DNA from: a virus
Lineage: Duplodnaviria > Heunggongvirae > Uroviricota > Caudoviricetes
Length of the DNA stretch: 64,000 nucleotides
Strand: one strand, 5' to 3'
Virus record (IMG/VR): IMGVR_UViG_3300031760_000015
Location: 43,641-107,640 of that record
Shown: piece by piece, positions 1 to 64,000 of the stretch
Numbering within the stretch: position 1 is the first letter of the stretch
Layout of the letters: every line of letters starts with the position of its first letter
The notes under the pieces: model-generated
Seen by the model: the letters and a program-made list of their open reading frames with translations, nothing else
Databases searched by the model: none
What the model was told of the DNA's origin: nothing
Made by a program: the position numbers and the translations under genes

Positions 1-82
1 GCTATCGCCTTTTGCGAGATTTGGGAGTAAAAAGAATTTTCTATACTACTACAAGAGGATTTGTAGAGGAGAAATTTAAGTA

Positions 83-304
83 ATGTGTGATTTTTGTGAG
101 AAAATGAAGCCTATTATGCGAACAACTTTTGAAGATGGAACTTATTTACAAGCGACTTTATGCCCAATTTCTTTTAAAGGTAAAGGGCCGTATATCTATA
201 TAGAACATACAACTCCAATAGATGAACATTGTAAAACTTCATACGCAGATGGTATGTTTATAAATTATTGCCCAATGTGCGGAAAGGAATTATGGAATGT
301 GTAA
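83..304 (+). CDS. small Zn-ribbon protein (CxxC ... NYCPxCG family), paralog of 297..485
   Basis: ORF track; CDFC and CPMCG cysteine pairs; tandem paralog shares the INYCPxCG C-terminus. Confidence 0.45.
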   Translation: MCDFCEKMKPIMRTTFEDGTYLQATLCPISFKGKGPYIYIEHTTPIDEHCKTSYADGMFINYCPMCGKELWNV

Positions 305-485
305 GTATTGCGAAAAAGAAAATATTCAGTATATTTTAAATGATGATATTATTTATCTTTATATTATGAATAATAAACATATTCCTCCTCAAATAGTATT
401 TGGAGATTATAATGGAGTAGATTCTTTTCATAGAAATATAACCATAAATTATTGTCCTATTTGTGGAGAAAGGTTGGTAAATTAA
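297..485 (+). CDS. small Zn-ribbon protein (CxxC ... NYCPxCG family)
   Basis: ORF track; CKYC and CPICG; 4-nt overlap with upstream paralog. Confidence 0.45.
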   Translation: MCKYCEKENIQYILNDDIIYLYIMNNKHIPPQIVFGDYNGVDSFHRNITINYCPICGERLVN

Positions 486-486
486 T

Positions 487-1212
487 ATGCTTGATGTAGG
501 TCATGTGTTATATGGTTCTCAAAATTATGGGTTAGATGGTCCAGATTCAGATAAAGATTATAAAGTTTTTCTTTGTCCTGAAGCAGAAGATTTTTATCAC
601 TATAAAAGAGTAGAAAAGAATGATGTTCCAGAATATTTAGATAAAGAACATTATTCTCCTATGGATGTACGAGCTTTTGATAGAAGTCTTTACGTAGGAA
701 ATCCTAATTGTTTGGAAATGCTTTGGAGTAAAGAAACTGAAGATCTTTTTCTTGGTCTTAGAGTATATATGAATGATGCGCGATGTATGTTCGAACAAGG
801 TTATCTTGTTACGGTTTTTCCACAGTTTTTAAGCGCGGTTAAGGGGACTATTTTTAATTCATTTAATCGTTATGATGTAAATCGTAAAAGTGCTTCTCGC
901 GCTACTTTTTGGATGAATTTTGTTCTTAAATTAATGGCAAATGATTTTAAAGTAGAATCTTCTTTTTGGTATGATGAGCCCGCGCGAAAAATGCGTTTTG
1001 ATGAAAGTGTATACTTACCAACATTAGAAGATTTTAAGAAAATGTTTGCTTCTCTTGAAAAACAAGCTTTATGTCAGGCTGAAGAAGTTTATCATAATTT
1101 ACATTCGGAACAACTTCGGGGTTATAAAGGTATGGCAAATAAACTTCAAAAGCAAATGAAAGAATTTGTTTTTGGTAATTTAGTTGAAGAATTAATTGAA
1201 AATGGCTATTAA
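487..1212 (+). CDS. Pol-beta superfamily nucleotidyltransferase (minimal NTase fold) with helical C-terminal half
   Basis: hG[GS]x9-13Dh[DE]h signature: YGSQNYGLDGPDSDKDYKVF near the N-terminus. Confidence 0.55.
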   Translation: MLDVGHVLYGSQNYGLDGPDSDKDYKVFLCPEAEDFYHYKRVEKNDVPEYLDKEHYSPMDVRAFDRSLYVGNPNCLEMLWSKETEDLFLGLRVYMNDARCMFEQGYLVTVFPQFLSAVKGTIFNSFNRYDVNRKSASRATFWMNFVLKLMANDFKVESSFWYDEPARKMRFDESVYLPTLEDFKKMFASLEKQALCQAEEVYHNLHSEQLRGYKGMANKLQKQMKEFVFGNLVEELIENGY

Positions 1213-1225
1213 GGAGTAATAAAAT

Positions 1226-1369
1226 ATGTTTTTAAGTAAAGAAACTATGTTAAAGAAAATTGAATATCGAATTAATCTACTCCGCGCGCGAAGTGAAATT
1301 GTAAATGAGCGTTTAATTAACGCACTAATTCGTGAAGCAAGAAATTTAAAGAATGAGGAGAATAAGTAA
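1226..1369 (+). CDS. small hypothetical protein (47 aa)
   Basis: RBS AAGGAG 8 nt upstream of ATG; below 60-aa track cutoff. Confidence 0.3.
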   Translation: MFLSKETMLKKIEYRINLLRARSEIVNERLINALIREARNLKNEENK

Positions 1370-1838
1370 AATGAGGTATAAGTTTAATAATCATCCAGAA
1401 GATTGTCATTATATTGTAAATGAAGATAAGCGAAAGGTTATTTGTATTATCGAAGATACTGATAGAATTTTTATAAATTTTGCCAATAATAATTTTAAGA
1501 TTCCTTATGATTGTACAGATACTTATATTGGTAATAAAAATAATTTACTTCCAAAGCTTCTTATGCCTAAGCGTTTTTGGGGCGTAGCTACTTGTAGCAA
1601 AAACGATGAATGGGATGAAGAAATAGGTAAGAAGATAGCTTTTTCTAAGGCTAAAGATAAACTAAATAAGAGTTTCGTTAAGCGTGCAAATTTATATGTA
1701 CATACATTTGATAAGTATCTTGATCGCGCAGTTGAAATGCTAAATGGCGTTTGTGGAAAGTTAAATGCTAGTACAGAACATCGTCATAATAAGCTTGATG
1801 CACTTTTAGGAGAAGCAGATGTCGTGTCGGAAAATTAA
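1353..1838 (+). CDS. hypothetical protein
   Basis: ORF track; compact operon spacing. Confidence 0.5.
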   Translation: MRRISKMRYKFNNHPEDCHYIVNEDKRKVICIIEDTDRIFINFANNNFKIPYDCTDTYIGNKNNLLPKLLMPKRFWGVATCSKNDEWDEEIGKKIAFSKAKDKLNKSFVKRANLYVHTFDKYLDRAVEMLNGVCGKLNASTEHRHNKLDALLGEADVVSEN

Positions 1839-2391
1839 TGATAGATATGCCAAGGAAGGTTATATTATTAAAGAAATTAATCTTGATGACTTTCCTTGGC
1901 GAACAGATAAAATGCCTAATTTTCCAAAAGATGGAAATCCAGATATTATTTATAAAATTTTTGAAGAATGTAATGTAAATAGTATAACTCAACAAGCAAT
2001 TATGCAACAATATAATGAGTTATATGTTTATAATGAAGCATCTCCTGAAGAAAGAGAAATTCTTGCTCCACAAGTTAAGGTTGTTTATTCTTTATTAAAT
2101 CTTCCAGATATTTATTATCCAAAGTTTCAACCTTTAATGGATGAAAAAGAAGTTTGGTCTTTAAACGAAAGAGATTTGAGTGTTAAATTAGGTACTAAAC
2201 TTCAATGGTTTGGAATTAATTTTGATAATTATAAAAAATTTGCTAATAAAGTATCTGAATTATGTGAAGAATTTAATTTGCGTGAAGATGATATTCTTTT
2301 AAATCCATCTAATATTGGCTATCATCCCATATTAGGTTTAAGAATAATTGATTATGGATTAACAAATGATAATCAATTATTTGACTTTTAA
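1819..2391 (+). CDS. hypothetical protein, possible kinase-like catalytic loop (NPSNIGYHP ... IIDYG)
   Basis: ORF track; weak motif resemblance only. Confidence 0.4.
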   Translation: MSCRKINDRYAKEGYIIKEINLDDFPWRTDKMPNFPKDGNPDIIYKIFEECNVNSITQQAIMQQYNELYVYNEASPEEREILAPQVKVVYSLLNLPDIYYPKFQPLMDEKEVWSLNERDLSVKLGTKLQWFGINFDNYKKFANKVSELCEEFNLREDDILLNPSNIGYHPILGLRIIDYGLTNDNQLFDF

Positions 2392-2458
2392 ACAATTTTA
2401 TGGTATCATAAACTCAAGATAAGAAATTATCTTTAAAAATACAATAAAGAGGAAAAAT

Positions 2459-2656
2459 ATGAAATTTAATAATGAAGAATCTTATCGTGCTTTTCAAGAA
2501 CCAGAAACTATTGTAACTGAAGAAGATTTTGGATGCGGTTTTTGCTGGGACAGAAAGAAAAAGAAAGAAAAAGAATTATTTTTCTTAGATGCTGCGAATA
2601 ATATGAGAATATGTAATTATTGTCCTTCTTGCGGCAGAAAGTATAATGAAGAGTAA
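2459..2656 (+). CDS. small Zn-ribbon protein (CGFC ... NYCPSCG)
   Basis: same C-terminal NYCPxCG motif as 83..304, 297..485 and 52028..52252. Confidence 0.45.
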   Translation: MKFNNEESYRAFQEPETIVTEEDFGCGFCWDRKKKKEKELFFLDAANNMRICNYCPSCGRKYNEE

Positions 2657-2731
2657 GATTTCTTCTTACTCTTCTTTTTTATTAAGAAGAAGAAAATAGA
2701 AAAATTTTCTTTATGATTACGCACTTTTCTT

Positions 2732-3259
2732 GTGAAAGATATTTCAATCTTGGAGGTTGCTATGAATAGTCTTAATCAAAATATCCCAAATACTGGCTTA
2801 TATAATAATGGTTTATTTAATAATGGAATGAATTATGGGAATTTTAATCCAACTCCTACTCAGGGAAATTTTAATGGAATGAATGCTTATAATTTACCTC
2901 ATTATAATATTATTCAAGTAAATGGCCAGAAAGGTGCTGAAACATTACAAATGGCACCAAATAGTAAAGTTTTACTTTTAGATGAAACAGACCCTTTAAT
3001 ATGGTTTGTTCAAACAGATGGAGCGGGCTATAAAACAGTTACTCCATATTCAATTACTCCATATCAACCCGCGCCTCCTGTAGATTTAAACTCTCTTGAA
3101 CAAAGACTTTCGGTATTGGAGGAAAAAATAAATGCCAAATCCTATTCTGGAACAAATAAACAACGGAAGCAAAACAACCGCAATGAACAATATATATCAG
3201 TTGAAGCAGCAGATACAACCAGCCAAGCAAGCATTGCGGCAAATAATGAGTTTAAGTAA
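2732..3259 (+). CDS. Asn/Gly-rich hypothetical protein
   Basis: ORF track; overlaps 3132..3425 by 128 nt in another frame. Confidence 0.4.
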   Translation: MKDISILEVAMNSLNQNIPNTGLYNNGLFNNGMNYGNFNPTPTQGNFNGMNAYNLPHYNIIQVNGQKGAETLQMAPNSKVLLLDETDPLIWFVQTDGAGYKTVTPYSITPYQPAPPVDLNSLEQRLSVLEEKINAKSYSGTNKQRKQNNRNEQYISVEAADTTSQASIAANNEFK

Positions 3260-3425
3260 TCCACAAATGATGATGAATCAAATGTTAATGAGCAATCCAA
3301 AAGTTCAACAAGCATTAAGTTTTATAAAGCAAACAGGGAATAACCCACAAGAAGCTTTTATAAATTTAGCAAAACAAAAAGGTATAGATCCACAAGAATT
3401 TATGAATGAATTAATGAGTCAGTAA
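3132..3425 (+). CDS. Gln/Asn/Met-rich hypothetical protein
   Basis: strong RBS GGAGG 9 nt upstream of ATG 3132, inside upstream ORF. Confidence 0.4.
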   Translation: MPNPILEQINNGSKTTAMNNIYQLKQQIQPAKQALRQIMSLSNPQMMMNQMLMSNPKVQQALSFIKQTGNNPQEAFINLAKQKGIDPQEFMNELMSQ

Positions 3426-3450
3426 TTAATACTGACTCTTTTATTATGCT

Positions 3451-3475
3451 TAAAATCCGCAATGCGGGTTTTTAT
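3451..3475 (+). terminator. weak rho-independent terminator hairpin (CCGC-AAT-GCGG + T-run)
   Basis: short GC stem followed by TTTTTATT. Confidence 0.35.
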
Positions 3476-3506
3476 TATATATAATAAAAATAAAGAGGTG
3501 TCCCTT

Positions 3507-4232
3507 ATGAATGGTAATGAAGGATTAACTGCTTCCGATGTTGCTTTACTAGCCGGTAATAATGACGGCGGTTTTGGTGGTAATGGTTGGGGCGGCATGA
3601 TTTGGTTATTCGCTATTCTAGCTCTTATGGGCGGCTGGGGTAACGGCGGTTGGGGTGGAAATAATAGCTTTGCTAATGCTATTGGTTATGAAAATCTAGC
3701 TACTTCTAGTGAAGTACAACGTGGTTTTGATAATCAAAATCAAATGGCTAATCAACGTGATATTCTAGCCGCAGTTAATGCCGGCACAGCTCAAGCCGTT
3801 TCCGCGACTAACCAAGCCAAGTATGATAATATTAATGTAGCCAAAGATATTCAAGCCGCGATTATTGCTCAAATTGGTGATGTTCGCAATAATCAAATGC
3901 AACTATTAGCTAATCAAAATGATTGTTGCTGCAGTACTAAAATGGCTTTAATGGACGGCTTCAATAATGTAAATGCTGGTATTGCTCAAGCTCGTTATGA
4001 AAACGCGATGAATACCGCTGCTATTAATCAGACTACCAATGCTGGAGTACAAAAAATTATTGATGCTATTACTGGTAATCGTATGGCTGATATGCAAAAT
4101 CAAATTGATGCTTTACAGCTACAGAATGCTTTAAATGGCGTAGTACGCTATCCTAATGGATGGACTTACAATGCTGGTAATAATCCTTTCTGCGGCAATA
4201 ATGGTTGCGGCTGTAATGGATTTAACATGTAA
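3507..4232 (+). CDS. Gly/Asn-rich protein with GGWG repeats, internal CCC and C-terminal CGNNGCGCNG; GC-biased codon usage
   Basis: ORF track (start moved to ATG 3507 with RBS AAGAGGTG; track start lies in the terminator hairpin); flanked by terminators. Confidence 0.5.
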   Translation: MNGNEGLTASDVALLAGNNDGGFGGNGWGGMIWLFAILALMGGWGNGGWGGNNSFANAIGYENLATSSEVQRGFDNQNQMANQRDILAAVNAGTAQAVSATNQAKYDNINVAKDIQAAIIAQIGDVRNNQMQLLANQNDCCCSTKMALMDGFNNVNAGIAQARYENAMNTAAINQTTNAGVQKIIDAITGNRMADMQNQIDALQLQNALNGVVRYPNGWTYNAGNNPFCGNNGCGCNGFNM

Positions 4233-4272
4233 TTTAAACACCGAACACATCTAGTGTGTCTAGTTTAATACA

Positions 4273-4308
4273 AGAGGCACTTGTTTTCGGGCAAGTGCCT
4301 CTTTTTTT
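4273..4308 (+). terminator. rho-independent terminator
   Basis: perfect 11-bp stem AGAGGCACTTG/CAAGTGCCTCT, loop TTTTCGGG, then TTTTTTT. Confidence 0.7.
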
Positions 4309-4323
4309 GTAGGAGGAATTAAA

Positions 4324-4737
4324 ATGATTCAAGCTTATAGTGATGGCGTAACTGTCGCCGCCAATGGAACTTATCCTTTAAATAATGTTGTTTTTTTAAA
4401 AGGAAATACTGCCGTTGTTGCCGGTGCTGGCGGAATTGCTTTAACAAAACGTGGTATTTATAATGTACATGTTGATGGTTTTGCTACTCTAGCTGCCGCT
4501 GGAGATTACTCTATTCAACTTACTCGTAATGGCGTACCACTACCTCAAGCTATTAGTACCACCACTCTCGCAGCCGCAGGTTCTGCTAACGGAGCTTTTA
4601 ATGCTCTTGTTGTAGTTGAAGAAAGTGATTGTCCTTGTAATTGGACTTCTGCAGCAGTTACTATTGGTATTCTTAATCCAAGTACAGTTGAGGCAACAGA
4701 TGCTCATATTAATATAATTGTTTCTAAACTAATTTAA
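4324..4737 (+). CDS. hypothetical protein, beta-rich (possible structural or jelly-roll domain)
   Basis: ORF track; RBS GGAGG. Confidence 0.5.
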   Translation: MIQAYSDGVTVAANGTYPLNNVVFLKGNTAVVAGAGGIALTKRGIYNVHVDGFATLAAAGDYSIQLTRNGVPLPQAISTTTLAAAGSANGAFNALVVVEESDCPCNWTSAAVTIGILNPSTVEATDAHINIIVSKLI

Positions 4738-4750
4738 GGAGGGATGAGTT

Positions 4751-5617
4751 ATGGCTCAAAATAATCAAGAACTACAAACTCTTTACTCCGAATTAATTAA
4801 TAGAATGAAGCAAGGAGTAGAAATGCATGAGCAATTAGCTGATTATTATGCTTTTCTAAATCTTCCTGGTTATCAAAAATGTCATGAATATCAAATGCTT
4901 TGTGAATTATTAACATATCGTAAAGCAAAAGATATGTATATGAAGGAGTATAATCAATTAGTTCAACCAACTTATATGGTTAGTGGCATGTTGTCTAATA
5001 TGGCTAATATGGCCAATAATAATAACATGGCTAATAATACAAATAATAATAATAACAATAATAACAATTCTAACCAAATGAATCAAAACAATATGAATCA
5101 TAATGGAATGACAAGTATGGCTAATTCAGGTAAAAATTATGCAAATAATGTTATTCCTCAGAATTGGTACAATTATACTCGCTACGATGTTGATGCAGGA
5201 ACTAAGCGTACCGCTGTAAAAGATGGTTTTAAAAAATGGTTAGAATATGAAAAAGAAACTCGTCAATATCTATCTGAAATGGCACAGCGTTTAGAACAAA
5301 TGAATGAACGTGAAGCTGCGAGAAAACTAGATCATTTAATTGAACATGTTGAAAAAGAAATTCAAACTGCTGAAAATAAAATGATGGATTTAGAAAGCAC
5401 TGGATATGATATGGCTTATATTTTACAACAACAAAATGAATTACAACATCATTATGCAGAAAAGATTCGTACAATGAATGATAAAAACTTACAATTCCGT
5501 CGTCGCGGAGAAGGAAATTATGCTAATTATAATTTAAGTGATTATGATGATGAAGAGGAAGATTTTGAATATTATACTCATGAATATCCTCGTTATTATC
5601 GTAGATATTATAAATAA
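4751..5617 (+). CDS. Asn-rich coiled-coil protein with poly-N tract and YYRRYYK C-terminus
   Basis: ORF track; low-complexity AAT codon run 4990-5110. Confidence 0.5.
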   Translation: MAQNNQELQTLYSELINRMKQGVEMHEQLADYYAFLNLPGYQKCHEYQMLCELLTYRKAKDMYMKEYNQLVQPTYMVSGMLSNMANMANNNNMANNTNNNNNNNNNSNQMNQNNMNHNGMTSMANSGKNYANNVIPQNWYNYTRYDVDAGTKRTAVKDGFKKWLEYEKETRQYLSEMAQRLEQMNEREAARKLDHLIEHVEKEIQTAENKMMDLESTGYDMAYILQQQNELQHHYAEKIRTMNDKNLQFRRRGEGNYANYNLSDYDDEEEDFEYYTHEYPRYYRRYYK

Positions 5618-5629
5618 GGTATATAAAAA

Positions 5630-6394
5630 ATGATTAGACTTATACAAAGACGTTTAATCATTCCTCGCGGCGATACTGGATCTTTTTCTGTTCCAATTTT
5701 AGGAACTATGTCTGAAACTGATATAGCAGTTTTTTCGATATTTGATCAACGTATCCGCAAAATAATCTTTTCAAAATATGCTGATTTAGAAGAGAATAAT
5801 TTAAAAATTGACTTTTCTCATATGGATACAGTTAATTTGAAGCCTGGTAAATATGTTTGGGATATAAAAATTTATAAAAATCCGCAATTTATTGATGATA
5901 ATTTAATTGGTGGAGATGAAATAAATTCTTATTATGCAGGTTTTTCTTTGCCAGTTTGTGAAGTAAAAGAAACTGCGGATACTTATTTATGCGGGAAAAA
6001 TAATAATATATTATTTCCTGATAAAATTAATTTTATTAATGATGTGCTAAACGAAGTTAAGGAAATAGCTGTTCAAGCAGAAGAAAGTTCTAAACATTAT
6101 CCAATTATTCAAAATAATTATTGGTATATTTGGGATATTAATCAACAAGGTTATATCAATACAGGGATTAAAGCTAATGGTGATGATAATGTTATTTCAG
6201 TTGACGTTATTGATGCAGATACAATTAAAATAACTTTTTCTAATGGCGGCTTTCAATATATTCCAATTTCAGGTATTGATTCCTTAATAATCGATAATGA
6301 TTTAATTTATGATGCTGGCTCTATAGATGATAATAACGAAGAACCTATTGAAGATTTAATTCTAGATGGTGGTTCTTTAGAAGGAGGGGATTAA
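5630..6394 (+). CDS. hypothetical (probable tail/baseplate-associated) protein
   Basis: ORF track; position upstream of fibre genes. Confidence 0.45.
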   Translation: MIRLIQRRLIIPRGDTGSFSVPILGTMSETDIAVFSIFDQRIRKIIFSKYADLEENNLKIDFSHMDTVNLKPGKYVWDIKIYKNPQFIDDNLIGGDEINSYYAGFSLPVCEVKETADTYLCGKNNNILFPDKINFINDVLNEVKEIAVQAEESSKHYPIIQNNYWYIWDINQQGYINTGIKANGDDNVISVDVIDADTIKITFSNGGFQYIPISGIDSLIIDNDLIYDAGSIDDNNEEPIEDLILDGGSLEGGD

Positions 6395-6395
6395 A

Positions 6396-6728
6396 ATGGC
6401 AGAAATAAAAAGAAATGTCAGAATCTTTCTAAAGAATGGTTTAGAAGAAAATTGGGAAAAAATTACTGATTTTATTCCTGGTAAAGGAGAAATGATTATC
6501 TATAATCCAGATGAACTTCATTCAAGACCAAGAATCAAAATTGGTAATGGAATAGATCTTCCCAAAGATTTACCTTTTGTTATGACAGAAAATGATATAG
6601 ATTTAGATAATATTGTTGCCAATAGGGTTAAAGGAAAATTAACCTTTGGATCAGATGGAGCTTTTGTTTATGATGGCTCTACTGATATAAATGTACCAGT
6701 TTATACTGGTAATTTTGATATAAATTAA
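6396..6728 (+). CDS. small tail-fibre N-terminal-domain protein
   Basis: N-terminal motif IKRNVRIFLKNGLEENW...IPGKGEMIIY...IKIGNG shared with 14674, 15627 and 18806 genes. Confidence 0.5.
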   Translation: MAEIKRNVRIFLKNGLEENWEKITDFIPGKGEMIIYNPDELHSRPRIKIGNGIDLPKDLPFVMTENDIDLDNIVANRVKGKLTFGSDGAFVYDGSTDINVPVYTGNFDIN

Positions 6729-6742
6729 TGGAGGGAAAAATT

Positions 6743-8470
6743 ATGTCTGATTTTATCGTAAAAAATATTGATGAAGAACCCACTTTTGTTTTAGAGCAAG
6801 TTGTTGATCAAGCTTTAGTTAATGATGGTCATATCTTAGTTGACGCAGCTACTAAAAATACTTTCGTAGATAAAAATATTCATATTGATTTAGAAGTTCC
6901 TAATGCTTCTGCTCCAGTACTAGATGTAACTGATATTACTGGTTCTATTACTATGGGAACCGCAACGGACGGTGTTTATTCTCCTGTGGCAAATCTTTCC
7001 GGTACAGTAAATGTAGCTAGTGCTGGTTGGATGTCTGCTGGCAATAAAAATGTTTCCGAAAATGGAGTAAAGATTGGTAAGGTCAATCAATCTACTTTAA
7101 AGAATGGTAATACTGCCATTGCTAGTGGCGCAGAAATTACTCCTTCTGACGAAGATCAAACAATTAATATTTCTGAAGGTTATAATGCTGCTCGTACTGT
7201 TGTTGTTAAAGCCGCAAGTGAAAGTGACCCAGCAACTGTTGTTTCTGGTAACGCTACTGTTTCTACTTTAACTTATACCGCTGATAGTACAAATCACACA
7301 TTTGATATTAGTGGTACTGAAACTATTCCAGCTCCTAGCGTAACTACTCCTGGTTTTATTTCTACAACTAAAGGCACTAAGACTGCTGGTACTGCTACTG
7401 TAGCAGCTACTGTTGATGAAGTTACTGTTGGCGTAATTGCTAGTGAAACTACTAAAAAGGTAAAGCCTGTTATTGCTCGTACAGCTAAGCCTTCTGGCGA
7501 TGCGTGGGTTGATGCTGCTTCTGGCGCCGCAACTACTTCTAAACCAAGTGCTGGAGCTTATGTTCGTGTAGATGCTGCCGCTATTGCTGAAAGCGTAACC
7601 GCAACTGGTAAAGTAAGCCAAGCTGGTTATGGTACTACTACAGATTATCAAGCAGATACTGCTACCACTATTAATGTTGGTTCTAATGCTGCTGATAGTA
7701 CTTATATACCAGTTACTGCTGGTACTGTAACTGCTAATGGCGCTACTGTTAGCTCTGTTGCTTTAGCTTATAATTCCACAGGTGGAAACTTTGATGTTAC
7801 TGGTTCTGCTAATATTCCTGCTCCTACTGTTGGAACTGCTGGTTATGTTGGTGACGGTGTTGGAGCAGCTAATGGTTTATCTAATGGTGCTCAAGTTGCA
7901 GCTACTGTAGCTAAAGTTGGTATTGCTGCTTCTGTTACTGGTGGAAATGCTGTAACTCCTGTTATTTCTAAAGATGCTGCCACTAATGTTGATGCTAGTG
8001 CTGCAACTACTTCTCAACCTTCTGCTGGATTCTATGTAGCTGTTAATACCGCGGCCGATTCCTCTACTGTTAATGCTGCTGCTGCAGTAACTAGCGCAGG
8101 TTATGGTACTACTACTGATGGTCAATATACTACTACTCCTGCTAGTAAGACTGTTACTGTCAATGCAGCTGGAACAACTTATGTACCAATTACTGCTGCT
8201 TCTTTTGCTAATGCAGCAACTAATGGTCAAACTTATACAGATATTTCTAGTACAGCTCCAATTTTAGTATCTGATGATTATCTATATATTAATAAAGGCT
8301 ATACTAATAACGTAAAAATTAGTCTTGCTCAATTAGTACCAGATGATGCTACTATTACTGCTGCGACTGGTGCAGCTTATATGTTAAGCGGACAAAGTGC
8401 TTATGATAGTCAAGGTAAGTTAGTTGTGGGTAGTATTCCAACTTATAGCGGATCTTATACAATTGGTTAA
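6743..8470 (+). CDS. tail fibre-like protein (S/T/A/G-rich, internal repeats SxPSAGxYVxV...AGYGTTTD)
   Basis: composition, internal repeats; C-terminal AYDSQGKLVVGSIPTYSGSYT motif shared with next gene. Confidence 0.55.
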   Translation: MSDFIVKNIDEEPTFVLEQVVDQALVNDGHILVDAATKNTFVDKNIHIDLEVPNASAPVLDVTDITGSITMGTATDGVYSPVANLSGTVNVASAGWMSAGNKNVSENGVKIGKVNQSTLKNGNTAIASGAEITPSDEDQTINISEGYNAARTVVVKAASESDPATVVSGNATVSTLTYTADSTNHTFDISGTETIPAPSVTTPGFISTTKGTKTAGTATVAATVDEVTVGVIASETTKKVKPVIARTAKPSGDAWVDAASGAATTSKPSAGAYVRVDAAAIAESVTATGKVSQAGYGTTTDYQADTATTINVGSNAADSTYIPVTAGTVTANGATVSSVALAYNSTGGNFDVTGSANIPAPTVGTAGYVGDGVGAANGLSNGAQVAATVAKVGIAASVTGGNAVTPVISKDAATNVDASAATTSQPSAGFYVAVNTAADSSTVNAAAAVTSAGYGTTTDGQYTTTPASKTVTVNAAGTTYVPITAASFANAATNGQTYTDISSTAPILVSDDYLYINKGYTNNVKISLAQLVPDDATITAATGAAYMLSGQSAYDSQGKLVVGSIPTYSGSYTIG

Positions 8471-8539
8471 TTATGATATGTGGTTAAGTTTTTAAAACTT
8501 AACCACATTTTTAAAATTATTGTTAAGAAGGTGAGAATA

Positions 8540-10645
8540 ATGCCTCAAATAGATAATATTGCTAATGAGCCTTGGACTTCATCAATAGTTTTAGACGGAA
8601 GTAATAGTAAAACTATTCTTTATAATACAGCAAATAAATATATGGATAGAGACTTTAAAGTAGAAGTTACTGCAAATGAAGGTTCTGTTAGTCCATATTT
8701 TGATAATACTAATATTAGTACTTATTTTAATAGCGGTTCAGCTGGCTCAAATTCAATTAGTATTACTCCTAAAGCGACTTCTACTGCTGGTTTTGTTGGA
8801 GCATATGATACGAGTAATGCTCTTACTGGAACCGCAGTTTATTATACAATAAAATCTGGTACTTCTAAAGCAGGTAGTGCTGATGTTAATATAGATACTA
8901 CTGATGGAAGTGCTAATGGTGTTAATATTTCTGCTATTGTTGGAACAAAAGTAACTTCTGAACCAACTAGTGGATATTATTTAGCATTTAAAGGTGAAGG
9001 TAATTCTAAAGTTAATGCAGCTGGCTGGTTTGCTGCAGATACTTCTTTAACTAAAACTACAAGCGGGACTAAATATTTCCCTATTACTGCTGCGGCAATT
9101 ACAGCTTCTTCAAGTGATGCCACAGCTACAACTACTGTGGCCCCTGGAACGGTTACTATTGCAAAAGATACTTCAACAGTTTCAGGTAAAACTCGTTTAG
9201 ACTATACTCCAAGTACTGCAACTTCTGGTATTGGAACTTATTATATTGCAGTTAAAGCTAATGCTGCGGCAAATACTACTGGTACAACATCTTCAATTAG
9301 TGGTACAACTACTGCAAGTGTAAGTACCGCAGGTTATGCTCCAACTACACTATCAGGCTCTGGTAGTGTTAGTGGCACTGCTACAGCAAAAACTTCTTCA
9401 AAAGATAGTTCAGTTTATTATATTCCAGTGCCTTCTGCTGTTGCTACAATTACTGGTACAAATACTGTTACTCCATCAGCTTCATTAAGCCAATCTAATG
9501 TTACATTTAGTGATACTAATAATGGTATTTCAGTAACTGCAACTGGCGGTGGTACTGCTTCAGTTACAGCAAAAACAAATGCTACTACAGCTGGTTATAT
9601 TCCTGCCGGTGATAGCTTTAGTACAACTCTTTCTGCTTCTAGTAATACTACAACTGCTACTAAATATATTACAGGTATTACAGTACCAAAAGATAAAGGA
9701 TTTACTGTAACTACAACGGCGGATACAACATTAGATACTACTTCAGATTTAGATGTTACTAATGCTGCTTATCGTAGAGTTGATATTACTAATGCAGCAA
9801 ATGGTAGTGTTATAGTAAGCAATGCTGGTAATATTACTGCTACACAAAGTGCTAAAACTGGTGATATTGTTATTAATGCTTATGATACATCAAGTTCTAG
9901 TAGTTTAGCCGGTGAAAAGGCTATTGTTCAAAGTGGAACTTGGAAAACAACTGCTGCTTCCGGTGCAAGTACTTATTATGGTCGTGTAACAGTTGGCGCA
10001 GTAAGTGGAAGTATTGGTGGTTCTGCTTCAGGTGGTTCAGCAACTGCTACTATTACAAATACCAATAGTATTACAACTATTTCAGATATATCAGGAAAAA
10101 CAGCGGGTACTGATTATTGGCAGATTAAAGCTACTGCAACTGGTTCTGCTGGCTCTTATACTCCTAAATATACAGTCAATACCGCTGGTTGGATAGGTTC
10201 TACGGTTACTGGAACCGCACAAACTGTTTCTGTTTCCAGTGATAGTACGGGTAAATCATTATATATTCCAAAAGCTACGTTTAGTGTTTCTGGTAATAAA
10301 GTTTATTGTTCTGCGGCAGGCTATATCCCAGCTGGTAGTGCAAGTAGTCCTATTGGAACTGTTTCAACAGGTTCTATTTCTGCTGTTGCTAGCGATCCTG
10401 GAACTGGATATACTGAAAATACTTCTACTGTTATTGCTTCTGGTGGGTGGTTAAAATTAACTGCTGGTTATTATGGAGCAACTAAAATTAGTCTTGCTAC
10501 ATTAGTTCCTAATGCTGCTAATATCAGTAATGTTAGTGGTTATTCTGATGCAATGCTTGCTGGAACTACTGCTTATGATATTGATGGCGCTTTAATAACT
10601 GGTAATATTGCAACTTATGATGGTAGTTATACTGTTGTAACTTAA
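8540..10645 (+). CDS. tail fibre-like protein
   Basis: S/T/G-rich; C-terminal AYDIDGALITGNIATYDGSYT matches upstream gene; RBS GGTGAG. Confidence 0.55.
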   Translation: MPQIDNIANEPWTSSIVLDGSNSKTILYNTANKYMDRDFKVEVTANEGSVSPYFDNTNISTYFNSGSAGSNSISITPKATSTAGFVGAYDTSNALTGTAVYYTIKSGTSKAGSADVNIDTTDGSANGVNISAIVGTKVTSEPTSGYYLAFKGEGNSKVNAAGWFAADTSLTKTTSGTKYFPITAAAITASSSDATATTTVAPGTVTIAKDTSTVSGKTRLDYTPSTATSGIGTYYIAVKANAAANTTGTTSSISGTTTASVSTAGYAPTTLSGSGSVSGTATAKTSSKDSSVYYIPVPSAVATITGTNTVTPSASLSQSNVTFSDTNNGISVTATGGGTASVTAKTNATTAGYIPAGDSFSTTLSASSNTTTATKYITGITVPKDKGFTVTTTADTTLDTTSDLDVTNAAYRRVDITNAANGSVIVSNAGNITATQSAKTGDIVINAYDTSSSSSLAGEKAIVQSGTWKTTAASGASTYYGRVTVGAVSGSIGGSASGGSATATITNTNSITTISDISGKTAGTDYWQIKATATGSAGSYTPKYTVNTAGWIGSTVTGTAQTVSVSSDSTGKSLYIPKATFSVSGNKVYCSAAGYIPAGSASSPIGTVSTGSISAVASDPGTGYTENTSTVIASGGWLKLTAGYYGATKISLATLVPNAANISNVSGYSDAMLAGTTAYDIDGALITGNIATYDGSYTVVT

Positions 10646-10719
10646 TATTTGACTTAAAAAAGAAAATATGTTAAACTAATTATAGGATTAGTATTAACTT
10701 AAAAGGGGTGAGTTTAAAT

Positions 10720-11682
10720 ATGAGTTCAACAGATTTTTATCTTGAAGAAGGAACTACTTATCTTGAAGATGAAATTTTAATAGAACAGCCATCAACACAA
10801 GTTGTTTTACATACAGAAGAAAAATATATTAATAATGATATTTCTTTAAATTTAAATGTAAAATCAGGAAGCGCAACAACTCCTACTACAACAATTACTT
10901 CAAATCCAACTATTGCAGTTGATAGTAATGGATTAATTACTGCTTCATATAATAGTAGTAAAAATATTACTCCTACTGTTAGTGCCGGATGGGTTTCATC
11001 TGGCACTGCAGGAACTGTTAGTACAAGTGGTAGTAATACAAAGCAATTAACCACTAAAGCGGCTGCAACTTATAATACTTCTACTAGTGATCAAACTATT
11101 GCAAGCGGTACCTATCTTACTGGAACACAAACTATTCGTAAAATAACTACAAGTGGTATTAGTGCCGCAAATATTAAAAGTGGTACAACTATTAAAGTTG
11201 GAGATGCAGGAGATGATGATAGAATAGCTGGCGTAACAGGTACTTTTACAAGTTCATCAACTGTATCTTCTGGCCAAACAGCTGCTGCAGCCGCACAAAT
11301 TCGTTCAGGTTATTCTGCTTGGGTTAATGGTACTGAAATTAAAGGTTCTATTGCAAATGGAACAATTACAAATAATACTTCTGGTGGAACTTCTTCTGGC
11401 ACAATTAATCGTGGTAGTCAAATTAAAATTGGCGCTGGATATTATGCAAGTGACACCTATTATACTGCTCAATCTAATAGTGGAACTCTAACTATTGATA
11501 CTTCTAAAAATAAAGGTACAATTAGTGTCAATGGATATGCTAATGTTAATATAACTGGTATTAATATTCCTAAACCATCAAGTGGAACAAATACTTTTCA
11601 AATTAAAGTACCTAATGGTGAAAATGATACAATTACTTTTACTTTTACTGTTGATAGTGATGGTAATACAACAATAAATTAA
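10720..11682 (+). CDS. tail fibre-like protein
   Basis: S/T/G-rich beta-rich protein in fibre array. Confidence 0.5.
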   Translation: MSSTDFYLEEGTTYLEDEILIEQPSTQVVLHTEEKYINNDISLNLNVKSGSATTPTTTITSNPTIAVDSNGLITASYNSSKNITPTVSAGWVSSGTAGTVSTSGSNTKQLTTKAAATYNTSTSDQTIASGTYLTGTQTIRKITTSGISAANIKSGTTIKVGDAGDDDRIAGVTGTFTSSSTVSSGQTAAAAAQIRSGYSAWVNGTEIKGSIANGTITNNTSGGTSSGTINRGSQIKIGAGYYASDTYYTAQSNSGTLTIDTSKNKGTISVNGYANVNITGINIPKPSSGTNTFQIKVPNGENDTITFTFTVDSDGNTTIN

Positions 11683-11696
11683 AGAGGTGATTTGTT

Positions 11697-14000
11697 TTGG
11701 CTAATATGACTTTTGGAGTAAACATAATACCTAAAGATAATACAGTTTCTTTAGGTACTAGTCAAAATAAATGGAAAATAAATGGGGTTGACAATCCTAA
11801 ATTAACGGATACTACATATTCTAATGCTACAACAAGTGCCGCTGGATTAATGAGCGCAGCTGATAAAACTAAAATAAATGATATGGGTATGATTTCATAT
11901 GGAACATGTTCTACAAGTGCTAGTGCTCAAGTTAAAGTAGTGACTATTTCCAACGATAATTGGCAGCTAAAAATTGGAAGTATTATTGGAGTTAAATATA
12001 GTAACACTAATACGTATAATGCAACTACATCTGATCCTGTAAAATTAAATGTTAATGGCACTGGAGAAAAACAAATCTACTATAATAGTTCAGCAACACC
12101 CACAGGTACTAATACAACGGCATTTGGCTATGCTAATCAATATCGGTATTATATGTATGACGGAACGTATTGGGTTTTTATGGGTCTTTCGTATCATGAT
12201 AACACTTTCCCTAGTGCATACTGTTCAACTAGCAGCGGGACAGCAGCTAAAACAGCGAGTTGTAGCGGGTATTCGCTATTAACAAAATCATATTTACATA
12301 TTGTCGTCACAAATGCAAATACTTCTGCAAGTGCTCTTACACTAAATGTCAATGGTAAAGGCGCAAAGTACATTTACATTAATGGTGTTAGATCCAGCTC
12401 ATCAAATTATACATTACCTGCTGGTAGCTATATTATATATTATGACGGAACTAGTTACTATTTCCGCACAGATGGAAAACTAACTGCCGATATTACTGGC
12501 ACAGCATCTAATGTTACTGGTACGATAGATATTGAGCATGGTGGCACAGGCGCAACAACTGCGCCAGATGCGCGGGCAAGTCTCGAAATCACTCCAACAA
12601 ATATTGGCGCGGTATCTAAATCAGGTGGCATAATGGAAGGAAATTTAGCTATTGAAAAGAAAGGTTCAGATTCTTCTATTACATTTAAATCTTCTCCGTC
12701 ATCTGACTTTCCAGTAATGTCTTCTTTAGAAATAGGTAATTTTTCTGGCCCTGATAGCACTAGAAGACAAGGACTTTATTCCTATAGTTATTTTCCAGAT
12801 GATACAAGTATGCATACAGATGCGAAATGGTTAATTTATCGAGATACTAATGGAGATGTAGTTGTAAATGGTTCGGCTATAGATAACGTAGCTAAATCTG
12901 GTGATACAATGACAGGTGATTTAAATGTAACTCGTCAAGGTAGCGCCACGATTACAGTAAACGATACTATACGAGGACATTCAATTCAATTAAGAAGTTT
13001 GAATAATGGATTGCAAGGTCTTTGGACACCAGGTTATTATAATGGTTCTTCTTTGGTAACAAATAGCGAAAAATGGCTTATTTATAGAAATACAGATGGA
13101 GATGTAGTTGTTGATAATACGCCTGTAAAAAATATTTTAACAAAAACAGGCGACACAATGACAGGGAATTTAACAATAGAAAAAAATGTTGATCCAGAAA
13201 TTACGTTAAAAACTAAACCAAGCAATGCGTCTCAAGATTATGCTTTATTGCAGTTAGGTAACTGGACTAATACTGGGCATCAAGGACTTTATTCTTATGG
13301 GTACTATGATCAGAATCAAATCTATCACAACGACCCATCTTGGTTAATTTATAGGAACGGTTCTGATGGAAAAGTGCATGTTAATGGTACAGCTTCAGAT
13401 AATGTAGCAAAATCTGGCGATACAATGACAGGGAATTTAGTTTTTGAAAGAAGCGCCGATTCAGGAATAACATTAAAGTCTAAACCAGGTAGTAGTTATT
13501 CGAATTATGCGACGCTACAATTAGGTAATTGGAGTTACGAAAGCAGCACTAAAGATCAAGGTCTTTATTCTACTAGTTATTATGACAATAATAATAATTA
13601 TCACGGCGAAACTACTGATAGAACTTGGTTAATTTATAGAAGCAGTACTGATGGAAAAGTATACGTGGAAAACCACTATAACAAGAGTGAAATTGATAAT
13701 AAATTCACAGATAGATTATCGAATTTTAAATTAATTAAAGTTCAACAGACTGTTACTATAACTGCAGGTAGTAGTGGCAATCCAGCTCAAACAACAATTA
13801 CTATAAATAATATACCGTCCGGCAAGAATATTTATGAAGTCGTGAGTATGTGGTTAGGTGGATATAGAATCCCATATATAACAAATAGTGGGGTTGTTCA
13901 TACATGGATTTCTGGAATAAATGGAAGTACTATTACGTTTAGTAATTTAGCAAATGCGTGGTCAAATTACGACCTTTCTGCAGTATTATTAATTTATTAA
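11697..14000 (+). CDS. tail fibre protein with about 4 tandem phage-fibre repeats
   Basis: repeated about 80-aa units: AKSGDTMTGNL...LQLGNW...QGLYS..YY...WLIYR..DGKV.VNG. Confidence 0.6.
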   Translation: MANMTFGVNIIPKDNTVSLGTSQNKWKINGVDNPKLTDTTYSNATTSAAGLMSAADKTKINDMGMISYGTCSTSASAQVKVVTISNDNWQLKIGSIIGVKYSNTNTYNATTSDPVKLNVNGTGEKQIYYNSSATPTGTNTTAFGYANQYRYYMYDGTYWVFMGLSYHDNTFPSAYCSTSSGTAAKTASCSGYSLLTKSYLHIVVTNANTSASALTLNVNGKGAKYIYINGVRSSSSNYTLPAGSYIIYYDGTSYYFRTDGKLTADITGTASNVTGTIDIEHGGTGATTAPDARASLEITPTNIGAVSKSGGIMEGNLAIEKKGSDSSITFKSSPSSDFPVMSSLEIGNFSGPDSTRRQGLYSYSYFPDDTSMHTDAKWLIYRDTNGDVVVNGSAIDNVAKSGDTMTGDLNVTRQGSATITVNDTIRGHSIQLRSLNNGLQGLWTPGYYNGSSLVTNSEKWLIYRNTDGDVVVDNTPVKNILTKTGDTMTGNLTIEKNVDPEITLKTKPSNASQDYALLQLGNWTNTGHQGLYSYGYYDQNQIYHNDPSWLIYRNGSDGKVHVNGTASDNVAKSGDTMTGNLVFERSADSGITLKSKPGSSYSNYATLQLGNWSYESSTKDQGLYSTSYYDNNNNYHGETTDRTWLIYRSSTDGKVYVENHYNKSEIDNKFTDRLSNFKLIKVQQTVTITAGSSGNPAQTTITINNIPSGKNIYEVVSMWLGGYRIPYITNSGVVHTWISGINGSTITFSNLANAWSNYDLSAVLLIY

Positions 14001-14022
14001 TATGTAAAAGGAGGAGACAAAT

Positions 14023-14265
14023 ATGTCTAGACTATTTACTACAATTGAAAATCAAGTTAGGAATGATGGTAGCAAAGGATTATTATACGATCATTTTGAT
14101 AATGAAAATCAGGCTTTAGCAAAATTTTATACTATTTGTGCTGCTGCGGCAATTAGCGAAATTCCTTATCATGCAGCATTTCTTCTTTATGAAGATGGTA
14201 GTATAATGCAACGAATTTTTGATAGACGCACAGAAGAACAAAATAATGAAGAATCACCAGAATAA
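14023..14265 (+). CDS. hypothetical protein
   Basis: ORF track. Confidence 0.4.
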   Translation: MSRLFTTIENQVRNDGSKGLLYDHFDNENQALAKFYTICAAAAISEIPYHAAFLLYEDGSIMQRIFDRRTEEQNNEESPE

Positions 14266-14293
14266 TCATAAGTAACTAAAAGGAGTGAGCTTT

Positions 14294-14674
14294 ATGTCTG
14301 AAAGAGCAAAAACAAGAGACTTACTTCTTGAATACAACAAAACAATTATACCTCCTAAACCTCGTGCTGCAGGTTTAGGAAGTATATATCCTTGGGAAAA
14401 TTTAACTTTATCAATTTTTTCTAAACAATTATTCACTCTTGCAGAAAATAGTGGATTTAATGGAACAGAAACAGATTTTTTCCAAAAATTTGGTTCTTTC
14501 CTATCAAATAAAAATATTACTTTTATGAATTTTATTGATTTCCCAGATGAAGGAGAAATTAATAAATTATATTTTGCTTTAGACGAAAAAATTTTGTATT
14601 ATTGGGATGATGAATATATTCCAGTTAATGCAATGCTTATTGCTAATACTACAATAAATGGAGGCGAAGCATAA
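14294..14674 (+). CDS. hypothetical protein (possible fibre assembly factor)
   Basis: ORF track; start moved to ATG 14294 behind AAAAGGAGTGA. Confidence 0.45.
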   Translation: MSERAKTRDLLLEYNKTIIPPKPRAAGLGSIYPWENLTLSIFSKQLFTLAENSGFNGTETDFFQKFGSFLSNKNITFMNFIDFPDEGEINKLYFALDEKILYYWDDEYIPVNAMLIANTTINGGEA

Positions 14675-15612
14675 TGGCAATAAATAGTGTAAGAGCAACT
14701 CTTATCCTCCGTAATGATTTAGCAGAAACTTGGGCTTCTAAAAATCCTATTTTAGCAAAAGGCGAAATTGGTGCTGAAATTGATACCGGTTTATTAAAAA
14801 TAGGCGATGGCTCTACCGCTTTTAATAATTTAAATTATATAAATCATGGAAAAGACGGCGATGGGGCTTTAATTACTACAGTTAATAATACTTTAACTAT
14901 TGCCAATTATGGAAGAAGTTATTGGATTTACGATACTGAAACAATGAGAGATATAGAAATTCAAGAAACTGATTTATCTAAATGGCCACAAACTTTAGAA
15001 TTAGAGATTAAAAATGGAGTTGCTCGTTGGGTAGTTCCTAAAATTAACTACAATAGAACACAAGGAAAGTTAGATGGAGCATTAGTCACCCTTGCGCGAG
15101 ACCCTATGTATTCAACAGAAGCAGCTACTAAAAATTATGTTGATACAGCCATTGCTAATGCTATTATTAACGCACCACATTTAAAAAGAGAAATTGTTAC
15201 TGAATTACCTCAAAATTATTTAGATCCTAATACAATTTATATGATTAAAGATGATTCAGTTAGTGATGGAGATAAATATAAAGAGTATTTAGTAATTAAT
15301 AATGAATTAGTACAAATCGGAGATACTTCTGTTGATTTAAGTAACTATATAGAAAAAGTATCAAATGCTACCGCGGGGAATATTCCTGTTTTAGCTGCAG
15401 ACGGTACTTTAATAGATAGTGGTATTGCTGCAAGTACGATACATAATATTCCAATAGCAACTTCAACTATTCTTGGAGGAGTTTATTCTTCTAATTTAGA
15501 TAACCATGTTTCAGTTACTAATCTTGGTTATTTACAAATTAATAGAGTTGCTACTGATAAATTATATGTTCCAACTGGAAGTGAATTTATATTAAATGGC
15601 GGTGGAGCATAA
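14674..15612 (+). CDS. tail fibre protein (conserved prophage tail-fibre N-terminal domain)
   Basis: N-terminus RATLILRNDLAETWASKNPILAKGEIGAEIDTGLLKIGDGSTAFNNL matches the classic phage fibre / hyaluronidase-type N-terminal motif. Confidence 0.6.
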   Translation: MAINSVRATLILRNDLAETWASKNPILAKGEIGAEIDTGLLKIGDGSTAFNNLNYINHGKDGDGALITTVNNTLTIANYGRSYWIYDTETMRDIEIQETDLSKWPQTLELEIKNGVARWVVPKINYNRTQGKLDGALVTLARDPMYSTEAATKNYVDTAIANAIINAPHLKREIVTELPQNYLDPNTIYMIKDDSVSDGDKYKEYLVINNELVQIGDTSVDLSNYIEKVSNATAGNIPVLAADGTLIDSGIAASTIHNIPIATSTILGGVYSSNLDNHVSVTNLGYLQINRVATDKLYVPTGSEFILNGGGA

Positions 15613-15626
15613 AGGAGGTGGGATAA

Positions 15627-16970
15627 ATGGCTTCTAATATTTTAAAGACAAGAATACAATCAAAATATGACACTTTAACCGCATGGAATAGTAGTACTTT
15701 TATTCCCCTTTCTGGTGAAATATGCGTAGCTATTATTCCTAATGGTCAATCTTCCCCTCGTGATATGGATGTAGGGAGTCCTGATTCTTCGGGCTTATCT
15801 CCTTATGCTATTGGAATTAAAGTTGGTGATAATATTCATAGGTTTTCTGAATTACCTTGGATACAAGCTATAGCTGGGGATGTCTATGGATGGGCAAAAG
15901 CTTCTACACCACCTTCTGCAAGTAATATTTCTGTTACTTATAATAATAATAATAATTCTGATGTACAAACAGCAATTTCTGGTATTGAATCTTCATTAGG
16001 AAGTATTGTTGCTAATGGCGTTGATCCTGCTACATTAGGTAGTGCTTTAGCTCAATTACAAGAACAATTAAGCGGAATTGAATCTGATGTTTTTATTTCT
16101 AATCCATTATCTGAACCAGAAGATCCAAATGAAGAACCAACGCCTACTTATCCTACTAGAATTATTAGAAATATTACTCAAAATGGTTTAACTATTACAG
16201 CTACTGGCTCTGCTATTGAAGTTGCTGATTTGCCAGATATTCCATTATCTAAAATTAGTAATTTAGCTTTCCCAAGCGGTCAAATTTATAATCAAACTTC
16301 TAATCCTATCGCTACAAAAGGTTACGTAGATAATCTAACTACTGAATTAAGTAATAAAATTACTGGAGCTATGCATTTTAAAGGAGAAGTTCAAACTTTA
16401 CCCGATGCTACGGATAATGGAACTTTTTCAACTTATATTTCTGGTGATGTAATTTTAGTAGGAACTAAAGAATATGTTTATAATAAGGGTATAAATGAAA
16501 ATACTTCTGAATGGATATTACTTGGAGATGAAGGTAGCTATGCTGTTAAAGGCAGTATAACTAAAGCAGATTTAACACAAGCGTTACAAACTGAAATTGA
16601 AGGAAAGTTAGACTCTGCTACCGCGGCAAATACTTATGTTGCTCAAAATGGTACAGATAGGTTAATGACCGCGGCAGAAGGCACTAAATTAGCCGCAATT
16701 GCTGAAGGGGCTCAAGCTAATGTAATTGAAAACGTTAAAGTTAATGGAACTGCACTTACTATTACTAACAAAGCAGTTGATGTTGATATTCCAATTATGA
16801 GTATTAAAAGTAATGAAACTTCTGGAGTAGTTACTAAAACACCCGACGCTAATCGTGCGATAACTTTTGACCCAATTGCTTTTAACGGAGAAGTAAAGCA
16901 TTTGAAACAAACTGATACTACTTATTTAGTTTTAGATTGTGGTAATGCTACAGATAAATTATACTCCTAA
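15627..16970 (+). CDS. tail fibre protein
   Basis: N-terminus ILKTRIQSKYDTLTAWNSS...SGEICVAI same motif; RBS AGGAGGTG. Confidence 0.6.
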   Translation: MASNILKTRIQSKYDTLTAWNSSTFIPLSGEICVAIIPNGQSSPRDMDVGSPDSSGLSPYAIGIKVGDNIHRFSELPWIQAIAGDVYGWAKASTPPSASNISVTYNNNNNSDVQTAISGIESSLGSIVANGVDPATLGSALAQLQEQLSGIESDVFISNPLSEPEDPNEEPTPTYPTRIIRNITQNGLTITATGSAIEVADLPDIPLSKISNLAFPSGQIYNQTSNPIATKGYVDNLTTELSNKITGAMHFKGEVQTLPDATDNGTFSTYISGDVILVGTKEYVYNKGINENTSEWILLGDEGSYAVKGSITKADLTQALQTEIEGKLDSATAANTYVAQNGTDRLMTAAEGTKLAAIAEGAQANVIENVKVNGTALTITNKAVDVDIPIMSIKSNETSGVVTKTPDANRAITFDPIAFNGEVKHLKQTDTTYLVLDCGNATDKLYS

Positions 16971-16990
16971 TTTAATGGAGGTAATAAATT

Positions 16991-17122
16991 ATGGAAGAAG
17001 TTTTAATTTATGAGCAAGAATGTGATATTCCCGAAGATTGGGAATCTAATACAATTTTAATTAAAGATGGTAAAGGCAACATTATAGAGCGTGAAATTCC
17101 TGACGATATAGAGGAGGAATGA
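16991..17122 (+). CDS. small acidic hypothetical protein (43 aa)
   Basis: RBS GGAGG 8 nt upstream; below track cutoff. Confidence 0.35.
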   Translation: MEEVLIYEQECDIPEDWESNTILIKDGKGNIIEREIPDDIEEE

Positions 17123-18774
17123 TTATGCTAAAAACTCTTCAAGTTAAAGATACTGATAAGCTAGTTGCCGTAGCCCAGTATTTAACTAAATATGCAAAAA
17201 TTTTAAAGGCGTCTGAAACTTTTGACGACGCCTTTAAAACTTTTATTATAAAATGGCAAAAAGAGCATAATTTAACTGCCAATGGAATTATTAATGATGA
17301 CGATTGGATTGCAATGGGGAAAGAATTACCAACTTGTTCTACCAGTAAGAATAAGAAAAGTGTTTATACTTGCGCAATTCAAATTCTAATTGGCGGATTA
17401 GATATAGATGGTGATTATGGCTCTAAAACTAAAAAAGCAGTTGCAGCTTTTCAAAGCGCTTGTGGTTTAAGTGTAGATGGTATTTGCGGGCCAAAGACTT
17501 GGGCCGCACTTATTGTTGGTAAAACTACAACTACATCAACAGATAAAGTTTTAAATGAGTGTGTTAAATATTTACAGGGCGATAAAAAATGGAAAAATAT
17601 TAAATACAGCACACATACTTCATCTCAAACTATTGGTAATAGTGGATGCGGTACTACTTCAATGGCAATGATACTCGCTACTTGGGAAGATTCTAAAATT
17701 ACTCCTGTTGAAACTAGTAAATGGGCTGTAGATAATGGCTATAGAACATATAATAATGGAACTGATTGGGACTTTTATAAATGGATTTTTAAAAAGTTTG
17801 ATTGTTTTGAAAAGTATATAGAAACATCAAGTATTACTACTCTTGAAGCAGCACTTCGTGAAGGCGCACTTGCCGTTTGTAGTATGAATTCAAATGATAA
17901 TAAATTTTGGACTTCTCAAGGTCATTTTATTGTTGCTCGTGGAGTAGATAATACATATTTTTATGCTAATGACCCTAATAATAATACCACACCAAGACAG
18001 CAAGAAAAAACTAAATTTAAAAAATGTTTGAAACAAGCATTTATTTTTTGGCCTTTACAAAAAATAATTCCTCCAAAAGATGAAATAGAAGTTAAAATAG
18101 AAGATTCAACTGATATTATTGAAATTCCAGATAAAGAAATTATCATTGATTCGTTTATTGAAAATTATAATTTAAATGGAAAAATAATTGATATTTCTAA
18201 ATGGCAAGGGAAAATTGATTTTAATAAATTAAAAGATGAAGTTTCTCTTGTTATTACTCGTGCATCTTGCGGTTCTGACAAAGATATTAAATTAGATGAA
18301 TATGCTAATGAAATGATTAAATATAATATTCCTTTTGGGGTTTATTGTTATTCTTATGCAAGTACTGCAGAAAAAGCTAAAGATGAAGTAAGAAAAATGA
18401 TTGAATATTCTTCTAAATATAATCCATTATTTTATGTAATGGATGCAGAAGAAGCAAAAATAACCAATTTAGCTATTAAAACTTTTGCAGAAGAACTTCG
18501 CGCGCAGAATATTAAAAAAATTGGTTGTTATATAGCACATAATCATTATAATGATTATAATTATTCATCTATCAGTAATTTATTTGACTTTACGTGGATT
18601 CCGCGGTATAATAAAAATGATGGTACTATAGAAGGTAGTAAAAAACCAGCTTTCGAATGTGATTTATGGCAATATACTAGCACAGGGAAAATTGCTGGCA
18701 TAAAAGGTAATGTTGATATGAACATTATTATAAGTAAAGATAAAGATATAAAATGGTTCTTAATGAACAAATAA
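17119..18774 (+). CDS. peptidoglycan hydrolase embedded in fibre cluster (PG-binding repeats + C39-like cysteine peptidase + GH25 muramidase)
   Basis: PG_binding_1-like GICGPKTWAAL; peptidase C39-like GNSGCGTTSMAMIL...GHFIVARG; GH25 IIDISKWQG...LWQYTSTGKIAGIKGNVDMN. Confidence 0.65.
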   Translation: MIMLKTLQVKDTDKLVAVAQYLTKYAKILKASETFDDAFKTFIIKWQKEHNLTANGIINDDDWIAMGKELPTCSTSKNKKSVYTCAIQILIGGLDIDGDYGSKTKKAVAAFQSACGLSVDGICGPKTWAALIVGKTTTTSTDKVLNECVKYLQGDKKWKNIKYSTHTSSQTIGNSGCGTTSMAMILATWEDSKITPVETSKWAVDNGYRTYNNGTDWDFYKWIFKKFDCFEKYIETSSITTLEAALREGALAVCSMNSNDNKFWTSQGHFIVARGVDNTYFYANDPNNNTTPRQQEKTKFKKCLKQAFIFWPLQKIIPPKDEIEVKIEDSTDIIEIPDKEIIIDSFIENYNLNGKIIDISKWQGKIDFNKLKDEVSLVITRASCGSDKDIKLDEYANEMIKYNIPFGVYCYSYASTAEKAKDEVRKMIEYSSKYNPLFYVMDAEEAKITNLAIKTFAEELRAQNIKKIGCYIAHNHYNDYNYSSISNLFDFTWIPRYNKNDGTIEGSKKPAFECDLWQYTSTGKIAGIKGNVDMNIIISKDKDIKWFLMNK

Positions 18775-18805
18775 TTGGCTGAAATGATGCCAAGTAGGTG
18801 AGTTT

Positions 18806-19285
18806 ATGGCGAGCAATACCATAAAAACGAGAATTCAGTTGAAAAATGATACTGAAGCGCATTGGGATTTAGCGAAAAACTTTATCCCAAAACAGGGTGA
18901 GGTCATCATTTATTCAACTGATGACTCTCACCCTTTTTCTCGTTTAAAGGTGGGAGATGGAAATACATCAGTAATTAATTTACCATTTATTGGCTCTCAT
19001 AATATTAATAATGTAATTTTAGAAGAAACTTACAATGATCTTCCTTCTATTGGTAATTCAAATATGTTATACGTTGTAATTGATACTTTAACAGTTTATC
19101 AATGGAGTCAAGGAAATTTTGTAAAATTATACGGTTTTCAAAAACAACAAATAACAAGTGTTTCTAATTGGGATGCAGGTACAATGACTGAATTATCAGT
19201 AGATAATGGAATATTAAATGTTAATAATGGAACTGCTCCTACATTAAATACTTCTAATATAAATGTTATTACTGATTTTTCTTAA
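18806..19285 (+). CDS. tail fibre N-terminal-domain protein
   Basis: IKTRIQLKNDTEAHW...IPKQGEVIIY...LKVGDG motif. Confidence 0.55.
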   Translation: MASNTIKTRIQLKNDTEAHWDLAKNFIPKQGEVIIYSTDDSHPFSRLKVGDGNTSVINLPFIGSHNINNVILEETYNDLPSIGNSNMLYVVIDTLTVYQWSQGNFVKLYGFQKQQITSVSNWDAGTMTELSVDNGILNVNNGTAPTLNTSNINVITDFS

Positions 19286-19300
19286 TAGGAGGAAATTAAT

Positions 19301-20773
19301 ATGGCAAAAGGAAGTTATATAGGTCAGGTTAAAATTGGTAGTGATACGTATCCAGTTGGTTCTATATTATATGGTACTGCTTCATATGATACTACCAATA
19401 ATTATTGGACTGTTAATAATAATAATTTAACAACTGCTACTTTTACTGATAATAGTTTAACTACTGGTGTTACAATTCATATTAAATTTAATGCTATTAA
19501 TAATGCAGATACACCAAAATTAAAAGTAGGTGCTGCAACAGAAAAACCGATAGTTAAATATGGAACCACTAATGTAGGTAAAAGTGCGGCCACATCTTGG
19601 GTTACAGACTCAATAGTAAGTTTTACTTTTGATGGAACTAGTTGGGTAATGAATACCGGTATTGATAGTAATGATATGCGTACTCCTGCTTCTGACACAC
19701 CATCAGATGTTTCTACTGCCGCAGCTGTTGGTGTAAGCACTAAATACGCGCGTGAAGATCACGTTCACAATATTGCATTAGCTACTGGTGATTCTGCAGG
19801 ACAGGTAAAAATTGCTGGTTCTAATGTATCTGTTAATGGTTGGGCTGATAAAGCACCATTAGCATCTCCAGCACTAACTGGTACGCCAACCGCGCCAACA
19901 GCTGATGCGGGCACTAATAGTACACAAATCGCAACAACTGCTTTTGTAGCAACCGCAATTTCAAATTCTTTCGCAGCTAATGATGCAATGGTTTTTAAAG
20001 GTACATTAGGTACTAATGGCACTATTGATAAGGTTCCAACAAATGGGTATAGCGCTGGTGCAACTTATAAAATTATTACTGCTGGTACTTATGCAGGAAT
20101 GAATTGTGAAGTTGGCGATATGTTAATTGCTATAAAAGATGGTCCCGCAAGTGGAACTTCTGTTATAAATGCGGACTGGACAGTAGTCCAAACTAATATT
20201 GATGGTGCAGTTACTGGCCCATCTTCTTCTACCGCAAATCATTTTGCTTTATTTGATGGCACAACCGGTAAAGTTATAAAAGATAGTGGCATAAAACTTG
20301 ATACTTCTTCTTCTGGCTCTACTACAAAATGGTTAACAGAAAAAGGTACTTGGACAACACCAAGCTTGGCGGATATAGGCGCAGCAGCATCAGGCCATAC
20401 TCAAGCTGTAAATAAAGGTGGTACTAATATTACTTCTTATACAAAAGGCGATATATTGTATGCTTCTGATACAACCATTTTAACCAGATTAGGTATTGGA
20501 GACACAAATCAAGTCTTAAAAGCTACTACTAATGGCCCTGCTTGGAGTACGCCAAGTGTTTCTGTAACTAACAATAATGACGGTAGTGTAGTAACCGGTG
20601 TAGGATTTAACGAAGGAACACAACCAACCTTTACACAAGGTACTAAAGCTTCAGCTTCTGTTTCTGATGGAACTTTAATTATTACAAATCAAGGAACAGA
20701 TACATTTACTGAAGGCACTTATCCATCACTTGGTACTATTTCAAAAGCTAATTTAAGTATATCATTATCATAG
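19301..20773 (+). CDS. tail fibre-like protein
   Basis: S/T/G/A-rich beta-rich protein in fibre array. Confidence 0.5.
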   Translation: MAKGSYIGQVKIGSDTYPVGSILYGTASYDTTNNYWTVNNNNLTTATFTDNSLTTGVTIHIKFNAINNADTPKLKVGAATEKPIVKYGTTNVGKSAATSWVTDSIVSFTFDGTSWVMNTGIDSNDMRTPASDTPSDVSTAAAVGVSTKYAREDHVHNIALATGDSAGQVKIAGSNVSVNGWADKAPLASPALTGTPTAPTADAGTNSTQIATTAFVATAISNSFAANDAMVFKGTLGTNGTIDKVPTNGYSAGATYKIITAGTYAGMNCEVGDMLIAIKDGPASGTSVINADWTVVQTNIDGAVTGPSSSTANHFALFDGTTGKVIKDSGIKLDTSSSGSTTKWLTEKGTWTTPSLADIGAAASGHTQAVNKGGTNITSYTKGDILYASDTTILTRLGIGDTNQVLKATTNGPAWSTPSVSVTNNNDGSVVTGVGFNEGTQPTFTQGTKASASVSDGTLIITNQGTDTFTEGTYPSLGTISKANLSISLS

Positions 20774-20784
20774 GCGGTGATTAA

Positions 20785-22920
20785 ATGGCTCATATAAAAG
20801 ATGTAAAAATAGGTAATAATACTTATTTAATAGAGCCAACAGTATATGCGGCAACTGCTGGCACAGCATCAGCCATAACTGCCGCAGTAAATAATTTTGC
20901 TCTTGGCACCGGCGTAGTTGTCACTTTAAAAATCACTACCACTAATGCCGCGAACGCTACATTAAACGTAAATAGTACAGGAGTAAAAACTTTAAGATAT
21001 GGTAACGTTAATTTAGCTGCCGACGTATTAAAAGTTAATAGGTTTTATTCTTTTGTGTATGATGGAACATATTGGCAACTAATTGGTGAATTAGATACTA
21101 ATACTAATACTTGGCGTGGCATACAAGATAATTTAACTTCTAGTACTAATACAACTGAATCATTAAGCGCAAAACAGGGATATTTACTTGCGCATGGTAG
21201 CGCAAGAGATGAGACAAAAGTTCTAAAGAAAGGCGACACGATGTCGGGAAACTTGTACATACAAGCATCAGAAGCAGTTGTCTCAGTAAAAAGCACATCA
21301 ACCAACCCGCATGACCCGCAAGAACTACAATTGGGAAGCTGGCCCAGCGGGAGGCAAGGTCTATGGTCAATAGGCTATCAGGCAAACCCCCAATGGTTGA
21401 TCTATAGGGAAACCACAGGTGATGTGATTGTTAATGGCTCAGTTAATGGCAACGCAACAACAGCAACAGGATTAGTAGATGCAGGAGACGACACTCATAC
21501 AATAACGATTCAGTATAATAATTCGGGTTTTAGTGTCCCGGCTTCAAATTGGCTTCCAATGTATGACGATAGCGGCAATCTTGTGTGTGTATCCGCAGAA
21601 AATCTAGCAAATAAGATTCAGGAAAAAGCCAATGGTGCCTGGAATATCACTACGGCAGGTTCAGCTGTTATTACTGTGAAAGATACCTTTTGTGGGCATG
21701 CCCTTCAATTAGGAAGTTGGCACAATGGTACACAGGGCCTCTGGTCGTTGGGCTATTACACTGGTTCAAAGTATGAGGAAAATGGAAAATGGCTAATCTA
21801 CAGAAATACTTCCGGTAATGTAATCGTTAATGGCACGGCTTCTGAGAACGTGACAAAGACTGGCGACACGATGACGGGAAATTTAAATATACAAAAGTCA
21901 TCTAGTCCCCAAATTGTCCTTACAAATACAACTACAGGAATTAGTTTATATTTGGGGAATTGGGGGACTGACGTTGACAGTGGAATTCATGGTCTTTGGT
22001 CAACTGGCTATTGGGCTGGTTCTACTCTGACAACTAGTGGGAAATACATGATTTATCGGAATAATTCTGGTAATGTAATCGTTAATGGCTCAGCAACAGG
22101 ATTAATAGACGCGGGAAAAAGTGATCATATAATAACAATTAAATACTATAATTCCGGCACAAATGTCGCTGCAACAGATTGGCTTCCAATGTATTATGGT
22201 AATGGCGATCTTATATGTGTATCATCAAGCAACCTTGCAAGTAAACTTGCAAACGAACTTCCAACCCCAAACTCGGGGCAATGGTGGCCAGATTCAAGTG
22301 CATCGAAGCTTGTGCCAAAGATTAAAGATGACGGAGTTATGGAAATTGGAAGGTATATCGATTTTCATACAACAAAAAACACTCAAACAGATTATGATAT
22401 ACGTTTTGACGCAAAAGATGCTGATACTCTATTAATAACAAAATATAACTCAGGAAATCCTCTTAAAGCAACATTAGACGCTTATATACCTGCTGCTAAT
22501 ATTACTGGAACTTTGTCTGTTGATCATGGAGGAACTGGAGGAACTTTGCCTATTGGTTATGGAGGAACTGGAGCAACTGAAAAGTACGCAGCTTGTCGGA
22601 ATTTAATGGCAACTTCTTATCTTTCTCTTACTACGTCAACTGCAGGTACTAGAAGTACATTAAAAGATCAATTAACTAATCTTTTAATAGGATATTCAGC
22701 GACTTTTTACGCACAGAGTGACGTTATTTCTTTAATGAGTAATGGAAAACTTAGTGACGGTATTTATGGAATTATAGCTAGAACAGCAGCCAATAAATGG
22801 AGGATATTTGCTTTTTTAGCTGGTTCTATGTACACTTGGGGAATTGAAGGCATAGATATCACAGCTGATACTACAACTATTACTAATCTTTATAAATATA
22901 CTACTAGTACAACTCTATAA
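20785..22920 (+). CDS. tail fibre protein with phage-fibre repeats
   Basis: KKGDTMSGNL / KTGDTMTGNL ... WLIYRETTGDVIVNG repeats as in 11697 gene; repeated LPMYDDSGNLVCVS units. Confidence 0.6.
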   Translation: MAHIKDVKIGNNTYLIEPTVYAATAGTASAITAAVNNFALGTGVVVTLKITTTNAANATLNVNSTGVKTLRYGNVNLAADVLKVNRFYSFVYDGTYWQLIGELDTNTNTWRGIQDNLTSSTNTTESLSAKQGYLLAHGSARDETKVLKKGDTMSGNLYIQASEAVVSVKSTSTNPHDPQELQLGSWPSGRQGLWSIGYQANPQWLIYRETTGDVIVNGSVNGNATTATGLVDAGDDTHTITIQYNNSGFSVPASNWLPMYDDSGNLVCVSAENLANKIQEKANGAWNITTAGSAVITVKDTFCGHALQLGSWHNGTQGLWSLGYYTGSKYEENGKWLIYRNTSGNVIVNGTASENVTKTGDTMTGNLNIQKSSSPQIVLTNTTTGISLYLGNWGTDVDSGIHGLWSTGYWAGSTLTTSGKYMIYRNNSGNVIVNGSATGLIDAGKSDHIITIKYYNSGTNVAATDWLPMYYGNGDLICVSSSNLASKLANELPTPNSGQWWPDSSASKLVPKIKDDGVMEIGRYIDFHTTKNTQTDYDIRFDAKDADTLLITKYNSGNPLKATLDAYIPAANITGTLSVDHGGTGGTLPIGYGGTGATEKYAACRNLMATSYLSLTTSTAGTRSTLKDQLTNLLIGYSATFYAQSDVISLMSNGKLSDGIYGIIARTAANKWRIFAFLAGSMYTWGIEGIDITADTTTITNLYKYTTSTTL

Positions 22921-22938
22921 AATAGAGGAGGAAATATT

Positions 22939-23037
22939 ATGGGTTTTATTCATGAAAAATACTCAAATAATCAAGGTGGTCTTACCGATATTTGGTTGTC
23001 AAAAAACTATTCCCAAGGATGGAAATTAATTGATTAA
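22939..23037 (+). CDS. small hypothetical protein (32 aa)
   Basis: RBS GAGGAGG upstream. Confidence 0.3.
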   Translation: MGFIHEKYSNNQGGLTDIWLSKNYSQGWKLID

Positions 23038-23134
23038 TCGAAGTAAAAGCCAGAATAACGTGCTAATAAACTCACTTCTTTTAAGAAGCATAAGTCGCTA
23101 TTCTGGCTTATTACTCTTAAAAGGAAGTGAGTTT

Positions 23135-23332
23135 ATGGCACATATAATGACAAAACGTGGTTCACAAGATAATATTATTACTTACGAACATTATTGTGAT
23201 ACAATGGAAGACCGAGCAAAAATTGATCCTGATTATATTACTTTAGGTTCGACGTGTATTGTTGTAGAAGGAGAAAGTGGAGGTCTTGAAGCTTATGTGG
23301 CTAATAGCCGCAAAGAGTGGAAAGAAATCTAA
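23135..23332 (+). CDS. hypothetical protein
   Basis: ATG behind AAAAGGAAGTGA; track ORF trimmed. Confidence 0.4.
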   Translation: MAHIMTKRGSQDNIITYEHYCDTMEDRAKIDPDYITLGSTCIVVEGESGGLEAYVANSRKEWKEI

Positions 23333-23344
23333 AGGAGGTAACTT

Positions 23345-25270
23345 ATGGATATTTTAGACATTCTAATAGCCAAAAAGAAATCCTTTACAGGAGAAACGGA
23401 GAAATTAACTCGTCAAGCAAACGAGGCTATGTCAAAAGCTAATGAAGTCGCGGCAAAATTAGACCAGGCTGAAGAAGTTCTTACTGCCGCGCAAGAAGCA
23501 CAATCTGCGGCTCAGGAAGCGAACACTCGCGCACAAGAAATTGCTTCAAGTTTAGAAAATATGAAAGAAGAAGTAACTTCTGCCGCGGGCGAAGTAGTTG
23601 ATGAAAAAATCGCCCAATCTGTTTTTGCTTTACAATCTGATATAAATAACGCAGTTACTGATATAACAATAGAAGATGAAAATACTTCTTCTTATAAAAA
23701 TAAGAAAGCAAAAGTGCGGAAAAAAGGCATTTTAAATTCTTTTAATATCATAAAGAATTATACCTCTACAGGTTCAAATGAAGATGGAGGTATGACTCAA
23801 AAAGCAATAACAAATGCTTTAAACAATCAAAAGACTGATTTAGAAAATAAAATTAATAATATTCAAATTTCTGACGGTGGTTCTGGAAATATTTCAGGTA
23901 ATATTTCAGCCGCGGACGAAGGCTCTATTGTTTCCGTAGATGAAAATGGCAATATTATTCCAAGTTCTATTACCGAAGCAGATGTTATTTTAACACAAAT
24001 TATTTCTGGAACTTATAAAAATAATAACATAGTTGGTCTTGAATTAGATTATGCTAATAAAACTTTTACTCGCTTACAAGGAGCAAAAGATTTAACTGCA
24101 GGTCAAGATTTTGATAAGTTTAAAATGTATGGCGGTCGCAAACGCTGTGTAGTAGATAGAGAAGGAAATATTCAACAATTTTTAACTGGAGAAGAAGACC
24201 CAGATACATTAATTAATCAACGTATTATGGTTTATCAACCAGCTTTCTATTATCTACGAGTTCCGCTATCTGTTTCTAAAGTTTCTAATGGCTTTAAAAT
24301 TAATAAAGAACAAATATATTTAGCTGACCAAAAATATGCTGGTTTTATTTTACATCCATTATTTAGAAATGAAGAAGGAAAGGCTTTACGTTATGTTTTA
24401 TTACCAGCTTTTGAAAGTGGAACTTATCGTGTAAATTCTAATTCTTATGAATTAAATGATTCTCAGAATGTTGATTTAGAAAATGATTGTTTAGTCTCTA
24501 TTATCAATACTAAACCAATTAGTGGCCAATCTCAAGAATTTACTTCTGCCGCGGCAAAACGTATGTGTGAAAATAATGGTGTTGGCTGGAAGATGACAAA
24601 TCTTGAATTTGAATCTGCTAATCAAATGTTAATGATGATTGAATATGGACAACCAAATATCCAATCTGCTTTTAATATAGGTATAACCAAATTATCTGCA
24701 ACTGTAGGACTAAATTATGCTTGTAATACTGGTTCTACTTTATCTTTAGGAAATAATTCTGGTCAAGCAGTTGCTACAATAAATATTCGTAATGGCAATT
24801 CTTCTACATATACTACTACAGGACAATGTGCTATCTCTTATAGAGGTATGGAAAATCCATTCGGTAATATGTGGAGATTTATTGACGGTATATCTATTAT
24901 AAATAATGTTGTAACTTATAAAGATAAAATTATAGACTTTAAATTAGCTTCTCAAGAAAATTGGATTAATGCTTTTGGTTATGATAAAAATCATCTTTGG
25001 GTGTTTTTACCAATAGACGCTTCTTCTAGCGCAAATAGTAATCTTCCAATTGGAGATTATTATTATCCTCCAGTATCTGAAAATGTTGAATATGAAGGAG
25101 TAATTGGCGGCCACTCTGTCTCTAACGCAAACGCAGGAATTTTTTATTATGGTTTTAACATTGAAAAGAATTTCCATTTCCAGCACGATACTGCGCGAGT
25201 AATGTATATTCCAACTCCAAATACTTTAATTGATAATCATAATTATAATTTATGGTATGAGGTGGTTTAA
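23345..25270 (+). CDS. tail protein with N-terminal coiled-coil (possible fibre/spike)
   Basis: heptad-rich N-terminus (AQEAQSAAQEANTRAQEIASSLENMKEE), beta-rich C-terminal two-thirds. Confidence 0.5.
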   Translation: MDILDILIAKKKSFTGETEKLTRQANEAMSKANEVAAKLDQAEEVLTAAQEAQSAAQEANTRAQEIASSLENMKEEVTSAAGEVVDEKIAQSVFALQSDINNAVTDITIEDENTSSYKNKKAKVRKKGILNSFNIIKNYTSTGSNEDGGMTQKAITNALNNQKTDLENKINNIQISDGGSGNISGNISAADEGSIVSVDENGNIIPSSITEADVILTQIISGTYKNNNIVGLELDYANKTFTRLQGAKDLTAGQDFDKFKMYGGRKRCVVDREGNIQQFLTGEEDPDTLINQRIMVYQPAFYYLRVPLSVSKVSNGFKINKEQIYLADQKYAGFILHPLFRNEEGKALRYVLLPAFESGTYRVNSNSYELNDSQNVDLENDCLVSIINTKPISGQSQEFTSAAAKRMCENNGVGWKMTNLEFESANQMLMMIEYGQPNIQSAFNIGITKLSATVGLNYACNTGSTLSLGNNSGQAVATINIRNGNSSTYTTTGQCAISYRGMENPFGNMWRFIDGISIINNVVTYKDKIIDFKLASQENWINAFGYDKNHLWVFLPIDASSSANSNLPIGDYYYPPVSENVEYEGVIGGHSVSNANAGIFYYGFNIEKNFHFQHDTARVMYIPTPNTLIDNHNYNLWYEVV

Positions 25271-25525
25271 ATGAAAATTTATGAGCATACTTATTCTATG
25301 AATAAGCCACCAGAAATTGAAACTACTTCTACAAAAGTTTTTGTTTCAACTGACATCAAAGAAATGCCTATAGAAGTAGAAGAAAATACTGTTAATTGTT
25401 TTTGTTATACTTTAGTAGAGTATGATAAAGATGAATATTTAGATATTCTTTTTAAACAACAAACAGATATTACTGCATTACAAGAAGAACTTCAAGCCGC
25501 AAAAATTTTATTGGGGGTAGAATAA
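25271..25525 (+). CDS. hypothetical protein
   Basis: ORF track, translational coupling. Confidence 0.45.
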   Translation: MKIYEHTYSMNKPPEIETTSTKVFVSTDIKEMPIEVEENTVNCFCYTLVEYDKDEYLDILFKQQTDITALQEELQAAKILLGVE

Positions 25526-25526
25526 T

Positions 25527-25928
25527 ATGGGAAAATTAGTTGATTTAGCAATCAAACTTCGCCCATATATTGAAAAAGCTGCTGCAAATTTAAATGATAC
25601 AGATGCACTTGAAGCAATTCAATTATTTCCTAAATGGGAGCCTAATATTAAATATGAGAAAGACGATAGAGTAAGATATGAAAGTATTTTATATCGTTGC
25701 TTACAACCACATAATTCTCAAGAATCTTGGACTCCACTCGCGGCCGCAAGCCTATGGGCTAAAGTTTTAATTCCAGATGAAAATGTTATTCCAGATTGGG
25801 AACAACCTGATAGCACAAATCCATACCAAATTGGAGATAAAGTAAGATTTGAAAATAAAATTTATGAATCTGTTATAGCAAATAATATTTGGGCTCCAAA
25901 TGTTTATGGGTGGAAAGAGGTACTATAA
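25527..25928 (+). CDS. carbohydrate-binding protein with two CBM5/12-like domains
   Basis: YEKDDRVRYESILYRCLQPHNSQESWTPLAAASLWAKV matches CBM5/12 chitin-binding signature (Y..GD.V.Y.G..Y.C.Q.HTS..W.P...ALW). Confidence 0.55.
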   Translation: MGKLVDLAIKLRPYIEKAAANLNDTDALEAIQLFPKWEPNIKYEKDDRVRYESILYRCLQPHNSQESWTPLAAASLWAKVLIPDENVIPDWEQPDSTNPYQIGDKVRFENKIYESVIANNIWAPNVYGWKEVL

Positions 25929-26626
25929 TGAATAATTATAAAGTTTATTGTCATACATCACCAAACGGAAAGCGGTATGTTGGAATTAGTAATAATCCAG
26001 AAAAAAGATGGAATAATGGCAAAGGATATATTAAAAATTATTTATTTTATCGAGCAATAGAAAAATATGGTTGGAATAATTTTAATCACGAAATTTTATA
26101 TGATAATTTGTCTATAGAAGAAGCCGGAGCGATTGAACAAGAATTAATCCAAAAATGGAATTTAATGAACCCAAATTTTGGATATAATTTACGAGAAGGA
26201 GGAAATGGTAAATTTTCTGATTATTCTCGTTATTTGATGTCTAAAAATCGTAAAGGTAATACTAATTCCGTGGGCCAATATCATTCATTAGAAAATCGTA
26301 AACAAATTTCTGAATCATTAAAAAAATATTATAAAGAGCATCCTGTTCAAAAATTAGATATGACTGATAATAAAGAATATCAAAAAATTATAGCAAAACG
26401 AAAAGAACTTACTCATCAGAAACTTTCATTAGCTACTAGTGGTGCAAATAATCCTAGTGCTCGTCCTATAAGACAGCTAGATAAAGAAGGTAATTTAATA
26501 GAAGAATTTGCATATGCCACTTTAGCTGCGAAAAAATATAATATTGATTTATCTAGTATTATTAAATATTGTAGAGGTAAACAAAAAACTTGTGGTGGAT
26601 ATAAATGGGAATATGTTAATATTTGA
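25928..26626 (+). CDS. GIY-YIG homing endonuclease with NUMOD-like DNA-binding C-terminus
   Basis: YKVYCHTSPNGKRYVGIS...YRAIEKYG...NLREGG; C-terminal ...RGKQKTCGGYKWEY; start set to ATG 25928 (RBS GAGG). Confidence 0.7.
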   Translation: MNNYKVYCHTSPNGKRYVGISNNPEKRWNNGKGYIKNYLFYRAIEKYGWNNFNHEILYDNLSIEEAGAIEQELIQKWNLMNPNFGYNLREGGNGKFSDYSRYLMSKNRKGNTNSVGQYHSLENRKQISESLKKYYKEHPVQKLDMTDNKEYQKIIAKRKELTHQKLSLATSGANNPSARPIRQLDKEGNLIEEFAYATLAAKKYNIDLSSIIKYCRGKQKTCGGYKWEYVNI

Positions 26627-26651
26627 CTTCAATATAATTTTATGATATAAT
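26623..26651 (+). promoter_or_regulatory. sigma-A-type promoter TTGACT-N17-TATAAT
   Basis: -35 26623-26628, TG-extended -10 26646-26651. Confidence 0.5.
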
Positions 26652-26716
26652 AAATATATCAAAGGGAGAAAGGAATTCCTTTGAAATATAATTAAAATAT
26701 AAGGAGAGGAACTTAT

Positions 26717-27070
26717 ATGAAATTTTATTCAGATGTAACAAAGCAATTTTATGACACTGAGAAGGCTTGTTTAGAAGCTGAGTTTAAGGTAAAGGAAAAG
26801 CAAAATCGAGAAAAGATTTTACGTGAAAAGGCTGAACGCGAAGCTAAGGAAAAGCAAGAAGCTCTTGCTGCTGAACGTAAGACTCGCGCGCAGGAAGTAG
26901 AGGATGCTCGTAAAGCTATGGTAACAGCACAACATAAGTATAGTGAATTACTTGAGGTTTTCTGTAAAGATTATGGAACTTTTCATCAAACTCTAACTGG
27001 TGAAGATGCCAAGGGTATTATTCCTACTCTATTTGATATTTTCAATCCTTTATTCTTTGACTTTAAGTAA
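26717..27070 (+). CDS. coiled-coil K/E-rich hypothetical protein
   Basis: ORF track, RBS AAGGAGAGG. Confidence 0.5.
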   Translation: MKFYSDVTKQFYDTEKACLEAEFKVKEKQNREKILREKAEREAKEKQEALAAERKTRAQEVEDARKAMVTAQHKYSELLEVFCKDYGTFHQTLTGEDAKGIIPTLFDIFNPLFFDFK

Positions 27071-27121
27071 AAAATCTGGTATAATATTTATGTAAGGTTG
27101 AGGGAATACCTCACCTTATAG

Positions 27122-27194
27122 GTCATCATAGTTCAGTTGGTAGAACACTTCATTGGTAATGAAGAGGTCCCGAGTCCGATTCTCGGTGGTGGCT
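27122..27194 (+). tRNA. tRNA-Thr(GGT)
   Basis: hand-folded cloverleaf; anticodon loop TTGGTAA; T-loop TCCGATT. Confidence 0.55.
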
Positions 27195-27198
27195 CTTA

Positions 27199-27376
27199 TA
27201 GACCTGTAACAGCAATATAAAATTGGACTGTAAATCCCGAAAGATTGTGGGTTCGACTCCCACTCAGCCCCACCATTTATATGGGGCTGTGGCGCAACGG
27301 TTGACGCACGTGAAAAATTGGGTCTAGCATGTGCTGTAACGGGGAGAGGAGCACATTAATATCCCCTTTCCACCAT
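27199..27376 (+). ncRNA. E1: YACAGCAAU-motif element containing a circularly permuted tRNA-like core (T-arm + 3' acceptor CAGCCCC-A-CCA, 7-nt spacer, 5' acceptor GGGGCTG + D-arm) followed by two long hairpins
   Basis: motif TGTAACAGCAAT 27206-27216; T-arm 27247-27263; acceptor halves 27265-27271 and 27283-27289 perfectly complementary; CTGTAAC repeated at 27204 and 27344. Confidence 0.5.
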
Positions 27377-27450
27377 CGGAATGTAGCACAGTTGGTTAGT
27401 GCAATGGTCCGATAAACCAGAGATCGTTGGTTCAAATCCAACCATTCCGA
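27377..27450 (+). tRNA. tRNA-Ile(GAT)
   Basis: acceptor CGGAATG/CATTCCG, D-arm GCAC..GTGC, anticodon loop CCGATAA, T-arm GTTGGTTCAAATCCAAC. Confidence 0.7.
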
Positions 27451-27663
27451 CTTAGTATCAAATCCATCCGATATGGCTGTGGCTACAAGGTGCAGAAGGA
27501 TGGCGGTTGTCTAACGCCTATATGAGTTGAAACGATATATACTATATAGGATGAAATAAAGCAAAAAGCAAGAGAGTTAGAACACGTTAGTTTTACTGAT
27601 ATGAAAATGTAGCTGTGCTACCAGTGGCGCATACCGACATAACTTATGGACACTGGTTTATAA

Positions 27664-27737
27664 GCAGGTATAGTATAGTGGTAATACGGCTGCTTGCCAA
27701 GCAGCAATCACGGGTTCGAATCCCGTTACTTGCTCCA
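27664..27737 (+). tRNA. tRNA-Gly(GCC)
   Basis: anticodon arm GCTGC-TTGCCAA-GCAGC, T-arm ACGGGTTCGAATCCCGT, encoded CCA. Confidence 0.7.
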
Positions 27738-27850
27738 AATAAGGCTATACAGGGTTACGACTCGCGTATAGGATACCAAAAGGTAGCGCGGCGTGTGAAG
27801 AACACGTACTTTCTCGTTGGATTAGGTTGCTAATCTAACGAGAAGAATAT

Positions 27851-27926
27851 GGCCAGGTAGCTTAAAGGGTGAGAGCAACGGACTGAAAATCCGTAGAGGG
27901 TGGCTCGACTCCACCCCTGGCCACCA
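27851..27926 (+). tRNA. tRNA-Phe(GAA)
   Basis: acceptor GGCCAGG/CCTGGCC, anticodon loop CTGAAAA, encoded CCA. Confidence 0.7.
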
Positions 27927-27929
27927 TAT

Positions 27930-28001
27930 GGGTTTCTGGCGTAATGGTAGCGTAGCAGATTCTTAATCTGTCTGGTCAGGGTTCGAATCCCTGGAGACCT
28001 A
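27930..28001 (+). tRNA. tRNA-Lys(CTT), imperfect D-stem
   Basis: anticodon arm GCAGA-TTCTTAA-TCTGT, T-arm CAGGGTTCGAATCCCTG. Confidence 0.5.
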
Positions 28002-28004
28002 TTT

Positions 28005-28114
28005 TAAGACAGTTACAGCAAATTCAATTAGATTATTAGTATAGTGGATAATACATTAAACTTCCAATTTAAAAATCGTCAGTTCGACTCTGACATAATC
28101 GAAAAAACTGTCTT
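28005..28114 (+). ncRNA. E2: long-range 9-bp stem (AAGACAGTT/AACTGTCTT) + ACAGCAAATT motif enclosing an intact tRNA-Gly(TCC)
   Basis: stem strands 28005-28013 and 28106-28114; motif 28014-28023. Confidence 0.55.
28030..28102 (+). tRNA. tRNA-Gly(TCC)
   Basis: D-arm GTAT..ATAC, anticodon arm TTAAA-CTTCCAA-TTTAA, T-arm GTCAGTTCGACTCTGAC; 1-72 A/G mismatch. Confidence 0.55.
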
Positions 28115-28122
28115 GTTATTAT

Positions 28123-28194
28123 GCCGGTATAGTTTAACGGATAGAACATGAAACTTCTAATTTCAATGTCGAGGTTCAATTCCTCGTACCGGTG
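28123..28194 (+). tRNA. tRNA-Arg(TCT)
   Basis: anticodon arm TGAAA-CTTCTAA-TTTCA, T-arm CGAGGTTCAATTCCTCG. Confidence 0.65.
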
Positions 28195-28215
28195 CTTTAT
28201 TAAAAGGAGCTTAAT

Positions 28216-28341
28216 ATGATTTATTGTTATGAGTGTATTTTTTATGATTCTGAATGGGAAAGATGCCTTGAAAAAAATTTTCAATGTAAAATTAATCCAG
28301 AGGAGCATAAAAATTGCCCTTATAGGGAACATTGGAATTAA
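28216..28341 (+). CDS. small Cys-rich protein (41 aa, CYEC ... C..C) embedded in tRNA cluster
   Basis: RBS AAAAGGAG 9 nt upstream; below track cutoff. Confidence 0.35.
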   Translation: MIYCYECIFYDSEWERCLEKNFQCKINPEEHKNCPYREHWN

Positions 28342-28344
28342 TAT

Positions 28345-28434
28345 GCGGGTTTACTCAAGTCTGGTGAAGAGGTCTGATTCGAAATCAGATAGGATGTAAA
28401 AGTCGCAAGGGTTCAAATCCCTTAGCCCGCGCCA
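28345..28434 (+). tRNA. tRNA-Ser(CGA), type II
   Basis: anticodon arm TCTGA-TTCGAAA-TCAGA, long variable arm, T-arm AGGGTTCAAATCCCT, CCA. Confidence 0.65.
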
Positions 28435-28441
28435 TTAATAT

Positions 28442-28529
28442 GTAGGGTTGACCGAGAGGCTGATGGTGCTCGCCTGGAAAGCGAGTTGTCTGAAATATTG
28501 GCACACAGGTTCAAATCCTGTACCCTACG
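28442..28529 (+). tRNA. tRNA-Ser(GGA), type II
   Basis: acceptor GTAGGGT/ACCCTAC, anticodon arm CTCGC-CTGGAAA-GCGAG, T-arm ACAGGTTCAAATCCTGT. Confidence 0.65.
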
Positions 28530-28536
28530 CTTATAG

Positions 28537-28655
28537 AGTCGCTCACAGCAATTGTTCTTATAGAACATATGGGTTCAAATCCCATAATACGCACAGCGTA
28601 TTTAGCCAAATGGTCAAGGCAGATGTCTAACAAACATCCTTCTATTAAAGCGACT
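28537..28655 (+). ncRNA. E3: stem-framed (AGTCGCT/AGCGACT) CACAGCAAT element enclosing a circularly permuted tRNA (T-arm + 3' acceptor AATACGC-ACA-GCGTATT 5' acceptor + D-arm + anticodon arm with loop CTAACAA)
   Basis: T-arm ATGGGTTCAAATCCCAT 28568-28584; acceptor halves 28585-28591 and 28595-28601 perfectly complementary; no T-arm follows the 5' half. Confidence 0.55.
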
Positions 28656-28668
28656 TGTTATATTTTAT

Positions 28669-28700
28669 AAGAGTTTGATTTTAATCAAACTCTTTTTTAT
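28669..28700 (+). terminator. rho-independent terminator closing the first tRNA island
   Basis: 12-bp stem AAGAGTTTGATT/AATCAAACTCTT then TTTTTT. Confidence 0.65.
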
Positions 28701-28723
28701 ACTTCCAAAAAGAAGGTGAGATT

Positions 28724-30421
28724 ATGGGTAAAATAGCAGATATTTTTGAAGGAGATTATCCTATTAATTGGGATTTAGCACGCACTGAACTTGATTTAAT
28801 AATTTTTCGCGCAACTGTAGGACTAAAAGAAGATAAGCGTTATATTAAATATGCAAAAGATAGTAAAGTTCCATATGGTGTATATCATTATGTAACTGCT
28901 ACTACAGCAGAAGATTCGCGCGAACAGGCACGTTTTTTTGTAGAACATGCTAATAAAGCATATAAAAAACCATTATTTTATATCGCTGATATTGAAGGAG
29001 ATAGATTTAATTCAACTAATACTGAACCAGTTTGTATTGCTTTTTTAGAAGAATTGCGCAAATTAGGTTGCGAAAAAATTGGAATGTATATTAACAGAAA
29101 ATACAAGTATGCGGGAAAAGCAATAGAAATGTGTGATATAATGTGGATACCACATTGGGGTAAAGATGATGGAAATATCCCACCAGACTCTTCTAAACCA
29201 AAACATTATAATGATTTATGGCAATACACTAGTAATGGCACATTAGCAGGACTTAATGAAGATGTTGATTTAAATTTAATAAATGGAGATAAGCCATTAG
29301 AATGGTTTATAGAAGGATGGGAGTCAGATAAGGAGGAAGAAAAATCTATGTATGATAAATTTTCTAATATGCATTTTGTAGAATTTTGTAAAAAATTTGT
29401 AGGAATGCCTTATTGGTATGCAACTTGTGTTTATCCTTGCACAGAGTCTAAATTAAATTCTAAAACTAAAAATTATCCAGACCATTATACTTCCGATAGA
29501 ATGTCTCGTTATCGTGCTGATATTGCCGCACATAAAATTTGTGCTGATTGCGTTGGTCTTATGAAAGGTTATGCTTGGACTAATGCTGGTGAAAATGTAA
29601 TTGAATCTATTGGCAAAGAAAAACCTTTATTTACTAATAGTTATAAAAGTAATAATATGCCTGATAAATCTGCTAATGGTATGTTCTCTTATGCTAAAAA
29701 GCAAGGTTTAGATTGGGGAAATATTGATACATTACCCGAAATTCCAGGTCTAGGCTTACATATGGATGGTCATGTTGGAGTTTATATTGGTAATGGTGAA
29801 GCAATTGAAGAACGCGGCTTTAAGTATGGCTGTGTTAAAACTAAAATGAAAGATAGAAAATGGCTTCATTGGTTTAAGATTCCAACTATAATTTATCAAG
29901 AAAATCAAGTTATTCCTTCAGCAGAAATACTTGGCGAAACTTCTTTAAAGAACGGTTCTAAAGGAAATGCTGTTAAAGAGCTTCAAAAAAATTTAAATCT
30001 TTTATTAGGTCTTAATTTAGAAGTTGATGGTATTTTTGGAAAGAAAACAGAACTTGCGGTTAAAACTTTCCAAAATGAATATGGTTTAGAAATAGATGGA
30101 ATTTATAGTGAGCAAACTCATATTGCTTTAATGGCTGCTCTTTCTGATTTAACTACAGAGGAAGAAAAACAGCAAGAAGAAGTTGTTATGCCAGAACCTA
30201 TAAATAATGAAAACAAGTATATTACTAAAGCTTCTGTAAATGTAAGAACTGGTGATGGAACTTCTTATGAAAAAATTACTCATTTAGAAAAAAATATTCC
30301 AATAAATGTAGTATTAGATAAAGATAACAAACCAATTATTTCTTCAAATGGCTGGTATGCTATTTATATAATGGATAAAATTGGCTGGTTAAGCGGAAAT
30401 TATGTAAAGAAAAATACTTGA
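28724..30421 (+). CDS. endolysin: GH25 muramidase + NlpC/P60 peptidase + PG-binding repeats + SH3b
   Basis: GH25 ...LWQYTSNGTLAGLNEDVDLN; NlpC/P60 CADCVGLMKGY ... GHVGVYIGNG; PG_binding GIFGKKTELAVKTFQ; SH3-like C-terminus. Confidence 0.75.
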   Translation: MGKIADIFEGDYPINWDLARTELDLIIFRATVGLKEDKRYIKYAKDSKVPYGVYHYVTATTAEDSREQARFFVEHANKAYKKPLFYIADIEGDRFNSTNTEPVCIAFLEELRKLGCEKIGMYINRKYKYAGKAIEMCDIMWIPHWGKDDGNIPPDSSKPKHYNDLWQYTSNGTLAGLNEDVDLNLINGDKPLEWFIEGWESDKEEEKSMYDKFSNMHFVEFCKKFVGMPYWYATCVYPCTESKLNSKTKNYPDHYTSDRMSRYRADIAAHKICADCVGLMKGYAWTNAGENVIESIGKEKPLFTNSYKSNNMPDKSANGMFSYAKKQGLDWGNIDTLPEIPGLGLHMDGHVGVYIGNGEAIEERGFKYGCVKTKMKDRKWLHWFKIPTIIYQENQVIPSAEILGETSLKNGSKGNAVKELQKNLNLLLGLNLEVDGIFGKKTELAVKTFQNEYGLEIDGIYSEQTHIALMAALSDLTTEEEKQQEEVVMPEPINNENKYITKASVNVRTGDGTSYEKITHLEKNIPINVVLDKDNKPIISSNGWYAIYIMDKIGWLSGNYVKKNT

Positions 30422-30446
30422 CTTTTCCCCAAAATTATATTATAAT
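30418..30446 (+). promoter_or_regulatory. sigma-A-type promoter TTGACT-N17-TATAAT driving the 4-tRNA cluster
   Basis: -35 30418-30423, -10 30441-30446. Confidence 0.55.
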
Positions 30447-30559
30447 AAATATGTTGAGAGGATGACTGGGGAGCAACATTAAGCGGAGTCATGACCGCAC
30501 TCCTTTCCCGTGTCAATATCCTACCTTTCCACACGATAAATAAAGATGGTAGGACGCGT

Positions 30560-30634
30560 GCGCCGGTAGGCTAACGGATAGACCATGGGGCTACGGACTC
30601 CAGAGTGAGGGTTCGATTCCTTCTCGGCGCGCCA
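30560..30634 (+). tRNA. tRNA-Arg(ACG)
   Basis: acceptor GCGCCGG/TCGGCGC, anticodon loop CTACGGA, T-arm GAGGGTTCGATTCCTTC, CCA. Confidence 0.7.
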
Positions 30635-30639
30635 ATTAT

Positions 30640-30726
30640 GCGTCGGTATGCCTAGCAGCGAGAGCACTTGGCTGTAGACCAAGTACGTTAGAAACACCGT
30701 GGGTGCAACTCCTACCCGGCGCACCA
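30640..30726 (+). tRNA. tRNA-Tyr(GTA), type II
   Basis: anticodon arm CTTGG-CTGTAGA-CCAAG, long variable arm, CCA. Confidence 0.65.
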
Positions 30727-30730
30727 ATAT

Positions 30731-30803
30731 GGACCGGTAGCCCAATGGCAGAGGCACTAGCCTAAGGAGCTAGCAAGTGTGGGTTCAAATCCCACCCGGT
30801 CTA
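30731..30803 (+). tRNA. tRNA with anticodon AAG (Leu by anticodon) but class I (5-nt variable loop), A73
   Basis: anticodon arm CTAGC-CTAAGGA-GCTAG; T-arm GTGGGTTCAAATCCCAC. Confidence 0.55.
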
Positions 30804-30811
30804 CTAAAATT

Positions 30812-30882
30812 GCCGCATTAGTTTAATGGTAGAACAATATACTCGTAATATATAAACGCTTGTTCAAATCAAGTATGCGGCT
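30812..30882 (+). tRNA. tRNA-Thr(CGT)
   Basis: acceptor GCCGCAT/ATGCGGC, anticodon arm ATATA-CTCGTAA-TATAT, T-arm GCTTGTTCAAATCAAGT. Confidence 0.65.
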
Positions 30883-30899
30883 TCATAGGAGAGATAAAT

Positions 30900-33797
30900 A
30901 TGAAAAAGGGAATAGTATATTTTATACTATTGACTTTTTTATTTTTTATATTTCCAAGTTTTTCTGAAGAATTGGAAATAGAAATAGAAGAGCCAATAGA
31001 TGTTATTTTTCCAGTAGAAGAAAATGAAATAAACTTAGAAGATAATTTAGATTTAATTTCTATAAATGAACTTCAAGCTAACAATTTAGAAATACCAGAA
31101 GAACAAGAAGTAGAAATTCCAGACCTCCCAAAAGAATATAATTTTAATATAGAATTATCTAATTTAACTGGTTATTCTATTATAGCTTTAAATAATGCTT
31201 TTATTGACTCACATATTAGAGGTTCTTTATGGATTGGAAATACATTAACTAGTAATGAATGGTGCGGTTCAGACGACGGTTCAATTAATCACATACCTTC
31301 TGGAACAGAAAGTTATATATATAATAATGAATCTTCAATGTATTTTCAAGGTCGCACTGAAAATCAAAGTAAAGATGCTTATAAAAAATTAAGCGCGGCC
31401 GCAGTTGAAACTACAAAAGATTATTGGACTAATATAATAAACTCATTGCCTAACGATGAAGAACAATGGATTTATGTAAAACCTGATGAAAATGGTTATG
31501 TTAATTTAACAAAATGGGATTATCAAACTCAAGGAAGCGATGAATCCCAGGAATCTATTGAAAAAATATATTGGACAAACGCGTCTAAAGTAGATATGGG
31601 CGGCTTAGCCGGCCATTTAATTGCTCCATTCGCAGAAATTGATATTACTTGGTGTAATCATAGAGGAGCAATTGTAGGATGGAATATTACTACGCACGGT
31701 GAAGCCCATATTAATTATTGGACTCCCGAAATTATAGAGCCAACCTCTTCACCTACCGAAACACCTTCTCCAACAGCAACACCAGCTCCAGGCAAAATTA
31801 TTCTACAAAAAACATTAGTAAATGACGTTTGGCATATTCGTTGTGATGTTATGGATGGAACAACTTTCCAAGCTGGCGGCGGAATATGGAAAACTGATGT
31901 TATTATGAATCCAAATAAAAAAACAAGTAAAGAAGGACATAGGTCTAACAAATGCGGCGATGCCGACCATTGGATTATATGGTTAGATAATACAGGGACT
32001 CCATTTAGAATGGATGAAATAAAATCTGGAGCAACTGGTGGCACTTTACCCACTATGATATTTGAAGAAGTATATTCACCGCAAGATTTAGGATTTTCTG
32101 GTTGGGGAGAATTAGAACCAGAAATGACTGACAAAGTTGAATTATATAAAGAAAACTTTAAAATTCAAAAAGATATTACAACTGTAAAACCAGGAGAAAG
32201 AATATATTGGATTACTTGGAATAAAGACCAACGATGGTATCACAGTGGTGTGCCATATATTGCACCACCAACTTTTACTTTTTATATTGATGGAGAACCA
32301 TATCCTATTGTTGCTGGTAATTATCTTGAATTGGATGATGTATTGCCGGGCGCGCACGAAATTAGAGAAGATGTAAGCCTTGATGACTATATTATTACAA
32401 TATTTGGCAGTGATGAAGTTGAAGGCACAAAGTCTATAATTAATATTATAGATGGAGAAACTATAGAAGTAGAATATGTAAATGAAATTATTACTCCACC
32501 AACTGAACAACCTTCTACTCCTCCTGCACTACCTACTCCAACTCCAACATCTACACCTACAGTTGTTCCAACACCTACACCCACACCTACAGCGGTGCCT
32601 ACGATTGCTCCAACTATAAAACCAACGGATACTCCTATACCAACATCTACCCCTATTCCTACTGAAATACCCACTATAACTCCTACAGAAAAACCAACCA
32701 TACAACCAACATCTACCCCAACAATTAAACCTACTATCGCGCCAACTAAAACTCCTACTCCTACTGAAACATCACCAATAAAATCAACTGAAAATCCTAC
32801 CCCAATAGAAACTTTAACTCCAACTATTTCTCCTACGCTAGAAATAACTATAACTCCAACAATAATGCCTACGGAGGAACCTACACATGAACCAACAGAA
32901 AAGCCTACAGCAAAGCCAACACCAACTCCCAGTCCCGCACCCACTTCAATACCAGCAAGCCCAACTCCACCAACAGAGCCCAGTCCCGCGCCAACTATCA
33001 CCATCACTCCAACAGTTGAGCCCACCACAGTTCCTACAATACGACCAACTGATACACCAGTTGTTACAGCTACCCCTGGAAAGCCTAGTGAGTCTCCTCG
33101 ACCTAAACCAACACCTACCGAAACAATAAAACCTACGGAGGAGCCTACAAATGAACCGACTACAATTCCTACAGTGGTGCCGACAACAGAACCTACAGTT
33201 AAGCCTACTGCAACGTCTACAAATACTCCTACTGTGGCCCCTACCAATACGCCGCGGCCTACTCGTAAGCCAACGCTAACACCAGTAAAACCCACGAAAA
33301 CTCCAAAACCTACAAATACTCCTACTCCAACAAATACGCTAAGTATTAAACCAACAATAATTCCAACGCCAAAACCTACTAAAACCCCTGAAATTCTTAT
33401 TCCTTCATTAAAACCAACAGAAATAATACCTACTGAAACTCCTACAATTAGTCCGGCGCCAACAAGGACACCAAAACCAACCGAATTAATTATTATAGTA
33501 GATTTACCAACATTTACTCCCACACCAACTGCAACCCCAACTCCTAGACCTACAGTTCCACCCGAAGTAATAGAAGAAATTATTATTAATCCTCCACCAC
33601 CAGTTTCTAATAGACCAGATTTTTCTCAATATACTGATGAAGAATTAGAAGAATTATTTGATTTCTGGGGCTATCAAACTCCTTTATATGGTATATTCCA
33701 AACAGGTGACGAAATACCAATAGGAATAATAATAGCTGGATTGGCTGGATTATTGTGTTTAATTTTATATTTTATATTAAGAAAATATAATATTTGA
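30900..33797 (+). CDS. secreted/membrane-anchored surface protein: signal peptide, globular domain, about 350-aa Pro/Thr-rich linker, C-terminal TM helix
   Basis: MKKGIVYFILLTFLFFIFPSFS signal; PTPTPT repeats; C-terminal IIIAGLAGLLCLILYFILRKYNI. Confidence 0.65.
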   Translation: MKKGIVYFILLTFLFFIFPSFSEELEIEIEEPIDVIFPVEENEINLEDNLDLISINELQANNLEIPEEQEVEIPDLPKEYNFNIELSNLTGYSIIALNNAFIDSHIRGSLWIGNTLTSNEWCGSDDGSINHIPSGTESYIYNNESSMYFQGRTENQSKDAYKKLSAAAVETTKDYWTNIINSLPNDEEQWIYVKPDENGYVNLTKWDYQTQGSDESQESIEKIYWTNASKVDMGGLAGHLIAPFAEIDITWCNHRGAIVGWNITTHGEAHINYWTPEIIEPTSSPTETPSPTATPAPGKIILQKTLVNDVWHIRCDVMDGTTFQAGGGIWKTDVIMNPNKKTSKEGHRSNKCGDADHWIIWLDNTGTPFRMDEIKSGATGGTLPTMIFEEVYSPQDLGFSGWGELEPEMTDKVELYKENFKIQKDITTVKPGERIYWITWNKDQRWYHSGVPYIAPPTFTFYIDGEPYPIVAGNYLELDDVLPGAHEIREDVSLDDYIITIFGSDEVEGTKSIINIIDGETIEVEYVNEIITPPTEQPSTPPALPTPTPTSTPTVVPTPTPTPTAVPTIAPTIKPTDTPIPTSTPIPTEIPTITPTEKPTIQPTSTPTIKPTIAPTKTPTPTETSPIKSTENPTPIETLTPTISPTLEITITPTIMPTEEPTHEPTEKPTAKPTPTPSPAPTSIPASPTPPTEPSPAPTITITPTVEPTTVPTIRPTDTPVVTATPGKPSESPRPKPTPTETIKPTEEPTNEPTTIPTVVPTTEPTVKPTATSTNTPTVAPTNTPRPTRKPTLTPVKPTKTPKPTNTPTPTNTLSIKPTIIPTPKPTKTPEILIPSLKPTEIIPTETPTISPAPTRTPKPTELIIIVDLPTFTPTPTATPTPRPTVPPEVIEEIIINPPPPVSNRPDFSQYTDEELEELFDFWGYQTPLYGIFQTGDEIPIGIIIAGLAGLLCLILYFILRKYNI
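32500..33560 (+). repeat. low-complexity Pro/Thr(/Glu/Lys) codon repeat inside 30900..33797
   Basis: recurrent CCAAC(A/T)CC units; generates spurious minus-strand ORFs. Confidence 0.7.
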
Positions 33798-33822
33798 CTT
33801 TCTTTTAAAATTTTGCTATAAT
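33794..33822 (+). promoter_or_regulatory. sigma-A-type promoter TTGACT-N17-TATAAT
   Basis: -35 33794-33799, -10 33817-33822. Confidence 0.55.
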
Positions 33823-33866
33823 ATATACATAAGGTAAGGAAATAAAAAATTTTCTTACCTTAATAT

Positions 33867-33937
33867 AGGAGTTTAGTGTAATGGTAGCACAGCAGCCTCC
33901 AAATCTGTTTGTGAGGGTTCAAATCCTTCAACTCCTG
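33867..33937 (+). tRNA. tRNA-Trp(CCA)
   Basis: acceptor AGGAGTT/AACTCCT, anticodon loop CTCCAAA, T-arm GAGGGTTCAAATCCTTC. Confidence 0.6.
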
Positions 33938-33939
33938 CT

Positions 33940-34376
33940 TTAGGTTCCTCCTGTAAAAATCCTTCTGTTCGCGACAGTGAAAAGGAGTGGTTGTGGCTAG
34001 TAATATAGAAAAAGCAGAATTTATATTATGTGTTCGCCATTAAAGAACGCCGGGAGTTCTCTTACCCCGTAAGGTAGTCCGGAATACACATAAGATTCGC
34101 TCGGCGATTAGATTACGTCGTAAGACAATAAGGTGTCAGTCTAGCGGAAATTGAACTCGTTAGTGTCAATCGTGTAGCATACGAATAATGCTCGCTTGCC
34201 TGCCGTGTGACCGAAGGTGAGGTACGCTGCAAACCAAGAGTAGAAATTGCAGATTAGGGAATGTGTGCTTCGCGGGCACAGGTATTCCCGCGTGAGACTC
34301 GCGGTGAAATCGAGTGGCGGCTCCAATGGATTGAGGCCCAGAAGATGCCAATAGGAGAAGAAACCGCGAGATTTAT
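33940..34376 (+). ncRNA. GC-rich (about 48%) ORF-free structured block upstream of split tRNA-Met; contains GCGGG...CCCGC...GAGACT...TAGTCC motifs reminiscent of group I intron core elements
   Basis: no ORF >30 codons in a 30% GC genome; multiple GC helices. Confidence 0.35.
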
Positions 34377-34414
34377 GGGCGTCTAGCACAGTTGGTCAGT
34401 GCCTTCGGCTCATA
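34377..34414 (+). tRNA. tRNA-Met(CAT) 5' exon (acceptor, D-arm, anticodon stem + CTCATA)
   Basis: GGGCGTC-TA-GCACAGTTGGTCAGTGC-C-TTCGG-CTCATA; 3' partner at 34869-34904. Confidence 0.55.
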
Positions 34415-34442
34415 TCAAGCAAAATCATATCTATAAATTATT

Positions 34443-34853
34443 ATGGATACAAATATTAAAGGTATTATTACCGAATTAAAATGTAAAACTTATTTTTTAG
34501 AATTGGGATATACTGTCTCAACTCCAGAAAATCCAACGAGGTATGATTTTATTTTAGACACTGGAAATAAACTTATAAAAATTCAGGTTAAAACTTGTAC
34601 TTCAGATGGAGAAAAATTAAGTTTTGCTACTTGTTCTAGTCATTTTGTAAATGGAAAAGTTACTCATACTCATTATCAAAATGATAATATTGATTATTTT
34701 TGTACTTGGTATAATAATGAATGTTATCTAATTCCTGTATCAGAGTGTGGGAAAACTGAAAAAAAATTACGATTAGTTCCCACACGAAATGGACAAGTAA
34801 AAAAAATTAGTTTTGCTAAGGATTATATTGCTAAGGAGGTTTTAAATAGATAA
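34443..34853 (+). CDS. PD-(D/E)XK-like homing endonuclease within the tRNA-Met intervening sequence
   Basis: YDFILD ... KIQVKT motifs; paralog of 50608 gene; located between the tRNA halves. Confidence 0.45.
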   Translation: MDTNIKGIITELKCKTYFLELGYTVSTPENPTRYDFILDTGNKLIKIQVKTCTSDGEKLSFATCSSHFVNGKVTHTHYQNDNIDYFCTWYNNECYLIPVSECGKTEKKLRLVPTRNGQVKKISFAKDYIAKEVLNR

Positions 34854-34868
34854 GTGAGCTAGATATGA

Positions 34869-34904
34869 ACCGAATGGTCTTGGGTTCGAGCCCCAAGGCG
34901 CCCA
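34869..34904 (+). tRNA. tRNA-Met(CAT) 3' exon (A38, anticodon stem CCGAA, variable loop, T-arm, acceptor GGCGCCC)
   Basis: T-arm TTGGGTTCGAGCCCCAA; acceptor complementary to 34377-34383; flanking GATATGA pairs with the CTCATATC end of exon 1. Confidence 0.55.
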
Positions 34905-34926
34905 TTTAATAAAAAGGAGTTATATA

Positions 34927-35094
34927 ATGAAACTTGAAGAAATTTTAAAAAAAGATATTGATACTCTTTTAATTTATTTAGAATTTTCTTTAACTATGCT
35001 TTTAACTTCAGAAGGATATACTTACGATAAATGGGCTTTTCTTTTTAAAGCTATTCGTGAAGAAATTATTAGACGAACTGGAGAACATAAATAA
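34927..35094 (+). CDS. small hypothetical protein (55 aa)
   Basis: RBS AAAAGGAG; below cutoff. Confidence 0.35.
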   Translation: MKLEEILKKDIDTLLIYLEFSLTMLLTSEGYTYDKWAFLFKAIREEIIRRTGEHK

Positions 35095-35391
35095 TTGACT
35101 TTTTATTTAAATTATAATATGATAAATATATCAAGCAAGAAAGGAAAATTATTTATGAATTTTGTATTAATTAATGCTCAAGGAACTTTAGAAAAGAAAA
35201 TTGAAGTTAATACAGTTGAAGAAATAATGAATTTAATTAAAGAATATAATAATGCAGTTATATTTTACCCTGAACATGATTATTATAGCTCTCTTTATAA
35301 TTATCCAGTTATACAAATTTATGATGATTATATAGAATAAATAAATGTGTTTAAATAATTTACTTTTGGAAACAACACATTTTAGAAAGGT

Positions 35392-35847
35392 TTGATGATT
35401 ATGAGATTATGGCATACTAAACTTATTGAAGTTCTTCCGCGAGAGCAACTTGTAGCTCAATGGAGAGAATTAAGTGCAATTGCTGGGACAATTCAAAAGA
35501 AAGGCGCTCCAAATCATCTTTTAGTAAATTTTGTAATGGATTATGATTTTGATCATTTTATTTCTTATGCTTATTATGTGCGCGCGGAAATGACTAAACG
35601 TGGTTATCGCACTATGAATAATGTATGGGATAAGATTGTTTCTCTAAAACCTAATTATAATATTTTATCTTTTGAAGAAATTTATAAAGAAAAAATGAAT
35701 CAAGATTATTATGAAATTTGTTGGGATAATTTAAGAGAAAAATATTTGTGTGGTGGAATTAGTCAAGAAGATTGGTCTAAAATTAAAGAGCCTTATAAAA
35801 TGCTTCCTGATTATGAAGAAGAGGAAGAAGAAGAAATATGTTTTTAA
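35392..35847 (+). CDS. pyrimidine-dimer DNA glycosylase (T4 endonuclease V / Pyr_excise family)
   Basis: MRLWHTKLIEVLPREQLVAQWRELSAIAG resembles the T4 endoV N-terminus [24 protein letters not shown] and the family consensus MRLWH..LI..LPR.QL.GQHRE. Confidence 0.55.
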   Translation: MMIMRLWHTKLIEVLPREQLVAQWRELSAIAGTIQKKGAPNHLLVNFVMDYDFDHFISYAYYVRAEMTKRGYRTMNNVWDKIVSLKPNYNILSFEEIYKEKMNQDYYEICWDNLREKYLCGGISQEDWSKIKEPYKMLPDYEEEEEEEICF

Positions 35848-35969
35848 AACTTTATTTAATAATTGGTAATTTTATTGCTTTATGGGTATTGCCAGTTTGG
35901 ATATTTTGGTGCTTAATTCCTAATAAAAGTCTTATTGAAGGTTTTTCAGATTGGCTTAATGAAGATTAA
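35838..35969 (+). CDS. small hydrophobic peptide (43 aa)
   Basis: ATG overlapping upstream stop; single TM helix. Confidence 0.25.
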   Translation: MFLKLYLIIGNFIALWVLPVWIFWCLIPNKSLIEGFSDWLNED

Positions 35970-35970
35970 T

Positions 35971-36045
35971 GCGCTCGTGGGAGAATGGCTTATCCGGAAG
36001 TCTGCAAAACTTCATATGCCAGTTCAATTCTGGCCGAGCGCTCCA
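35971..36045 (+). tRNA. tRNA-Cys(GCA), solitary
   Basis: acceptor GCGCTCG/CGAGCGC, anticodon arm GAAGT-CTGCAAA-ACTTC, T-arm GCCAGTTCAATTCTGGC, CCA. Confidence 0.7.
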
Positions 36046-36072
36046 TTATAATATAAAGGGAGTTAAAGGAGT

Positions 36073-36984
36073 ATGAAAAAAATTAAAAAGAATGGTTTAT
36101 CTTTTGGAATTTTTGGTGCTATTGCCGCAATTCTTGTTGTTCTATTATTTATAGACTTGACTACGCCACAATATGGATTTTTTGCAAAAGTTAATGCAGG
36201 TTATGTGGGTATTAGAGAATATTTTGGCAAAGTGCCTGATGAACCGTTACAACCAGGTTTTCATGTGACTCGTTTTTTTGAGCATGTTCATCCTGTCGAT
36301 GTTAGAACTCAACGCAACACTTATAAAATGGAAGCATTTAGTTCCGATATTCAGCAAGTAATTGTTACAGTTGCAGTAAATAGTAATATTTCATCTGAAT
36401 CTGCGGGAACCTTATATAAAACTGTTGGTATGAATTATCTTACTACTCTAATGGAACCTCGTCTATTAGAAAATGTAAAAGTTGTAATTAGTCAATATAC
36501 CGCAGAATCTTTAATTGCTCAACGAGAAACTTTATCTAAACAAGTTTTAGAATTAATGCAACAAGATTTAAAGTCTTATGGAATTGTTATTAGTAATATT
36601 TCTGTAGAAAATATAGATTTTACAGATGCTTTTGAATCAAGTGTAGAAGCTAAACAAGTTGCTACTCAAGAAAAACAAAGAGCTAAAACCATTCAAGAAC
36701 AGCAAACTATGGAAGCTCAACAAGCAGCAGAGCGTCAAAAGATTGCTGCGCAAGCAGAAGCAGAAGTAGCTAAAACAAAAGCAGATGCAGAAGCATATGT
36801 TGTTCGCGCAAAGGCAGAAGCAGAGGCAGAAGCTAATAAGAAAATCAATGAATCTTTAACTCGCGATTTAATTGATTATACACAAGTTCAAACTTGGGAT
36901 GGTAAGTTACCTACTTTTGTAGGCGGAGATTCTAGTATTCCTATTTTTAATATTGAAACAGAAACTACGTCAACTCAGGAATAA
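36073..36984 (+). CDS. SPFH/band-7 (prohibitin/HflK-like) membrane protein
   Basis: N-terminal TM, SPFH core, C-terminal QA/EA-rich coiled coil. Confidence 0.6.
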   Translation: MKKIKKNGLSFGIFGAIAAILVVLLFIDLTTPQYGFFAKVNAGYVGIREYFGKVPDEPLQPGFHVTRFFEHVHPVDVRTQRNTYKMEAFSSDIQQVIVTVAVNSNISSESAGTLYKTVGMNYLTTLMEPRLLENVKVVISQYTAESLIAQRETLSKQVLELMQQDLKSYGIVISNISVENIDFTDAFESSVEAKQVATQEKQRAKTIQEQQTMEAQQAAERQKIAAQAEAEVAKTKADAEAYVVRAKAEAEAEANKKINESLTRDLIDYTQVQTWDGKLPTFVGGDSSIPIFNIETETTSTQE

Positions 36985-36998
36985 TATGAATACATATA

Positions 36999-37024
36999 AA
37001 CGCACGGGAAACCGTGCGTTTTTC
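36999..37024 (+). terminator. rho-independent terminator
   Basis: AACGCACGG-GAAA-CCGTGCGTT then TTTTT. Confidence 0.7.
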
Positions 37025-37027
37025 TAT

Positions 37028-37056
37028 TTGACTTGGTATAAAAATTATGATATAAT
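37028..37056 (+). promoter_or_regulatory. sigma-A-type promoter TTGACT-N17-TATAAT
   Basis: -35 37028-37033, -10 37051-37056. Confidence 0.55.
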
Positions 37057-37080
37057 ATGTTTAGACAAGGAGGAGATAAT

Positions 37081-46107: not shown

Positions 46108-46195
46108 GCCGCGGTGGTGCAACTGGCGAGACACAGCAGACTTAAAATCTGCCACGCAAGATACATTACCGGTTCAAATCCGGTTCGCGGCACCA
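46108..46195 (+). tRNA. tRNA-Leu(TAA), type II
   Basis: anticodon arm GCAGA-CTTAAAA-TCTGC, long variable arm, T-arm CCGGTTCAAATCCGG, CCA. Confidence 0.6.
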
Positions 46196-46250
46196 AGGAC
46201 TACTGTTCTCACTTCATACGTCCTATATAAACATTCTAGAAGTGAATTAT

Positions 46251-46335
46251 GGGGCATTGGACTTAGGCGAACATGGCACAGCCGGCGGACTCAAAATCCG
46301 CGTCTTTCGGGGTTCGAATCCCCGATGCCCTACCA
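46251..46335 (+). tRNA. atypical tRNA-like, anticodon CAA, with about 8 extra nt in the D region (contains CACAGCC)
   Basis: acceptor GGGGCAT/ATGCCCT, anticodon arm GCGGA-CTCAAAA-TCCGC, T-arm CGGGGTTCGAATCCCCG, CCA. Confidence 0.4.
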
Positions 46336-46336
46336 C

Positions 46337-46365
46337 TTGACTTTCTTTTAAAATTATAGTATAAT
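46337..46365 (+). promoter_or_regulatory. sigma-A-type promoter TTGACT-N17-TATAAT
   Basis: -35 46337-46342, -10 46360-46365. Confidence 0.5.
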
Positions 46366-46395
46366 AATTACAGTAAAGAGAAAGGAACTAATTAA

Positions 46396-46596
46396 ATGGA
46401 TTTAATTGAACAACTTGAAACCTTACGAATTTCTGATAATGATTTTTTTGGACAAAGTTATGAAAAACAATGCGCTTATGCTCGCGCGAATGCGATGTTA
46501 GACGATTGCCTAGAAATCGTTTGGAAATGGTTATTAGATAATAATGCACTAGATAAAGTAGAATACCTTAGAAAAAGAGTTCATTTTAATACTTGA
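46396..46596 (+). CDS. hypothetical protein
   Basis: ORF track. Confidence 0.45.
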   Translation: MDLIEQLETLRISDNDFFGQSYEKQCAYARANAMLDDCLEIVWKWLLDNNALDKVEYLRKRVHFNT

Positions 46597-46621
46597 CTTA
46601 TAATAAAAAATTTGTTATAAT
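46593..46621 (+). promoter_or_regulatory. sigma-A-type promoter TTGACT-N17-TATAAT
   Basis: -35 46593-46598, -10 46616-46621. Confidence 0.5.
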
Positions 46622-46623
46622 AA

Positions 46624-46688
46624 ATATGTAAGAACGACGATTACAGCAATTAATAAGTAAACATAGCTATTGGAGTTATTTCTACTGT
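46624..46688 (+). ncRNA. E4a: stem (ACGACG/CGTCGT) + ATTACAGCAATT motif hairpin element, no tRNA inside
   Basis: motif 46632-46643 directly 3' of the stem 5' strand. Confidence 0.45.
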
Positions 46689-46702
46689 TCGTCGTGCTGA
46701 TT

Positions 46703-46777
46703 GAAATTAAAGGCGGATACAGCAATTTTATATTTTAAGTAATAATCTGTTAAATTATCGCACTTAATAATAACCGC
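46703..46777 (+). ncRNA. E4b: stem (AGGCGG/CCGCCT) + ATACAGCAATT motif hairpin element
   Basis: motif 46709-46719. Confidence 0.45.
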
Positions 46778-46786
46778 CTAGAAATT

Positions 46787-46864
46787 ATGGGCTTGTGACG
46801 TAACTTGGCAAACGTACGGCGTTTAGACCGCCGGTTCTGAAGGTTCAACTCCTTTCAAGCCCAC
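46787..46864 (+). tRNA. tRNA with anticodon TAG (Leu) but class I (5-nt variable loop), A73
   Basis: D-arm ACGT..ACGT, anticodon arm CGGCG-TTTAGAC-CGCCG, T-arm GAAGGTTCAACTCCTTT, CCA. Confidence 0.6.
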
Positions 46865-47384
46865 CAGTCACCTCCCGCTAATGTGACAACCGTTAACATT
46901 TGTTTGATAGTTTCTGTTGGAAAACGGTATATAAAGAAGCAACAGCACATATCAATCGGACGAGTTGCTACGCCGGTATGATTGAAACTATCGTGGCATC
47001 ATTGAAGAGCCTTCACGCGGCGATGCTGTTTAAACTAATCTTCAACTTGCTGGCGATTTGTCGTAAGTCAGCGCCAACCAAATATTGAAGAGCGGCCCAT
47101 CCTTTACTTGCAAGACTGTGATGGGACTTGAACCGCAAGGGAGATTTGTCGAGTCGGAACTCGTATAAGAGAAGCCGGGGTGCGCAAGAAAGCCAGGATA
47201 AGAGTTGGACCGGCCTGGATGAAAGACGTTCACTTCAATATTTAAGTTATCCGCTGACCAATATGCGGGATATAAATAGTTGGGTATAAATTAAGATATT
47301 TTAAGGTAGCATTGGTGTCATGAGCCAATGAGATAAGATGCTCCTACATCAGCTTAAAATATAAATATAAATAAAATCATAGGA
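46865..47384 (+). ncRNA. GC-rich ORF-free structured block between tRNA and HNH gene
   Basis: hairpins GTCAC..GTGAC, GCAAC..GTTGC; no convincing ORF. Confidence 0.3.
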
Positions 47385-47954
47385 GTGATTATTATGAAAA
47401 AATGGGAAAGGTTTTCTGATGAAGAGTTGCAAGAAATTGCTTATAGAAGTTCTTGCTTAGGAGACTACGCTAAAAATTTAGGCTATTCTATAAAAGGTAC
47501 TAGTGGTAATAGTGCTCGTTCTTCTGTAAAAGCAATGATTGAACTTAAACAAATAAATGTAATGCATTTTAAAGGTTATAAAGATAAATCTACACAATTT
47601 AATTATAAACATGTTAATGAAAATTATAATGTTAGTAATTTATTTATAGAAAATAGCTTCGCAGAAAGAAAACTTATTAGACGTTATTTATTAGCATATA
47701 ATTTAATTCCATATAAATGTGCTTTTTGTGGTAATGAAGGGGAATGGCGAGGAAAGCAGATTAGTTTAGAATTAGACCATATTAATGGCAAGCATAATGA
47801 TAATAGATTAGAAAATCTTCGTTGGCTTTGTCCAAATTGTCACGCTACTACTCCTACATACTGCGGTAAAAATATAACTTATCAATGTGAACAAGCCCTG
47901 TTAGCTCAGTCGGTAGAGCATTCGGCTGGTCAGATAGAAACAAGTCCTAGTTGA
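47385..47954 (+). CDS. HNH homing endonuclease
   Basis: CAFCG ... DHINGKHNDNRLENLRWLCPNCH; 3' end overlaps tRNA-Thr exon 1. Confidence 0.7.
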   Translation: MIIMKKWERFSDEELQEIAYRSSCLGDYAKNLGYSIKGTSGNSARSSVKAMIELKQINVMHFKGYKDKSTQFNYKHVNENYNVSNLFIENSFAERKLIRRYLLAYNLIPYKCAFCGNEGEWRGKQISLELDHINGKHNDNRLENLRWLCPNCHATTPTYCGKNITYQCEQALLAQSVEHSAGQIETSPS

Positions 47955-48020
47955 GTGCAAGACTCAAATCTGGCACCATTAACCGAAGTGTCGGCAGTTC
48001 AAGTCTGTCACAGGGCGCCA
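47895..48020 (+). tRNA. tRNA-Thr(GGT) interrupted by a 50-nt insert in the anticodon loop (insert 47931-47980, between nt 36 and 37)
   Basis: acceptor GCCCTGT/ACAGGGC, D-arm GCTCAGTCGGTAGAGC, anticodon stem TTCGG/CCGAA, T-arm GGCAGTTCAAGTCTGTC, CCA; insert folds into CAGAT/ATCTG and TTGAGT/ACTCAA helices. Confidence 0.55.
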
Positions 48021-48095
48021 GCCTGAGCAAATGTGGAAAGTCGTATGTGCGGTTAGCTGACCTTAAAGCTATTCTAATCTAGAGGAGAATAAAAT

Positions 48096-48635
48096 ATGGA
48101 TAATGTACGTTTAAAGATTCTACCACCTTGGACAATTGTAATTCGTAAGTTTGAGGCTCTATTTGATGGTGACCCACAAATTGCTTGTAATTGTAACTTC
48201 AATGGTTCTAATCCTTCTATTGTTCTTGCTTGTAATAATGGCGATAAGGTTGCCGCACTCCAGAAGATTCTTCCTTCTGATATCTCCTTCGGCAATGTGA
48301 AGTTGAACGTTGTCGTGGATGGTATTCCTTCCAATCGAGCTTTTACTAGCAAGGTAGAATTATTTGATATCGCTTTTAAGGGCAATCCAGCATACGCTTA
48401 TTCTGTGTGCCCAGCTGAAGATGGTTATATGTGGATTGGAACTACTTATGTAGTATTTAAGAATTGTGTTGTACAGTTCGCCGCAGATAATCTAAATGAT
48501 TGCCACGGTATCATTAGCACTCTATATCAAACTATCGCAGAAGAACTTCTACGTGGTGAAGCTACCGAAGGTGTTTTCTATAATACTGATGTAGAGCGCG
48601 CAAATCTTGGTAAGCCTCTAGGTGAGTGGCCATAA
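48096..48635 (+). CDS. hypothetical protein with GC-biased codon usage
   Basis: ORF track; RBS GAGGAG. Confidence 0.5.
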   Translation: MDNVRLKILPPWTIVIRKFEALFDGDPQIACNCNFNGSNPSIVLACNNGDKVAALQKILPSDISFGNVKLNVVVDGIPSNRAFTSKVELFDIAFKGNPAYAYSVCPAEDGYMWIGTTYVVFKNCVVQFAADNLNDCHGIISTLYQTIAEELLRGEATEGVFYNTDVERANLGKPLGEWP

Positions 48636-48648
48636 TCCACTCAATTAT

Positions 48649-48723
48649 GACCCTATGGTGTAGTTGGTCTAACATATTAGCCTGTCACGCTAAAGATCAC
48701 GGGTTCAAATCCCGTTAGGGTCG
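48649..48723 (+). tRNA. tRNA-Asp(GTC)
   Basis: acceptor GACCCTA/TAGGGTC, anticodon loop CTGTCAC, T-arm ACGGGTTCAAATCCCGT. Confidence 0.65.
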
Positions 48724-48726
48724 CTT

Positions 48727-48850
48727 TTAGACTCAGCCAGCATATTTTTTACTTACGCATTGAGGAGCGAGTAGCATTGGTTCGAATCCAATTCTTCCCA
48801 CTATATGGGAAGATAGTGTAATGGTAGCACGCTTAATAGTATGAGTCTAG
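48727..48850 (+). ncRNA. E7: stem-framed (TAGACTCA/TGAGTCTA) element with degenerate motif (GCCAGCATAT) enclosing a circularly permuted tRNA-like core (T-arm + 3' acceptor TCTTCCC ... 5' acceptor GGGAAGA + D-arm)
   Basis: T-arm ATTGGTTCGAATCCAAT; acceptor halves perfectly complementary; D-arm GTGTAATGGTAGCAC. Confidence 0.45.
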
Positions 48851-48856
48851 TTTTAT

Positions 48857-48933
<77 letters not shown>

Positions 48934-48934
48934 T

Positions 48935-48963
48935 TTGACATCTTTTCAAAATTCTGTTATAAT
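48935..48963 (+). promoter_or_regulatory. sigma-A-type promoter TTGACA-N17-TATAAT
   Basis: -35 48935-48940, -10 48958-48963. Confidence 0.5.
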
Positions 48964-48993
48964 ATATACAGAAAGAATGAAAGGAATATAATT

Positions 48994-49218
48994 ATGAAAG
49001 AAGTATTAAACGCAAACAAAGCCAAAGCAGAATTTGTAAAATCAATTCATAATTGGTTAATGCGTACTCTTGAACAAAATAATAAAACAGAATATAAAAA
49101 TTGTTTTACTATTGAAGGTTCGAGTATTATGTGTGAGCTTCCTACTGATTATTTCAATTTATTTGATATTCCCGCAGGAACAAAAATTGAAATGAAATTT
49201 ATTTCTAAGAAATCTTAA
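48994..49218 (+). CDS. hypothetical protein (74 aa)
   Basis: ATG behind GAAAGGAA; the track ORF start overlaps tRNA-Pro. Confidence 0.45.
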   Translation: MKEVLNANKAKAEFVKSIHNWLMRTLEQNNKTEYKNCFTIEGSSIMCELPTDYFNLFDIPAGTKIEMKFISKKS

Positions 49219-49221
49219 TAA

Positions 49222-49313
49222 TAAGCCTTTACAGCAATTTTTAAATGGTTAAATTATTTTGTTTAAAGTACAGAGTAAGAGAAGGTTCGAGCCCTTCATA
49301 ATTAAAAGGCTTA
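49222..49313 (+). ncRNA. E5: 9-bp stem (TAAGCCTTT/AAAGGCTTA) + ACAGCAATTT motif element containing a T-arm-like hairpin (GAAGGTTCGAGCCCTTC)
   Basis: motif 49231-49240; T-arm-like 49281-49297. Confidence 0.45.
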
Positions 49314-49319
49314 GTATTT

Positions 49320-49396
49320 GCCGGTTTAGCTTAGTTGGTTAAAGCACTCGCCTTGTAAGCGAGAGACCTTCGGTCCGAATCCGAAAACCGGCCCCA
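49320..49396 (+). tRNA. tRNA-Thr(TGT)
   Basis: acceptor GCCGGTT/AACCGGC, anticodon arm CTCGC-CTTGTAA-GCGAG, T-arm TTCGGTCCGAATCCGAA, CCA. Confidence 0.7.
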
Positions 49397-49414
49397 CTTA
49401 AAAGGAGTAGTAAA

Positions 49415-49864
49415 ATGGGATTTTTTAATCGGTCTAAGAATACAAAAACAGAAAATTTAGAACTTAAACCGGTATCGTCTCCGTCAAAAAAATGTAATCA
49501 TAAATTTCAAGATTTTCCTTGGTATGTAGAAGGAACAGAAAATGATGATATTTATTCTAGACATTGGTATCATTTAACTATCAAAGAACCGTATGTTTGT
49601 ATTTATTGCGGAGAAAGACAAGATAAAATATTATGGGAAATAAAGCGTTATGGTCCACATAAAGAAGCAATACAAGGTTTAGATGATATTAATGAAAAAT
49701 TTAAAGACCATATTAGGCATCGTGCTGAAATTGAAGATATGATAAATGATATGCAATTAGTTGATCCACAATATTTACAATATTATCATATGCTTCAAGG
49801 AACTAAAGACCCATCTACTTCAAGACTATATGAAAAAGAAATAAAACCAAAATTAAAAGTTTAA
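49415..49864 (+). CDS. hypothetical protein (contains CIYCG Zn-ribbon-like motif)
   Basis: ORF track. Confidence 0.5.
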   Translation: MGFFNRSKNTKTENLELKPVSSPSKKCNHKFQDFPWYVEGTENDDIYSRHWYHLTIKEPYVCIYCGERQDKILWEIKRYGPHKEAIQGLDDINEKFKDHIRHRAEIEDMINDMQLVDPQYLQYYHMLQGTKDPSTSRLYEKEIKPKLKV

Positions 49865-49866
49865 TT

Positions 49867-49986
49867 TATGCGGTCACAGCAATTTTAGATATTAATCTAA
49901 GTGTCATCGGTTCGATTCCGATTATTCCAGCCATTTAATTTGGAGTGTAGCTCAATTGGTAGAGCATTAGACTTTATAACCGCATA
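49867..49986 (+). ncRNA. E6: 8-bp stem (TATGCGGT/ACCGCATA) + CACAGCAATT motif enclosing a circularly permuted tRNA (3' anticodon-stem strand TCTAA, variable loop, T-arm, 3' acceptor TATTCCA-G-CCA, spacer, 5' acceptor TGGAGTG, D-arm, 5' anticodon-stem strand TTAGA)
   Basis: T-arm ATCGGTTCGATTCCGAT 49906-49922; encoded CCA 49931-49933; D-arm GCTCAATTGGTAGAGC 49950-49965; no T-arm downstream of the 5' half. Confidence 0.6.
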
Positions 49987-50002
49987 GTACAAATATTTAT
50001 AG

Positions 50003-50061
50003 AGACTCTTTCAGCAAAAGTAAATTTATAAGTCCTTACATTATAAAAAGAATATGAGTCT
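50003..50061 (+). ncRNA. stem (AGACTC/GAGTCT) + degenerate motif TTTCAGCAAAAG hairpin element
   Basis: same arrangement as E2-E9, motif diverged. Confidence 0.3.
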
Positions 50062-50075
50062 TGTAATTAAACTTT

Positions 50076-50176
50076 AAGTCCGTTACAGCAATTTTATATA
50101 AAAATTTAGAATTAATTTAATATGTTGGTTTATTAAAAATTTTGAAAATTTATTGATACGGACTTGATTTTTTTAT
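50076..50176 (+). ncRNA. E8: 8-bp stem (AAGTCCGT/ACGGACTT) + TACAGCAATT motif element with AT-rich loop, followed by a T-run (terminator-like)
   Basis: motif 50084-50093; T-run 50168-50176. Confidence 0.45.
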
Positions 50177-50191
50177 TTGAAAGGTTAAAAT

Positions 50192-50551
50192 ATGAATGAC
50201 GCAAATTATGAATGGCTTTTTCTAATTCCTGAAGGTTGGGTACAGATTGCTCAACAAATGATTGAAGAATGTGAAGCTATCAATCCTTCTTATCAAATTG
50301 AAGATTTAAAAGAAAAATGGGGAGAATTGCGCGTTGTTAGTTATATTAAAGACTACAATGATACTGAATGGCTTCTTCCCGCCTCCAATGATAAAGAAAT
50401 AGAAGAAATAGAAAATAAATATATAGAACAAAGTCGTAAAACTTGTTGCATTTGCGGCAAATCTGCTACGAAAATATCTACTGGTTGGATTTGTCCTTAT
50501 TGTGATGATTGCGGAGATAAGGATGAGAGGTTTTATAAAAGGTTTAAATAA
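50192..50551 (+). CDS. Cys-rich (CCICG ... CPYCDDCG) hypothetical protein
   Basis: ORF track. Confidence 0.5.
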   Translation: MNDANYEWLFLIPEGWVQIAQQMIEECEAINPSYQIEDLKEKWGELRVVSYIKDYNDTEWLLPASNDKEIEEIENKYIEQSRKTCCICGKSATKISTGWICPYCDDCGDKDERFYKRFK

Positions 50552-50587
50552 GGCGGGTTAAGCCTAATGGTAAGGCAGGAGATTGCT
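50552..50587 (+). tRNA. tRNA-Ser(GCT) 5' exon
   Basis: GGCGGGT-TA-AGCCTAATGGTAAGGC-A-GGAGA-TTGCT; partner exon at 51251-51309. Confidence 0.5.
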
Positions 50588-50607
50588 TTTTTACTTAATT
50601 AAACTTA

Positions 50608-51225
50608 ATGGTAGAAACAAAGATTAAAGGGCTTACGACAGAATTATTATGTCAGGCATATCTTACTTCTTTAGGATATAATATTTCTATTCCTATTGGC
50701 GAAGATTGTAGATATGATATGATTCTGGATTTAAATGGAAAACTTTTGCGTATACAAGTTAAAACTTGTCAAGAAGAAGAAAATAGAATATCTTTTCGTA
50801 CTTGTAGTATTACAACATCCGGAAAAGAAAATATTATTCATAAATATACTAAAGACCAAATTGATTTAATAGCTACTTATTATAATGACCAATGTTATTT
50901 AATTCCAATTGAAGAATGTGAAGGAATGAAAGGTAGAAGTTTAGTTTTTTCACCAGAAAAAACAAATGCTATTAAACCTTTATATATTAAAGATTATACA
51001 GCAGAAATCATTTTAAATAAAATCCTTAATAATGAACAAATTAAAAAGGAGGATGATTTTATTGTGTATCAATATGATTTAAATAATAACTTACTTAATC
51101 AATTTTCTTCATACGCAGAAGCAGGAACTTCCATTAACAAACCTTCTAGTCATATAAGTCAATGTGCTAGAGGATTAAGAAAAACCGCATATGGTTTTAT
51201 TTGGTCATTAACATTAAAGGATTAA
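50608..51225 (+). CDS. PD-(D/E)XK-like homing endonuclease with NUMOD-like C-terminus, inside the tRNA-Ser intervening sequence
   Basis: YDMILD ... RIQVKT; C-terminal ...CARGLRKTAYGFIWS; paralog of 34443 gene. Confidence 0.45.
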   Translation: MVETKIKGLTTELLCQAYLTSLGYNISIPIGEDCRYDMILDLNGKLLRIQVKTCQEEENRISFRTCSITTSGKENIIHKYTKDQIDLIATYYNDQCYLIPIEECEGMKGRSLVFSPEKTNAIKPLYIKDYTAEIILNKILNNEQIKKEDDFIVYQYDLNNNLLNQFSSYAEAGTSINKPSSHISQCARGLRKTAYGFIWSLTLKD

Positions 51226-51250
51226 GAAAGAAAAAAAGCAATCTCCCAGT

Positions 51251-51309
51251 AATCGACGTATGTCGGTGTTTCGGTTCAAGTCCGAAACCCGTCGCCAATT
51301 GTGGACTGT
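51251..51309 (+). tRNA. tRNA-Ser(GCT) 3' exon (AA, anticodon stem TCTCC, variable-arm hairpin CGAC-GTAT-GTCG, T-arm, acceptor ACCCGTC, G, CCA)
   Basis: acceptor complementary to 50552-50558; intron-proximal AAAAGCAA pairs with TTGCTTTT of exon 1. Confidence 0.5.
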
Positions 51310-51773
51310 TGGCTTAGAAGCAGCCATTCAGCTAAGGAGTTCTTAATTTCTCTATTAGTGCAAAATGTATTGTGGGCTACATTTGTTATAATGACCCACG
51401 AGTATGATGTGCTGATAGATAATAGAAATATGAGATTTGGCGTAATAGCACACCACAAATATTGAGCTGGTCAGTGTAGCGTGCAGAAAGTTCAAGAAAA
51501 TAAACACGGGGTTACTACACAATAGAATTAGAGCGTTGGAACGGGCAGCCACGAGTCTTAGTAACTGATGGAAGAATGTCAACTTCCCTAATTCTATATA
51601 ATGCGGTGGCGGAATAGGTAGACGCATAGACCGTAAGAGCCTGTGAAATTACGGATAACAACTTGCTCATGTAAGGTGCAAATCCTTACCCGCATAAATA
51701 GACTTGCCCACGCCTCTTAATAATGCGTACCTTGGGGAGCGCGTGTTCCGCGACGTTTAACTGCGGGTTATAT

Positions 51774-51848
51774 GCGGGTGTAGTTCAACGGCTCGAATAC
51801 CTGGCTTCCACCCAGGAGATGAGGTTTCGACTACCTCTACTCGCACCA
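51774..51848 (+). tRNA. tRNA-Gly(TCC)
   Basis: anticodon arm CCTGG-CTTCCAC-CCAGG, T-arm GAGGTTTCGACTACCTC, CCA. Confidence 0.55.
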
Positions 51849-51851
51849 TAT

Positions 51852-51925
51852 AGGGGATTAGCGTAATGGCAGCGCCGCGGGCTTTGAACCCGTCTGTTGT
51901 AAAGGTTCGATTCCTTTATCCCCTG
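51852..51925 (+). tRNA. tRNA-Gln(TTG)
   Basis: acceptor AGGGGAT/ATCCCCT, anticodon arm GCGGG-CTTTGAA-CCCGT, T-arm AAAGGTTCGATTCCTTT. Confidence 0.55.
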
Positions 51926-51930
51926 CTTAT

Positions 51931-52010
51931 TTTAGACATTCACAGCAATAATAAGCAATGCCATTATTTAAATTTAAATCAAAAGATTATTGCAACTTTT
52001 GTAGTGTCTA
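51931..52010 (+). ncRNA. E9: stem (TAGACA/TGTCTA) + TTCACAGCAATAAT motif element with AT-rich loop
   Basis: motif 51939-51952. Confidence 0.45.
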
Positions 52011-52027
52011 GTTTATAGGAGAAAAAT

Positions 52028-52252
52028 ATGAAAATGAAAAGAGGAACAGACCATTCTTGGGATATAAGAAGATATAAAGGTGATACTGCTTTATACGCGC
52101 ACTGCAATTGTGGATTTGATTATAATTGTTCGCGCACCGAATATAGCAAAGAAGAAGGCTTTATTACAAAAATCTTTTGTATTTATCGCTATTGTCCCAA
52201 TTGCGGCGCTCGCAAGAAATGGTATAATGAAGTTCCTCATAAAATGTTCTAG
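52028..52252 (+). CDS. small Zn-ribbon protein (CNCG ... YRYCPNCGARK)
   Basis: same YCPxCG C-terminal motif as 83, 297 and 2459 genes. Confidence 0.5.
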   Translation: MKMKRGTDHSWDIRRYKGDTALYAHCNCGFDYNCSRTEYSKEEGFITKIFCIYRYCPNCGARKKWYNEVPHKMF

Positions 52253-52263
52253 GAGGTTATCGG

Positions 52264-52602
52264 ATGAACTCAAATACAATTTATGGTCCAGAGCTAAATA
52301 AAGATATTTTAGATTTTATCAATCGCCGTTTTCCTATTGATAAAGATTGCAATTGGATGAGCGGTAATTGTTATTATTTTGCTCGAATTTTAAAGACAAG
52401 ATTTAAAGGTGAAATTTGGTATGATTTGGTTAATGGTCATTTTCTCTTCCGTCGCGGCGATTACTTTTTTGATTGGACTGGGATTAGACTAGAATATGAT
52501 TTGGATAAGCCTGAAACAGTTGATAATCTAGTTAAATGGTCTACTTATAAGAAAGTTGACCCAGCTCATTATGAAAGAATTGTTAGAGATGTAATTGAAT
52601 AA
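52264..52602 (+). CDS. hypothetical protein
   Basis: ORF track. Confidence 0.5.
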   Translation: MNSNTIYGPELNKDILDFINRRFPIDKDCNWMSGNCYYFARILKTRFKGEIWYDLVNGHFLFRRGDYFFDWTGIRLEYDLDKPETVDNLVKWSTYKKVDPAHYERIVRDVIE

Positions 52603-52613
52603 AGGAGAGAATT

Positions 52614-52859
52614 ATGAGTAAGTTTTTAAGTAATATTCAAGATGTTGAAGCTTTTCGTGCAGCAGTAAGGCAATGTAAGGGAGATGTAATTCTTCGTAGC
52701 ACTGATGGCACTGAAGAATTTAATTTAAAAAGTCGTTTATCAGAATTTATTGCTCTTAGTAAATTAGCTGATATGCATGGAGATCAATATGAAATATTTT
52801 GTATGAATTATGCTGACGAAGCTATTCTTTTAAAATATTTTTATGATAAAACTCATTAA
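52614..52859 (+). CDS. hypothetical protein
   Basis: ORF track. Confidence 0.5.
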   Translation: MSKFLSNIQDVEAFRAAVRQCKGDVILRSTDGTEEFNLKSRLSEFIALSKLADMHGDQYEIFCMNYADEAILLKYFYDKTH

Positions 52860-52866
52860 TAAATAT

Positions 52867-52894
52867 AAACCTGCGAAAGCAGGTTTATTTTTTT
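52867..52894 (+). terminator. rho-independent terminator
   Basis: AAACCTGC-GAAA-GCAGGTTT then ATTTTTTT. Confidence 0.75.
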
Positions 52895-52908
52895 AGGTGG
52901 TGAATTAT

Positions 52909-55743
52909 ATGAAATTGGGAAAATTAAATAAAAATTTTAAATCAAAAAGAAGAACAAATAATAGACCTTTTATTTTTCCAAATTTTGGTAATTTAATATA
53001 TTATGATAGTTTACAACCAAATTACTTTTATTTTGGCTCATTATTATCAGATTATGAAAGAAATGAACCTAATCCAAGATATGCGCAAATAGCAAATAAT
53101 ATCGGAAATAACGCAAAAGCTATGCTTTCTCAAATTCCAGGAATAGGATTTGAAAATAGTGAAGATAAAAGTGATTTTTATTCTCAATATAAACAAATTA
53201 TTAGTCTTATAGAAGAAGGAATTGCTACAGAAAGAGAAAATGAAGTAAAATTTATTAAAGATAAATTAGCTATGCTAGAAAAAAGTTTTAATCCTAAATA
53301 TATAAAAAGTCATAAGCAAGACCTTACAGTAATAAGAAATTTATTATCAACATTAGGTGAAGGTGAAGGTATTGATTACAACAAACTTATTTCAATAATT
53401 AATATAATACAACAAGGCTTACAAAATACTAAAAGTATTTTTAAATTTGAAGCAGAACATTTACAGAAATTGGAAACAGCTCGCCAAATGAATGCTCAAG
53501 CTCTAGAAAACCAAATGAGAGGATGGGCTCATAAACAAGGAATTGAACAAGAAGCTGATGAAATAGTAAATAAAGCTTTATCAAAACGAAATAAATTAAG
53601 AATTAATACTTATTTAGAAAAGCATAATATTGTAAATTTGCATGGCTTTAAAAAATATATGAAAAATATGGAAACATCTGAAACAATGGTTGCAAAATGG
53701 ATGATGAAAGAAATAAAAAAACAATTAGAAAAAAATTATATTAAATATGATGAAAAAATTTTAATTAATGGTGATCCTCGTTCTAATGGAGAAATCATTA
53801 AAGAATATTTAGTTAATGCTTTAATATTAAAAAGAGAAGAATTACTTCCTAAAATTTTAAAAACTTTATCAGATAATAGTATCGATCATCGCAGCTTAGA
53901 AAGAGATTTATTAAAAAATTTTGATCAAGATTTAAGAATAGAAATTACTGGAACTCCAGAAAATTTTGGAGTTAATAAAAAAAAATTAGCCCTTTTTAAA
54001 GACAGAATTACTCAAAATAATGCTGATACCAGATCTGCACAAGAACTATATAACATTACACAAGATATTATAAAAAGTTTAATGAAAAAAAATCAAGCAG
54101 ATTTATCACCTGAACAACAAGATATAGTGGATAATTTAGGAGATTTTTATCAAGAAGAAATTCAACCTATTGAACAATTAATGAATAAATTGGAAAAAAT
54201 TAATAACCAATTAACAAAAGAAGATGATGTAAAATTTTCCAGAGAAAATAATCAAAAAGATGGTAAATTAATATTAACAATATCTACTAAAGATAAAGGC
54301 AATATTAAAACAAGTACTTTTAATTTAGGTGATGAATTTGAACAAGTCGGATTAGATATTTTTCAAAGTAAACGTGGAAGTTTACCTACAAATTTAAAAT
54401 CTGTTATTACAACTATGAAAAGTGCCTCAAGTAAAAAAATTCGAGATGAAATCGTTAATTTATTAATTAATCAAGAAGATCCAACTGTAAAAAAAGAATT
54501 AGAAGATAATTTAAGTCAAACTTTTCAAAAAATTGAAGTTGCTGTAAAAGGTTCTAGTTTAGAAGAAATAGTTCAAGGTATGGATCATACTTTAACTAAA
54601 AAATTATATACTGGGGGGACTTACGTAAAAAATGATTTTATAGAAATTATAGTTGGTATGCCCAAACTTGAAAATACAAAAGAATTAATGGTAAGAGCTT
54701 TGACTAATCAACTTGAAACTTTAGAACAAAAACCAAGTAAAACATTTAATATATTTTCAGATGTAATGACAGAATTTCAACAAAAATACGCCGATGCGGT
54801 TGAACAAAATATGAAAGAAGTTAGAAGTAAAAAGAAATATACTGATTATGAATTTATGGCAAAACAATTTATTGAAACACAAAAATTAAAAGTTGAAGCT
54901 ATTAAAAAAATTCAAAAAGAATATGAAAAATTAGAAAAAGCTTTTAAAGAAAAATATAAAGACTCAGAAAAACAAGAAAAAAATTTAGAATTATTAAATA
55001 AAGCAAGAGACATGTTTTTACAATCTATTCAAGAAACAATATATGAAAGTTCCACAATGAAAGCCTTTAGAACGTATCAAAATGATATTGGTTTTATTGG
55101 TGGTGATCTAGGCTCAACAGTAAGCAATCAAATTCAATCTTTTAAACAGCTTTTTGAAGCTGGCGGAGTTAATGTTCCAGAAGATTTATGGGATTGGTTA
55201 ACAAGTGCTATTATTAACTGCTCTACAAAAAGTGTAATAGGAGAAAAAAATAAAGATTTTATTGAAAATTATTTAGGTAGTTTAGCATTATTTAGTTTAT
55301 TTAATGAAGGTGGAGCAGAATTAACTTTTTTAAAAGAGCAACTAGAAGGGAAAGATAGTTCTACAAACACAATTATGCATTTATATAAATTAAATGGTAT
55401 ATATTATCCTGGTTCATTTGTTCTAAAACAAGCTTTAAAAAACTTAGTACCTTTTATGGATATAATACAGCAAAAAGATATGGAATTTAAAAATAAAAAT
55501 GTAATGATTTACAATCCTGCTTCATACGATATGCTTCCAAATGGAAAATTTACTAATAAAAAATTCTCAAAGGGTTCAGGGAAAGATAAAGTTGTAAAAA
55601 AACAAGGAGATACTCATCCTTGGCAGACAGTTAGTGAAGAAGTATCTCACGGTACAAAAATAAAAATATTATTTTTAGCTGGATTATTCGATGTCGTCCA
55701 AACATTACAACAAAATTTAGAAAAAATAGAATTGCCTAATTAA
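52909..55743 (+). CDS. large K/E/N-rich alpha-helical protein (944 aa), function unknown
   Basis: ORF track; start moved to ATG 52909 behind AGGTGGTG. Confidence 0.5.
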   Translation: MKLGKLNKNFKSKRRTNNRPFIFPNFGNLIYYDSLQPNYFYFGSLLSDYERNEPNPRYAQIANNIGNNAKAMLSQIPGIGFENSEDKSDFYSQYKQIISLIEEGIATERENEVKFIKDKLAMLEKSFNPKYIKSHKQDLTVIRNLLSTLGEGEGIDYNKLISIINIIQQGLQNTKSIFKFEAEHLQKLETARQMNAQALENQMRGWAHKQGIEQEADEIVNKALSKRNKLRINTYLEKHNIVNLHGFKKYMKNMETSETMVAKWMMKEIKKQLEKNYIKYDEKILINGDPRSNGEIIKEYLVNALILKREELLPKILKTLSDNSIDHRSLERDLLKNFDQDLRIEITGTPENFGVNKKKLALFKDRITQNNADTRSAQELYNITQDIIKSLMKKNQADLSPEQQDIVDNLGDFYQEEIQPIEQLMNKLEKINNQLTKEDDVKFSRENNQKDGKLILTISTKDKGNIKTSTFNLGDEFEQVGLDIFQSKRGSLPTNLKSVITTMKSASSKKIRDEIVNLLINQEDPTVKKELEDNLSQTFQKIEVAVKGSSLEEIVQGMDHTLTKKLYTGGTYVKNDFIEIIVGMPKLENTKELMVRALTNQLETLEQKPSKTFNIFSDVMTEFQQKYADAVEQNMKEVRSKKKYTDYEFMAKQFIETQKLKVEAIKKIQKEYEKLEKAFKEKYKDSEKQEKNLELLNKARDMFLQSIQETIYESSTMKAFRTYQNDIGFIGGDLGSTVSNQIQSFKQLFEAGGVNVPEDLWDWLTSAIINCSTKSVIGEKNKDFIENYLGSLALFSLFNEGGAELTFLKEQLEGKDSSTNTIMHLYKLNGIYYPGSFVLKQALKNLVPFMDIIQQKDMEFKNKNVMIYNPASYDMLPNGKFTNKKFSKGSGKDKVVKKQGDTHPWQTVSEEVSHGTKIKILFLAGLFDVVQTLQQNLEKIELPN

Positions 55744-55832
55744 TAATTTTTTACTTAATTTTATAATTAGTTTTATTACATATCTATAAGGAAGAAATTA
55801 TTTCTTCCATCTTATTGAGGAGGTATGGGCCA

Positions 55833-56258
55833 ATGCAGCAAGTTGTAGAATGGATAGGCAAAAATCTGTGGACAATAATAATTATTGTCTCCATTTTTAT
55901 TCAAATTACACCTATCAAAGTTAATCCCTGGTCTGCCCTTTTCAAATGGATTGGTAAAGCTATAACTGGCAACGCTTGTAGTAAAATTGACGGTTTAATG
56001 GAAAAAGTTGAAAAAATTGAAAAAGATGTTAAAACTAATGAAAAAGATCGCATACGTTGGGAGATTCTAGATTTTGCCAATTCATGCCGCAATGATCGCA
56101 AGCATACAAGAGATGAATTTCAACATATAGTCGCATTAAATGATAAATATAAACGACTATTAAAAGAAACAAATGATAGTAATGGCGTTTTTGAAGTTGA
56201 ATATAATTACATTCAAGATTTGTATGCTGAACGATTAGAAAAAAATGATTTTCTATAA
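55833..56258 (+). CDS. membrane protein (N-terminal TM + coiled coil), possibly lysis-associated
   Basis: ATG 9 nt after GAGGAGG; immediately upstream of holin-like gene. Confidence 0.4.
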
Positions 56259-56272
56259 GGAAGGTGAATATT

Positions 56273-56482
56273 ATGGTCTTTACTAAACAATGGTTTAAAG
56301 CCGCAGCTATTCGTGCAATAAGAACTATTGCTCAAACTGCTATTGCAACTATTGGTTCTAGTGCCGCAATAGGTGACGTAAATTGGACCATGGTAGCTTC
56401 CGCTTCTGCGTTAGCTGGCATTTTAAGCCTTCTAACTAGTGTTGCGGGCTTACCAGAAGTAAAAGAAAAGGAAGAGGCTTAA
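56273..56482 (+). CDS. holin-like protein (phi-LC3-type holin family)
   Basis: 69 aa, [22 protein letters not shown] ... two hydrophobic segments, charged C-terminus KEKEEA. Confidence 0.5.
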
Positions 56483-56492
56483 TAGCTTCTTC

Positions 56493-56521
56493 CTTGACTT
56501 TTTTTATTTTTTATAGTATAA
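56493..56521 (+). promoter_or_regulatory. sigma-A-type promoter TTGACT-N17-TATAAT
   Basis: -35 56493-56498, -10 56516-56521. Confidence 0.5.
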
Positions 56522-56552
56522 TATTTTTAAAGAATATAAGGAGGACAATATT

Positions 56553-57071
56553 TTGGAAAAACATAGTAAAGAACGAGTAATTAATTTAGAAGTTTATACA
56601 GATGGTTCTTTAAAGAAAACAGGCGCACAATCTACTTTTGGTGGTTGGGCTTATATTGTTACTCAAGACGGCAAAGAATTATATTTTGCTTCAGGAAATG
56701 AACCAAACACTACTAATCAACGAATGGAATTAATTGCTATTAAAGAAGCTTTAAACTATGTAAAAACTGTCCGACGTAATTCAGAAAAAGTTATTATATA
56801 TAGTGATTCTGCTTATGCAATTAATTGTTATTTACAAGAATGGTACGTAAATTGGCAGTCAAATGGATGGCGAAATGCTAATAAAAAAGAAGTCGCTAAT
56901 CAGGATTTATGGCGAGAAATTATTCCATTTTTTGATAATTTTTGGTATGATTTTAGAAAAGTAGAAGGGCATACAGGGAATTATTGGAATGAAGAATGTG
57001 ATAAACTCGCGCAGAATGAAGCTGATCAATTAAAGAAAACTTGGCGAGGTAATAAAAATGATGATAGATAA
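56553..57071 (+). CDS. rnhA: ribonuclease HI
   Basis: VYTDGS ... RMELIAIKEAL ... YSDSAY ... W..NGW catalytic DEDD arrangement. Confidence 0.7.
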   Translation: MEKHSKERVINLEVYTDGSLKKTGAQSTFGGWAYIVTQDGKELYFASGNEPNTTNQRMELIAIKEALNYVKTVRRNSEKVIIYSDSAYAINCYLQEWYVNWQSNGWRNANKKEVANQDLWREIIPFFDNFWYDFRKVEGHTGNYWNEECDKLAQNEADQLKKTWRGNKNDDR

Positions 57072-57411
57072 AAGTCTTTATGAAGTATCCCGAAATGAAT
57101 ACAAAGGTTTTGTTGAACAAATTAAACCTGAATATAGACGAATTGAAATTGAAAAAGTAGATAAAGAACATACAGCAACAAAAATTTTTAGTATTAATAC
57201 TGGAAAATGTCTTTGTAGTAGGGTTACTTATTCTGCCGATTATGGAGAACCTGAACCAGAAAAATATTATGTTTTTGAAATGCCTGAAAAATATGAACGA
57301 CAAGCTCCTATTCCAAAACAACAATTAATTTTAGAAACAAAAGAAGAAGTTCAAGCTTTTTTTGACTTTCTAGCTAAAAAAATAAAAGAGGAGAATAATA
57401 AAAATGATTGA
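57058..57411 (+). CDS. hypothetical protein
   Basis: ORF track. Confidence 0.45.
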   Translation: MMIDKSLYEVSRNEYKGFVEQIKPEYRRIEIEKVDKEHTATKIFSINTGKCLCSRVTYSADYGEPEPEKYYVFEMPEKYERQAPIPKQQLILETKEEVQAFFDFLAKKIKEENNKND

Positions 57412-57631
57412 ACTTTTTACAAACATTCCTAAAGAAATTAAAACTCAAACAGAATTGGTTGCTAATTTTATTTTTAATACTTTTGATCCGGAATCTGGTT
57501 TAAAATTTATGCAAAGTTATATTTCTTCTTGTCAAGACGAAGAAGAAAGAGATTTTGTCCGTTTTTATTTTAATATGCGTTTAGAACAACTTTTAAATGA
57601 AGGAGAATCTAATGAACAACAATTTATTTGA
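57404..57631 (+). CDS. hypothetical protein
   Basis: ORF track. Confidence 0.45.
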   Translation: MIELFTNIPKEIKTQTELVANFIFNTFDPESGLKFMQSYISSCQDEEERDFVRFYFNMRLEQLLNEGESNEQQFI

Positions 57632-58742
57632 AATGGAACCAATGCGCTATTGGGCTCCTGCTTCATCTATGTCTCCAGAAATAAAACGAGAACATTTAGA
57701 ACAAATGGCTGCAAGTGGTAATTATATTTGGAGTCAAAAATATGATGGTAATTGGTCGCGCGCAGTTATAACTCCAAATAAAGCTGTATTACAAACTCGT
57801 GGTATTTCAAAGAAAACAGGAACTTATGGAGAAATTCAAAATAAAGTTTTCTTTTGGGAAGATGTTATAAAAGGTTTTTATGAAGACACAGTAATTCTTG
57901 GTGAAGTTTATCTTCCTGGTGGAATTGATAAAGATGTCGGTTCAATTCTGCGTTGTTTAGATGATAAAGCTCGTGCACGACAAAAAAATACTAAACTTGA
58001 ATGGAGAATTTTTGATGTTTTAGTGCTAGATGGAATAGATATGATGGACACACCAGTCGAAGAACGTATTAAACATATTCCAGAAGTAGTAAAACGAATG
58101 AATTGCCCATTAATTCGTGGTATTGAATATCACGAAATGAACGAAAACTTCTTTGAGGAATTAAATGATATTTTTGCCGCTGGTGGCGAAGGTGTAGTTT
58201 GTTATAAAAAAACTAGTATTTATGTTCCTGGCAAACGCGGCCCTCATTCTTGGGATACCGTCAAAGTAAAACAAGAAATCTCTGCCGACATTGATTGTTT
58301 TATTACTGGTATTGAACCTGCTGTGCGCGATTATACTGGAAAAGATATTGAAACTTGGAATTTATGGGAAGATGAGCGTACAGGAGAAAAAATAATTGGT
58401 GATTTATATACAGAATATCGTATGGGTCGCGCGATTAGACCAATTTCTAAAGGTTATTATTATGGATGGCCAGGTGCTATATACACTAGTGTTTATGATA
58501 ATAATGGTAATATAATTCCTCTTTGTAAAGTAGCTGGTCTTACTGAAGATTTTAAAACTAAATTGAGAGATAATTTTGATGAATGGAATATGTGTCCATT
58601 AACTATTGGTGGAATGATGGTTTCAACTGCACAAGCAGGAAATGATGGGACCGGTATTTCAATTCGACACCCATATATAAAGAATATTAGAAAGAACGAT
58701 ATTGATATAAAAGATTGTAATTTAGCAAAAATTCTTTCTTAA
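57612..58742 (+). CDS. ATP-dependent DNA ligase
   Basis: motif I SQKYDGNW, motif IV GGEGVVCYK, motif V WDTVKVK; start moved to ATG 57612 behind AAGGAG. Confidence 0.6.
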   Translation: MNNNLFEMEPMRYWAPASSMSPEIKREHLEQMAASGNYIWSQKYDGNWSRAVITPNKAVLQTRGISKKTGTYGEIQNKVFFWEDVIKGFYEDTVILGEVYLPGGIDKDVGSILRCLDDKARARQKNTKLEWRIFDVLVLDGIDMMDTPVEERIKHIPEVVKRMNCPLIRGIEYHEMNENFFEELNDIFAAGGEGVVCYKKTSIYVPGKRGPHSWDTVKVKQEISADIDCFITGIEPAVRDYTGKDIETWNLWEDERTGEKIIGDLYTEYRMGRAIRPISKGYYYGWPGAIYTSVYDNNGNIIPLCKVAGLTEDFKTKLRDNFDEWNMCPLTIGGMMVSTAQAGNDGTGISIRHPYIKNIRKNDIDIKDCNLAKILS

Positions 58743-58791
58743 TATAAATAAATAAAGTCTAAGCCATATAAAATATGGCGAGGAGGAGCTA

Positions 58792-59400
58792 ATGAGTGAC
58801 TTGGAATTTTTAGGGTTTGCTAACGAAGTTAGTACTCTTGATCCTATAATGTACCAATACTTTAATCAACTTTTAAAAAATAGAACTATTGTTTTAAATG
58901 CAGAAATTGATGAAAGTATTTTAGAAACAATAGTATTACCTTTAAAGAATTTTGAACAAGATGGAGATATTATTAATCCTATTAAATTAATTTTAAATAC
59001 CCCAGGGGGCTCTGTGGCTGATGGTTTAATGTTATGTAATGTTATTGACAATTATAAAAAACCATTAGAAATTATTGTCCCTTCTTATGCTTGTAGTATG
59101 GGAACAATTATTCTTTGTTCTGGTAATAATAATCCTAATGTTATTAAAAAATGTTATCCTTTTTCTTTTGCTTTATTTCATTCTGGACAAACTTACGTAG
59201 GTGGAGAATCTACTTCTGTTGACGATGTAATTGATTTTAACCGCGGAGTAGATAATAAAATTAAAGAATATATTATTAAAAATACTAATATTACAGAAGA
59301 ACTTTATGATAAACATCATAGAAAACAATGGTATTTAACCGCAGAAGAAATGTTACAGTATCATCTTGTCGATGAAATAATTGGTAAGGAAAGTGATTAA
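58792..59400 (+). CDS. clpP: ClpP-family serine protease
   Basis: NTPGGSVADGLMLCNVIDNYKKPLEIIVPSYACSMGTIIL matches ClpP core incl. catalytic Ser. Confidence 0.6.
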   Translation: MSDLEFLGFANEVSTLDPIMYQYFNQLLKNRTIVLNAEIDESILETIVLPLKNFEQDGDIINPIKLILNTPGGSVADGLMLCNVIDNYKKPLEIIVPSYACSMGTIILCSGNNNPNVIKKCYPFSFALFHSGQTYVGGESTSVDDVIDFNRGVDNKIKEYIIKNTNITEELYDKHHRKQWYLTAEEMLQYHLVDEIIGKESD

Positions 59401-60616
59401 TGTGATTTATTTTATTGATACAAGCGCCGTATTGGAAGGCGCTTTATCTTTATACGACCATAGTCATATTTATTTAAGCCCATTGGTATTAATGGAATTA
59501 GAAAATTTAAAAACTAATGGTAATGAACATATTAAATTTTGCGCGCGAGAAGCTATTCGTACAATTATTCAATCAGAAATTGCTATGACAACAATTTCCC
59601 AAAGAAAAATTTTAAATGTATTGAAAAAAAATAATTGTTTAATGGACATTAACGATCATAAAATGATCTGTGAAGCTTTAATCTTGAATAATTATAATGA
59701 AGTTATTTTTATAACAAGTGATTGCGCTCAATTATTATTTGCTCGTACTTTAGGATTAAAAACTAATTATTTTATTCCTAAAGAAGAAAAAAAGCAGGAA
59801 GAATATTGCGGTTGGAAAAAATATACTCCATCTGAAGATGAATTAATTTCTTTATATTCTAAACCAAATGAAAATGTTTTAAACGCAAATATTAATGAAT
59901 ATTGTGAAATTTATGAGGAAAAAGAATTAAAAGATGTTCTTCGTTGGACTGGAGAAAAATATACTTCATTAAAATGGTCTAATTTTAAAAATAATTTTTT
60001 AAATAAAAAAATTTCTCCATTAAATTTAGAACAAAAAATGGCTTTTGATTTATTACAAAATAATGATATTGCTGTAAAAATACTTGTTGGATATCCTGGC
60101 ACTGGTAAAGATTACCTAATGTTACTTCATGCTTTAGATTTAATTCAAAAAGGAATTATGGATAAAATTATATTCGTAAGAAATCTTGTTCCATTTAAAG
60201 ACGCCCCTGAAATTGGTTATCTTGCAGGAGATTTACAACAAAAAATTTCTTGGGGACTTGGACCATTAAGTGGTATTCTTGGAGAAGAAGGATTAAATCA
60301 ATATATTGATGAAGGTATAATTGAAGCTGTTAATTTAGGTTTTATTCGTGGCTGTTCTTGGGATAAAACAATTATTTATGTTTCAGAAGGACAAAATATT
60401 ACTGGCGGCGGCTATAAATTATTAATTAGTAGATGCGGTCAAGGCAGTCAATTATGGGTTAATGGAGATATTTTACAAACTGATAGCAAAGAATTTGAAA
60501 AAAATAATGGACTATTAAGACTAAGTAATTCATTAAAAAATAATCCACTTGCAGGAACTGTTAAATTAATTAAAACAGAACGTAGTCCTGTAGCGGAATT
60601 AGCAAAAATTATCTAA
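59381..60616 (+). CDS. phoH: PhoH-like ATPase with N-terminal PIN-like domain (atypical Walker A GYPGTGKD)
   Basis: FIDTSAVLEG N-terminus; GTGK P-loop; phage phoH-like architecture. Confidence 0.45.
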   Translation: MVRKVINVIYFIDTSAVLEGALSLYDHSHIYLSPLVLMELENLKTNGNEHIKFCAREAIRTIIQSEIAMTTISQRKILNVLKKNNCLMDINDHKMICEALILNNYNEVIFITSDCAQLLFARTLGLKTNYFIPKEEKKQEEYCGWKKYTPSEDELISLYSKPNENVLNANINEYCEIYEEKELKDVLRWTGEKYTSLKWSNFKNNFLNKKISPLNLEQKMAFDLLQNNDIAVKILVGYPGTGKDYLMLLHALDLIQKGIMDKIIFVRNLVPFKDAPEIGYLAGDLQQKISWGLGPLSGILGEEGLNQYIDEGIIEAVNLGFIRGCSWDKTIIYVSEGQNITGGGYKLLISRCGQGSQLWVNGDILQTDSKEFEKNNGLLRLSNSLKNNPLAGTVKLIKTERSPVAELAKII

Positions 60617-60645
60617 GAGGGAGATTTCTCCCTCTTTTATTTTTT
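60616..60645 (+). terminator. rho-independent terminator
   Basis: AGAGGGAG-ATTT-CTCCCTCT then TTTATTTTTT. Confidence 0.7.
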
Positions 60646-60672
60646 GACTTTTTTTAAATTTTATGATATAAT
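60644..60672 (+). promoter_or_regulatory. sigma-A-type promoter TTGACT-N17-TATAAT
   Basis: -35 60644-60649, -10 60667-60672. Confidence 0.5.
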
Positions 60673-60683
60673 AAAAGAAAAAG

Positions 60684-60866
60684 GTGAAATATATGAATTT
60701 AAAAAAACAAATTTTAGAATTATTTAGACAGTATTATAATCAAAATGCAGGTCAAACCTATTTAGGATGTAGTAATGAAGAAAAATATAAACTAATTGCT
60801 AAAAGTTTTGATGATCTATTAATGGATATTTATACTTTAGTAAAAAATTATGAAGAAAATATTTAA
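60684..60866 (+). CDS. hypothetical protein
   Basis: ORF track. Confidence 0.45.
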   Translation: MKYMNLKKQILELFRQYYNQNAGQTYLGCSNEEKYKLIAKSFDDLLMDIYTLVKNYEENI

Positions 60867-61560
60867 TCAAACAGTATTATATTCTTCAAAAGAAATTATT
60901 CAAAAATGTGAAGAATTATCTAAAAAATCTTGGAGGAAAAATATGGCGAATAAAACTCAAATACTTAAAATACTCGGCGATTGGCAAGATGTAGTAGATG
61001 ATTGCCGAGCGACAGTTAGTAAACCACCACTTGGTAAAGAACCTTCTACAAAATTTAAGAAAAGTATTTTAATATCGGAACATAGTCCAATTCGTGATAT
61101 TATTTTTCGTTGGAAATGGAGCGGAATTAAATCTTGGGTAGCAACACATTGGGTTCGTCATCATTGGGAGTGTCGTGTATCTACACAACGTAATGATAGA
61201 CAAGATAAATATGATAGAAATAAAGCACCTCAAGATGCTCCAGTTGATTTTGTTGGGCAAGCTAATACACAAAGTTTAATTGATACAGAACGTAAACGTT
61301 TATGTACTATGGCCGCAAAAGAAACCCGTGAACAAGCAGAAGATTTAAAATGTACAATTCATGAAGTTCAGCCAGAAATTGGTGATGTTTTAGTTCCTAA
61401 TTGTATTTATAGAGGTGGTTGTCCAGAAGGAGAAAATAATTGTCATTGGTATGACCATCCAGAGCGTGGCTTCCTTGCGCGACATCCAGAAATTACACCT
61501 TTTACAACATTACAAGAACGTTATGATATTTATAATAAAGAATTTTATGAATCACATTGA
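60850..61560 (+). CDS. ThyX-like (flavin-dependent thymidylate synthase-like) protein with degenerate motif
   Basis: THWVRHHWECRVSTQRN resembles ThyX THQxVRHRxxSxxxxSQRY. Confidence 0.4.
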   Translation: MKKIFNQTVLYSSKEIIQKCEELSKKSWRKNMANKTQILKILGDWQDVVDDCRATVSKPPLGKEPSTKFKKSILISEHSPIRDIIFRWKWSGIKSWVATHWVRHHWECRVSTQRNDRQDKYDRNKAPQDAPVDFVGQANTQSLIDTERKRLCTMAAKETREQAEDLKCTIHEVQPEIGDVLVPNCIYRGGCPEGENNCHWYDHPERGFLARHPEITPFTTLQERYDIYNKEFYESH

Positions 61561-61879
61561 TTTTTCTAATTTTGAAGAAGTTAAAAAAGCTTTTCCAGTT
61601 GATTCTACAATAAAAATTTGTGGTCGAACTATTTTAATTACCGGCTATTATTATGATACATATAATTGGTGGCCTATTAATGTTGTTGAAGGCTTTAATG
61701 AAGAAATTAAAAAGGATTTATTAAAAAATAATTGGTTTAATAAACTATTATCAATTCAAAATGGAGACTACGGTTTTTCAATAAAAGAAAATGTAGAACA
61801 ATATTTAAAAAATTCAAAAATATTAGATATTTTTCTAAAAGAAAATTTAGAAGGAACTTCTGCTCCTCCTTTATTTTAA
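61548..61879 (+). CDS. hypothetical protein
   Basis: internal ATG overlapping upstream stop; the track ORF would overlap ThyX-like by 146 nt. Confidence 0.4.
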
Positions 61880-61902
61880 TTTTTATTTGGAGGTATAATA
61901 TT

Positions 61903-62172
61903 ATGGAAACAAATACTGCACAAATCAAATTTAAAGATTTAACTAGAGATTTCCTAGAAGATTTTATTTCAAAAATGAATAAAGAAGATAAGAAAAAATT
62001 AAAAGAATATATTGAAGATAATCCTAAAGACTCATCTAGCGCTTTTTTTAGTATGGTAAAAAGTTATATTTATAATTATTATTTCCGCGCTAAGCCAACC
62101 TCACAAACAAAAAAGAATAATTTTGTTGATGTTATAGATAATTTATTGGCAGATGTAGAAAATGAAGAATAA
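61903..62172 (+). CDS. hypothetical protein
   Basis: ORF track; RBS GGAGG. Confidence 0.5.
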   Translation: METNTAQIKFKDLTRDFLEDFISKMNKEDKKKLKEYIEDNPKDSSSAFFSMVKSYIYNYYFRAKPTSQTKKNNFVDVIDNLLADVENEE

Positions 62173-63010
62173 TTTTGTTAAAAGTCCTATGAATTGGCCA
62201 GGTGGAAAATATAAACTTTTACCACAAATAATCCCACTTTTCCCTCCGCAAATAAATAATTTTATTGATTTATTTGCGGGAGGGCTTGATGTATCTTGTA
62301 ATGTTTTAGCAAATCATATTTTTTCTAATGATATTGATAGTTCTATAATCAGTATTTATAAAGCTTTTCAAACTATAAAATATGAAGATTTAATTAAGTT
62401 TATAGAAAAACGAATTAAAGAATTTAATTTAACTAAGTGGAATTATGAAGGATATATTAAATATAGAAGCTTATATAATAAAGGCGAAGAATATTGTACA
62501 CCATTAGATTTATTTGTTTTATCACGTTTTTCTTATAATAATTTAATTGAAATTAAAAATAATAAATGTAATAGTGCTTTCGGTTATGATCATTCTGATT
62601 TCAATTTAACTCAAAAAGCACATACAAAATTTTTACATCAAAAAATACAAAATTTTACTTTTTCATCTTTAAATTTTTCAGATTATAATCTTGATCCTTT
62701 TGGGAAAAATGATTTTTTATATGTAGACCCACCATATTTAACAAGTGGAAATGTGTATAAAAATATTATAAAATGGGATGAAAATAAAGAATATGAATTA
62801 TATAAATATTTAGATGAAGCAAATAAAAGAGGAATTAAATGGGGATTATCTAATTTAATTTCTCATAAAGGAGAAGTGAATGAAATATTAGAAAAATGGT
62901 CCTATAATTATAATATTCATGATGTTTATTCTAATTATTCTAATTCTTTTCATAATCATAAAAAAACTAAAGATGATTTTACTATAGAAATTTTTGTAAC
63001 AAATTATTAA
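62162..63010 (+). CDS. dam: DNA adenine (N6) methyltransferase, Dam/D12 class
   Basis: NWPGGKYKLLPQI (motif I-like) and DPPY motif IV. Confidence 0.75.
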   Translation: MKNNFVKSPMNWPGGKYKLLPQIIPLFPPQINNFIDLFAGGLDVSCNVLANHIFSNDIDSSIISIYKAFQTIKYEDLIKFIEKRIKEFNLTKWNYEGYIKYRSLYNKGEEYCTPLDLFVLSRFSYNNLIEIKNNKCNSAFGYDHSDFNLTQKAHTKFLHQKIQNFTFSSLNFSDYNLDPFGKNDFLYVDPPYLTSGNVYKNIIKWDENKEYELYKYLDEANKRGIKWGLSNLISHKGEVNEILEKWSYNYNIHDVYSNYSNSFHNHKKTKDDFTIEIFVTNY

Positions 63011-63029
63011 TATATTTAGGAGAAAAAAA

Positions 63030-63206
63030 ATGATTTGTGAAAATTGTCCCTATGGGAAACTAGTACAAATTGATTCATTAATTTGGATGGTACAATGTTC
63101 TATTGAAGATGTCTTAATGGCGCGCGAAGATGAGTGTTTTTTTCCTGACAACACTTTAAAAGAGAGTAATTATGCAATTAAACGAAAAACACATGAAAAC
63201 AATTAA
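63030..63206 (+). CDS. small Cys-containing hypothetical protein (58 aa)
   Basis: RBS AGGAGAAAAAAAATG. Confidence 0.35.
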   Translation: MICENCPYGKLVQIDSLIWMVQCSIEDVLMAREDECFFPDNTLKESNYAIKRKTHENN

Positions 63207-63344
63207 AATGTTTAATCAAGCATTTTACCGTTCAGGTTTTCATAAAAAAAGAAAAATAAGAAAGAAAAATCGTCAACGAGCTTTATATATGTTAAGAAGA
63301 GGAAATCAAATCCCGAGAAAAGAATGGAGGAAATATATTAAAAA

Positions 63345-63746
63345 ATGAATTTTTTTCAGCGTCTTTTAATTTTATTTATTATGATCTTCTGTCATTTAAT
63401 TGATGATTATAAACTTCAAGGTATTCTCGCAAATATGAAGCAGCATCAATGGTGGAAAGAAAATGCTAATAAATACATATATCGAAATGATTATAAAGTA
63501 GCTTTAGTAGAGCATGCTTTTAGTTGGTCTTTTATGATAACCTTACCATTTTTAATTATTTCTTTTATTCAGAATAATTCATTCTTAATGATTTTATTAA
63601 TTATTAGTTATTTTATAAATACTATAATTCACGCTTTTATTGATAACTTAAAAGCTAATAAATATGTAATTAATTTAATAGAAGATCAATTCGCGCATTT
63701 AATACAAATTATTTGTACTTGGATTATTTTAATGGCAGTAATTTAA
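63345..63746 (+). CDS. integral membrane protein (3-4 TM helices)
   Basis: ORF track; hydrophobic segments. Confidence 0.5.
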   Translation: MNFFQRLLILFIMIFCHLIDDYKLQGILANMKQHQWWKENANKYIYRNDYKVALVEHAFSWSFMITLPFLIISFIQNNSFLMILLIISYFINTIIHAFIDNLKANKYVINLIEDQFAHLIQIICTWIILMAVI

Positions 63747-63812
63747 AAAATAGAAATATACTTATCTAAAAAAGATAAGAATATTTCTTTTTATCAGAGG
63801 TGTGGGAATATT

Positions 63813-64000: not shown

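Follow-up and report, generated by a model that had tools for sequence, protein, structure and literature searches.

A circularly permuted tRNA-like RNA of an uncultivated phage as a probable Y RNA of a Ro60-fold protein

Does a phage locus that holds the parts of a tRNA in circularly permuted order encode a decoding tRNA, as the initial annotation had proposed, or an RNA with another task? The element in question, hereafter E3, comes from an uncultivated phage of the Caudoviricetes (IMG/VR record IMGVR_UViG_3300031760_000015), of which a stretch of 64,000 nucleotides (the window; positions 43,641 to 107,640 of the record) was analyzed as a whole.

All parts of E3 that had been listed from the sequence were found (Table 1). 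The break in the cloverleaf falls in the variable region, the acceptor stem is closed by a triloop (A73-C-A), and the two acceptor strands, AATACGC and GCGTATT, pair 7/7, so the anatomy given in the initial annotation was correct. The closing helix comprises 8 pairs, including G28536-U28656. Folding had been named as a test of the proposal, and the unconstrained fold of 28531-28662 returned exactly a six-helix permuted cloverleaf at -36 kcal/mol (z = -4.5), with 0/200 shuffles folding as well. The body of E3 contains every arm of a tRNA cloverleaf, only their order being circularly permuted, and shows tertiary signatures of tRNA.

Table 1. Positions of E3 and its parts, of sibling cassettes and of associated features in the window.
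Feature	Position	Strand	Remarks
E3, whole element including closing helix	28536-28656	+	all annotated parts present
5' closing-helix strand AGTCGCT (28537-28543), with its G as G-AGTCGCT	28536..28543	+	pairs with 28649-28656
CACAGCAAT, single-stranded motif C-ACAGCAA-U	28544..28552	+	unpaired in MFE fold
V hairpin TGTTC-TTATA-GAACA	28553..28567	+	tRNA variable-arm position; corresponds to the 'V' stem-loop of YrlA
U48 and T arm	28568..28585	+	T arm ATGGG-TTCAAAT-CCCAT at 28569-28585; canonical T loop
Loop-closed acceptor stem	28586..28602	+	AATACGC 28586-28592, ACA 28593-28595, GCGTATT 28596-28602
U8 A9, D arm GCC-AAATGGTCAA-GGC and A26	28603..28621	+	D arm 28605-28620, after TA
Complete anticodon arm GATGT-CTAACAA-ACATC	28622..28638	+	anticodon AAC at 28629-28631
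Single-stranded tail CTTCTATTAA and 3' closing strand AGCGACT-T	28639..28656	+	AGCGACT 28649-28655
Intrinsic terminator closing the tRNA/cassette transcription unit	28669..28700	+	11-bp stem, then T run
Sigma-70-like promoter TTGACT-17-TATAAT opening the tRNA/cassette unit	27057-27085		
Sibling cassette TAGACC...GGTCTA, permuted T arm/acceptor/D arm, A-CCA after acceptor strand	27199..27326	+	E3-derived covariance model (R1), 32.8 bits
Sibling cassette flanking genuine normal-order tRNA-Gly(UCC)	28006..28114	+	9-bp closing helix and ACAGCAA
Sibling cassette TAGACTCA...TGAGTCTA, variant motif CAGCAUA, permuted tRNA-like module	48728..48849	+	R1, 40.4 bits
Sibling cassette TATGCGGT...ACCGCATA, permuted tRNA-like module, G-CCA encoded	49867..49986	+	R1, 41.1 bits
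Ro60-fold protein gene (DUF2828 + vWA), proposed partner	38483..40111	+	Pfam DUF2828, DUF7788, VWA_2

When E3 was un-permuted in silico, ARAGORN called a tRNA-Val(AAC), and no tRNA call was made by the same program for E3 in its native order. The Rfam tRNA model aligned the 5' half from 28596 with 21 bits against a gathering score of 29; the U8 A9/D-arm part was aligned with high posterior probability, while the T arm and 3' acceptor strand were lost from the alignment, as expected under a permuted order. Apart from this partial tRNA match, no known family was returned when the E3 region was compared with Rfam at E <= 10. Minus-strand matches there to 'Plastid-ycf2' and similar models are mirror images of tRNA arms. 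A self-cleaving ribozyme and a group I intron were considered for the conserved motif and discarded, both lacking Rfam support and the intron also being of the wrong size. A T arm followed by a 3' acceptor strand, a short linker and a complementary 5' acceptor strand (>=6/7 pairs) is expected 0.9 times per shuffled window; a chance origin of E3 is nevertheless excluded because of conservation and covariation in 16 homologs.

These homologs, E3-type RNAs from related phages, were reached via proteins, the phage being uncultivated; a megablast of 27-31 kb against cultured phages gave no match. Twelve homologs were hand-parsed structurally, and a MAFFT alignment that shifted some helices was replaced by structural parsing and a covariance-model alignment. 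In the latter, which is fitted to the model so that paired percentages lean toward the structure, paired cells amounted to 94.8% versus 72.4% in shuffles (0/500 reaching the observed value). The informative figures are those of the controls and of the pairs altered on both sides: slid registers paired 35-46%, the covariation score was 0.614 versus 0.201 in shuffles, and 21/33 pairs changed on both sides. Comparison with related phages, which the initial annotation had recommended, thus found covariation in support of all E3 helices. In the closing helix the outer 6 pairs were 100% paired, 3 of them changed on both sides. The V helix was 82% paired with both-side changes in 3 pairs, and a hairpin stood at the V position in 12/12 hand-parsed homologs. 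Pairing was complete (100%) in the T stem (2 covarying pairs), the D stem (one) and the anticodon stem (both-side changes in 4/5 pairs). The acceptor stem was paired in 97% of cells, with both-side changes in 6/7 pairs, and slid-register controls on the 12 hand-parsed homologs gave only 31-46%.

Tertiary signatures of tRNA were likewise retained among the E3-type RNAs: U8 and A14 are invariant, G18 G19 are present, the T loop is canonical, and the Levitt pair 15:48 covaries from A15:U48 to G15:C48 in the homolog at locus L009. The anticodon loop reads CU-NNN-AA in 15/16 homologs with a variable triplet, and (A/G)CAGCAA is invariant across all 16. Among the phage's own tRNAs, a search for a parent of E3 found only generic ~60% similarity. 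E3 is a conserved, structured RNA and, from its sequence context, is predicted to be transcribed with the tRNA array. The reading that it is a decaying remnant, that is, a functionless tRNA pseudogene or recombination scar of two tRNA halves, could draw on the lack of CCA in the window copy and on acceptor-stem mismatches in some orthologs. It is effectively refuted by covariation: all six helices show compensatory changes among the 16 homologs, and the Ro-like proteins of the phages concerned share only ~50% identity; the terminal motif is also invariant, and the chance that we give this reading is negligible.

At least 10 cassettes in the window carry the conserved terminal helix and an adjacent ACAGCAA block, and they enclose permuted tRNA-like domains, ordinary tRNAs or non-tRNA RNA. 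A relaxed scan (CAGCA[AT] with a stem of >=6 bp) was too noisy, with ~7 hits per strand in shuffles and 19 on the minus strand, and only intergenic copies matching the full consensus were accepted as cassettes. The terminal consensus is (U)AGRCNC (TAGAC...GTCTA), which the E3 closing strand fits, and the register of the motif to the terminal helix is fixed in 158 cassettes, 101 of which enclose no tRNA-like RNA. Acceptor linkers starting with N-CCA were found in 10/26 permuted cassettes (P = 1e-13), including the L003 and L018 orthologs of E3. Of the siblings in the window, the cassette at 48728..48849 is probably the element that the initial annotation had labeled E6, and the tRNA-Gly(UCC) in the cassette at 28006..28114 scored 62.2 bits. 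An Rfam match to drum RNA at 43192-43303 is real and structurally unrelated to E3.

Seven divergent phage lineages (Bacillus, Listeria, Mycobacterium, Escherichia, Staphylococcus, Campylobacter and this uncultivated group) share an arrangement in which cassettes and a gene for a Ro60-fold protein occupy one region and one strand. A PDB sequence search with the 542-aa ORF of the window gave nothing, and the relationship to Ro60 is visible only at the fold level and through mycobacteriophage annotations. The top 11 Foldseek PDB matches of its AlphaFold model (pLDDT 82.5) were all full-length Ro60/TROVE proteins, with E down to 6.6e-10 and the phage Ro60 structures 9KOP and 9L5Y among the best. 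The protein shares 35-37% identity with the mycobacteriophage 'Ro-like RNA binding protein' and belongs to phrog_850 'RNA-binding protein' (E = 6e-122). Its gene lies on the strand of E3 at a distance of 9.8 kb in the window; for the E3 homologs this distance is 1.2-9.6 kb. A phage RNA ligase gene (Rnl2-like) was found at 41746-42396, and homing endonucleases are abundant in the tRNA island. Across 80 loci encoding the Ro60-fold protein, 60 had at least one cassette, and 171 cassettes were on the strand of the gene versus 15 on the opposite strand and 18 in shuffled sequence. All 116 matches of the E3-derived covariance model were on the + strand.

In six cultured phages, the ACAGCAA motif was also present in cassettes near Ro-like genes, and the cassettes abutted the gene in 5/6. 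Listeria phage LMSP-25 has three tandem cassettes <350 nt upstream of its Ro-like gene, with RtcB and an RNA ligase downstream, and mycobacteriophage UPIE has three just downstream. Linkage to the Ro-like gene was also found in Bacillus phage PJN02 and E. coli Felixounavirus warpig, and in the Staphylococcus and Campylobacter phages the cassettes adjoin the gene with no tRNA island. The association is partly confounded, because cassettes, tRNAs and the Ro-like gene share one island in most loci; the loci of the Staphylococcus, Campylobacter and Mycobacterium phages speak against this confounding.

Could the cassette ends serve a purpose unrelated to Ro? They might form a clamp in tRNA operons for processing or stabilizing small RNAs, or a small mobile element that spreads tRNA-like cargo might have them as its terminal inverted repeats. 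The ends are indeed inverted repeats with a conserved sequence, the E3 unit moves as a module between contexts (conservation between the window and L007 ends directly after its 3' closing strand, and the unit is missing from L001), and the homing endonucleases of the island would suit mobility. However, the helices covary, no target-site duplications were noticed, and the strong strand bias of the cassettes indicates an RNA-level function. A classical RNase III site needs a helix longer than the 7-9 bp of the terminal helix, and in Listeria, Mycobacterium, Staphylococcus and Campylobacter phages the cassettes form tandem arrays directly beside the Ro-like gene. We therefore regard a role of the ends independent of Ro as distinctly unlikely.

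A known family with which E3 can be compared is YrlA (Y RNA-like A), which has a tRNA-like domain, binds Ro60/Rsr and occurs in bacteria and phages (Chen et al. 2014; PMC4201824). In YrlA, a V stem-loop lies upstream of the T arm, and in Mycobacterium smegmatis RNase P cuts the RNA and CCA is added (PMC4201824). E3 shares with YrlA the order of modules (V stem-loop, T arm, loop-closed acceptor stem, UA, D arm), a stem formed by the 5' and 3' ends, whose 5' side has a conserved motif that is single-stranded or bulged, and tRNA tertiary signatures, including the covarying 15:48 pair. A 7-bp acceptor stem is found in some YrlA members, and several Y RNAs per genome, a Ro60-family gene on the same strand and an occurrence in phages are further points in common. 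On these grounds, E3 is probably a phage-encoded Y RNA of the YrlA (tRNA-mimic) class, and its paired ends and ACAGCAA motif probably dock the phage Ro60-like protein.

The differences from YrlA are also clear. The Rsr-binding motif GNCGAAN0-1G of YrlA was found in 0/158 cassettes and is missing from E3 and all window cassettes; the invariant (A/G)CAGCAA, ACAGCAA in E3, occupies the equivalent place. The Rfam YrlA model (RF02553) did not match E3 even at E = 10, and its matches to sibling cassettes were below threshold (20-40 bits versus a gathering score of 69), with 20.1 bits in the Bacillus phage, 30.6 bits (E = 3.4e-5) at 49898-49972 within the cassette at 49867..49986, and 39.8 bits for the middle cassette of UPIE, whose YrlA-like RNA was scored 42 bits by the E3-derived model. 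The partner here belongs to Pfam DUF2828, not to the TROVE family. Whereas Chen et al. set a proximity limit of 4 kb between Y RNA and Ro60 gene (PMC4201824), at least 10 cassettes per genome are spread here across the tRNA island, at distances from the gene that reach 10 kb or more. Finally, the terminal helix of E3 leaves the variable region, unlike that of YrlA, which replaces the anticodon stem. The complete anticodon arm of E3, with a canonical CU-NNN-AA loop, is not described for YrlA and hints at a more tRNA-like function.

Thermus phage phiLo also encodes a Ro60-fold protein with adjacent small RNAs, Yrl1 and Yrl2, in which a 5'-3' stem flanks an internal loop with the recognition motif (PMC12135203). 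These RNAs carry CGAA and are not described as tRNA-like in the searched text of that report, in which the phiLo phiRo60 RNP was shown to bind host PNPase (PMC12135203). A literature search on permuted tRNAs in phages and on DUF2828 found nothing relevant.

How, then, does the proposal of a permuted gene for a decoding tRNA fare? Circularly permuted tRNA genes are reported from Cyanidioschyzon merolae and Thermofilum (Soma et al. 2007; Chan et al. 2011). Their termini form a bulge-helix-bulge that is cut by the splicing endonuclease, and ligation to a circle leads to a normal tRNA; we know of no such splicing endonuclease in bacteria. By a similar route, the paired termini of E3 would be cut and circularized, perhaps by the Rnl2-like ligase, and RNase P and 3' processing would open the acceptor loop to give a contiguous decoding tRNA-Val(AAC). 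The likeness is real, as the 3' half of E3 comes before the 5' half, a short linker connects the acceptor ends, the transcript termini pair with each other, and the acceptor stem and the set of tRNA arms are complete. The ligase gene, the CCA encoded in the L003 and L018 orthologs and the finding of no other tRNA-Val in the window would also fit. However, a bulge-helix-bulge was not found at the E3 termini, which form a continuous 8-bp helix with single strands of 9 and 10 nt on one side. After ligation, the variable region would still contain ~60 nt from the closing helix, ACAGCAA and the V hairpin, and a conserved protein-type motif common to non-tRNA RNAs is found at the termini.

The rest of the evidence against a decoding tRNA comes from the family and the homologs. 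E3 has the architecture of YrlA Y RNAs and belongs to a family whose terminal module mainly encloses non-tRNA RNAs, and in other cases ordinary tRNAs that need no rearrangement. This module tracks the Ro60-fold gene over the seven phage lineages, including the two loci without a tRNA island. Among close homologs with conserved bodies the anticodon drifts (AAC, AAU, GAU, GUU, AGA and UAA). Because of this drift, the A34 of E3, remarked on in the initial annotation as unusual, looks like a change from a GAU-type ancestor and not like a decoding adaptation. E3 is hence unlikely to be a decoding permuted tRNA, and a true permuted gene of the Cyanidioschyzon or Thermofilum type is very improbable.

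A decoding tRNA might also function in two pieces. RNase P and CCA addition would open the acceptor loop, the acceptor and closing helices would hold the halves, and the split tRNA, in which the closing helix and V hairpin would make up an oversized variable arm, would be aminoacylated and used by the ribosome. With the acceptor loop opened, the two-piece cofold keeps its fold and is stable at -37.2 kcal/mol, and the canonical anticodon loop and the enrichment of N-CCA in permuted cassettes are in agreement with such a route. On the other hand, CCA is encoded in only 2/16 E3-type RNAs (in L003 and L018 the acceptor loop reads A-CCA-AAUC), the others closing with loops of 2-5 nt, and acceptor mismatches (A.C and U.U) are tolerated in some orthologs. 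Single-step anticodon changes (GAU, AAU, AAC, GUU) are not matched by identity changes in the body, the insertion at the variable region is bulky and multi-helix, and aminoacylation was judged unlikely to be general for YrlA RNAs (Chen et al.; PMC4201824). We consider a split decoding tRNA unlikely.

Among recognized two-piece RNAs, the permuted tmRNA of alpha-proteobacteria and cyanobacteria matures into two base-paired pieces. As in E3, its gene places the T arm and the 3' acceptor strand, in tmRNA with CCA, ahead of the 5' acceptor strand; E3, in contrast, has no tag reading frame and no pseudoknots. ARAGORN found no tmRNA in the window, the Rfam tmRNA model reached only 9 bits, on the E3 T arm, and the cyano_tmRNA model only 13.8 bits, on a sibling cassette.

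With E3 taken as a probable Y RNA, a working model can be drawn by analogy. The ring of the Ro60-like protein would bind the terminal helix and ACAGCAA, much as Ro60 contacts the 5' strand of the Y RNA stem, and the tRNA-like body would be presented to host or phage factors that recognize tRNA, such as modification enzymes, RNase P or the CCA-adding enzyme; PNPase, RNA ligases and anticodon nucleases are further possible partners. Were RNase P to cleave E3 at G28596, in the manner known from M. smegmatis YrlA, both halves would stay on the Ro-binding handle owing to the permuted order, with the acceptor and closing helices holding them, whereas a tRNA in a normal-order cassette would be set free by such processing. 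For the window copy of E3, RNase P/CCA processing is uncertain because the acceptor loop is only ACA. Encoded in a phage with its own RNA ligase gene nearby, E3 would have as its most likely role that of a scaffold or decoy in tRNA-centered RNA repair or anti-defense; a role as decoder is unlikely.

A bolder reading, to which we give a small but real chance, is that the permutation of the tRNA in E3-type RNAs is deliberate. Ordinary maturation of tRNA ends by RNase P, 3' trimming and CCA addition would open the acceptor stem while the body stays on the Ro60-binding handle, yielding a two-piece, CCA-tailed and possibly aminoacylated full tRNA that acts as a decoy, sensor or repair platform, with the ACAGCAA handle defining an undescribed class of Y RNA. 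If so, the tethered tRNA could act as a decoy or sensor for host anticodon nucleases, whose specificity its rapidly changing anticodon would follow, or the neighboring RNA ligase could use it as a delivery platform when repairing tRNA, and the ACAGCAA class would extend to hundreds of cultured phages, including Felixounavirus and P100-like Listeria phages. A possible use of permuting a tRNA would then be that its body remains tethered past end-processing.

Y RNAs with tRNA-like domains and phage Ro60 homologs were already known. The locus suggests an RNA partner signature, terminal helix plus ACAGCAA, for DUF2828 phage proteins, and the candidate partner RNAs include complete permuted tRNA cloverleaves. 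This signature offers a practical annotation route for many unexplained gaps in phage tRNA islands and would explain spurious or odd tRNA calls there. The Bacillus subtilis phage, P100-like Listeria phages and Felixounavirus phages of E. coli are tractable models in which to ask what a Ro60/tRNA-mimic particle contributes to infection, such as repairing tRNA or resisting defenses that cleave it. DUF2828 itself is widespread, with 697 matching records in cultured phages and >6,700 metagenome homologs, mostly annotated as hypothetical.

The initial annotation had read E3, an element of the phage tRNA island, as a permuted tRNA with an AAC anticodon. All parts it named were present (Table), and the native transcript folded without constraint into exactly the six helices listed (-36 kcal/mol, z = -4.5; no shuffle was equally stable), in agreement with the claimed layout. 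On the window's + strand, ARAGORN and Rfam placed 26-27 ordinary tRNAs but none at E3, except for a 21-bit partial Rfam tRNA match that took in the 5' acceptor strand and the D and anticodon arms and failed beyond them. When the halves of E3 were swapped in silico, ARAGORN returned tRNA-Val(AAC). E3 was the last element of a transcription unit with a sigma-70-like promoter at its start, closed by an intrinsic terminator 13 nt past the closing helix.

Since megablast of the DNA around E3 (27-31 kb) gave no match among cultured phages, related phages were found via neighboring proteins. Comparison of their islands, which the initial annotation had proposed, recovered an identical E3 in locus L002 and diverged orthologs in L003, L007/L018, and L009; E3 was absent from L001. 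The unit of L007 is situated between two tRNAs, not ahead of a terminator, and conservation with the window begins and ends at the closing helix. A covariance model of 12 members (the E3 model) gave 17 full-length matches (88-128 bits) in ~1.5 Mb of related phage DNA, and matches of any score were all on the + strand (116/116). Across the 16 distinct top-tier E3-type sequences used for covariation statistics, standard pairs filled 94.8% of pair cells versus 72.4% when shuffled (0/500 shuffles as high), the covariation score was 0.614 versus 0.201, 21 of the 33 pairs showed changes on both sides, and sliding the partner by 1-3 columns left pairing at only 35-46%. Pairing reached 97% in the acceptor stem (6/7 pairs covarying) and 100% in the anticodon (4/5 covarying), T, and D stems; all absolute paired percentages are inflated, because the alignment was fitted to the model and members were selected for helix formation, while the compensatory changes and controls are unaffected. 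U8 and A14 were invariant, G18 G19 and the T loop canonical, and the Levitt pair was A15:U48 in 10/12 hand-parsed members, G15:C48 in L009, and A:A in L043. E3 is thus a real, structured, tRNA-shaped RNA.

The E3 nonamer was not unique: ACAGCAAT recurred on the + strand across the tRNA island, every copy preceded by a 6-9 nt strand with its complement 40-120 nt downstream. Ten such units, termed cassettes, were credible copies in the window (Table). In a census of 80 IMG/VR loci encoding the Ro-like protein described below, 171 cassettes lay on the gene's strand versus 15 on the opposite strand and 18 in shuffled sequence, with at least one in 60/80 loci. Sequence and register of the ends were conserved, 5'-(U)AGRCNCAU-ACAGCAA-N-UUUU ... 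GNGUCU(A)G-3'. No tRNA-like cargo was present in 101 of the 158 unique cassettes; a further 13 had a T arm only, 11 contained tRNA-like sequence in normal order, and 33 combined a T arm, closed acceptor stem, and D arm in permuted order. One terminal module on such diverse sequences points to a common handle rather than a tRNA-specific maturation signal. The tRNA-Gly(UCC) at 28029-28103 was itself flanked by a 9-bp terminal module (AAGACAGTT-ACAGCAA ... AACTGTCTT), so the Ro-type handle also occurs on real tRNA precursors. ARAGORN's 'tRNA-Phe(aaa)' (49235-49305) reached no more than 20.9 bits against Rfam tRNA; it probably represents tRNA-like cargo of its cassette rather than a decoding A34 tRNA. 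The three other permuted cassettes lacked an anticodon arm, in YrlA style, and two encoded N-CCA after the acceptor strand (A-CCA in 27199, G-CCA in 49867). That at 48728-48849 is probably E6, a permuted tRNA whose break had been placed inside the anticodon loop; a terminal helix replacing the anticodon stem is the better reading. Cassettes 46634, 46711, 50076, and 51933, with a handle and no tRNA-like cargo, are analogous to YrlB-type Y RNAs.

Features of the window (unless a phage is named) discussed in the text
Feature	Position	Strand	Detail
E3 5' closing strand	starts 28536	+	(G)AGTCGCT
E3 single-stranded nonamer	after 5' strand	+	CACAGCAAT
E3 hairpin		+	TGTTC-TTATA-GAACA
E3 U48 and T arm		+	ATGGG-TTCAAAT-CCCAT
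E3 acceptor		+	3' strand AATACGC, ACA, 5' strand GCGTATT
E3 TA, then D arm		+	GCC-AAATGGTCAA-GGC, then A26
E3 complete anticodon arm		+	GATGT-CTAACAA-ACATC
E3 tail, 3' closing strand	ends 28656	+	CTTCTATTAA, AGCGACT(T)
Promoter of E3 unit	27057-27085		sigma-70-like
Terminator of E3 unit	28669-28694		intrinsic
Cassette	27199-27326	+	permuted tRNA-like module
Cassette	28006-28114	+	genuine normal-order tRNA-Gly(UCC)
Cassette	28537-28655	+	E3
Cassette	46634-46695	+	no tRNA feature; short AT-rich hairpins
Cassette	46711-46779	+	no tRNA feature; short AT-rich hairpins
Cassette	48728-48849	+	permuted tRNA-like module; variant motif CAGCAUA
Cassette	49222-49313	+	poor normal-order tRNA-like sequence; contains 'tRNA-Phe(aaa)'
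Cassette	49867-49986	+	permuted tRNA-like module
Cassette	50076-50165	+	no tRNA feature; short AT-rich hairpins
Cassette	51933-52010	+	no tRNA feature; short AT-rich hairpins
PTH2 peptidyl-tRNA hydrolase	37605-38108		near Ro-like gene
Ro-like ORF	38483-40111	+	542 aa
Rnl2-like RNA ligase	41746-42396		near Ro-like gene
Homing-endonuclease-like ORFs	25889-26626, 34443-34853, 43971-44612, 47385-47954, 50608-51225	+	GIY-YIG, PD-(D/E)XK, HNH types, NUMOD motifs
RNA ligases (RtcB-type, Rnl-type), LMSP-25 (L095)	14847-16058 and 17619-18560

The proposed partner, a 542-aa protein encoded on the same strand as E3, matched Pfam DUF2828, DUF7788, and VWA_2 and phrog_850 'RNA-binding protein' (E = 6e-122), with no sequence-level match in the PDB. 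The top 11 full-length structural matches of its AlphaFold model (pLDDT 82.5, pTM 0.80) were all Ro60/TROVE, with Xenopus and human Ro60 and Thermus phage phiLo Ro60 (9KOP, 9L5Y) among the matches (E down to 6.6e-10, TM ~0.54 over ~570 columns); only isolated vWA domains ranked below. tblastn homologs occurred in 697 cultured-phage records, those of mycobacteriophages, annotated 'Ro-like RNA binding protein', sharing 35-37% identity across 93% of the length. Downstream of the Ro-like gene, at a distance of a few kb, RNA ligases (RtcB-type, Rnl-type) were consistently found, an arrangement that parallels the rsr-yrlA-rtcB operon of bacteria.

Cassettes also flanked Ro-like genes in cultured phages. 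Bacillus phage vB_BsuS_PJN02 (Ro-like protein 41% identical) had six within the 2.6 kb preceding the gene, with one ending 88 nt ahead of it; two held permuted tRNA-like modules, one of these with a weak full-length YrlA match. Listeria phage LMSP-25 (38.6%) had three in tandem within 350 nt upstream, and behind its Ro-like gene came an RtcB-type ligase, another RNA ligase, and a phosphoesterase. In Mycobacteriophage UPIE (37.2%), three tandem cassettes lay immediately downstream, the middle one comprising the motif AGCAGCAAU, a T arm, acceptor stem CGCCACC-CUA-GGUGGUG, and a D arm, and scoring 39.8 bits with Rfam YrlA (E = 1.6e-5, full length) and 42 bits with the E3 model. Escherichia coli Felixounavirus warpig (33.9%) carried two cassettes 340-630 nt downstream, of which one contained a permuted tRNA-like module (46 bits, E3 model). 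Three tandem cassettes started 20 nt past the gene in Staphylococcus phage S-CoN_Ph6 (31.8%), where a tRNA island was absent, and two ended 22 nt upstream in Campylobacter phage F355 (29.0%), with one tRNA nearby. The Staphylococcus, Campylobacter, and Mycobacterium phage loci argue that the link between cassettes and Ro-like genes is not a mere confound of tRNA islands. The more valuable outcome, though a by-product, is this recognizable RNA signature, at family level, of a protein found in hundreds of cultured phages; it is directly testable in model phages.

YrlA RNAs have paired ends, a GNCGAAN0-1G motif near the 5' end as the likely Rsr contact, and a tRNA-mimicking middle of V stem-loop, T arm, acceptor-like stem-loop, and D arm with 15:48 covariation; their genes lie on the same strand and within 4 kb of the TROVE gene, with 22 phages among carriers (Chen et al. 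2014, PMC4201824). RNase P cleaves the M. smegmatis YrlA, whose acceptor stem has 7 bp, both in vitro and in vivo; the RNA acquires CCA and stays as two pieces on Rsr (PMC4201824). Topology and module order are identical in E3. Unlike YrlA, E3 has ACAGCAA in place of GNCGAAN0-1G, which occurred in 0/158 cassettes, retains a complete anticodon arm with the terminal helix emerging from the variable region instead of replacing the anticodon stem, and lies 9.8 kb from the Ro-like gene; it had no detectable score against RF02553. By analogy, the shared architecture predicts that E3 works like YrlA, yet E3 falls outside two formal criteria of the curated family. The permuted topology of the initial annotation stands, whereas its gene type gives way to that of a YrlA-like Y RNA partnering Ro60, which we consider the likely identity of E3. 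E3 would extend this known kind of RNA by a full-cloverleaf subclass, a novel handle motif, and, as partner, a Ro-like protein of the DUF2828 type.

N-CCA directly followed the 3' acceptor strand in 10/26 permuted-cassette linkers of at least 4 nt (binomial P = 1e-13), including the E3 orthologs of L003 and L018 (A-CCA-AAUC) and window cassettes 27199 and 49867. This enrichment speaks for opening of the acceptor loop by tRNA end-processing enzymes in many RNAs of the family. Processing of the window E3 itself is uncertain because its loop is short (ACA only; 2-5 nt in most E3-type members). Cut in silico at G28596, the two pieces held the same fold (-37.2 kcal/mol). RNase P and 3' processing would detach a normal-order tRNA, e.g., that of cassette 28006-28114, from its handle, whereas the tRNA-like body of a permuted cassette would remain tethered, which would offer a simple rationale for the permuted order. 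The Ro-like ring may bind the handle, by analogy with Rsr/YrlA/RtcB and the phiLo Ro60/Yrl/PNPase complex, and the tRNA mimic might, speculatively, recruit or distract tRNA-binding factors in RNA repair or anti-defense.

E3-type anticodons (n = 16) were GAU in 7, AAC in 3, AAU and UAA in 2 each, and GUU and AGA in 1 each, mostly one step from GAU on conserved bodies. A normal-order lineage matched this instability: near-identical cassette tRNA-like RNAs (L065 7017-7119, L070 7001-7102, L076 6425-6526) differed in the anticodon only (AAA, AUA, GAA). Relaxed or diversifying selection accords better with such instability than stable decoding does. The A34 of E3, initially deemed unusual, is present in its AAC anticodon and would be accounted for by drift, without inosine. 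Ordinary high-scoring tRNAs with A34 also occurred in the window (Leu-AAG and Arg-ACG at 30731-30804 and 30560-30634) and in relatives (Thr-AGT in L001, L002, and L007), suggesting that the host or the phage makes expanded use of A34/I34.

The five homing-endonuclease-like ORFs dispersed over the island are consistent with the shuffled order of tRNAs and cassettes among related phages. A tRNA at 47895-48017 (+; Rfam 51.8 bits, missed by ARAGORN) overlapped the 3' end of the HNH ORF (47385-47954) and had a ~52 nt anticodon-loop insertion, too short for a group I intron. Locus L013 (8173-8246 and 8726-8841) encoded a CUA-anticodon tRNA, an amber suppressor labeled 'Pyl' by ARAGORN, and a cassette whose normal-order tRNA-like RNA has an 8-nt anticodon loop (UUGU). 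The window's island also contained a drum RNA (Rfam RF02958, 70.8 bits) at 43192-43303 (+), and the LMSP-25 island had a drum copy (50.2 bits, L095 7980-8078) and a ROOL-like RNA (88.5 bits, under the gathering score of 99.1, L095 10467-11018).

Follow-up and report, generated by a model that had tools for sequence, protein, structure and literature searches.

Class I leucine tRNA genes of a tailed virus and a Y-RNA-like tRNA mimic of the same genome

Two tRNA genes of a tailed-virus genome combine leucine anticodons with a class I body. With a probability of roughly 70%, they are true leucine tRNAs from a class I family that phages carry, and a third element, E3, is a YrlA-type Y-like RNA that contributes only a tRNA-like hairpin. 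The window analysed here is the whole stretch of 64,000 nucleotides, and all coordinates refer to it (Table 1). The earlier note had suggested that the phage may carry divergent tRNAs; far from being idiosyncratic, they fall into a large covarying phage family, with a body bound to Leu anticodons and descent from class II tRNA-Leu.

Table 1. Features of the window discussed in the text
Feature	Position	Strand	Basis
tRNA-Leu(AAG), class I form	30731-30803	+	Rfam, ARAGORN
tRNA-Leu(UAG), class I form	46789-46866	+	Rfam, ARAGORN
Leu(CAA), class I, aberrant copy	46251-46335	+	Rfam, below gathering score; ARAGORN
tRNA-Leu(UAA), 15-nt variable region	46108-46195	+	Rfam, 48.1 bits; ARAGORN, 88 nt
tRNA-Arg(ACG), conventional A34 tRNA	30560-30634	+	tRNA calls
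tRNA-Tyr(GUA), class II	30640-30723	+	Rfam, 38.2 bits
E3, Y-RNA-like tRNA mimic	28536-28656	+	fold, conservation, YrlA match of a sister module
Y-like module, YrlA topology	49866-49987	+	Rfam YrlA, 30.6 bits, E = 3e-5 (below the gathering score of 69); fold
Y-like module, permuted tRNA-like cargo, ACCA in acceptor loop	27199-27326	+	fold
Y-like module, permuted tRNA-like cargo	48727-48850	+	fold
Closing helix and CAGCAAA handle around a normal tRNA-Gly(UCC) (28029-28103)	28006-28114	+	tRNA call, fold
Ro60/TROVE-like RNA-binding protein	38483-40111	+	Pfam DUF2828 and DUF7788; phrog_850
RNA ligase	41746-42396	+	Pfam
cREC	40356-40721		RNA-repair cluster member
PTH2	37605-38108		RNA-repair cluster member

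Two short leucine tRNAs and their phage relatives

The class I architecture that had been noticed from the sequence is borne out for both genes, which have variable loops of five nucleotides (CAAGU in the AAG gene, GUUCU in the UAG gene) and a discriminator A73. The AAG gene scores 60.4 bits with Rfam RF00005 and is called Leu-aag by ARAGORN; its anticodon loop is CUAAGGA, with G37, and it is followed by CTA rather than CCA, which is therefore unencoded. The UAG gene, with the anticodon loop UUUAGAC and A37, scores 55.3 bits over 46789-46863, and an encoded CCA extends it to 46866; the tRNA was correctly recognised earlier, but its start had been placed at 46787. Both fold as canonical cloverleaves in which only the variable stem-loop has been lost, five nucleotides being left, while the bacterial tRNA-Leu body is kept (3-bp D stem, D loop AA(U)UGGYAGA, U8, A14, A15 with U48, A73). 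Among relatives, the two genes are 96-100% identical, whereas neighbours and flanks range from 45 to 100%. The AAG gene is 96-100% identical across L120, L122 and L129. The UAG gene is 99-100% identical in L130 and L131, its upstream flank 73-87%; its class I orthologue in L170 has diverged, with changes that compensate one another.

Aligned to the class II Leu(AAG) tRNAs of other phages, the AAG gene differs by a sole gap, where about 10 nt of the variable arm are cleanly deleted, and this alignment speaks for its descent from class II tRNA-Leu. One cloverleaf is common to 17 distinct short tRNAs with Leu anticodons that come from unrelated phages (the window lineage, L124, L128, Myrna, Peebs and PR1); of the 20 pairs in this fold, 18 have compensatory changes. 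All 17 retain a Leu-type D arm, and G1, U8, A15, G18, G19, U33, A35, U48 and A73 are invariant, A14 nearly so. A scan of IMG/VR with the D-arm pattern GGTAGCCCAANGGCAGAGGCA, which is free of anticodon constraint, returned 96 viral sites, of which 86 have ARAGORN tRNA calls, all 73-76 nt long; Leu anticodons are present in 85 of these 86, and all six are represented. The body of the class I family is thus almost exclusively coupled to Leu anticodons. When the anticodon is masked, the nearest neighbours of the window's class I genes are again Leu tRNAs. Two points count against the Leu reading of the UAG tRNA: its margin over non-Leu neighbours is small (26 versus 20), and it carries A37 where class II CUN-reading Leu tRNAs have G37.

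Short tRNA-Leu genes are annotated in GenBank for many cultured phages, including Mycobacterium phage Myrna (genes 81 and 82), Streptomyces phage Peebs (135 and 136), Providencia phage PR1 and Proteus T5-like phages. These genes are 74-77 nt long, have the anticodons CAG, GAG, UAG and UAA, and agree with the window's class I genes in D arm, U48 and A73. The acceptor stem and D arm of the window's AAG gene recur in Myrna Leu(GAG). They differ in that their hosts are Actinobacteria and Enterobacterales and that the AAG anticodon occurs in none of those checked. GenBank labels them only 'tRNA-Leu', and we found no paper on the architecture of short phage tRNA-Leu genes. The short Leu tRNAs of the window can be placed, by their sequence, in this widespread and little-studied phage family that is already annotated as tRNA-Leu.

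It is very unlikely that the AAG and UAG genes are class II tRNA-Leu relics decaying after a deletion. The CAA copy does look damaged, as some six extra nucleotides break the junction between acceptor stem and D arm, ARAGORN draws three mismatches in the acceptor stem, and the score of 27.4 bits falls under the Rfam tRNA gathering score of 29; the CTA in place of CCA at the AAG gene points the same way. With its short variable loop, the CAA copy is probably a defective member of the class I family, of which well-formed Leu(CAA) genes of 77-78 nt exist in relatives L130, L167 and L170. The AAG and UAG genes, however, score 55-60 bits and surpass everything else in their neighbourhood in conservation, and the compensatory changes across lineages, together with 60 distinct family members that hold to exactly 73-76 nt, argue against decay.

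Charging and decoding

The phage encodes leucine mostly by TTA (60%), CTT (21%), CTA (10%) and TTG (6%), and its four Leu anticodons match these four used codons; the UAA, AAG, UAG and CAA tRNAs would conventionally read UUA, CUU, CUA and UUG, respectively. The class I family most likely still carries leucine, and the host LeuRS would leucylate the short tRNAs of the window since this enzyme ignores the anticodon and, it appears, can tolerate the loss of the variable arm. Streptomyces coelicolor offers a precedent, a type I tRNA-Leu(CAA) that has a 5-nt variable loop and is charged by the S. coelicolor LeuRS (Fan et al., NAR 2019, PMC6614811). In both cases the short form stands beside long-arm Leu tRNAs, the loop being ACAGC there and CAAGU, GUUCU or NNAGU in phage, and U8:A14, an identity element in S. 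coelicolor, is common to both. The S. coelicolor tRNA is a chromosomal, single isoacceptor leucylated by a normal bacterial LeuRS, whereas the phage-borne genes have several anticodons; furthermore, they have U48 in place of C48, and A73 is no identity element in S. coelicolor. E. coli LeuRS charges type II tRNA-Leu only (PMC6614811), so that charging is not to be assumed for every host. The Leu isotype model of tRNAscan-SE expects a long arm and might underrate the class I genes.

The A34 of the AAG tRNA would either pair directly with the abundant CUU or, like that of Streptococcus, be turned into I34 by the host TadA. The view that A34 is normally restricted to tRNA-Arg(ACG) in bacteria, on which the earlier note relied, is outdated: a single pattern scan yielded 25 cellular Leu(AAG) genes, and Streptococcus TadA produces tRNA-Leu(IAG) experimentally (PNAS Nexus 2026, PMC13249217). 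As in the phage, the AT-rich genomes of Streptococcus and other Lactobacillales have a Leu A34 tRNA for CUU and CUC and, separately, a tRNA-Leu(UAG); their A34 is deaminated by TadA, and that of the phage may be. A34 in tRNA-Leu(AAG) is hence a known bacterial state, and it fits the 234 CTT versus 17 CTC codons of the phage. At the position of the conventional A34 tRNA of the window, tRNA-Arg(ACG), relative L167 has an Arg(GCG) allele.

A non-Leu tRNA with a mutated anticodon would likewise show a class I form with a Leu anticodon, and deliberately mistranslating tRNAs are known in Streptomyces, as cited in PMC13249217. That a synthetase other than LeuRS charges the class I bodies and delivers another amino acid at CUU or CUA is nevertheless very unlikely. 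Alanine identity is missing (A3:U70 and G3:C70 instead of G3:U70), as are the long arm of tRNA-Ser and an encoded G-1 of tRNA-His (both genes have T at -1), and the Leu-type D arm, A15/U48, A73, the 85/86 coupling of body to anticodon and the homology of the AAG gene to class II Leu tRNAs all speak for leucine. With CUU or CUA at 31% of Leu codons, the effect would be proteome-wide. The changed decoding proposed earlier is unlikely because the family covaries, is tied to Leu anticodons and descends from class II tRNA-Leu.

Loss of the variable arm

An unlikely alternative concerns the cause of the arm loss: functional Leu tRNAs may have dropped the variable arm as host nucleases or toxins recognise or cut it, the short form being a resistant replacement. 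This competes with a neutral or compaction origin of the short form and leaves the Leu identity undisputed. Septu and retron-Eco7 PtuAB cleave tRNA-Tyr within its variable loop, and the tRNA-Tyr of phage T5 resists both by virtue of a different loop (PMC13096335); by analogy, it is possible that the short Leu tRNAs evade host tRNA nucleases. T5, too, carries its own version of a class II tRNA, which an altered variable loop makes fare differently under a tRNA-cleaving host defence, but the tRNA is Tyr rather than Leu, its arm is altered and not deleted, and the resistance was demonstrated for T5 tRNA-Tyr only. Also consistent with an anti-defence role, the class I tRNAs lie amid the RNA-repair genes for PTH2, the Ro60-like protein, cREC and the RNA ligase; with an identical AAG anticodon arm, the short form occurs in 3 of 10 viral versus none of 25 cellular genes; and 5,426 E. 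coli genomes gave no match. On the other hand, the phage retains class II Ser and Tyr tRNAs and the long-loop Leu(UAA), and related phages carry a class II Leu(AAG). We know of no bacterial nuclease that targets the variable arm of tRNA-Leu.

The Leu(UAA) gene, the sole Leu tRNA with a long variable region within the window, had been taken for a normal class II tRNA. Its variable region is indeed long, but it is drawn unpaired by ARAGORN and forms no clean stem-loop. ARAGORN does not call the tRNA-Tyr(GUA) in the window; Tyr-gta calls are made at the matching position in L122, L129, L167 and L170. RNA ligase, cREC and PTH2 form an RNA-repair cluster within the tRNA region that is kept in L167-L171.

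E3 and the Y-like modules

Two A34 tRNAs had been proposed, of which the AAG gene stands and the AAC tRNA inside E3 does not. E3 consists, in order, of an 8-bp closing helix, the motif CACAGCAAU, a V-like hairpin, a T arm (28569-28585), an acceptor-like stem (28586-28602) closed by ACA, a D arm and the anticodon-like hairpin GAUGU-CUAACAA-ACAUC (28622-28638, 'AAC' at 28629-28631), after which the closing helix returns. Both the T arm and the strand that forms the 3' side of the acceptor are upstream of the 5' acceptor strand (28596), the D arm and the AAC hairpin. A tRNA gene was rejected on this permuted arm order, on the lack of an ARAGORN call and on a sub-threshold score with the Rfam tRNA model, which aligned no more than a 5' part truncated at its 3' end (21-21.8 bits). 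The supposed AAC tRNA is a single hairpin within a Y-like RNA of the YrlA type, which mimics a tRNA and has helix-closed ends; the minimum free energy fold of E3 has z = -4.65, and E3 is kept in five relatives. The Rfam YrlA model gives no match to E3 itself. The sister module that it does match has a V hairpin, a T arm, an acceptor stem with the closing loop GCCAUUUAAUU and a D arm.

Bacterial and phage Y RNAs of the YrlA type are bound by Ro60/Rsr (Chen et al., RNA 2014, PMC4201824). E3 and its sister modules resemble them in the helix that closes the 5' and 3' ends, in the order of V, T, acceptor-like and D arms, and in a 7-bp acceptor-like stem, sometimes with ACCA in the loop, like the RNase P-cleaved YrlA of M. 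smegmatis. The strand that bears the modules also codes for a Ro60-fold protein, which matches phrog_850 'RNA-binding protein' (6e-122); the top 11 PDB matches of its AF2 model (pLDDT 78.8) are all Ro60/Rsr/TROVE (E 3e-9 to 1e-6). This protein presumably binds E3 and is the candidate partner of the Y-like modules. Unlike YrlA, the phage modules have the 5' motif CAGCAAY in place of GNCGAAN0-1G, number at least 11 per 25 kb, differ in their cargo and score below the Rfam threshold; E3 has an extra, complete anticodon-like arm, and the protein belongs to the DUF2828 and not to the annotated TROVE family.

With at least 11 handle modules and a Ro60-like gene in the same tRNA-mimic region, the short Leu tRNAs might be thought decoys or ligands, for instance of the Ro60-like protein or host toxins, instead of decoders. 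This is highly improbable, as the two tRNAs have neither the closing helix nor the CAGCAAY handle, and their anticodon loops are undamaged, have U33 and a purine at 37, and carry anticodons that fit the codons used. A separate ARAGORN call, 'Phe-aaa' at 49235-49305 (20.9 bits), is a pseudo-tRNA embedded in a module and resembles the E3 case.

Leucine tRNA genes with short variable loops

A long variable arm is the textbook hallmark of bacterial tRNA-Leu, and to our knowledge the sole characterised bacterial exception is one Streptomyces tRNA. Two well-formed tRNA genes in the window carry leucine anticodons on class I bodies, as the earlier note had claimed. The AAG gene at 30731-30803 (60.4 bits as a tRNA) has the variable loop CAAGU, the anticodon loop CUAAGGA (with G37) and the discriminator A73, and the UAG gene at 46789-46863 (55.3 bits) has the variable loop GUUCU, the anticodon loop UUUAGAC (with A37), A73 and an encoded CCA. 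Both place a leucine anticodon (NAG or YAA) in a 7-nt loop with U33, and both lack the long arm, having instead the variable loop of exactly 5 nt that defines a type I tRNA-Leu. The core is of the leucine type, with U8, A14, A15 with U48, G18 and G19, a 3-bp D stem and the D loop AA(U)UGGYAGA, which is common to cellular class II Leu tRNAs including Leu(AAG) genes. These short genes coexist with a tRNA-Leu(UAA) at 46108-46195 that had been described as normal class II: its 15-nt variable region is indeed the only long one among the window's Leu tRNAs, but ARAGORN draws it unpaired. A fourth Leu-anticodon gene (CAA, 46251-46335) has a short variable loop and about 6 extra nt past the acceptor stem, and scores 27.4 bits, below the Rfam threshold. 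The anticodons UAA, AAG, UAG and CAA provide an exact cover of the leucine codons used by the phage (TTA 60%, CTT 21%, CTA 10%, TTG 6%, CTC 2% and CTG 1%).

Ten IMG/VR contigs contain an exact copy of the 17-nt anticodon arm of the AAG gene. Three are close relatives of the window (L120, L122 and L129) that keep the 76-nt form, and seven carry class II Leu(AAG) tRNAs of 82-87 nt with similar T arms and D loops; in alignment, the window's AAG form corresponds to the class II form with a variable stem-loop of about 10 nt cleanly removed. The same arm is present in 25 cellular Leu(AAG) genes, all of them class II (83-87 nt). A scan of the genome collection for this arm matched scattered MAGs (Woesearchaeota, Patescibacteria, Myxococcales), which gave no host signal and were reused as a class II control. 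Among the relatives, the AAG and UAG genes show 96-100% conservation, compared with 45-100% for neighbouring tRNAs and flanks, and the more distant contigs L167 and L170, found via their Ro60-like gene, retain short genes for AAG, CAA and UAG whose stems have undergone compensatory changes.

Unrelated viral contigs encode short Leu-anticodon tRNAs as well (UAG and CAA in L124, CAG in L128), as do cultured phages in which GenBank annotates them simply as 'tRNA-Leu', namely Myrna genes 81 and 82 (CAG, 76 nt, and GAG, 74 nt), Peebs (two UAG genes, 75-76 nt), and Providencia PR1 and Proteus T5-like phages (UAA and UAG, 77 nt). Phages of Pseudomonas, Acinetobacter, Lactobacillus and Bacillus and one cyanophage gave partial matches that run without gaps from the D arm to the T arm. 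RNAalifold folds 17 distinct sequences into one cloverleaf with a 3-bp D stem and compensatory changes in 18 of the 20 pairs. G1, U8, A15, G18, G19, U33, A35, U48 and the discriminator A73 are invariant in all 17 aligned members; A14 is replaced once, by G in Peebs UAG-1, and the variable loop measures 5 nt in every member except the AAG gene of L167, where it has 7. The unusual architecture is real, and the two genes belong to a widespread family of phage short-armed tRNA-Leu that is annotated and little discussed; a literature search turned up no publication on phage tRNA-Leu with a short arm.

Leucine identity, decoding and loss of the arm

Two proxies for the isotype were used: nearest neighbours with the anticodon masked, and the coupling of D arm to anticodon. 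Once masked, the short Leu tRNAs have other Leu tRNAs as their nearest neighbours; the AAG gene scores 39-40 against Peebs UAG and Myrna GAG versus 22 for its best non-Leu neighbour, and the UAG gene shows a small margin of 26 versus 20. The D-arm pattern GGTAGCCCAANGGCAGAGGCA, which leaves the anticodon unconstrained, was scanned in IMG/VR and gave 96 sites and 86 ARAGORN tRNA calls, all of 73-76 nt. A leucine anticodon is present in 85 of the 86 (UAA 50, UAG 16, CAA 6, GAG 6, AAG 4 and CAG 3). The coupling and the masked neighbours together indicate that the body predicts a Leu anticodon, which, judged from sequence, is unexpected if these were tRNAs of other isotypes with mutated anticodons. 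Moreover, G3:U70 and a long arm are absent from both genes, and each has T as its -1 base, leaving no encoded G-1; non-Leu identities that are independent of the anticodon are thereby excluded at the sequence level.

The LeuRS of Streptomyces coelicolor leucylates a type I tRNA-Leu(CAA), for which the 5-nt length of the loop is important, and the E. coli enzyme accepts type II tRNA-Leu only (PMC6614811). By analogy with the former, the host LeuRS would leucylate the short phage tRNAs, which would decode leucine codons conventionally. The earlier note had further singled out A34 as an oddity in bacteria. The AAG gene does have A34, but this base is already known in Leu(AAG), both from the 25 cellular genes and from Streptococcus, where TadA converts tRNA-Leu(AAG) to IAG (PMC13249217). 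As for a TadA substrate, the A34 of the phage gene sits in a 17-nt arm identical to that of the cellular class II genes, and it could either pair directly with CUU or be converted to I34. The window's leucine tRNAs appear ordinary in function and unusual in form without being unique; taken by itself, this finding mainly clarifies.

For tRNA-Tyr there are nucleases that cleave in the variable loop, and T5 escapes them via an altered loop (PMC13096335). Given this precedent, and since PTH2, a cREC domain protein and an RNA ligase are encoded next to the window's tRNAs, an arms race is by analogy a reasonable candidate for the cause of arm loss. Class II Ser and Tyr tRNAs and the long-loop Leu(UAA) are retained by the phage. 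A more far-reaching proposal, which we consider unlikely (a probability of roughly 0.15), holds that a dedicated lineage of short-armed tRNA-Leu, comprising all six Leu anticodons, is carried by phages of many bacterial phyla because loss of the variable arm hides it from those host defences or toxins by which class II tRNAs are recognised, yet leaves it charged by LeuRS. The type I tRNA-Leu of S. coelicolor would possibly be a domesticated member, and in the present phage the lineage would form one tRNA-protection system with a Ro60-like protein, Y-like mimics and the RNA ligase. If host LeuRS enzymes, including the E. coli type reported to be restricted to type II, do charge these tRNAs, the rules of leucine identity need refining and the short tRNAs would be compact natural LeuRS substrates; if arm loss protects from tRNA-cleaving defences, it would represent a new route in the phage-host tRNA arms race.

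Y-like modules and the Ro60-like protein

A further tRNA, with an AAC anticodon, had been proposed to lie inside the element E3. It did not hold up: the T arm and 3' acceptor strand are located upstream, ARAGORN makes no call, and E3 aligns only partially to the Rfam tRNA model (21.8 bits), departing from the canonical contiguous order. The AAC belongs to an extra hairpin (GAUGU-CUAACAA-ACAUC, 5-bp stem and 7-nt loop). When the halves of E3 are joined artificially, ARAGORN calls a tRNA-Val(AAC); the un-permuted body has no similarity to Val tRNAs. Tracing surplus T-loop motifs revealed further permuted tRNA-like elements, in which the 5' acceptor strand and D arm come only after a T arm and a 3' acceptor strand, to which N73 and CCA are often appended. 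They are closed by a 6-9 bp helix with CAGCAAY directly after its 5' strand. The motif ACAGCAAT occurs 10 times in the window against 3.06 expected from shuffles; an IMG/VR scan for TTATAGA-N5-8-ACAGCAAT returned single chance-like matches only and was uninformative.

The window holds at least 11 modules with this handle (see table), each with a closing helix, CAGCAAY, variable cargo and UAG or UUG after the 3' strand. The layout of the permuted elements is that of the YrlA RNAs, which combine V, T, acceptor-like and D arms with a 5' Ro-binding motif and are found in Ro60-encoding phages (PMC4201824). The segment 49898-49972 matches Rfam YrlA (RF02553) with identical topology at 30.6 bits (E = 3e-5), below the gathering score of 69 bits, and E3 has no YrlA match; in MFE folds, E3 and its sister modules show paired ends and the V, T, acceptor-like and D arms in order. 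The YrlA 5' motif GNCGAAN0-1G is missing from the modules, and CAGCAAY stands in its place. The fold of E3 has a z-score of -4.65, and E3 is kept in five relatives in an almost invariant alignment with compensatory changes in 3 of 34 pairs. Four modules enclose a YrlA-like permuted tRNA mimic; the others contain an entire tRNA-Gly(UCC), a weakly tRNA-like element that ARAGORN calls 'Phe-aaa', or AT-rich sequence that is not tRNA. The handle design recurs in the distant relatives L172, L124, L128 and L127, where helix sequences differ and the helices covary; the family is absent from Rfam.

The permuted order could point to true circularly permuted tRNA genes that require ligation, as in Cyanidioschyzon. 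This was rejected as the primary reading in view of the YrlA topology, the non-tRNA or complete-tRNA cargo and the dissimilarity of E3 to Val tRNAs; the supposed tRNA in E3 is part of a Y-like tRNA mimic. A self-cleaving ribozyme was likewise rejected for the handle, which has no Rfam match and is conserved only in the helix and CAGCAAY. Downstream of the module at 27199-27326, GUGCUGUAACGGGGAGAGGAGCACAUUAAUAUCCCC (27330-27376) has the potential to form an H-type pseudoknot (GUGCU/AGCAC and GGGGA/UCCCC) and is conserved in L122.

The Y-like modules may constitute a multi-copy Y-like RNA family for a Ro60-like protein. The best 11 PDB matches to the AF2 model of the DUF2828 + DUF7788 protein are all Ro60, Rsr or TROVE structures (E 3e-9 to 1e-6); these come from the fold search alone, and sequence searches against the PDB gave nothing. 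Whereas YrlA has a Ro60 gene within 4 kb (PMC4201824), the modules lie 6-12 kb from the Ro60-fold gene, on the same strand. Genes for PTH2, DUF5662, a cREC domain protein and an RNA ligase join it in a conserved cluster, which looks like a phage RNA-repair or quality-control cassette within the tRNA region.

The tRNA region and its mosaic alleles

The window's genome is phage-like and AT-rich (about 32% GC), with every gene on the plus strand. The INPHARED phage set holds no close relative, the sole match being a 93-nt tRNA stretch. The tRNA region spans 27 to 52 kb, where ARAGORN counts 26 tRNA genes and Rfam gives 26 tRNA matches and one drum RNA; two of the Rfam tRNAs are missed by ARAGORN. 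The drum RNA scores 70.8 bits, above threshold, and the same tRNA/RNA-repair region has sub-threshold matches to the skipping-rope RNA (29.3 bits against a gathering score of 36.7) and the abiF RNA (27 against 37).

Features of the tRNA region, with positions in the window
Feature	Position	Strand	Remarks
Handle module	27199-27326		helix + CAGCAAY
Handle module	28006-28114		helix + CAGCAAY
Handle module (E3)	28536-28656		helix + CAGCAAY
Handle module	46634-46695		helix + CAGCAAY
Handle module	46711-46779		helix + CAGCAAY
Handle module	48727-48850		helix + CAGCAAY
Handle module	49222-49313		helix + CAGCAAY
Handle module	49866-49987		helix + CAGCAAY
Handle module	50002-50062		helix + CAGCAAY
Handle module	50075-50166		helix + CAGCAAY
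Handle module	51933-52010		helix + CAGCAAY
tRNA-Tyr(GUA), class II	30640-30723		Rfam, not ARAGORN
tRNA-Asn(GUU), interrupted; large anticodon-loop insert	47895-48017		Rfam, not ARAGORN; insert 47929-47978
PD-(D/E)XK_5 homing-endonuclease-type gene	34443-34853		amid tRNA genes
GIY-YIG+NUMOD1 homing-endonuclease-type gene	43971-44612		amid tRNA genes
HNH homing-endonuclease-type gene	47385-47954		amid tRNA genes
PD-(D/E)XK_5+NUMOD1 homing-endonuclease-type gene	50608-51225		amid tRNA genes
DUF2828 + DUF7788 protein	38483-40111	+	Ro60-fold AF2 model, pLDDT 78.8
Cluster gene alongside 38483-40111	37605-38108
Cluster gene alongside 38483-40111	40356-40721
Cluster gene alongside 38483-40111	41746-42396
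drum RNA	43192-43303		Rfam
skipping-rope RNA	51524-51595		Rfam, sub-threshold
abiF RNA	51707-51736		Rfam, sub-threshold

The four interspersed homing-endonuclease-type genes are consistent with mosaic replacement of tRNA alleles among relatives. At 27122-27195 the window has Thr(GGU) where L122 and L167 have Thr(AGU), at 30560-30634 it has Arg(ACG) where L167 has Arg(GCG), and L124 encodes an Ile(AAU). These alternative wobble-purine alleles, together with the Ile(AAU), show that in this phage group A34 is common outside the Arg and Leu tRNAs too. Single-base toggling between A34 and G34 was rejected, as the differences are replacements of whole alleles. Two orphan fragments comprise a T arm and 3' acceptor strand, at 34870-34905 (GTTCGAGCC at 34884) and 51240-51290 (GTTCAAGTC at 51274); neither adjoins a 5' half. 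Possible readings are remnants of tRNAs or additional tRNA-like elements.

The sample names of the close relatives L167, L168 and L173 are reminiscent of rumen metagenome studies, and the phage encodes GH25 lysins with SH3_3 and PG_binding_1 domains; these clues make an AT-rich Firmicute of the rumen or gut the probable host.

Compared with its near-identical orthologues in L170 and L167, the tRNA-Asn(GUU) has a clean 50-nt insertion between G34 and U35, of which there is no second instance in the data compared. The insert forms a helix and hairpin of its own. Inspection by eye and with RNAfold showed no canonical bulge-helix-bulge, and 50 nt is far too short for a group I intron; the gene could harbour a mini-intron or be disrupted. 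The HNH endonuclease ORF overlaps its 5' end.

Follow-up and report, generated by a model that had tools for sequence, protein, structure and literature searches.

How a phage could obtain a functional tRNA from a gene that is broken in its anticodon loop by an endonuclease gene, and whether it does so at all, is the question raised by the locus described here. The locus lies in a window (the whole stretch of DNA analysed) of 64,000 nucleotides, whose lysin domains (GH25, PG_binding, SH3) suggest that the host is a bacterium.

The split tRNA gene and its insert

With introns allowed, ARAGORN detected a tRNA-Met(CAT) gene with a 454-nt intron at 34376-34905. Joining of the exons gave a perfect 74-nt cloverleaf with a single G-U pair in the acceptor stem, in agreement with the complementary acceptor strands described in an earlier note on this DNA. 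The two halves are fully complementary over the 7-bp acceptor and 5-bp anticodon stems, and RNAalifold analysis of 16 homologues revealed covariation of both stems across the insert. The following parts were assigned:

34377-34904, + strand: split tRNA(CAU), whole (ARAGORN)
34377..34413, + strand: exon 1, with acceptor 5' strand GGGCGTC, D arm, anticodon-stem 5' strand TTCGG (34404-34408), C32, U33 and anticodon CAT (34411-34413) (ARAGORN -i; intron-less orthologues L120, L122, L127)
34414..34867, + strand: insert of 454 nt between nt 36 and 37 (ARAGORN; empty-site comparison)
34443..34853, + strand: endonuclease ORF of 136 aa, I-Ssp6803I-family PD-(D/E)XK (Pfam PF11645, PDB 2OST)
34868..34904, + strand: exon 2, with A37, A38, anticodon-stem 3' strand CCGAA, variable loop, T arm, acceptor 3' strand GGCGCCC and discriminator A, CCA not being encoded (ARAGORN; RNAalifold; intron-less orthologues)

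The non-coding part of the insert amounts to 43 nt, i.e. a 29-nt leader and a 14-nt trailer around the 136-aa ORF, which corrects the previous estimate of about 28 and 15 nt. The sequence of the window by itself leaves the junction ambiguous by one base (CTCAT^A or CTCATA^, the caret marking the junction). It was set at nt 36/37 because of families with unambiguous junctions, namely the Asn type (GTT^T...C^AA) and phage EFP01 compared with iF6. The split tRNA-Met(CAT) and its 454-nt insert, nearly all endonuclease ORF, were upheld by ARAGORN and Pfam, while the junction after nt 37 proposed in the earlier note had to be moved to 36/37 by the family comparison. With its CAU anticodon the tRNA may be Met or Ile2 (lysidine); presumably it resembles bacterial tRNA-Ile2.

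The encoded endonuclease

The translated ORF matched Pfam PF11645 (PDDEXK_5) with E=6.7e-24 and 84.9 bits (cut-off 26.1). By sequence, its best PDB match was 2OST (E=0.019), and the best fold match of an AlphaFold model (pLDDT 88) was again I-Ssp6803I, PDB 2OST (TM 0.77, E=1.5e-7). There were 267 homologues at E<=1e-5. In an alignment of ten sequences with identity down to 31%, D35, Q48 and K50 were invariant and E11 nearly so, with Q48-x-K50 as signature. These sequence and fold matches agree with the earlier identification of a PD-(D/E)XK homing endonuclease of the I-Ssp6803I type in the anticodon loop. The cuts made by I-Ssp6803I in its DNA target flank the anticodon triplet and have a 3-nt 3' stagger. 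A relationship to the archaeal splicing endonuclease EndA was considered and rejected, the fold search placing 3AJV at rank 49 with E=1.

Search for a ribozyme

The endonuclease family is classically found in a group I tRNA intron: the tRNA-fMet intron of Synechocystis PCC 6803, of 655 nt with a 150-aa ORF, encodes I-Ssp6803I (PMC1995217, PMC3384342). Splicing by a ribozyme could take three forms in the phage, i.e. a group I core provided in trans by the GC-rich RNA next to the gene, a core hidden in the ORF, or a new small ribozyme made of the stem that closes the insert and its internal loop. The insert of the window follows a U and ends in G, like group I introns, and inserts of the Met type share a conserved internal loop, GCAAUAnCA / AAGUGAG. 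This motif is missing from the Ser, Asp, Asn and Lys types, and the agreement of this insert with the group I boundary rule (U36, terminal G) is a coincidence. In the family as a whole, all four bases (U, A, C, G) occur at nt 36, and inserts end in G, A or C, or in U in L003 and L020, so that they obey neither a U(-1) nor a terminal-G rule.

Rfam 15 cmscan of 33800-35000 at E<=10 returned nothing for the insert or the upstream block, only tRNA-Trp and noise, and the whole window at the gathering threshold likewise gave nothing for either. Eleven related loci contained no group I match at gathering score. The group I, group II and bulge-helix-bulge (BHB) scan suggested in the earlier note was run on 33800-35000 and revealed no such features. 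For group II there was no Rfam match, and the sole ORF of the insert encodes a 136-aa PD-(D/E)XK nuclease, not a reverse transcriptase; for BHB, both junctions at the insert are located inside a continuous helix with no 3-nt bulges. A conventional group I core (P3-P9) spanning the ORF was found neither by Rfam nor by RNAalifold, which recovered inside the ORF (27% G+C) only short A+U-rich hairpins with almost no compensatory changes. With 29 + 14 nt of non-coding sequence, there is indeed too little space for such a core, as had been argued from the sequence.

The block upstream of the gene had been proposed as a source of catalytic RNA. It is preceded by a tRNA-Trp gene and a predicted promoter:

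33794..33822, + strand: predicted sigma-70-type promoter TTGACT-17-TATAAT with TG extension, upstream of tRNA-Trp (consensus scan, 11/12 matches)
33939-34376: GC-rich non-coding block (composition, comparative folding)

The next strong promoter-like site is at 35095, and the promoter probably drives a single transcript that includes tRNA-Trp, the GC-rich RNA and the split tRNA. The GC-rich nature of the 437-nt block was borne out (49-54% G+C compared to about 28%). Its single-sequence folding z-score is only -1.1, and comparative folding identified it as a conserved structured RNA, for which no Rfam match at E<=10 was obtained on a block homologue either. Searches by nhmmer and blastn with the block found nothing in 19 insert-bearing loci, and nowhere outside the window does the block adjoin the insert. 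In L120, L122, L127, L128 and L132 a block homologue precedes the orthologous tRNA in its insert-free form, and in L124, L126, L130, L135 and L136 it precedes other tRNAs. Because the block also stands beside intron-less orthologues of the split tRNA(CAU), it represents a separate conserved RNA and not a trans ribozyme, and the catalytic role proposed for it was abandoned. Taken over all three forms, splicing by a ribozyme appears very improbable. The insert is a ribozyme-free mobile element consisting of leader, endonuclease ORF and trailer.

A helix between the anticodon and the insert

The earlier note had observed that the insert ends extend the anticodon helix, TCATATC (34410-34416) pairing with GATATGA (34862-34868). 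RNAalifold recovered this pairing independently on the 16 homologues, as the first (Pa) of three helices, Pa, Pb and Pc, in the closing stem:

34410..34416, + strand: Pa 5' strand, i.e. U33, C34 A35 U36 and the first three insert bases A U C (RNAalifold columns 36-42:514-520; covariation, nine anticodon types)
34418..34434, + strand: leader part of the closing stem, with Pb 5' strand (34418-34419), internal-loop strand CAAAAUCA and Pc 5' strand UAUCUAU (34428-34434) (RNAalifold pairs 44-45:511-512, 54-60:492-501)
34846..34868, + strand: trailer part of the closing stem, with Pc 3' strand A-UAGAUA (34846-34852), conserved loop strand AGUGAGC (34853-34859), Pb 3' strand CU (34859-34860) and Pa 3' strand GAUAUG + A37 (34862-34868) (RNAalifold, junction comparison, covariation)

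The 5' junction is located inside Pa, between 34413 and 34414, and the 3' junction between 34867 and 34868. The Pc 3' strand overlaps the stop codon (34851-34853), and the final C of the trailer loop strand doubles as the first base of Pb. In the leader, CAAAAUCA is the conserved internal-loop strand, with GCAAUAnCA as family consensus. Within the Met-type family Pb and Pc covary, with compensatory changes such as UA10/CG5, UA7/CG6 and AU7/GC6 among others.

The comparison was extended to 38 non-redundant resolved inserts in nine tRNA species, plus the cultured Enterococcus phage EFP01; the junctions of L052b, L059, L062b, L066 and L092 were left out of this set. All 38 are located at 36/37 and carry a 3'-terminal triplet complementary to the anticodon, with a junction-side mismatch in L003, L020 and L088. 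The nine anticodons of the split tRNAs are CAU, CGU, UGA, UAA, GUC, GUU, UUU, UAU and UGG. Family-wide, the first three to four insert bases pair with the bases preceding the terminal triplet. Over 36 sequences, 94.9% of cells were paired compared to 54.9% in shuffles, and the covariation score was 0.983 compared to 0.208, with 0/500 shuffles reaching 0.983. Slid registers paired at 42% or less, while the pairs flanking each junction (U33-A37, 34-36 with -1 to -3, and +1 to +3 with -4 to -6) were formed in 92-100%. Since the final insert triplet is paired with the anticodon, only 3 bp separate the junctions, which fall on opposite strands of a single helix and are related by local two-fold symmetry. 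The occurrence of G-U pairs (GUC/GGC, GUU/AGC, UGG/CUG) indicates that the pairing is selected in RNA and not in DNA. An inverted repeat of DNA-level origin, either a target-site duplication after a 3-nt staggered cut or hairpin P-nucleotides, was rejected, as the predicted direct repeats or junction palindromes were not seen and the G-U pairs also oppose it. Judged by this comparison, the anticodon:insert helix is the defining, covarying feature of the whole insert family.

A Shine-Dalgarno-like motif at the 3' end of the ORF

No Shine-Dalgarno (SD) sequence precedes the ATG of the endonuclease ORF in the window. A candidate was located at the opposite end of the gene:

34833..34839, + strand: SD-like AAGGAGG within the last codons (K-E-V), with a putative function in translation (position conservation)

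Its AGGAGG core begins 34 nt from the insert 3' end, and 11 nt lie between the end of AAGGAGG and the stop codon. The motif is found 33-38 nt from the 3' end in insert types that have no SD before the ATG, and is absent in types that have one. At the motif the codons are AAG in 12/12 and GAG in 15/16 cases, compared to 18-19% elsewhere in the ORFs, so that it is held at synonymous positions. Even in a circular insert RNA, 56 nt would separate SD and AUG, unless the gap is bridged by the closing hairpin.

Distribution, homing and the state of the tRNA

Inserts of this kind were found in dozens of gut, rumen and cultured phages, in a large and apparently undescribed family in which endonuclease identity falls to about 31% and whose phages use three genetic codes. 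A search of GenBank phages by DNA matched only tRNA-Trp. The empty site CTCAT^AA is present in orthologous intron-less alleles, which were found in the same synteny, and in 5 other phage contigs. The sole difference between the allele of the window and the intron-less orthologues is a co-conversion tract, a central stretch of about 25 nt with the sequence of donor-type exons. Together, the intron-less orthologues and this tract indicate recent homing. In EFP01 the tRNA-Asn gene is split and unannotated, while the identical gene is uninterrupted in 29 sister Schiekvirus genomes (29/31 matching records carry the intron-less allele).

These data also bear on a reading in which the insert is never spliced. 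A selfish endonuclease gene would have landed in a dispensable tRNA and disabled it, and the closing stem and anticodon pairing would serve the insert; tRNA-like folding of the halves would permit trimming of the transcript by RNase P and RNase Z, and the endonuclease mRNA would be protected, or its translation controlled, by the tRNA body and the long stem. The mostly intron-less state of close relatives (29/31 Schiekvirus records; L120, L122, L127, L128, L132) makes the inserts look recent and possibly transient. In L002 and L017 a tRNA half has been lost, and the endonuclease gene and the anticodon-complementary triplet are kept (L002 retains the whole helix, L017 lacks the distal pairs), so that the helix is perhaps of use to the insert and not to the tRNA. 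The T stem of L001 contains a U-C mismatch and the anticodon stem of L003 a G-A mismatch, a second CAU tRNA is present in the window at 42714-42787, and no splicing enzyme was found among the scanned window ORFs. Since the inserts are recent, the intact cloverleaf and the covariation of its stems could have been inherited from uninterrupted ancestors and not maintained afterwards. The mismatch next to the 3' junction in L003, L020 and L088 counts against splicing as well.

Other observations do not fit an unspliced insert. A mere closing stem could pair insert with insert, yet the exon anticodon is always used and the pairing has re-adapted to nine anticodons, and the two junctions occupy symmetrical places in a single helix. 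For a linear unspliced mRNA, it would make little sense to have an SD at the ORF 3' end and none at the 5' end. In most loci the split tRNA is the only copy of its anticodon seen, and the sequence divergence and the three genetic codes mark the family as large and old. We consider it unlikely that the insert is never spliced, although among the alternatives to splicing by proteins this one has to be taken seriously.

RNA ligase and surrounding genes

The tRNA array that holds the split gene also encodes an RNA ligase, about 7 kb downstream, and other genes of an RNA-repair-like island:

37605-38108: PTH2
38483-40111: Ro/TROVE-like protein
40356-40721: cyclic-phosphate receiver-domain protein
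41746..42396, + strand: phage ATP-dependent RNA ligase (Pfam PF09414, E=3.3e-17; phrog_548 RNA ligase)

The ligase is a candidate for the enzyme that would join the exons. With regard to co-occurrence of the insert with RNA ligase, a single-protein scan recovered just close relatives located on other contigs. No RtcB, EndA or RNase III genes were present among the 50 window ORFs scanned with Pfam.

The presence of the ligase is relevant to the possibility that the tRNA works in two pieces. Here the precursor would be cut at the junctions, or the halves otherwise released, and these would be held by acceptor, anticodon, D and T interactions in a non-covalent complex that needs no ligation. The full complementarity of the halves would allow it, and examples of split and permuted tRNA genes are known from archaea and algae. 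The break at 36/37 falls, however, within the anticodon loop itself; natural split tRNAs known so far are ligated before use, T4 needs Rnl1 to restore tRNA-Lys nicked in the anticodon loop, and this phage carries an RNA ligase of its own. A tRNA functioning in halves therefore seems highly unlikely.

Proposed mechanism

From sequence comparison, protein-dependent splicing is favoured over the split tRNA and the dead gene. It is indirectly supported by the covariation of the junction helix, the intact cloverleaf, the lack of an Rfam match, the RNA ligase in the array and the 3' SD-like motif found only where a 5' SD is missing, as well as by the homing alleles and by the fact that the split tRNA is usually the only copy seen for its anticodon. 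An endonuclease-only mobile element would have entered tRNA(CAU) by homing, exactly between bases 36 and 37. In the transcript, the tRNA halves would fold into the normal cloverleaf and a long stem would close off the insert: its last three bases would pair with the anticodon, U33 with A37, and its first three bases with -4 to -6, followed by Pb and Pc. A single uninterrupted helix, stacked on the anticodon stem, would thus contain both exon-insert junctions, one on each strand with 3 bp between them. A protein endonuclease would make two staggered cuts, the candidate being the insert's own dimeric PD-(D/E)XK enzyme, which always travels with it. An RNA ligase, such as the one encoded by the phage, would seal the nicked anticodon loop. 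The freed insert RNA would perhaps be circularised, bringing the SD-like motif from its 3' end upstream of the start codon, and the endonuclease would be translated only once excised. To the general scheme, i.e. cutting of both strands by a protein endonuclease, joining of the exons by an RNA ligase and an excised RNA that may be circularised and translated, we would assign roughly an even chance.

The more specific version is possible but more doubtful. In it, the insert's own endonuclease or a partner nuclease would recognise a double-stranded RNA copy of the DNA homing site, which arises when the anticodon pairs with the intron 3' end, and would cut its two strands with a 3-nt stagger; the ligase would join the exons and circularise the intron into an mRNA by means of the SD stored at its 3' end. 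This would be a third kind of tRNA intron, neither self-splicing nor bulge-helix-bulge. Against cutting by the insert's own enzyme counts that its modelled fold corresponds to that of a DNA enzyme and has nothing specific in common with the splicing endonuclease of archaea; that one enzyme cuts both A-form RNA and B-form DNA is not a given. Other cutters were considered and rejected. RNase III leaves 2-nt overhangs, and 3 is the only stagger consistent across all types; the junctions of the large inserts do not suit RNase P or RNase Z, as they are internal to a helix and do not form a helix terminus with a 3' tail.

Comparison with known introns and endonuclease genes

The phage insert shares with the Synechocystis intron its endonuclease family (PF11645; 2OST TM 0.77), a pseudo-palindromic anticodon stem-loop target of a CAU tRNA gene and spread by homing. 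It differs in having no ribozyme (43 nt non-coding, no P3-P9 core, no U(-1)/terminal-G rule), in its occurrence in phages and not in cyanobacteria, and in its range of at least nine tRNA species. The closing helix differs as well: in the phage the 3' end of the insert pairs with the anticodon, while the Synechocystis group I intron uses a 5' internal guide sequence.

Archaeal rRNA introns that encode I-DmoI or I-PorI are of the BHB type and are excised by protein and then ligated, the intron being circularised and possibly acting as mRNA. Protein-spliced BHB introns with homing-endonuclease genes, and tRNA introns, have been described in archaea (PMC4090602, PMC3984707). Like these, the phage insert is ribozyme-free and holds little beyond the endonuclease ORF, it forms base pairs with the anticodon region and a local two-fold axis relates the cut sites; a likeness in protein excision, ligation and circularisation would be expected if the proposed mechanism applies. 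The phage insert has no 3-nt bulges, and its stagger is 3 bp compared to the archaeal 4 bp plus bulges. It is located at 36/37 instead of 37/38, in a phage of a bacterial host with no EndA homologue among the scanned ORFs, and its endonuclease is of the PD-(D/E)XK and not the LAGLIDADG class.

In Lak megaphage tRNAs, 'enigmatic' short introns of 25-80 nt with no ORF were described, and no endonuclease-carrying tRNA insert was reported (10.1101/356790). Both kinds are located in the anticodon region of phage tRNAs and fit no Rfam class. Many short inserts of the 'enigmatic' type were present in related loci and one in the window (47895-48020); unlike the 36/37 inserts, those in the loci seen are usually 5' of or inside the anticodon, have a 'hairpin + CAGCAA' look and follow no anticodon-complement rule. 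In phage T4, Pnkp and Rnl1 reseal tRNA-Lys after the host nuclease PrrC has cleaved its anticodon loop (PMC3400036). The rejoining of an anticodon-loop break by a phage RNA ligase, with the cloverleaf holding the halves, corresponds to the ligation step proposed here, although the T4 version is a counter-defence and removes no intervening sequence.

T4 segB is an example of free-standing homing-endonuclease genes in phage tRNA clusters and of insertions that split genes, and in the Jug phage PDDEXK_5 genes are listed as stand-alone by others. Similar free-standing genes are present in the window:

43971-44612: GIY-YIG
47385-47954: HNH
50608-51225: PDDEXK_5+NUMOD1

An ARAGORN call at 50552-51297, around this second PDDEXK_5 gene, was a false positive. 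Such genes are likewise selfish and home into phage genomes; they stand between genes, whereas the insert is located inside a tRNA at a fixed nucleotide and conserves an RNA structure with exon bases.

Significance

Standard tRNA finders miss split genes, as seen for the tRNA-Asn of EFP01 and for the stand-alone listing of PDDEXK_5 in the Jug phage (PMC12880540), so phage tRNA repertoires are under-counted. A review of 2014 placed all phage introns then known in protein-coding genes, despite the many phage tRNA genes (PMC3984707), and the only later report found on phage tRNA introns calls them 'enigmatic' (10.1101/356790). New is a large, structured and mobile family of endonuclease-only inserts in phage tRNAs, in which one simple rule, the pairing of the anticodon with the insert 3' end, defines both junctions. 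The endonucleases form a ready-made enzyme set aimed at nine tRNA anticodon arms, and EFP01 with iF6 or EFDG1 offers a cultured insert-plus / insert-minus pair. At the level of sequence, the conserved helix suggests an undescribed protein-dependent tRNA splicing in bacterial viruses. So far, protein-dependent tRNA splicing is not known outside archaea and eukaryotes. Should the inserts be spliced, it would also occur in viruses that infect bacteria, and the family would represent a present-day case of the transition that has been proposed from ribozyme introns to introns spliced by proteins.

Split tRNA-Met gene and its insert

The window region is A+T-rich phage DNA (about 28% G+C) with genes for structural proteins and for lysins against bacterial peptidoglycan (GH25, PG_binding_1, SH3), and at least 26 tRNA genes form an array at 27.1-51.9 kb. 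With introns allowed, ARAGORN called a tRNA-Met(CAT) with a 454-nt intron at 34376-34905, and the joined exon halves gave a perfect 74-nt cloverleaf. Together with the PF11645 domain of the insert ORF, this confirmed the tRNA-Met(CAT) split by an endonuclease insert that an earlier note had described. The insert consists of:

34414-34442, non-coding leader, 29 nt
34443-34853, endonuclease ORF, the sole ORF of the insert, 136 aa, Pfam PF11645 (PDDEXK_5), E=6.7e-24
34854-34867, non-coding trailer, 14 nt

In the surroundings, Rfam reported a weak tRNA at 30640-30723 (38.2 bits, 84 nt), absent from the ARAGORN calls, and a drum RNA (RF02958, 70.8 bits) at 43192-43303 within the array. Just before the predicted tRNA-Trp promoter, G+C rises locally and the GC skew is strongly negative; both are due to the very long Pro/Thr-rich repeat region of a 965-aa secreted or membrane protein (30900-33797).

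Insert endonuclease

Among solved structures, I-Ssp6803I (2OST) was the best match of the insert ORF by sequence and the best fold match of its AlphaFold model (pLDDT 88; TM 0.77, E=1.5e-7); the archaeal splicing endonuclease reached only rank 49 (E=1) in this fold search. Residues D35 and Q48-x-K50 are unchanged among homologues with identities as low as 31%. The insert endonuclease belongs to the I-Ssp6803I family. A collection of 5.8 billion proteins yielded 267 relatives at E<=1e-5; PF11645 was found in all of the 120 best-listed of these, almost none of which is named. Distant relatives (about 30% identity) on Acidobacteriota chromosomes lie outside tRNAs.

Four further homing-endonuclease-type genes occur in the window (50608-51225, 43971-44612, 25889-26626 and 47385-47954). 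The first is a free-standing PDDEXK_5+NUMOD1 gene with 42% identity to the tRNA-borne endonuclease, two are of the GIY-YIG type (NUMOD1 or NUMOD3), and an HNH ORF adjoins the second insert-bearing tRNA of the window.

Absence of known intron anatomy and the upstream RNA

Rfam 15 scans of 33800-35000 at E<=10 returned no family except tRNA-Trp and noise, and group I models gave zero matches at gathering score across 11 related loci. With 29 and 14 nt of non-coding sequence in the insert, the missing group I core pointed out earlier was upheld. The consensus fold of 16 homologues contained, inside the ORF, just short A+U-rich hairpins nearly without compensatory changes. A bulge-helix-bulge (BHB) motif is not present at the insert junctions, since one continuous helix holds both. 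The last insert base and the last exon base vary freely across the family, which removes the group I signature of U(-1) and terminal G; the window matches this rule only by chance. Because defining features of group I, group II and BHB introns were looked for and not found, the insert falls into none of these three classes.

The G+C-rich block directly upstream of exon 1 had been suggested as a source of catalytic RNA.

33939-34376, non-coding block, exactly between tRNA-Trp (33867-33938) and exon 1
33794-33822, strong predicted promoter upstream of tRNA-Trp and the block

For the block (about 430 nt; 49-54% G+C versus 28% for the genome), at least 13 IMG/VR phage contigs have a homologue, at 72-93% identity. 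For a 12-sequence alignment, RNAalifold predicted 78 pairs, 28 of them with compensatory changes; long single-stranded segments, among them GCCGGGAGUUCUCUUACCCCGUAAGGUAGUCCGGAAUAC and GAUGGAUUGAGGCCCGGAAGAUGCC, are invariant. The block specifies a conserved, structured RNA that is probably freed from the tRNA transcript and, since Rfam 15 has no family matching it or the one diverged homologue searched, is a candidate for a new large phage RNA. It adjoins insert-less tRNAs and other tRNAs and is absent at all other insert-bearing loci, which places it outside the insert mechanism and contradicts the suggested catalytic role. This distribution and the negative Rfam and group I scans also make a ribozyme hidden in the insert or acting in trans very improbable.

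Pairing of the anticodon with the insert ends

The anticodon stem was set by tRNA geometry alone, and 38 non-redundant inserts were then tabulated. In all 38 the insertion point lies between nucleotides 36 and 37. The split tRNAs have nine different anticodons, and in every case the anticodon pairs with the terminal insert triplet (anticodon/insert end: CAU/AUG, CGU/ACG, UGA/UCA, UAA/UUA, GUC/GGC, GUU/AGC, UUU/AAA, UAU/AUA, UGG/CUG). Throughout these inserts U33 is partnered by A37 or G37, and bases -4 to -7, counted from the insert 3' end, pair with the first 3-4 insert bases. In an ungapped alignment of 36 sequences, standard pairs occupied 94.9% of cells versus 54.9% after shuffling (none of 500 shuffles was equal), the covariation score was 0.983 versus 0.208, and shifting the register by 1-3 columns reduced pairing to 42% or less. 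The earlier proposal that the insert ends extend the anticodon helix is therefore upheld, and the occurrence of G-U pairs indicates selection on pairing in RNA. Mismatches were found in L003 and L020 (C-U beside the 3' junction) and L088 (U-U), L numbers denoting loci from other contigs or genomes.

In the Met-type family, RNAalifold revealed two more covarying helices beyond this junction helix (Pa). Between these helices, Pb and Pc, lies a conserved internal loop (GCAAUAnCA / AAGUGAG) without counterpart in other tRNA types. Pc is formed by:

34428-34434, leader UAUCUAU
34846-34852, stop-codon region A-UAGAUA

A single uninterrupted helix, stacked on the anticodon stem, contains both exon-insert junctions, one on each strand and separated by 3 bp, so that removal of the insert would be a staggered double cut with 3-nt 3' overhangs. 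All types share this stagger of 3; junction sliding, where possible, gives 5 (Met) or 1 (Asp), and only 3 is common to all types because the Asn type permits no sliding. The RNA helix including the anticodon thus defines both junctions. Bonocora and Shub are said to have found in 2001 that I-Ssp6803I cuts each DNA strand beside the anticodon triplet, giving 3-nt 3' extensions. If this is right, the RNA helix copies two parts of the DNA homing site, its left half-site and its central triplet, and both cuts fall at matching positions.

Distribution and mobility

About 90 loci were gathered from scans of IMG/VR, one genome per species and metagenomes. In 53 places ARAGORN found a tRNA gene with an insert of endonuclease size (430-510 nt), one false call being left out. 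Carriers comprise human gut and rumen phage contigs of 100-400 kb, some of them assigned to Clostridia, Acutalibacteraceae or Bacilli MAGs, and a 402-kb contig (L009). Stop codons are read as sense in some carriers: in-frame TAG (L014 2428-2986, L026 1429-1985) or TGA (L018 2408-2963) in the endonuclease ORFs aligns with Gln/Glu or Trp of relatives, indicating recoded stop codons in these phages. The inserts so persist across genetic codes.

Two loci are decayed. L002 2950-3465 no longer has the 5' acceptor and D arm; what remains is the 3' half of tRNA-Thr(CGU), the endonuclease gene and the junction helix. L017 2400-3045 contains a 5' half of tRNA-Ser(UGA), an endonuclease gene that has a Shine-Dalgarno sequence of its own and, after it, a complete tRNA-Ser(UGA). 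A ROOL RNA (RF03087, 296 bits) lies in the L002 tRNA array (4966-5637), 1.5 kb from the PDDEXK_5 gene of that contig.

Contigs with the same synteny (tRNA-Trp, block, tRNA) were found via exact words from the block. In five of them (L120, L122, L127, L128, L132) the downstream tRNA is an uninterrupted orthologue of the split tRNA with the site CTCATAA, matching it in the acceptor (GGGCGTC / GGCGCCC), D arm and T arm. Differences from the window allele are confined to a central stretch of about 25 nt, with the anticodon stem TTCGG / CCGAA and adjoining bases; in the window this stretch matches donor-type exons such as those of L020, as expected of co-conversion during homing. An identical anticodon arm occurs in uninterrupted tRNAs of five other phage contigs.

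A cultured case was found in Enterococcus phage EFP01 (KY549443.1, Schiekvirus), where a 463-nt PDDEXK_5 insert splits tRNA-Asn(GTT) unambiguously between T36 and A37.

L138 1414-1949 (KY549443.1 about 105242-105777), split tRNA-Asn(GTT) of EFP01

In 29 other Schiekvirus records, including iF6, EFDG1 and EfV12-phi1, the flanks are contiguous without insert at 92-99% identity (mostly 97-98%), and a tRNA-Asn is annotated at this site in most. In phage iF6, the record compared base by base, the tRNA is uninterrupted and agrees with the EFP01 exons at every position. The EFP01 GenBank record lists a 'hypothetical protein' only and leaves the split tRNA unannotated. The insert is a mobile, ribozyme-free endonuclease gene at position 36/37, and the uninterrupted alleles point to recent homing.

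Shine-Dalgarno-like motif at the insert 3' end

The motif [AG]GGAGG lies 33-38 nt from the insert 3' end, within the last codons, in the Met, Thr, Leu and all but one of the Ser-type inserts and in the L019 Pro insert; the Asn and Ile types carry GGAGGA in the same region. No Shine-Dalgarno sequence precedes the start codon in inserts bearing the 3' motif (Met, Thr, Leu, Asn, Ile, L019 Pro and most Ser), whereas the Asp and Lys types and the Ser insert of L064, which lack it, have one 5-9 nt ahead of the start. Among 16 Met-type ORFs, the codons at the motif are AAG in 12/12 and GAG in 15/16 cases, compared with 18-19% of Lys/Glu codons elsewhere. The Pro-type motif may instead pair with a leader CCUC.

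In a hypothetical circularised insert the order would be Shine-Dalgarno, 5-6 nt, closing hairpin, 8-9 nt, AUG. T4 genes 38 and 25 have split ribosome-binding sites, which this order resembles; the 3' motif could be stored for a circularised insert.

Possible splicing of the insert

These features point to protein-dependent splicing, to which we give about an even chance. A protein would make two staggered cuts at the junctions, an RNA ligase would seal the anticodon loop in the manner of T4 Rnl1 following PrrC damage, and the insert RNA might be circularised and then translated. An RNA ligase is encoded in an RNA-repair-like island (36073-42396) of the same tRNA array:

36073-36984, SPFH/Band-7 protein
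37057-37542, DUF5662 protein
37605-38108, PTH2 peptidyl-tRNA hydrolase
38483-40111, DUF2828/DUF7788/VWA Ro/TROVE-like 'RNA-binding protein'
40356-40721, cyclic-phosphate-processing receiver-domain protein
40666-41217, 183-aa ORF of no assigned family
41746-42396, RNA ligase (PF09414, phrog_548)

Scans of 50 window ORFs revealed no gene for RtcB, EndA or RNase III. The sole component that always accompanies the insert is its own endonuclease. PD-(D/E)XK cleavage leaves 5'-phosphate and 3'-OH ends, directly sealable by an ATP-dependent ligase. For these reasons, and because in SPARDA systems structural relatives cleave DNA as well as RNA (PMC12205087), the insert's own endonuclease is a candidate for the cutter, but not more.

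The insert could also never be spliced and simply disable its tRNA, as the recent age of the inserts, the occasional stem mismatches and the two decayed loci would allow, the latter having lost half of the tRNA while keeping the endonuclease gene and the anticodon-complementary triplet. Against this, the insert end has adapted anew to nine anticodons and exon bases take part in the helix; with the 3' Shine-Dalgarno pattern as a further counter-argument, we consider it rather unlikely. That the halves work as an unligated split tRNA is highly improbable, as we know of no tolerance of a break inside a tRNA anticodon loop. The readings named here do not take up the whole of the probability.

Relation to known systems

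The closest design to the insert is that of archaeal protein-spliced introns with homing-endonuclease genes; the phage insert differs in having no bulges, in lying one base earlier and in occurring in viruses of bacteria. A 2014 review placed every phage intron then known in protein-coding genes (PMC3984707). In the Jug phage paper, 80 PDDEXK_5 genes are given as stand-alone, and tRNA goes unmentioned (PMC12880540); no other work on the term PDDEXK_5 and no description of an endonuclease-only tRNA insert family were found in the literature searched.

A second kind of tRNA insert, 25-80 nt long without an ORF and far too short for a ribozyme, lies at the anticodon or immediately 5' to it (window 47895-48020; L001 1506-1630; L003 42-163; L004 2273-2390 and 3899-4031; L005 154-291; L015 2270-2413; L020 5804-5926; L026 501-634 and 808-933; L067 1690-1812; L082 10-131; L085 821-975). 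Many of these show a hairpin followed by C(A/U)GCAA, and those of Thr tRNAs, including the 50-nt one of the window, terminate in CACCA, as the 3' end of a tRNA does. They break the 36/37 anticodon-complement rule and resemble the short 'enigmatic' tRNA introns of Lak phages (10.1101/356790).

The endonuclease-bearing insert is a mobile tRNA intervening sequence, and its family may, as a tentative reading, represent a new splicing system.

Follow-up and report, generated by a model that had tools for sequence, protein, structure and literature searches.

The window analysed here, that is the whole stretch of 64,000 nucleotides of a Caudoviricetes virus, carries on its plus strand a tRNA gene of 126 nt (47895-48020) which is interrupted in its anticodon loop, a free-standing HNH homing-endonuclease gene which runs into it (47394-47954, possibly with a GTG start at 47385), and an ATP-dependent RNA ligase gene (41746-42396) 5.5 kb upstream. 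The phage belongs to a rumen lineage of ~185 kb, probably with Gram-positive hosts; by its GH25/PG-binding endolysins, its hosts appear to be bacterial. Megablast of 46900-48700 against cultured phages gave no match, and a distant BLAST search of the 126-nt gene against them gave one 33-nt D-arm match only. The interrupted tRNA matched Rfam RF00005 with 51.8 bits (E 6.4e-10; gathering score 29), the alignment being a cloverleaf with an insertion of ~54 nt in the anticodon loop, and ARAGORN in intron mode also found it at the same position. As read from the sequence, its stems are GCCCUGU/ACAGGGC (acceptor), GCUC/GAGC (D), UUCGG/CCGAA (anticodon) and GGCAG/CUGUC (T). Both programs bear out the first-pass annotation in its description of intact tRNA arms and an intact CCA, as a full cloverleaf with encoded CCA was recovered.

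The same annotation had taken the gene for a tRNA-Thr(GGU) with 50 nt (47931-47980) inserted between nt 36 and 37. We argue instead that it is almost certainly a tRNA-Asn(GUU), with a 50-nt intron at 47929-47978 between the wobble base G34 and U35, because synteny, best matches and an intron-less allele with near-identical exons all point to this isotype and these boundaries; the length of the insert thus stands, while its position moves by 2 nt. The 5' exon (47895-47928) would comprise nt 1-34, ending in C32 U33 G34, and the 3' exon (47979-48020) nt 35-76, running from U35 U36 A37 A38 to the discriminator base G73 and CCA, as placed by Rfam, by alignment with the intron-less allele and by the best matches to intron-less tRNA-Asn. 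An uninterrupted tRNA-Asn(GTT) occupies the syntenic position at more than 12 related loci. When several hundred intron-less tRNAs were compared with the spliced sequence, CUG|UUAA, its best matches were solely tRNA-Asn (91% identity over 56 nt spanning the junction, 84% over all 76 nt); in BLAST the top five matches were tRNA-Asn, and these were every match longer than 34 nt. ARAGORN called the spliced sequence Asn(gtt), with an anticodon loop CUGUUAA of 7 nt. A search for an intron-less allele in related phages had been suggested at the outset, and such alleles were found: the exons of L011 (intron-less) and L168 (intron-bearing) differ at one position only, and what remains is a clean indel of 49 nt, with CTG on one side and TTAA on the other. 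The Thr reading, with the junction after nt 36 (CUGGUAA), was rejected, as the intron-less allele reads CTG|TTAA and the likeness to Thr amounted to one 19-nt D-arm match. An ordinary, separate tRNA-Thr(GGU) is present in the window at 27122, and the interrupted gene is the sole Asn tRNA of the window and of the ~29-gene tRNA region of the phage.

The HNH protein matched Pfam PF01844 (E 3.4e-5, 24.3 bits against a cut-off of 21.4) and PHROG 10822 (E 6e-41), the matched stretches reaching to about aa 154-171. Its last ~19 codons lie first in the tRNA 5' exon and then in the intron, where, as had been noticed earlier, the frame closes; the stop is a TGA (47952-47954). Translation and tRNA do share sequence here, as was claimed, but this is not special to the intron, since in Enterococcus phage EFDG1 a homologous HNH gene overlaps an uninterrupted tRNA-Leu by 51 nt. 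Homologs were found in 228 phage records; in T5-like and Herelleviridae phages they are located in the tRNA regions. We take the read-through into the tRNA to be incidental, and the HNH protein to be a neighbouring free-standing homing endonuclease. It lies beside the intron only in the window lineage (the window and L059/L064), and at other intron-bearing alleles no neighbouring endonuclease gene was found. The HNH endonuclease would have landed just upstream; its possible targets would be intron-less tRNA alleles, with the intron conferring immunity, although the splicing model given below does not require this.

The intron itself, of the class A or mini-tRNA-like type in our family table, matched covariance model R1 with 79.8 bits. 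Exactly at the 5' splice site starts the acceptor-like 5' strand of helix P1 (GUCAGAU, 47929-47935), which pairs with AUCUGGC (47968-47974); P1 has 7 bp, with compensatory changes, in almost all family members. It is followed by a 15-nt linker (AGAAACAAGUCCUAG, 47936-47950), which is conserved in sequence among the Asn introns (alignments A2/A4) and occupies the place of D-arm-like or anticodon-arm-like hairpins in longer relatives. Next comes P2, a T-arm-like hairpin of 5 bp with a 7-nt loop (UUGAG-UGCAAGA-CUCAA, 47951-47967), which holds the UGA of the HNH gene and abuts the 3' strand of P1 directly; P2 and this strand were placed by fixed-offset geometry and by the MFE fold. A single-stranded tail, ACCA (47975-47978), akin to a discriminator plus CCA, ends at the 3' splice site, as the family table also has it. 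The two helices that the first-pass annotation had seen within the insert are present in the MFE fold of the isolated insert. A coaxial stack of 7 and 5 bp with a 7-nt loop and a tail is the 12-bp acceptor/T-arm minihelix of tRNA. The loop of P2-type hairpins reads xGCAxxx, unlike the canonical UUCRANY T-loop, and the isolated intron was not called as a tRNA by ARAGORN or Rfam. The CCA-encoding tRNAs of the phage end in ...NCCA|UUA.., and the 3' splice site has a matching context, ACCA|UUAA. The MFE fold of the full precursor, which is not a cloverleaf and pairs exon with intron, was discarded, as that pairing is not conserved in relatives.

In related rumen phages, introns of this family were found in tRNA-Asn, -Lys(UUU), -Leu(UAA), -Tyr(GUA) and -Pro(UGG). 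All follow one plan, in which a 7-bp stem starts at the 5' splice site, a hairpin of 5 bp encloses 7 loop nt, and a tail of 2-4 nt reaches the 3' splice site. Ten of 16 members have an NCCA tail, and the tails ACCA, GCCA, ACAA, GCAA, AA and AC occur among the relatives. Scans of metagenomes and genomes with GGCTGGT..GCRCMATTAACC gave, among the matches listed, a majority of chance matches and at least five true members. Covariation was computed on columns fixed by their offset from the splice sites, as alignment by MAFFT or the covariance model mis-placed the tail of L021. Counted in this way, 163 of 168 positions were paired in 14 curated introns. Among the 13 distinct introns 96.8% of cells were paired, double changes were seen at 11 of the 12 pairs, and the closing pair of P2 was G-C in all 13. 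Compensatory cells numbered 53, as against 15.3 ± 3.4 in shuffles (none of 500 as high), and slid controls were 29-43% paired. The MFE fold of single sequences recovered the stem, the hairpin and the free tail in five of seven introns. The covariance model of the intron also gave weak matches to the T-arm/acceptor ends of ordinary tRNAs.

The exons of 7-9 diverged intron-bearing alleles form perfect cloverleaves with the loop halves CUG/UUAA intact. Around the intron, the anticodon stem is 100% paired among intron-bearing alleles, with 4 of 5 pairs covarying. Because this stem covaries and the intron can be present or absent in near-identical alleles, the intron is, by these comparisons, live and mobile and resides in a tRNA still under selection, rather than being debris; it is probably a functional spliced intron. 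Its position is 34/35 in Asn, Lys, Tyr, Pro and possibly Leu, independently of tail length.

Longer members of the family retain U8-A9 and a D-arm-like hairpin; in the Pro intron of L017 the MFE fold has such a hairpin (GCAU-AAUGGUA-AUGC) after UA, in the place of the linker, while the Tyr intron of L050 combines the family termini with an ORF for a PD-(D/E)XK (PDDEXK) homing endonuclease in the linker. A second class of introns in the same phages follows a different and equally strict junction rule. I-Ssp6803I cuts with a 3-nt 3' overhang, and we take the rule of this second class to mirror that geometry. Apparent group I introns, recognized by eye from core motifs, were also seen in this phage group, where they interrupt tRNA-Leu(UAA) and suppressor tRNAs; those of Leu-UAA are 320-726 nt long. 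On intron-bearing genes ARAGORN miscalled Thr for Asn, Thr and Arg for Lys, Val for Leu, Phe for Pro and Gly for Ser.

The RNA ligase of the window, a protein of 216 aa with a KVDGTN motif, matched Pfam PF09414 (E 3e-17) and PHROG 548, with weak matches to the Rnl2/DRB0094 models of NCBIfam and no match in a PDB search. Its gene adjoins a Ro-like DUF2828 protein and a drum RNA, and with such neighbours the ligase may serve an unrelated RNA-repair module. The window also encodes a PIN_4+PhoH protein (PhoH2 in NCBIfam) and two PDDEXK_5 proteins, and homing endonuclease genes in the region comprise the HNH, two GIY-YIG and two PDDEXK genes. Two introns of the window, at 34414-34867 and 50588-51239, are of an ORF-only type and encode a PD-(D/E)XK protein. 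A Pfam scan of 43 ORFs of the window found neither a tRNA_int_endo (PF01974/PF02778) nor an RtcB domain. The tRNA clusters of these phages are accompanied by the large non-coding RNAs ROOL and drum; at 46867-47384 of the window neither ROOL similarity nor structure was found.

Since these introns measure 46-57 nt and have no ribozyme core, they should be unable to self-splice by any known chemistry, and the existence of a conserved, covarying and mobile intron of that size implies that bacteria or their viruses splice tRNA with the help of enzymes. These bacterial viruses may thus remove tRNA introns by enzymes and not by self-splicing. Literature searches retrieved no published mechanism for such introns. 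Acceptor/T-arm minihelices are established substrates of RNase P and RNase Z, and both enzymes leave 3'-OH and 5'-P ends; the intron has the anatomy of such a substrate (7+5 bp, a 7-nt loop and a 3' single-stranded N(CCA)), its cleavage being our prediction. Because the features preserved by selection are precisely those of the smallest substrate that tRNA end-processing enzymes take, we propose the following route. RNase P would cut at the 5' splice site, just ahead of the nested minihelix, and leave a 3'-OH on G34; this action of RNase P is a modelled step which we hold to be plausible, at rather less than an even chance. An RNase Z-like or other 3'-end endonuclease would then cut after the tail, at the 3' splice site, giving a 5'-phosphate on U35. 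The exon halves would stay together through the acceptor and anticodon stems, with the anticodon loop nicked, and a 3'-OH/5'-P RNA ligase, for example the one encoded upstream, would seal the nick; that ligase is a tentative candidate for the sealing enzyme, put forward by inference from its gene. Taken as a whole, the account of a mobile tRNA-Asn minihelix intron excised by tRNA end-processing enzymes and then ligated has, in our estimate, somewhat less than an even chance of being right. That it would amount to a third route of tRNA splicing in bacterial viruses, neither self-splicing nor of the BHB/EndA kind, in which mobile introns would have shrunk to a minihelix so as to be cut out by the universal end-processing enzymes, with a ligase closing the anticodon loop, is a speculative and somewhat unlikely extension.

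The 3' splice site is the part that this RNase P/RNase Z model explains poorly, as the tail varies from 2 to 4 nt. The usual cut of RNase Z falls directly behind the discriminator, and in many bacteria a CCA inhibits the enzyme, so that a canonical cut would leave 1-3 extra nt on exon 2; CCA itself is not essential, because close relatives differ in having a CCA or a CAA tail. A ruler extending from the anticodon stem to 34/35 fits the junctions equally well, barring the ambiguous Leu. This would suit a different view, in which a dedicated endonuclease of phage or host measures from the interrupted anticodon stem, cuts after nt 34 and before nt 35 whatever the length of the tail, and leaves the ends to a ligase, the minihelix then having another role, for instance in mobility, in stabilizing the intron, in its folding or in the binding of a protein. 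The PIN+PhoH2-type RNase/helicase and the I-Ssp6803I-like PD-(D/E)XK proteins of the window would be candidates, and the strict junction rule of the second intron class, with its resemblance to the I-Ssp6803I geometry, speaks in the same direction. However, we know of no dedicated endonuclease of such type in bacteria, PD-(D/E)XK homing endonucleases are DNA enzymes, and a conserved 7+5-bp minihelix with a 7-nt loop and an NCCA tail, starting at the 5' junction, would be left unexplained, for which we regard this view as unlikely. It is more doubtful still that the tRNA is dead, the insert being a selfish tRNA-derived element or a homing-endonuclease scar that always stays in the RNA. No single phage tRNA is indispensable, and the region is dense in homing endonuclease genes, yet the diverged alleles have kept their cloverleaves and loop halves, both the anticodon stem and the intron structure covary, the identical design recurs in five isotypes, and the affected gene is the sole Asn tRNA where relatives retain an intact one.

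Two further explanations concern the chemistry of the intron. It could be a new tiny self-splicing or self-cleaving RNA, or a fragment needing a catalytic RNA in trans (a split group I core or a phage ncRNA), as the retained structure and sequence-conserved linker, the apparent group I introns of the phage group and the ROOL and drum RNAs near its tRNA clusters might suggest; but 46-50 nt with two helices is far below any known splicing ribozyme, there is neither a U.G pair nor an omega-G (5' exons across the family end in G, U or A and introns in A or C), and no Rfam ribozyme or intron family matched even at lax thresholds, which makes it very unlikely. Least probable of all, to a degree that we consider negligible, is an archaeal-type bulge-helix-bulge intron cut by an EndA-like endonuclease. 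Such introns are likewise short and protein-dependent, and the window sequence does permit the pairing of GGU with ACC that, with an AUU bulge, had been taken as loosely recalling a relaxed form of this motif; at the real junctions, however, the two 3-nt bulges and 4-bp helix are absent and CGGC does not form with GCAC. G47929 and U47930 are the first bases of P1 and the ACC is part of the variable tail, so that the pairing is lost in relatives with ACAA, GCAA, AA or AC; moreover the scanned ORFs of the window lack the tRNA_int_endo and RtcB domains, and the hosts appear bacterial. The early remark that the insert is far too short for a group I or group II intron holds, given 50 nt, two helices and no Rfam match. 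A group I intron was rejected on its length, an exon ending in G34, an intron ending in A and no RF00028 match at E up to 10, and a group II/III intron, which would have a 5' GUGYG, domains V and VI and a bulged branch A, on the presence of two helices only and no Rfam match, GUGCG occurring in the relative L021 alone. Rfam searches of the region and of the isolated intron gave no ribozyme or intron family. An RNase III-type 2-nt stagger (U33-A and G34-C paired with the tail) was also rejected, as it fits the window only and fails in relatives with ACAA/AA tails.

To our knowledge, all bacterial and phage tRNA introns of known mechanism are self-splicing, nearly all of them group I. If our excision and ligation model is true, it would describe the first enzyme-dependent tRNA splicing pathway of the bacterial world and provide phage RNA ligases with a routine substrate, and those of phages and bacteria alike with a physiological role. 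It would also bear on the ideas that tRNAs and tRNA introns originated from joined minihelices. For annotation, standard tools overlook such genes or assign the wrong amino acid.

Among known systems, the tRNA group I introns of bacteria, cyanobacteria and phages (Leu UAA, fMet, Ile) resemble the present family in lying in the anticodon loop, in being mobile and in sometimes bearing homing endonucleases, but they have at least 200 nt and a P3-P9 catalytic core, their 5' splice site is marked by a U and their last base is G; group I introns of tRNA anticodon loops also include those of Asn/Asp in Patescibacteria (PMC13011429). Archaeal and eukaryal introns (BHB, EndA/TSEN plus RtcB/Trl1) are similarly short and non-catalytic, and the logic proposed here, an endonuclease plus a ligase, is theirs as well; unlike them the present introns lie at 34/35 and not 37/38, have no BHB and occur in a bacterial virus, and the predicted ends are 3'-OH/5'-P instead of cyclic phosphate/5'-OH. 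The proposed direction of RNase P and RNase Z cuts by an embedded tRNA-like fold is akin to mitochondrial punctuation, the mascRNA of MALAT1 and minihelix substrates; mitochondrial and mascRNA processing is cleavage only, whereas our case would need religation of the flanks. We know of no description of flanks religated into a functional tRNA after tRNA-like punctuation. The cyanophage psbA intron and F-CphI reportedly exemplify collaborative homing between an ORF-less intron and a free-standing endonuclease; here too an ORF-less intron lies beside a free-standing HNH gene whose product may cut intron-less alleles, but that neighbourhood is confined to the lineage of the window and L059/L064. 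The closest likeness is with the 'enigmatic' tRNA introns of Lak megaphages, non-group-I introns of 79-114 nt with no Rfam match, which occur in intron-plus and intron-minus alleles (Devoto et al. 2019, Nat Microbiol, PMC6784885). They hold a nested tRNA-like unit with a 7-bp acceptor stem and a T-arm, its 3' end lying 1-3 nt before the 3' junction (PMC6784885, Table S6). Both are thus short anticodon-loop introns with a nested acceptor-like 7-bp stem and a T-arm-like hairpin 1-4 nt before the 3' junction. The Lak introns, from a different phage lineage, lie at ~36/37 and not 34/35, and have canonical UUCGAAU T-loops and in one case a full tRNA, where the window intron is a bare minihelix with the loop UGCAAGA. 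They also carry an extra 5' hairpin and a AAAUUAAA spacer, so that the nested tRNA starts further in than the 5' junction and RNase P therefore cannot define the 5' site there, a point against our model. For these enigmatic introns the present family offers a concrete hypothesis, that of a bare tRNA minihelix whose ends are the splice sites.

Read directly from the sequence of 47200-48200, the gene at 47895-48020 forms a full cloverleaf, with acceptor stem GCCCUGU/ACAGGGC, D stem GCUC/GAGC, anticodon stem UUCGG/CCGAA, T stem GGCAG/CUGUC and, at its 3' end, a discriminator G with an encoded CCA, while its anticodon loop measures 57 nt instead of the usual 7. The Rfam tRNA model matched it with 51.8 bits (E 6.4e-10) and placed the insertion in the loop, and ARAGORN, which missed it by default, recovered it in intron mode. 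The interrupted tRNA with all arms and CCA described in the first-pass annotation is indeed real and far from chance. From this sequence alone the placement of the insert is ambiguous, since CUG...UUAA gives Asn(GUU) and CUGGU...AA gives Thr(GGU). We therefore turned to 62 related viral loci, collected via the conserved gene 48096-48635 downstream of the tRNA. In > 12 of the 62 the syntenic position is occupied by a tRNA-Asn(GTT) without any interruption. When the spliced Asn version was compared with the several hundred tRNAs in these loci that lack an intron, its best matches were Asn tRNAs only (91% identity to intron-less tRNA-Asn over 56 nt across the junction, 84% over all 76 nt). An ordinary Thr(GGU) tRNA is present at 27122, and no further Asn tRNA besides 47895-48020 was found in the window. 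The intron-less allele that was to be sought in relatives exists: the exons of L011 (intron-less) and L168 (intron-bearing) differ at one position only, and the intron shows up as a clean indel that falls precisely between CTG and TTAA. Synteny, best matches, this indel and the sole Asn tRNA together decide that the gene is a tRNA-Asn, not the tRNA-Thr(GGT) first proposed, and that its intron is 47929-47978, between G34 and U35, instead of 47931-47980 between nucleotides 36 and 37.

Introns of the same kind were found in seven further distinct tRNA-Asn alleles (L008, L021/L048, L029, L065, L074, L085 and L168/L241) and in tRNA-Lys(UUU) (L006, L003), tRNA-Leu(UAA) (L002-L006, L014, L015), tRNA-Tyr(GUA) (L050) and tRNA-Pro(UGG) (L017), most of them wrongly labeled by ARAGORN (Asn as Thr, Lys as Arg, Leu as Val or Leu-caa, Tyr as Ser, Pro as Phe). 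When positions are counted at fixed distances from the splice sites, the parts follow one order in every intron: a stem of 7 bp, P1, with its first pair at the 5' junction; a linker; a hairpin, P2, of 5 bp with a 7-nt loop, adjoining the 3' strand of P1; and a tail of 2-4 nt (ACCA, GCCA, ACAA, GCAA, AA or AC) whose end is the 3' junction. Across 13 distinct introns 96.8% of the P1 and P2 cells were paired, slid controls giving 29-43%; two-sided changes occurred in 11 of the 12 pairs, compensatory cells numbered 53 against 15.3±3.4 after shuffling (0/500), and the closing pair of P2 was G-C in 13/13. With a covariance model derived from the Asn introns, every Asn member scored 64-84 bits and one Lys member 30 bits, and isolated introns folded singly regained P1, P2 and the free tail in 5/7 cases. 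In the intron-bearing alleles the anticodon stem around the intron was 100% paired and four of its five pairs covaried, which argues that the interrupted genes are still under selection as tRNAs.

P1 and P2 stack as 7+5 bp and, with the 7-nt loop, its G-C closing pair and the unpaired NCCA, correspond to the acceptor/T-arm minihelix of a tRNA, so that the intron reads as a stripped-down tRNA. Its covariance model weakly matched the T-arm/acceptor ends of ordinary tRNAs; the Pro intron of L017 carries UA and then a D-arm look-alike, GCAU-AAUGGUA-AUGC, between P1 and P2, where the 91-nt Asn intron of L029 has, by eye, extra hairpins. Against this likeness, the P2 loop reads xGCAxxx and not UUCRANY, and neither Rfam nor ARAGORN called the isolated intron a tRNA.

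As first noted, the HNH endonuclease ORF 47385-47954 (gene call from ATG 47394; Pfam HNH E 3.4e-5, PHROG 10822 E 6e-41) ends inside the insert, its TGA being 47952-47954. Genes of this family are often found in the tRNA regions of phages that are T5-like or belong to the Herelleviridae, and in Enterococcus phage EFDG1 the 3' end of the HNH gene overlaps 51 nt of an uninterrupted tRNA-Leu; thus the overlap is a habit of the endonuclease family and not a property of the intron. The HNH gene is a free-standing homing endonuclease. No endonuclease gene was found near the other intron-bearing Asn alleles, and collaborative homing or intron-conferred immunity is possible but unsupported. In the tRNA-Tyr(GUA) of L050 (4103-4626) the linker itself holds an I-Ssp6803I-like PD-(D/E)XK (PDDEXK) ORF, readable only if TAG is sense and with its stop UAA in exon 2, while the termini match those of the small introns (GUUAUAU/AUAUAGC, UCGAG-UUCAAUU-CUCGA, tail ACCA, position 34/35). 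The near-identical alleles with and without the intron, the five isotypes and this ORF-bearing member together mark the family as mobile, its small members lacking an ORF.

A second class of tRNA intron, distinct from the small minihelix introns, consists of ORF-filled inserts. In the window these interrupt tRNA-Met (34376-34905, intron 34414-34867) and tRNA-Ser(GCU) (50552-51297, intron 50588-51239), each intron being almost all PD-(D/E)XK ORF, and eight to nine further cases occur in relatives (L013/L015, L032, L039, L041, L043, L046, L056). The inserts measure 440-780 nt, their ORFs are I-Ssp6803I-like (PDDEXK_5, with or without NUMOD1), and they leave no space for a ribozyme or group I core. 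Nine tRNAs (Met, two Ser, Pro, Asn, Ile, two Gln and Thr) carry them at position 36/37, and ARAGORN again mislabels several of them (Ser as Gly, Ile as Asp, Gln as Leu, Thr as Ser). The final 3 nt of the intron form an unbroken helix with the anticodon, G.U pairs being counted, so that the two junctions lie 3 bp apart, a spacing which we take to be the DNA cut geometry of I-Ssp6803I.

The small intron is probably functional and spliced. That it sits in an unspliced dead gene is improbable, as both the intron and its flanking stem covary. The last base of the 5' exons is G, U or A and that of the introns A or C, endings incompatible with group I rules; we know of no self-splicing route for a 46-57-nt RNA with two helices, and a novel tiny or trans-assisted ribozyme seems distinctly improbable. 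The relaxed bulge-helix-bulge motif suggested earlier does not survive the corrected placement, the real junctions being unable to form one, and BHB/EndA splicing is scarcely credible.

An acceptor/T-arm minihelix is what RNase P and RNase Z need, and the conserved parts of the intron appear to be precisely these requirements. RNase P would cut 5' of P1, at the 5' splice site, leaving G34 with a 3'-OH; a 3'-end endonuclease would cut after the tail, leaving U35 with a 5'-phosphate; the exon halves would stay paired through the acceptor and anticodon stems, and a 3'-OH/5'-P ligase would seal the nicked anticodon loop. An RNA ligase of this type, a candidate sealing enzyme, is encoded at 41746-42396, and the 3' junction, ACCA/UUAA, resembles the ends of those tRNA genes of the phage that encode CCA (...NCCA/UUA). 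The weak points of this route are the variable tail length (2-4 nt), the CCA/CAA polymorphism in the tail, the preference of RNase Z for cutting directly after the discriminator, and the nested tRNA of Lak megaphage introns, which starts away from the 5' junction. A ruler set by distance from the anticodon stem, the position being always 34/35, fits the data equally well; a dedicated endonuclease that measures in this way is the most probable of the rival readings but still unlikely. Definition of the 5' site by RNase P is plausible but tentative. A PIN_4 + PhoH protein (PhoH2-like RNase/helicase) at 59381-60616 is a possible RNA endonuclease candidate.

About half of the tRNA genes in 27122-51926 encode CCA, and the CCA-less ones are directly followed by UUA/UUU, which in Firmicutes marks the substrates of RNase Z. 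A class II tRNA-Tyr(GUA) at 30640-30723 (Rfam 38.2 bits) is missed by ARAGORN, which reports an odd tRNA-Phe(AAA) at 49235-49305 that is absent from the Rfam report. A drum RNA (43192-43303, Rfam 70.8 bits) lies near a DUF2828/DUF7788/VWA protein (38483-40111; PHROG 'RNA-binding protein', possibly Ro-like), the small RNA ligase and a PTH2 peptidyl-tRNA hydrolase (37605-38108), and the set looks like an RNA repair/quality-control module within the tRNA region. Between tRNA-Leu(UAG) and the HNH gene lie 518 nt (46867-47384) with no convincing ORF, where relatives hold a ROOL RNA (L003 1275-1868 and others); this segment gave no ROOL match and no BLAST similarity to ROOL, and its folding energy is ordinary (z = -0.6). 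In the relatives, amber-suppressor tRNAs (anticodon CUA; L009 6771-7039, L010, L012, L023 2637-2902) are split by an intron of ~177 nt whose core motifs (GAUAAAGUCCGGACC) look, by eye, like those of IC3 group I introns, and TAG recoding appears to occur in many of these phages. The tRNA-Leu(UAA) of L009/L017/L018/L020/L061 has 320-726-nt introns, group I-like by eye, some with an HNH ORF. RNAs of ~120 nt (L039 7016-7135, L040 4536-4665, L043 5965-6088, L056 3263-3382), end like tRNAs (GGGG...CCCCACCA), have an ordinary T-arm and share a conserved CAGCAAUUUUU in their interior; ARAGORN calls them intron-containing tRNAs with an odd anticodon position, and they could be tmRNA-like RNAs in miniature or another kind of tRNA-like RNA.

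Lak megaphage tRNAs contain 'enigmatic', Rfam-negative introns, one of which 'itself may encode a tRNA' (Devoto et al. 2019, PMC6784885). In their Table S6 sequences we observed a hairpin on the 5' side, followed by an A/U spacer and by a nested unit resembling a tRNA, the acceptor stem of which stops 1-3 nt short of the 3' junction. Phage tRNA introns with a tRNA nested inside them were thus noticed in 2019 and left without explanation, and the literature searched proposes no splicing mechanism for them. New here are the minimal minihelix variant, its exact architecture and splice-site rule, its occurrence in five tRNA isotypes of a different group of phages, a member with an ORF and a mechanism open to testing. 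The window lineage is represented by a ~185-kb rumen metagenome contig encoding GH25/PG-binding endolysins; its relatives carry ROOL RNA and one was binned with Acutalibacteraceae. Compared with the Lak introns, the window intron is a minimal form of the same design in a different phage lineage.
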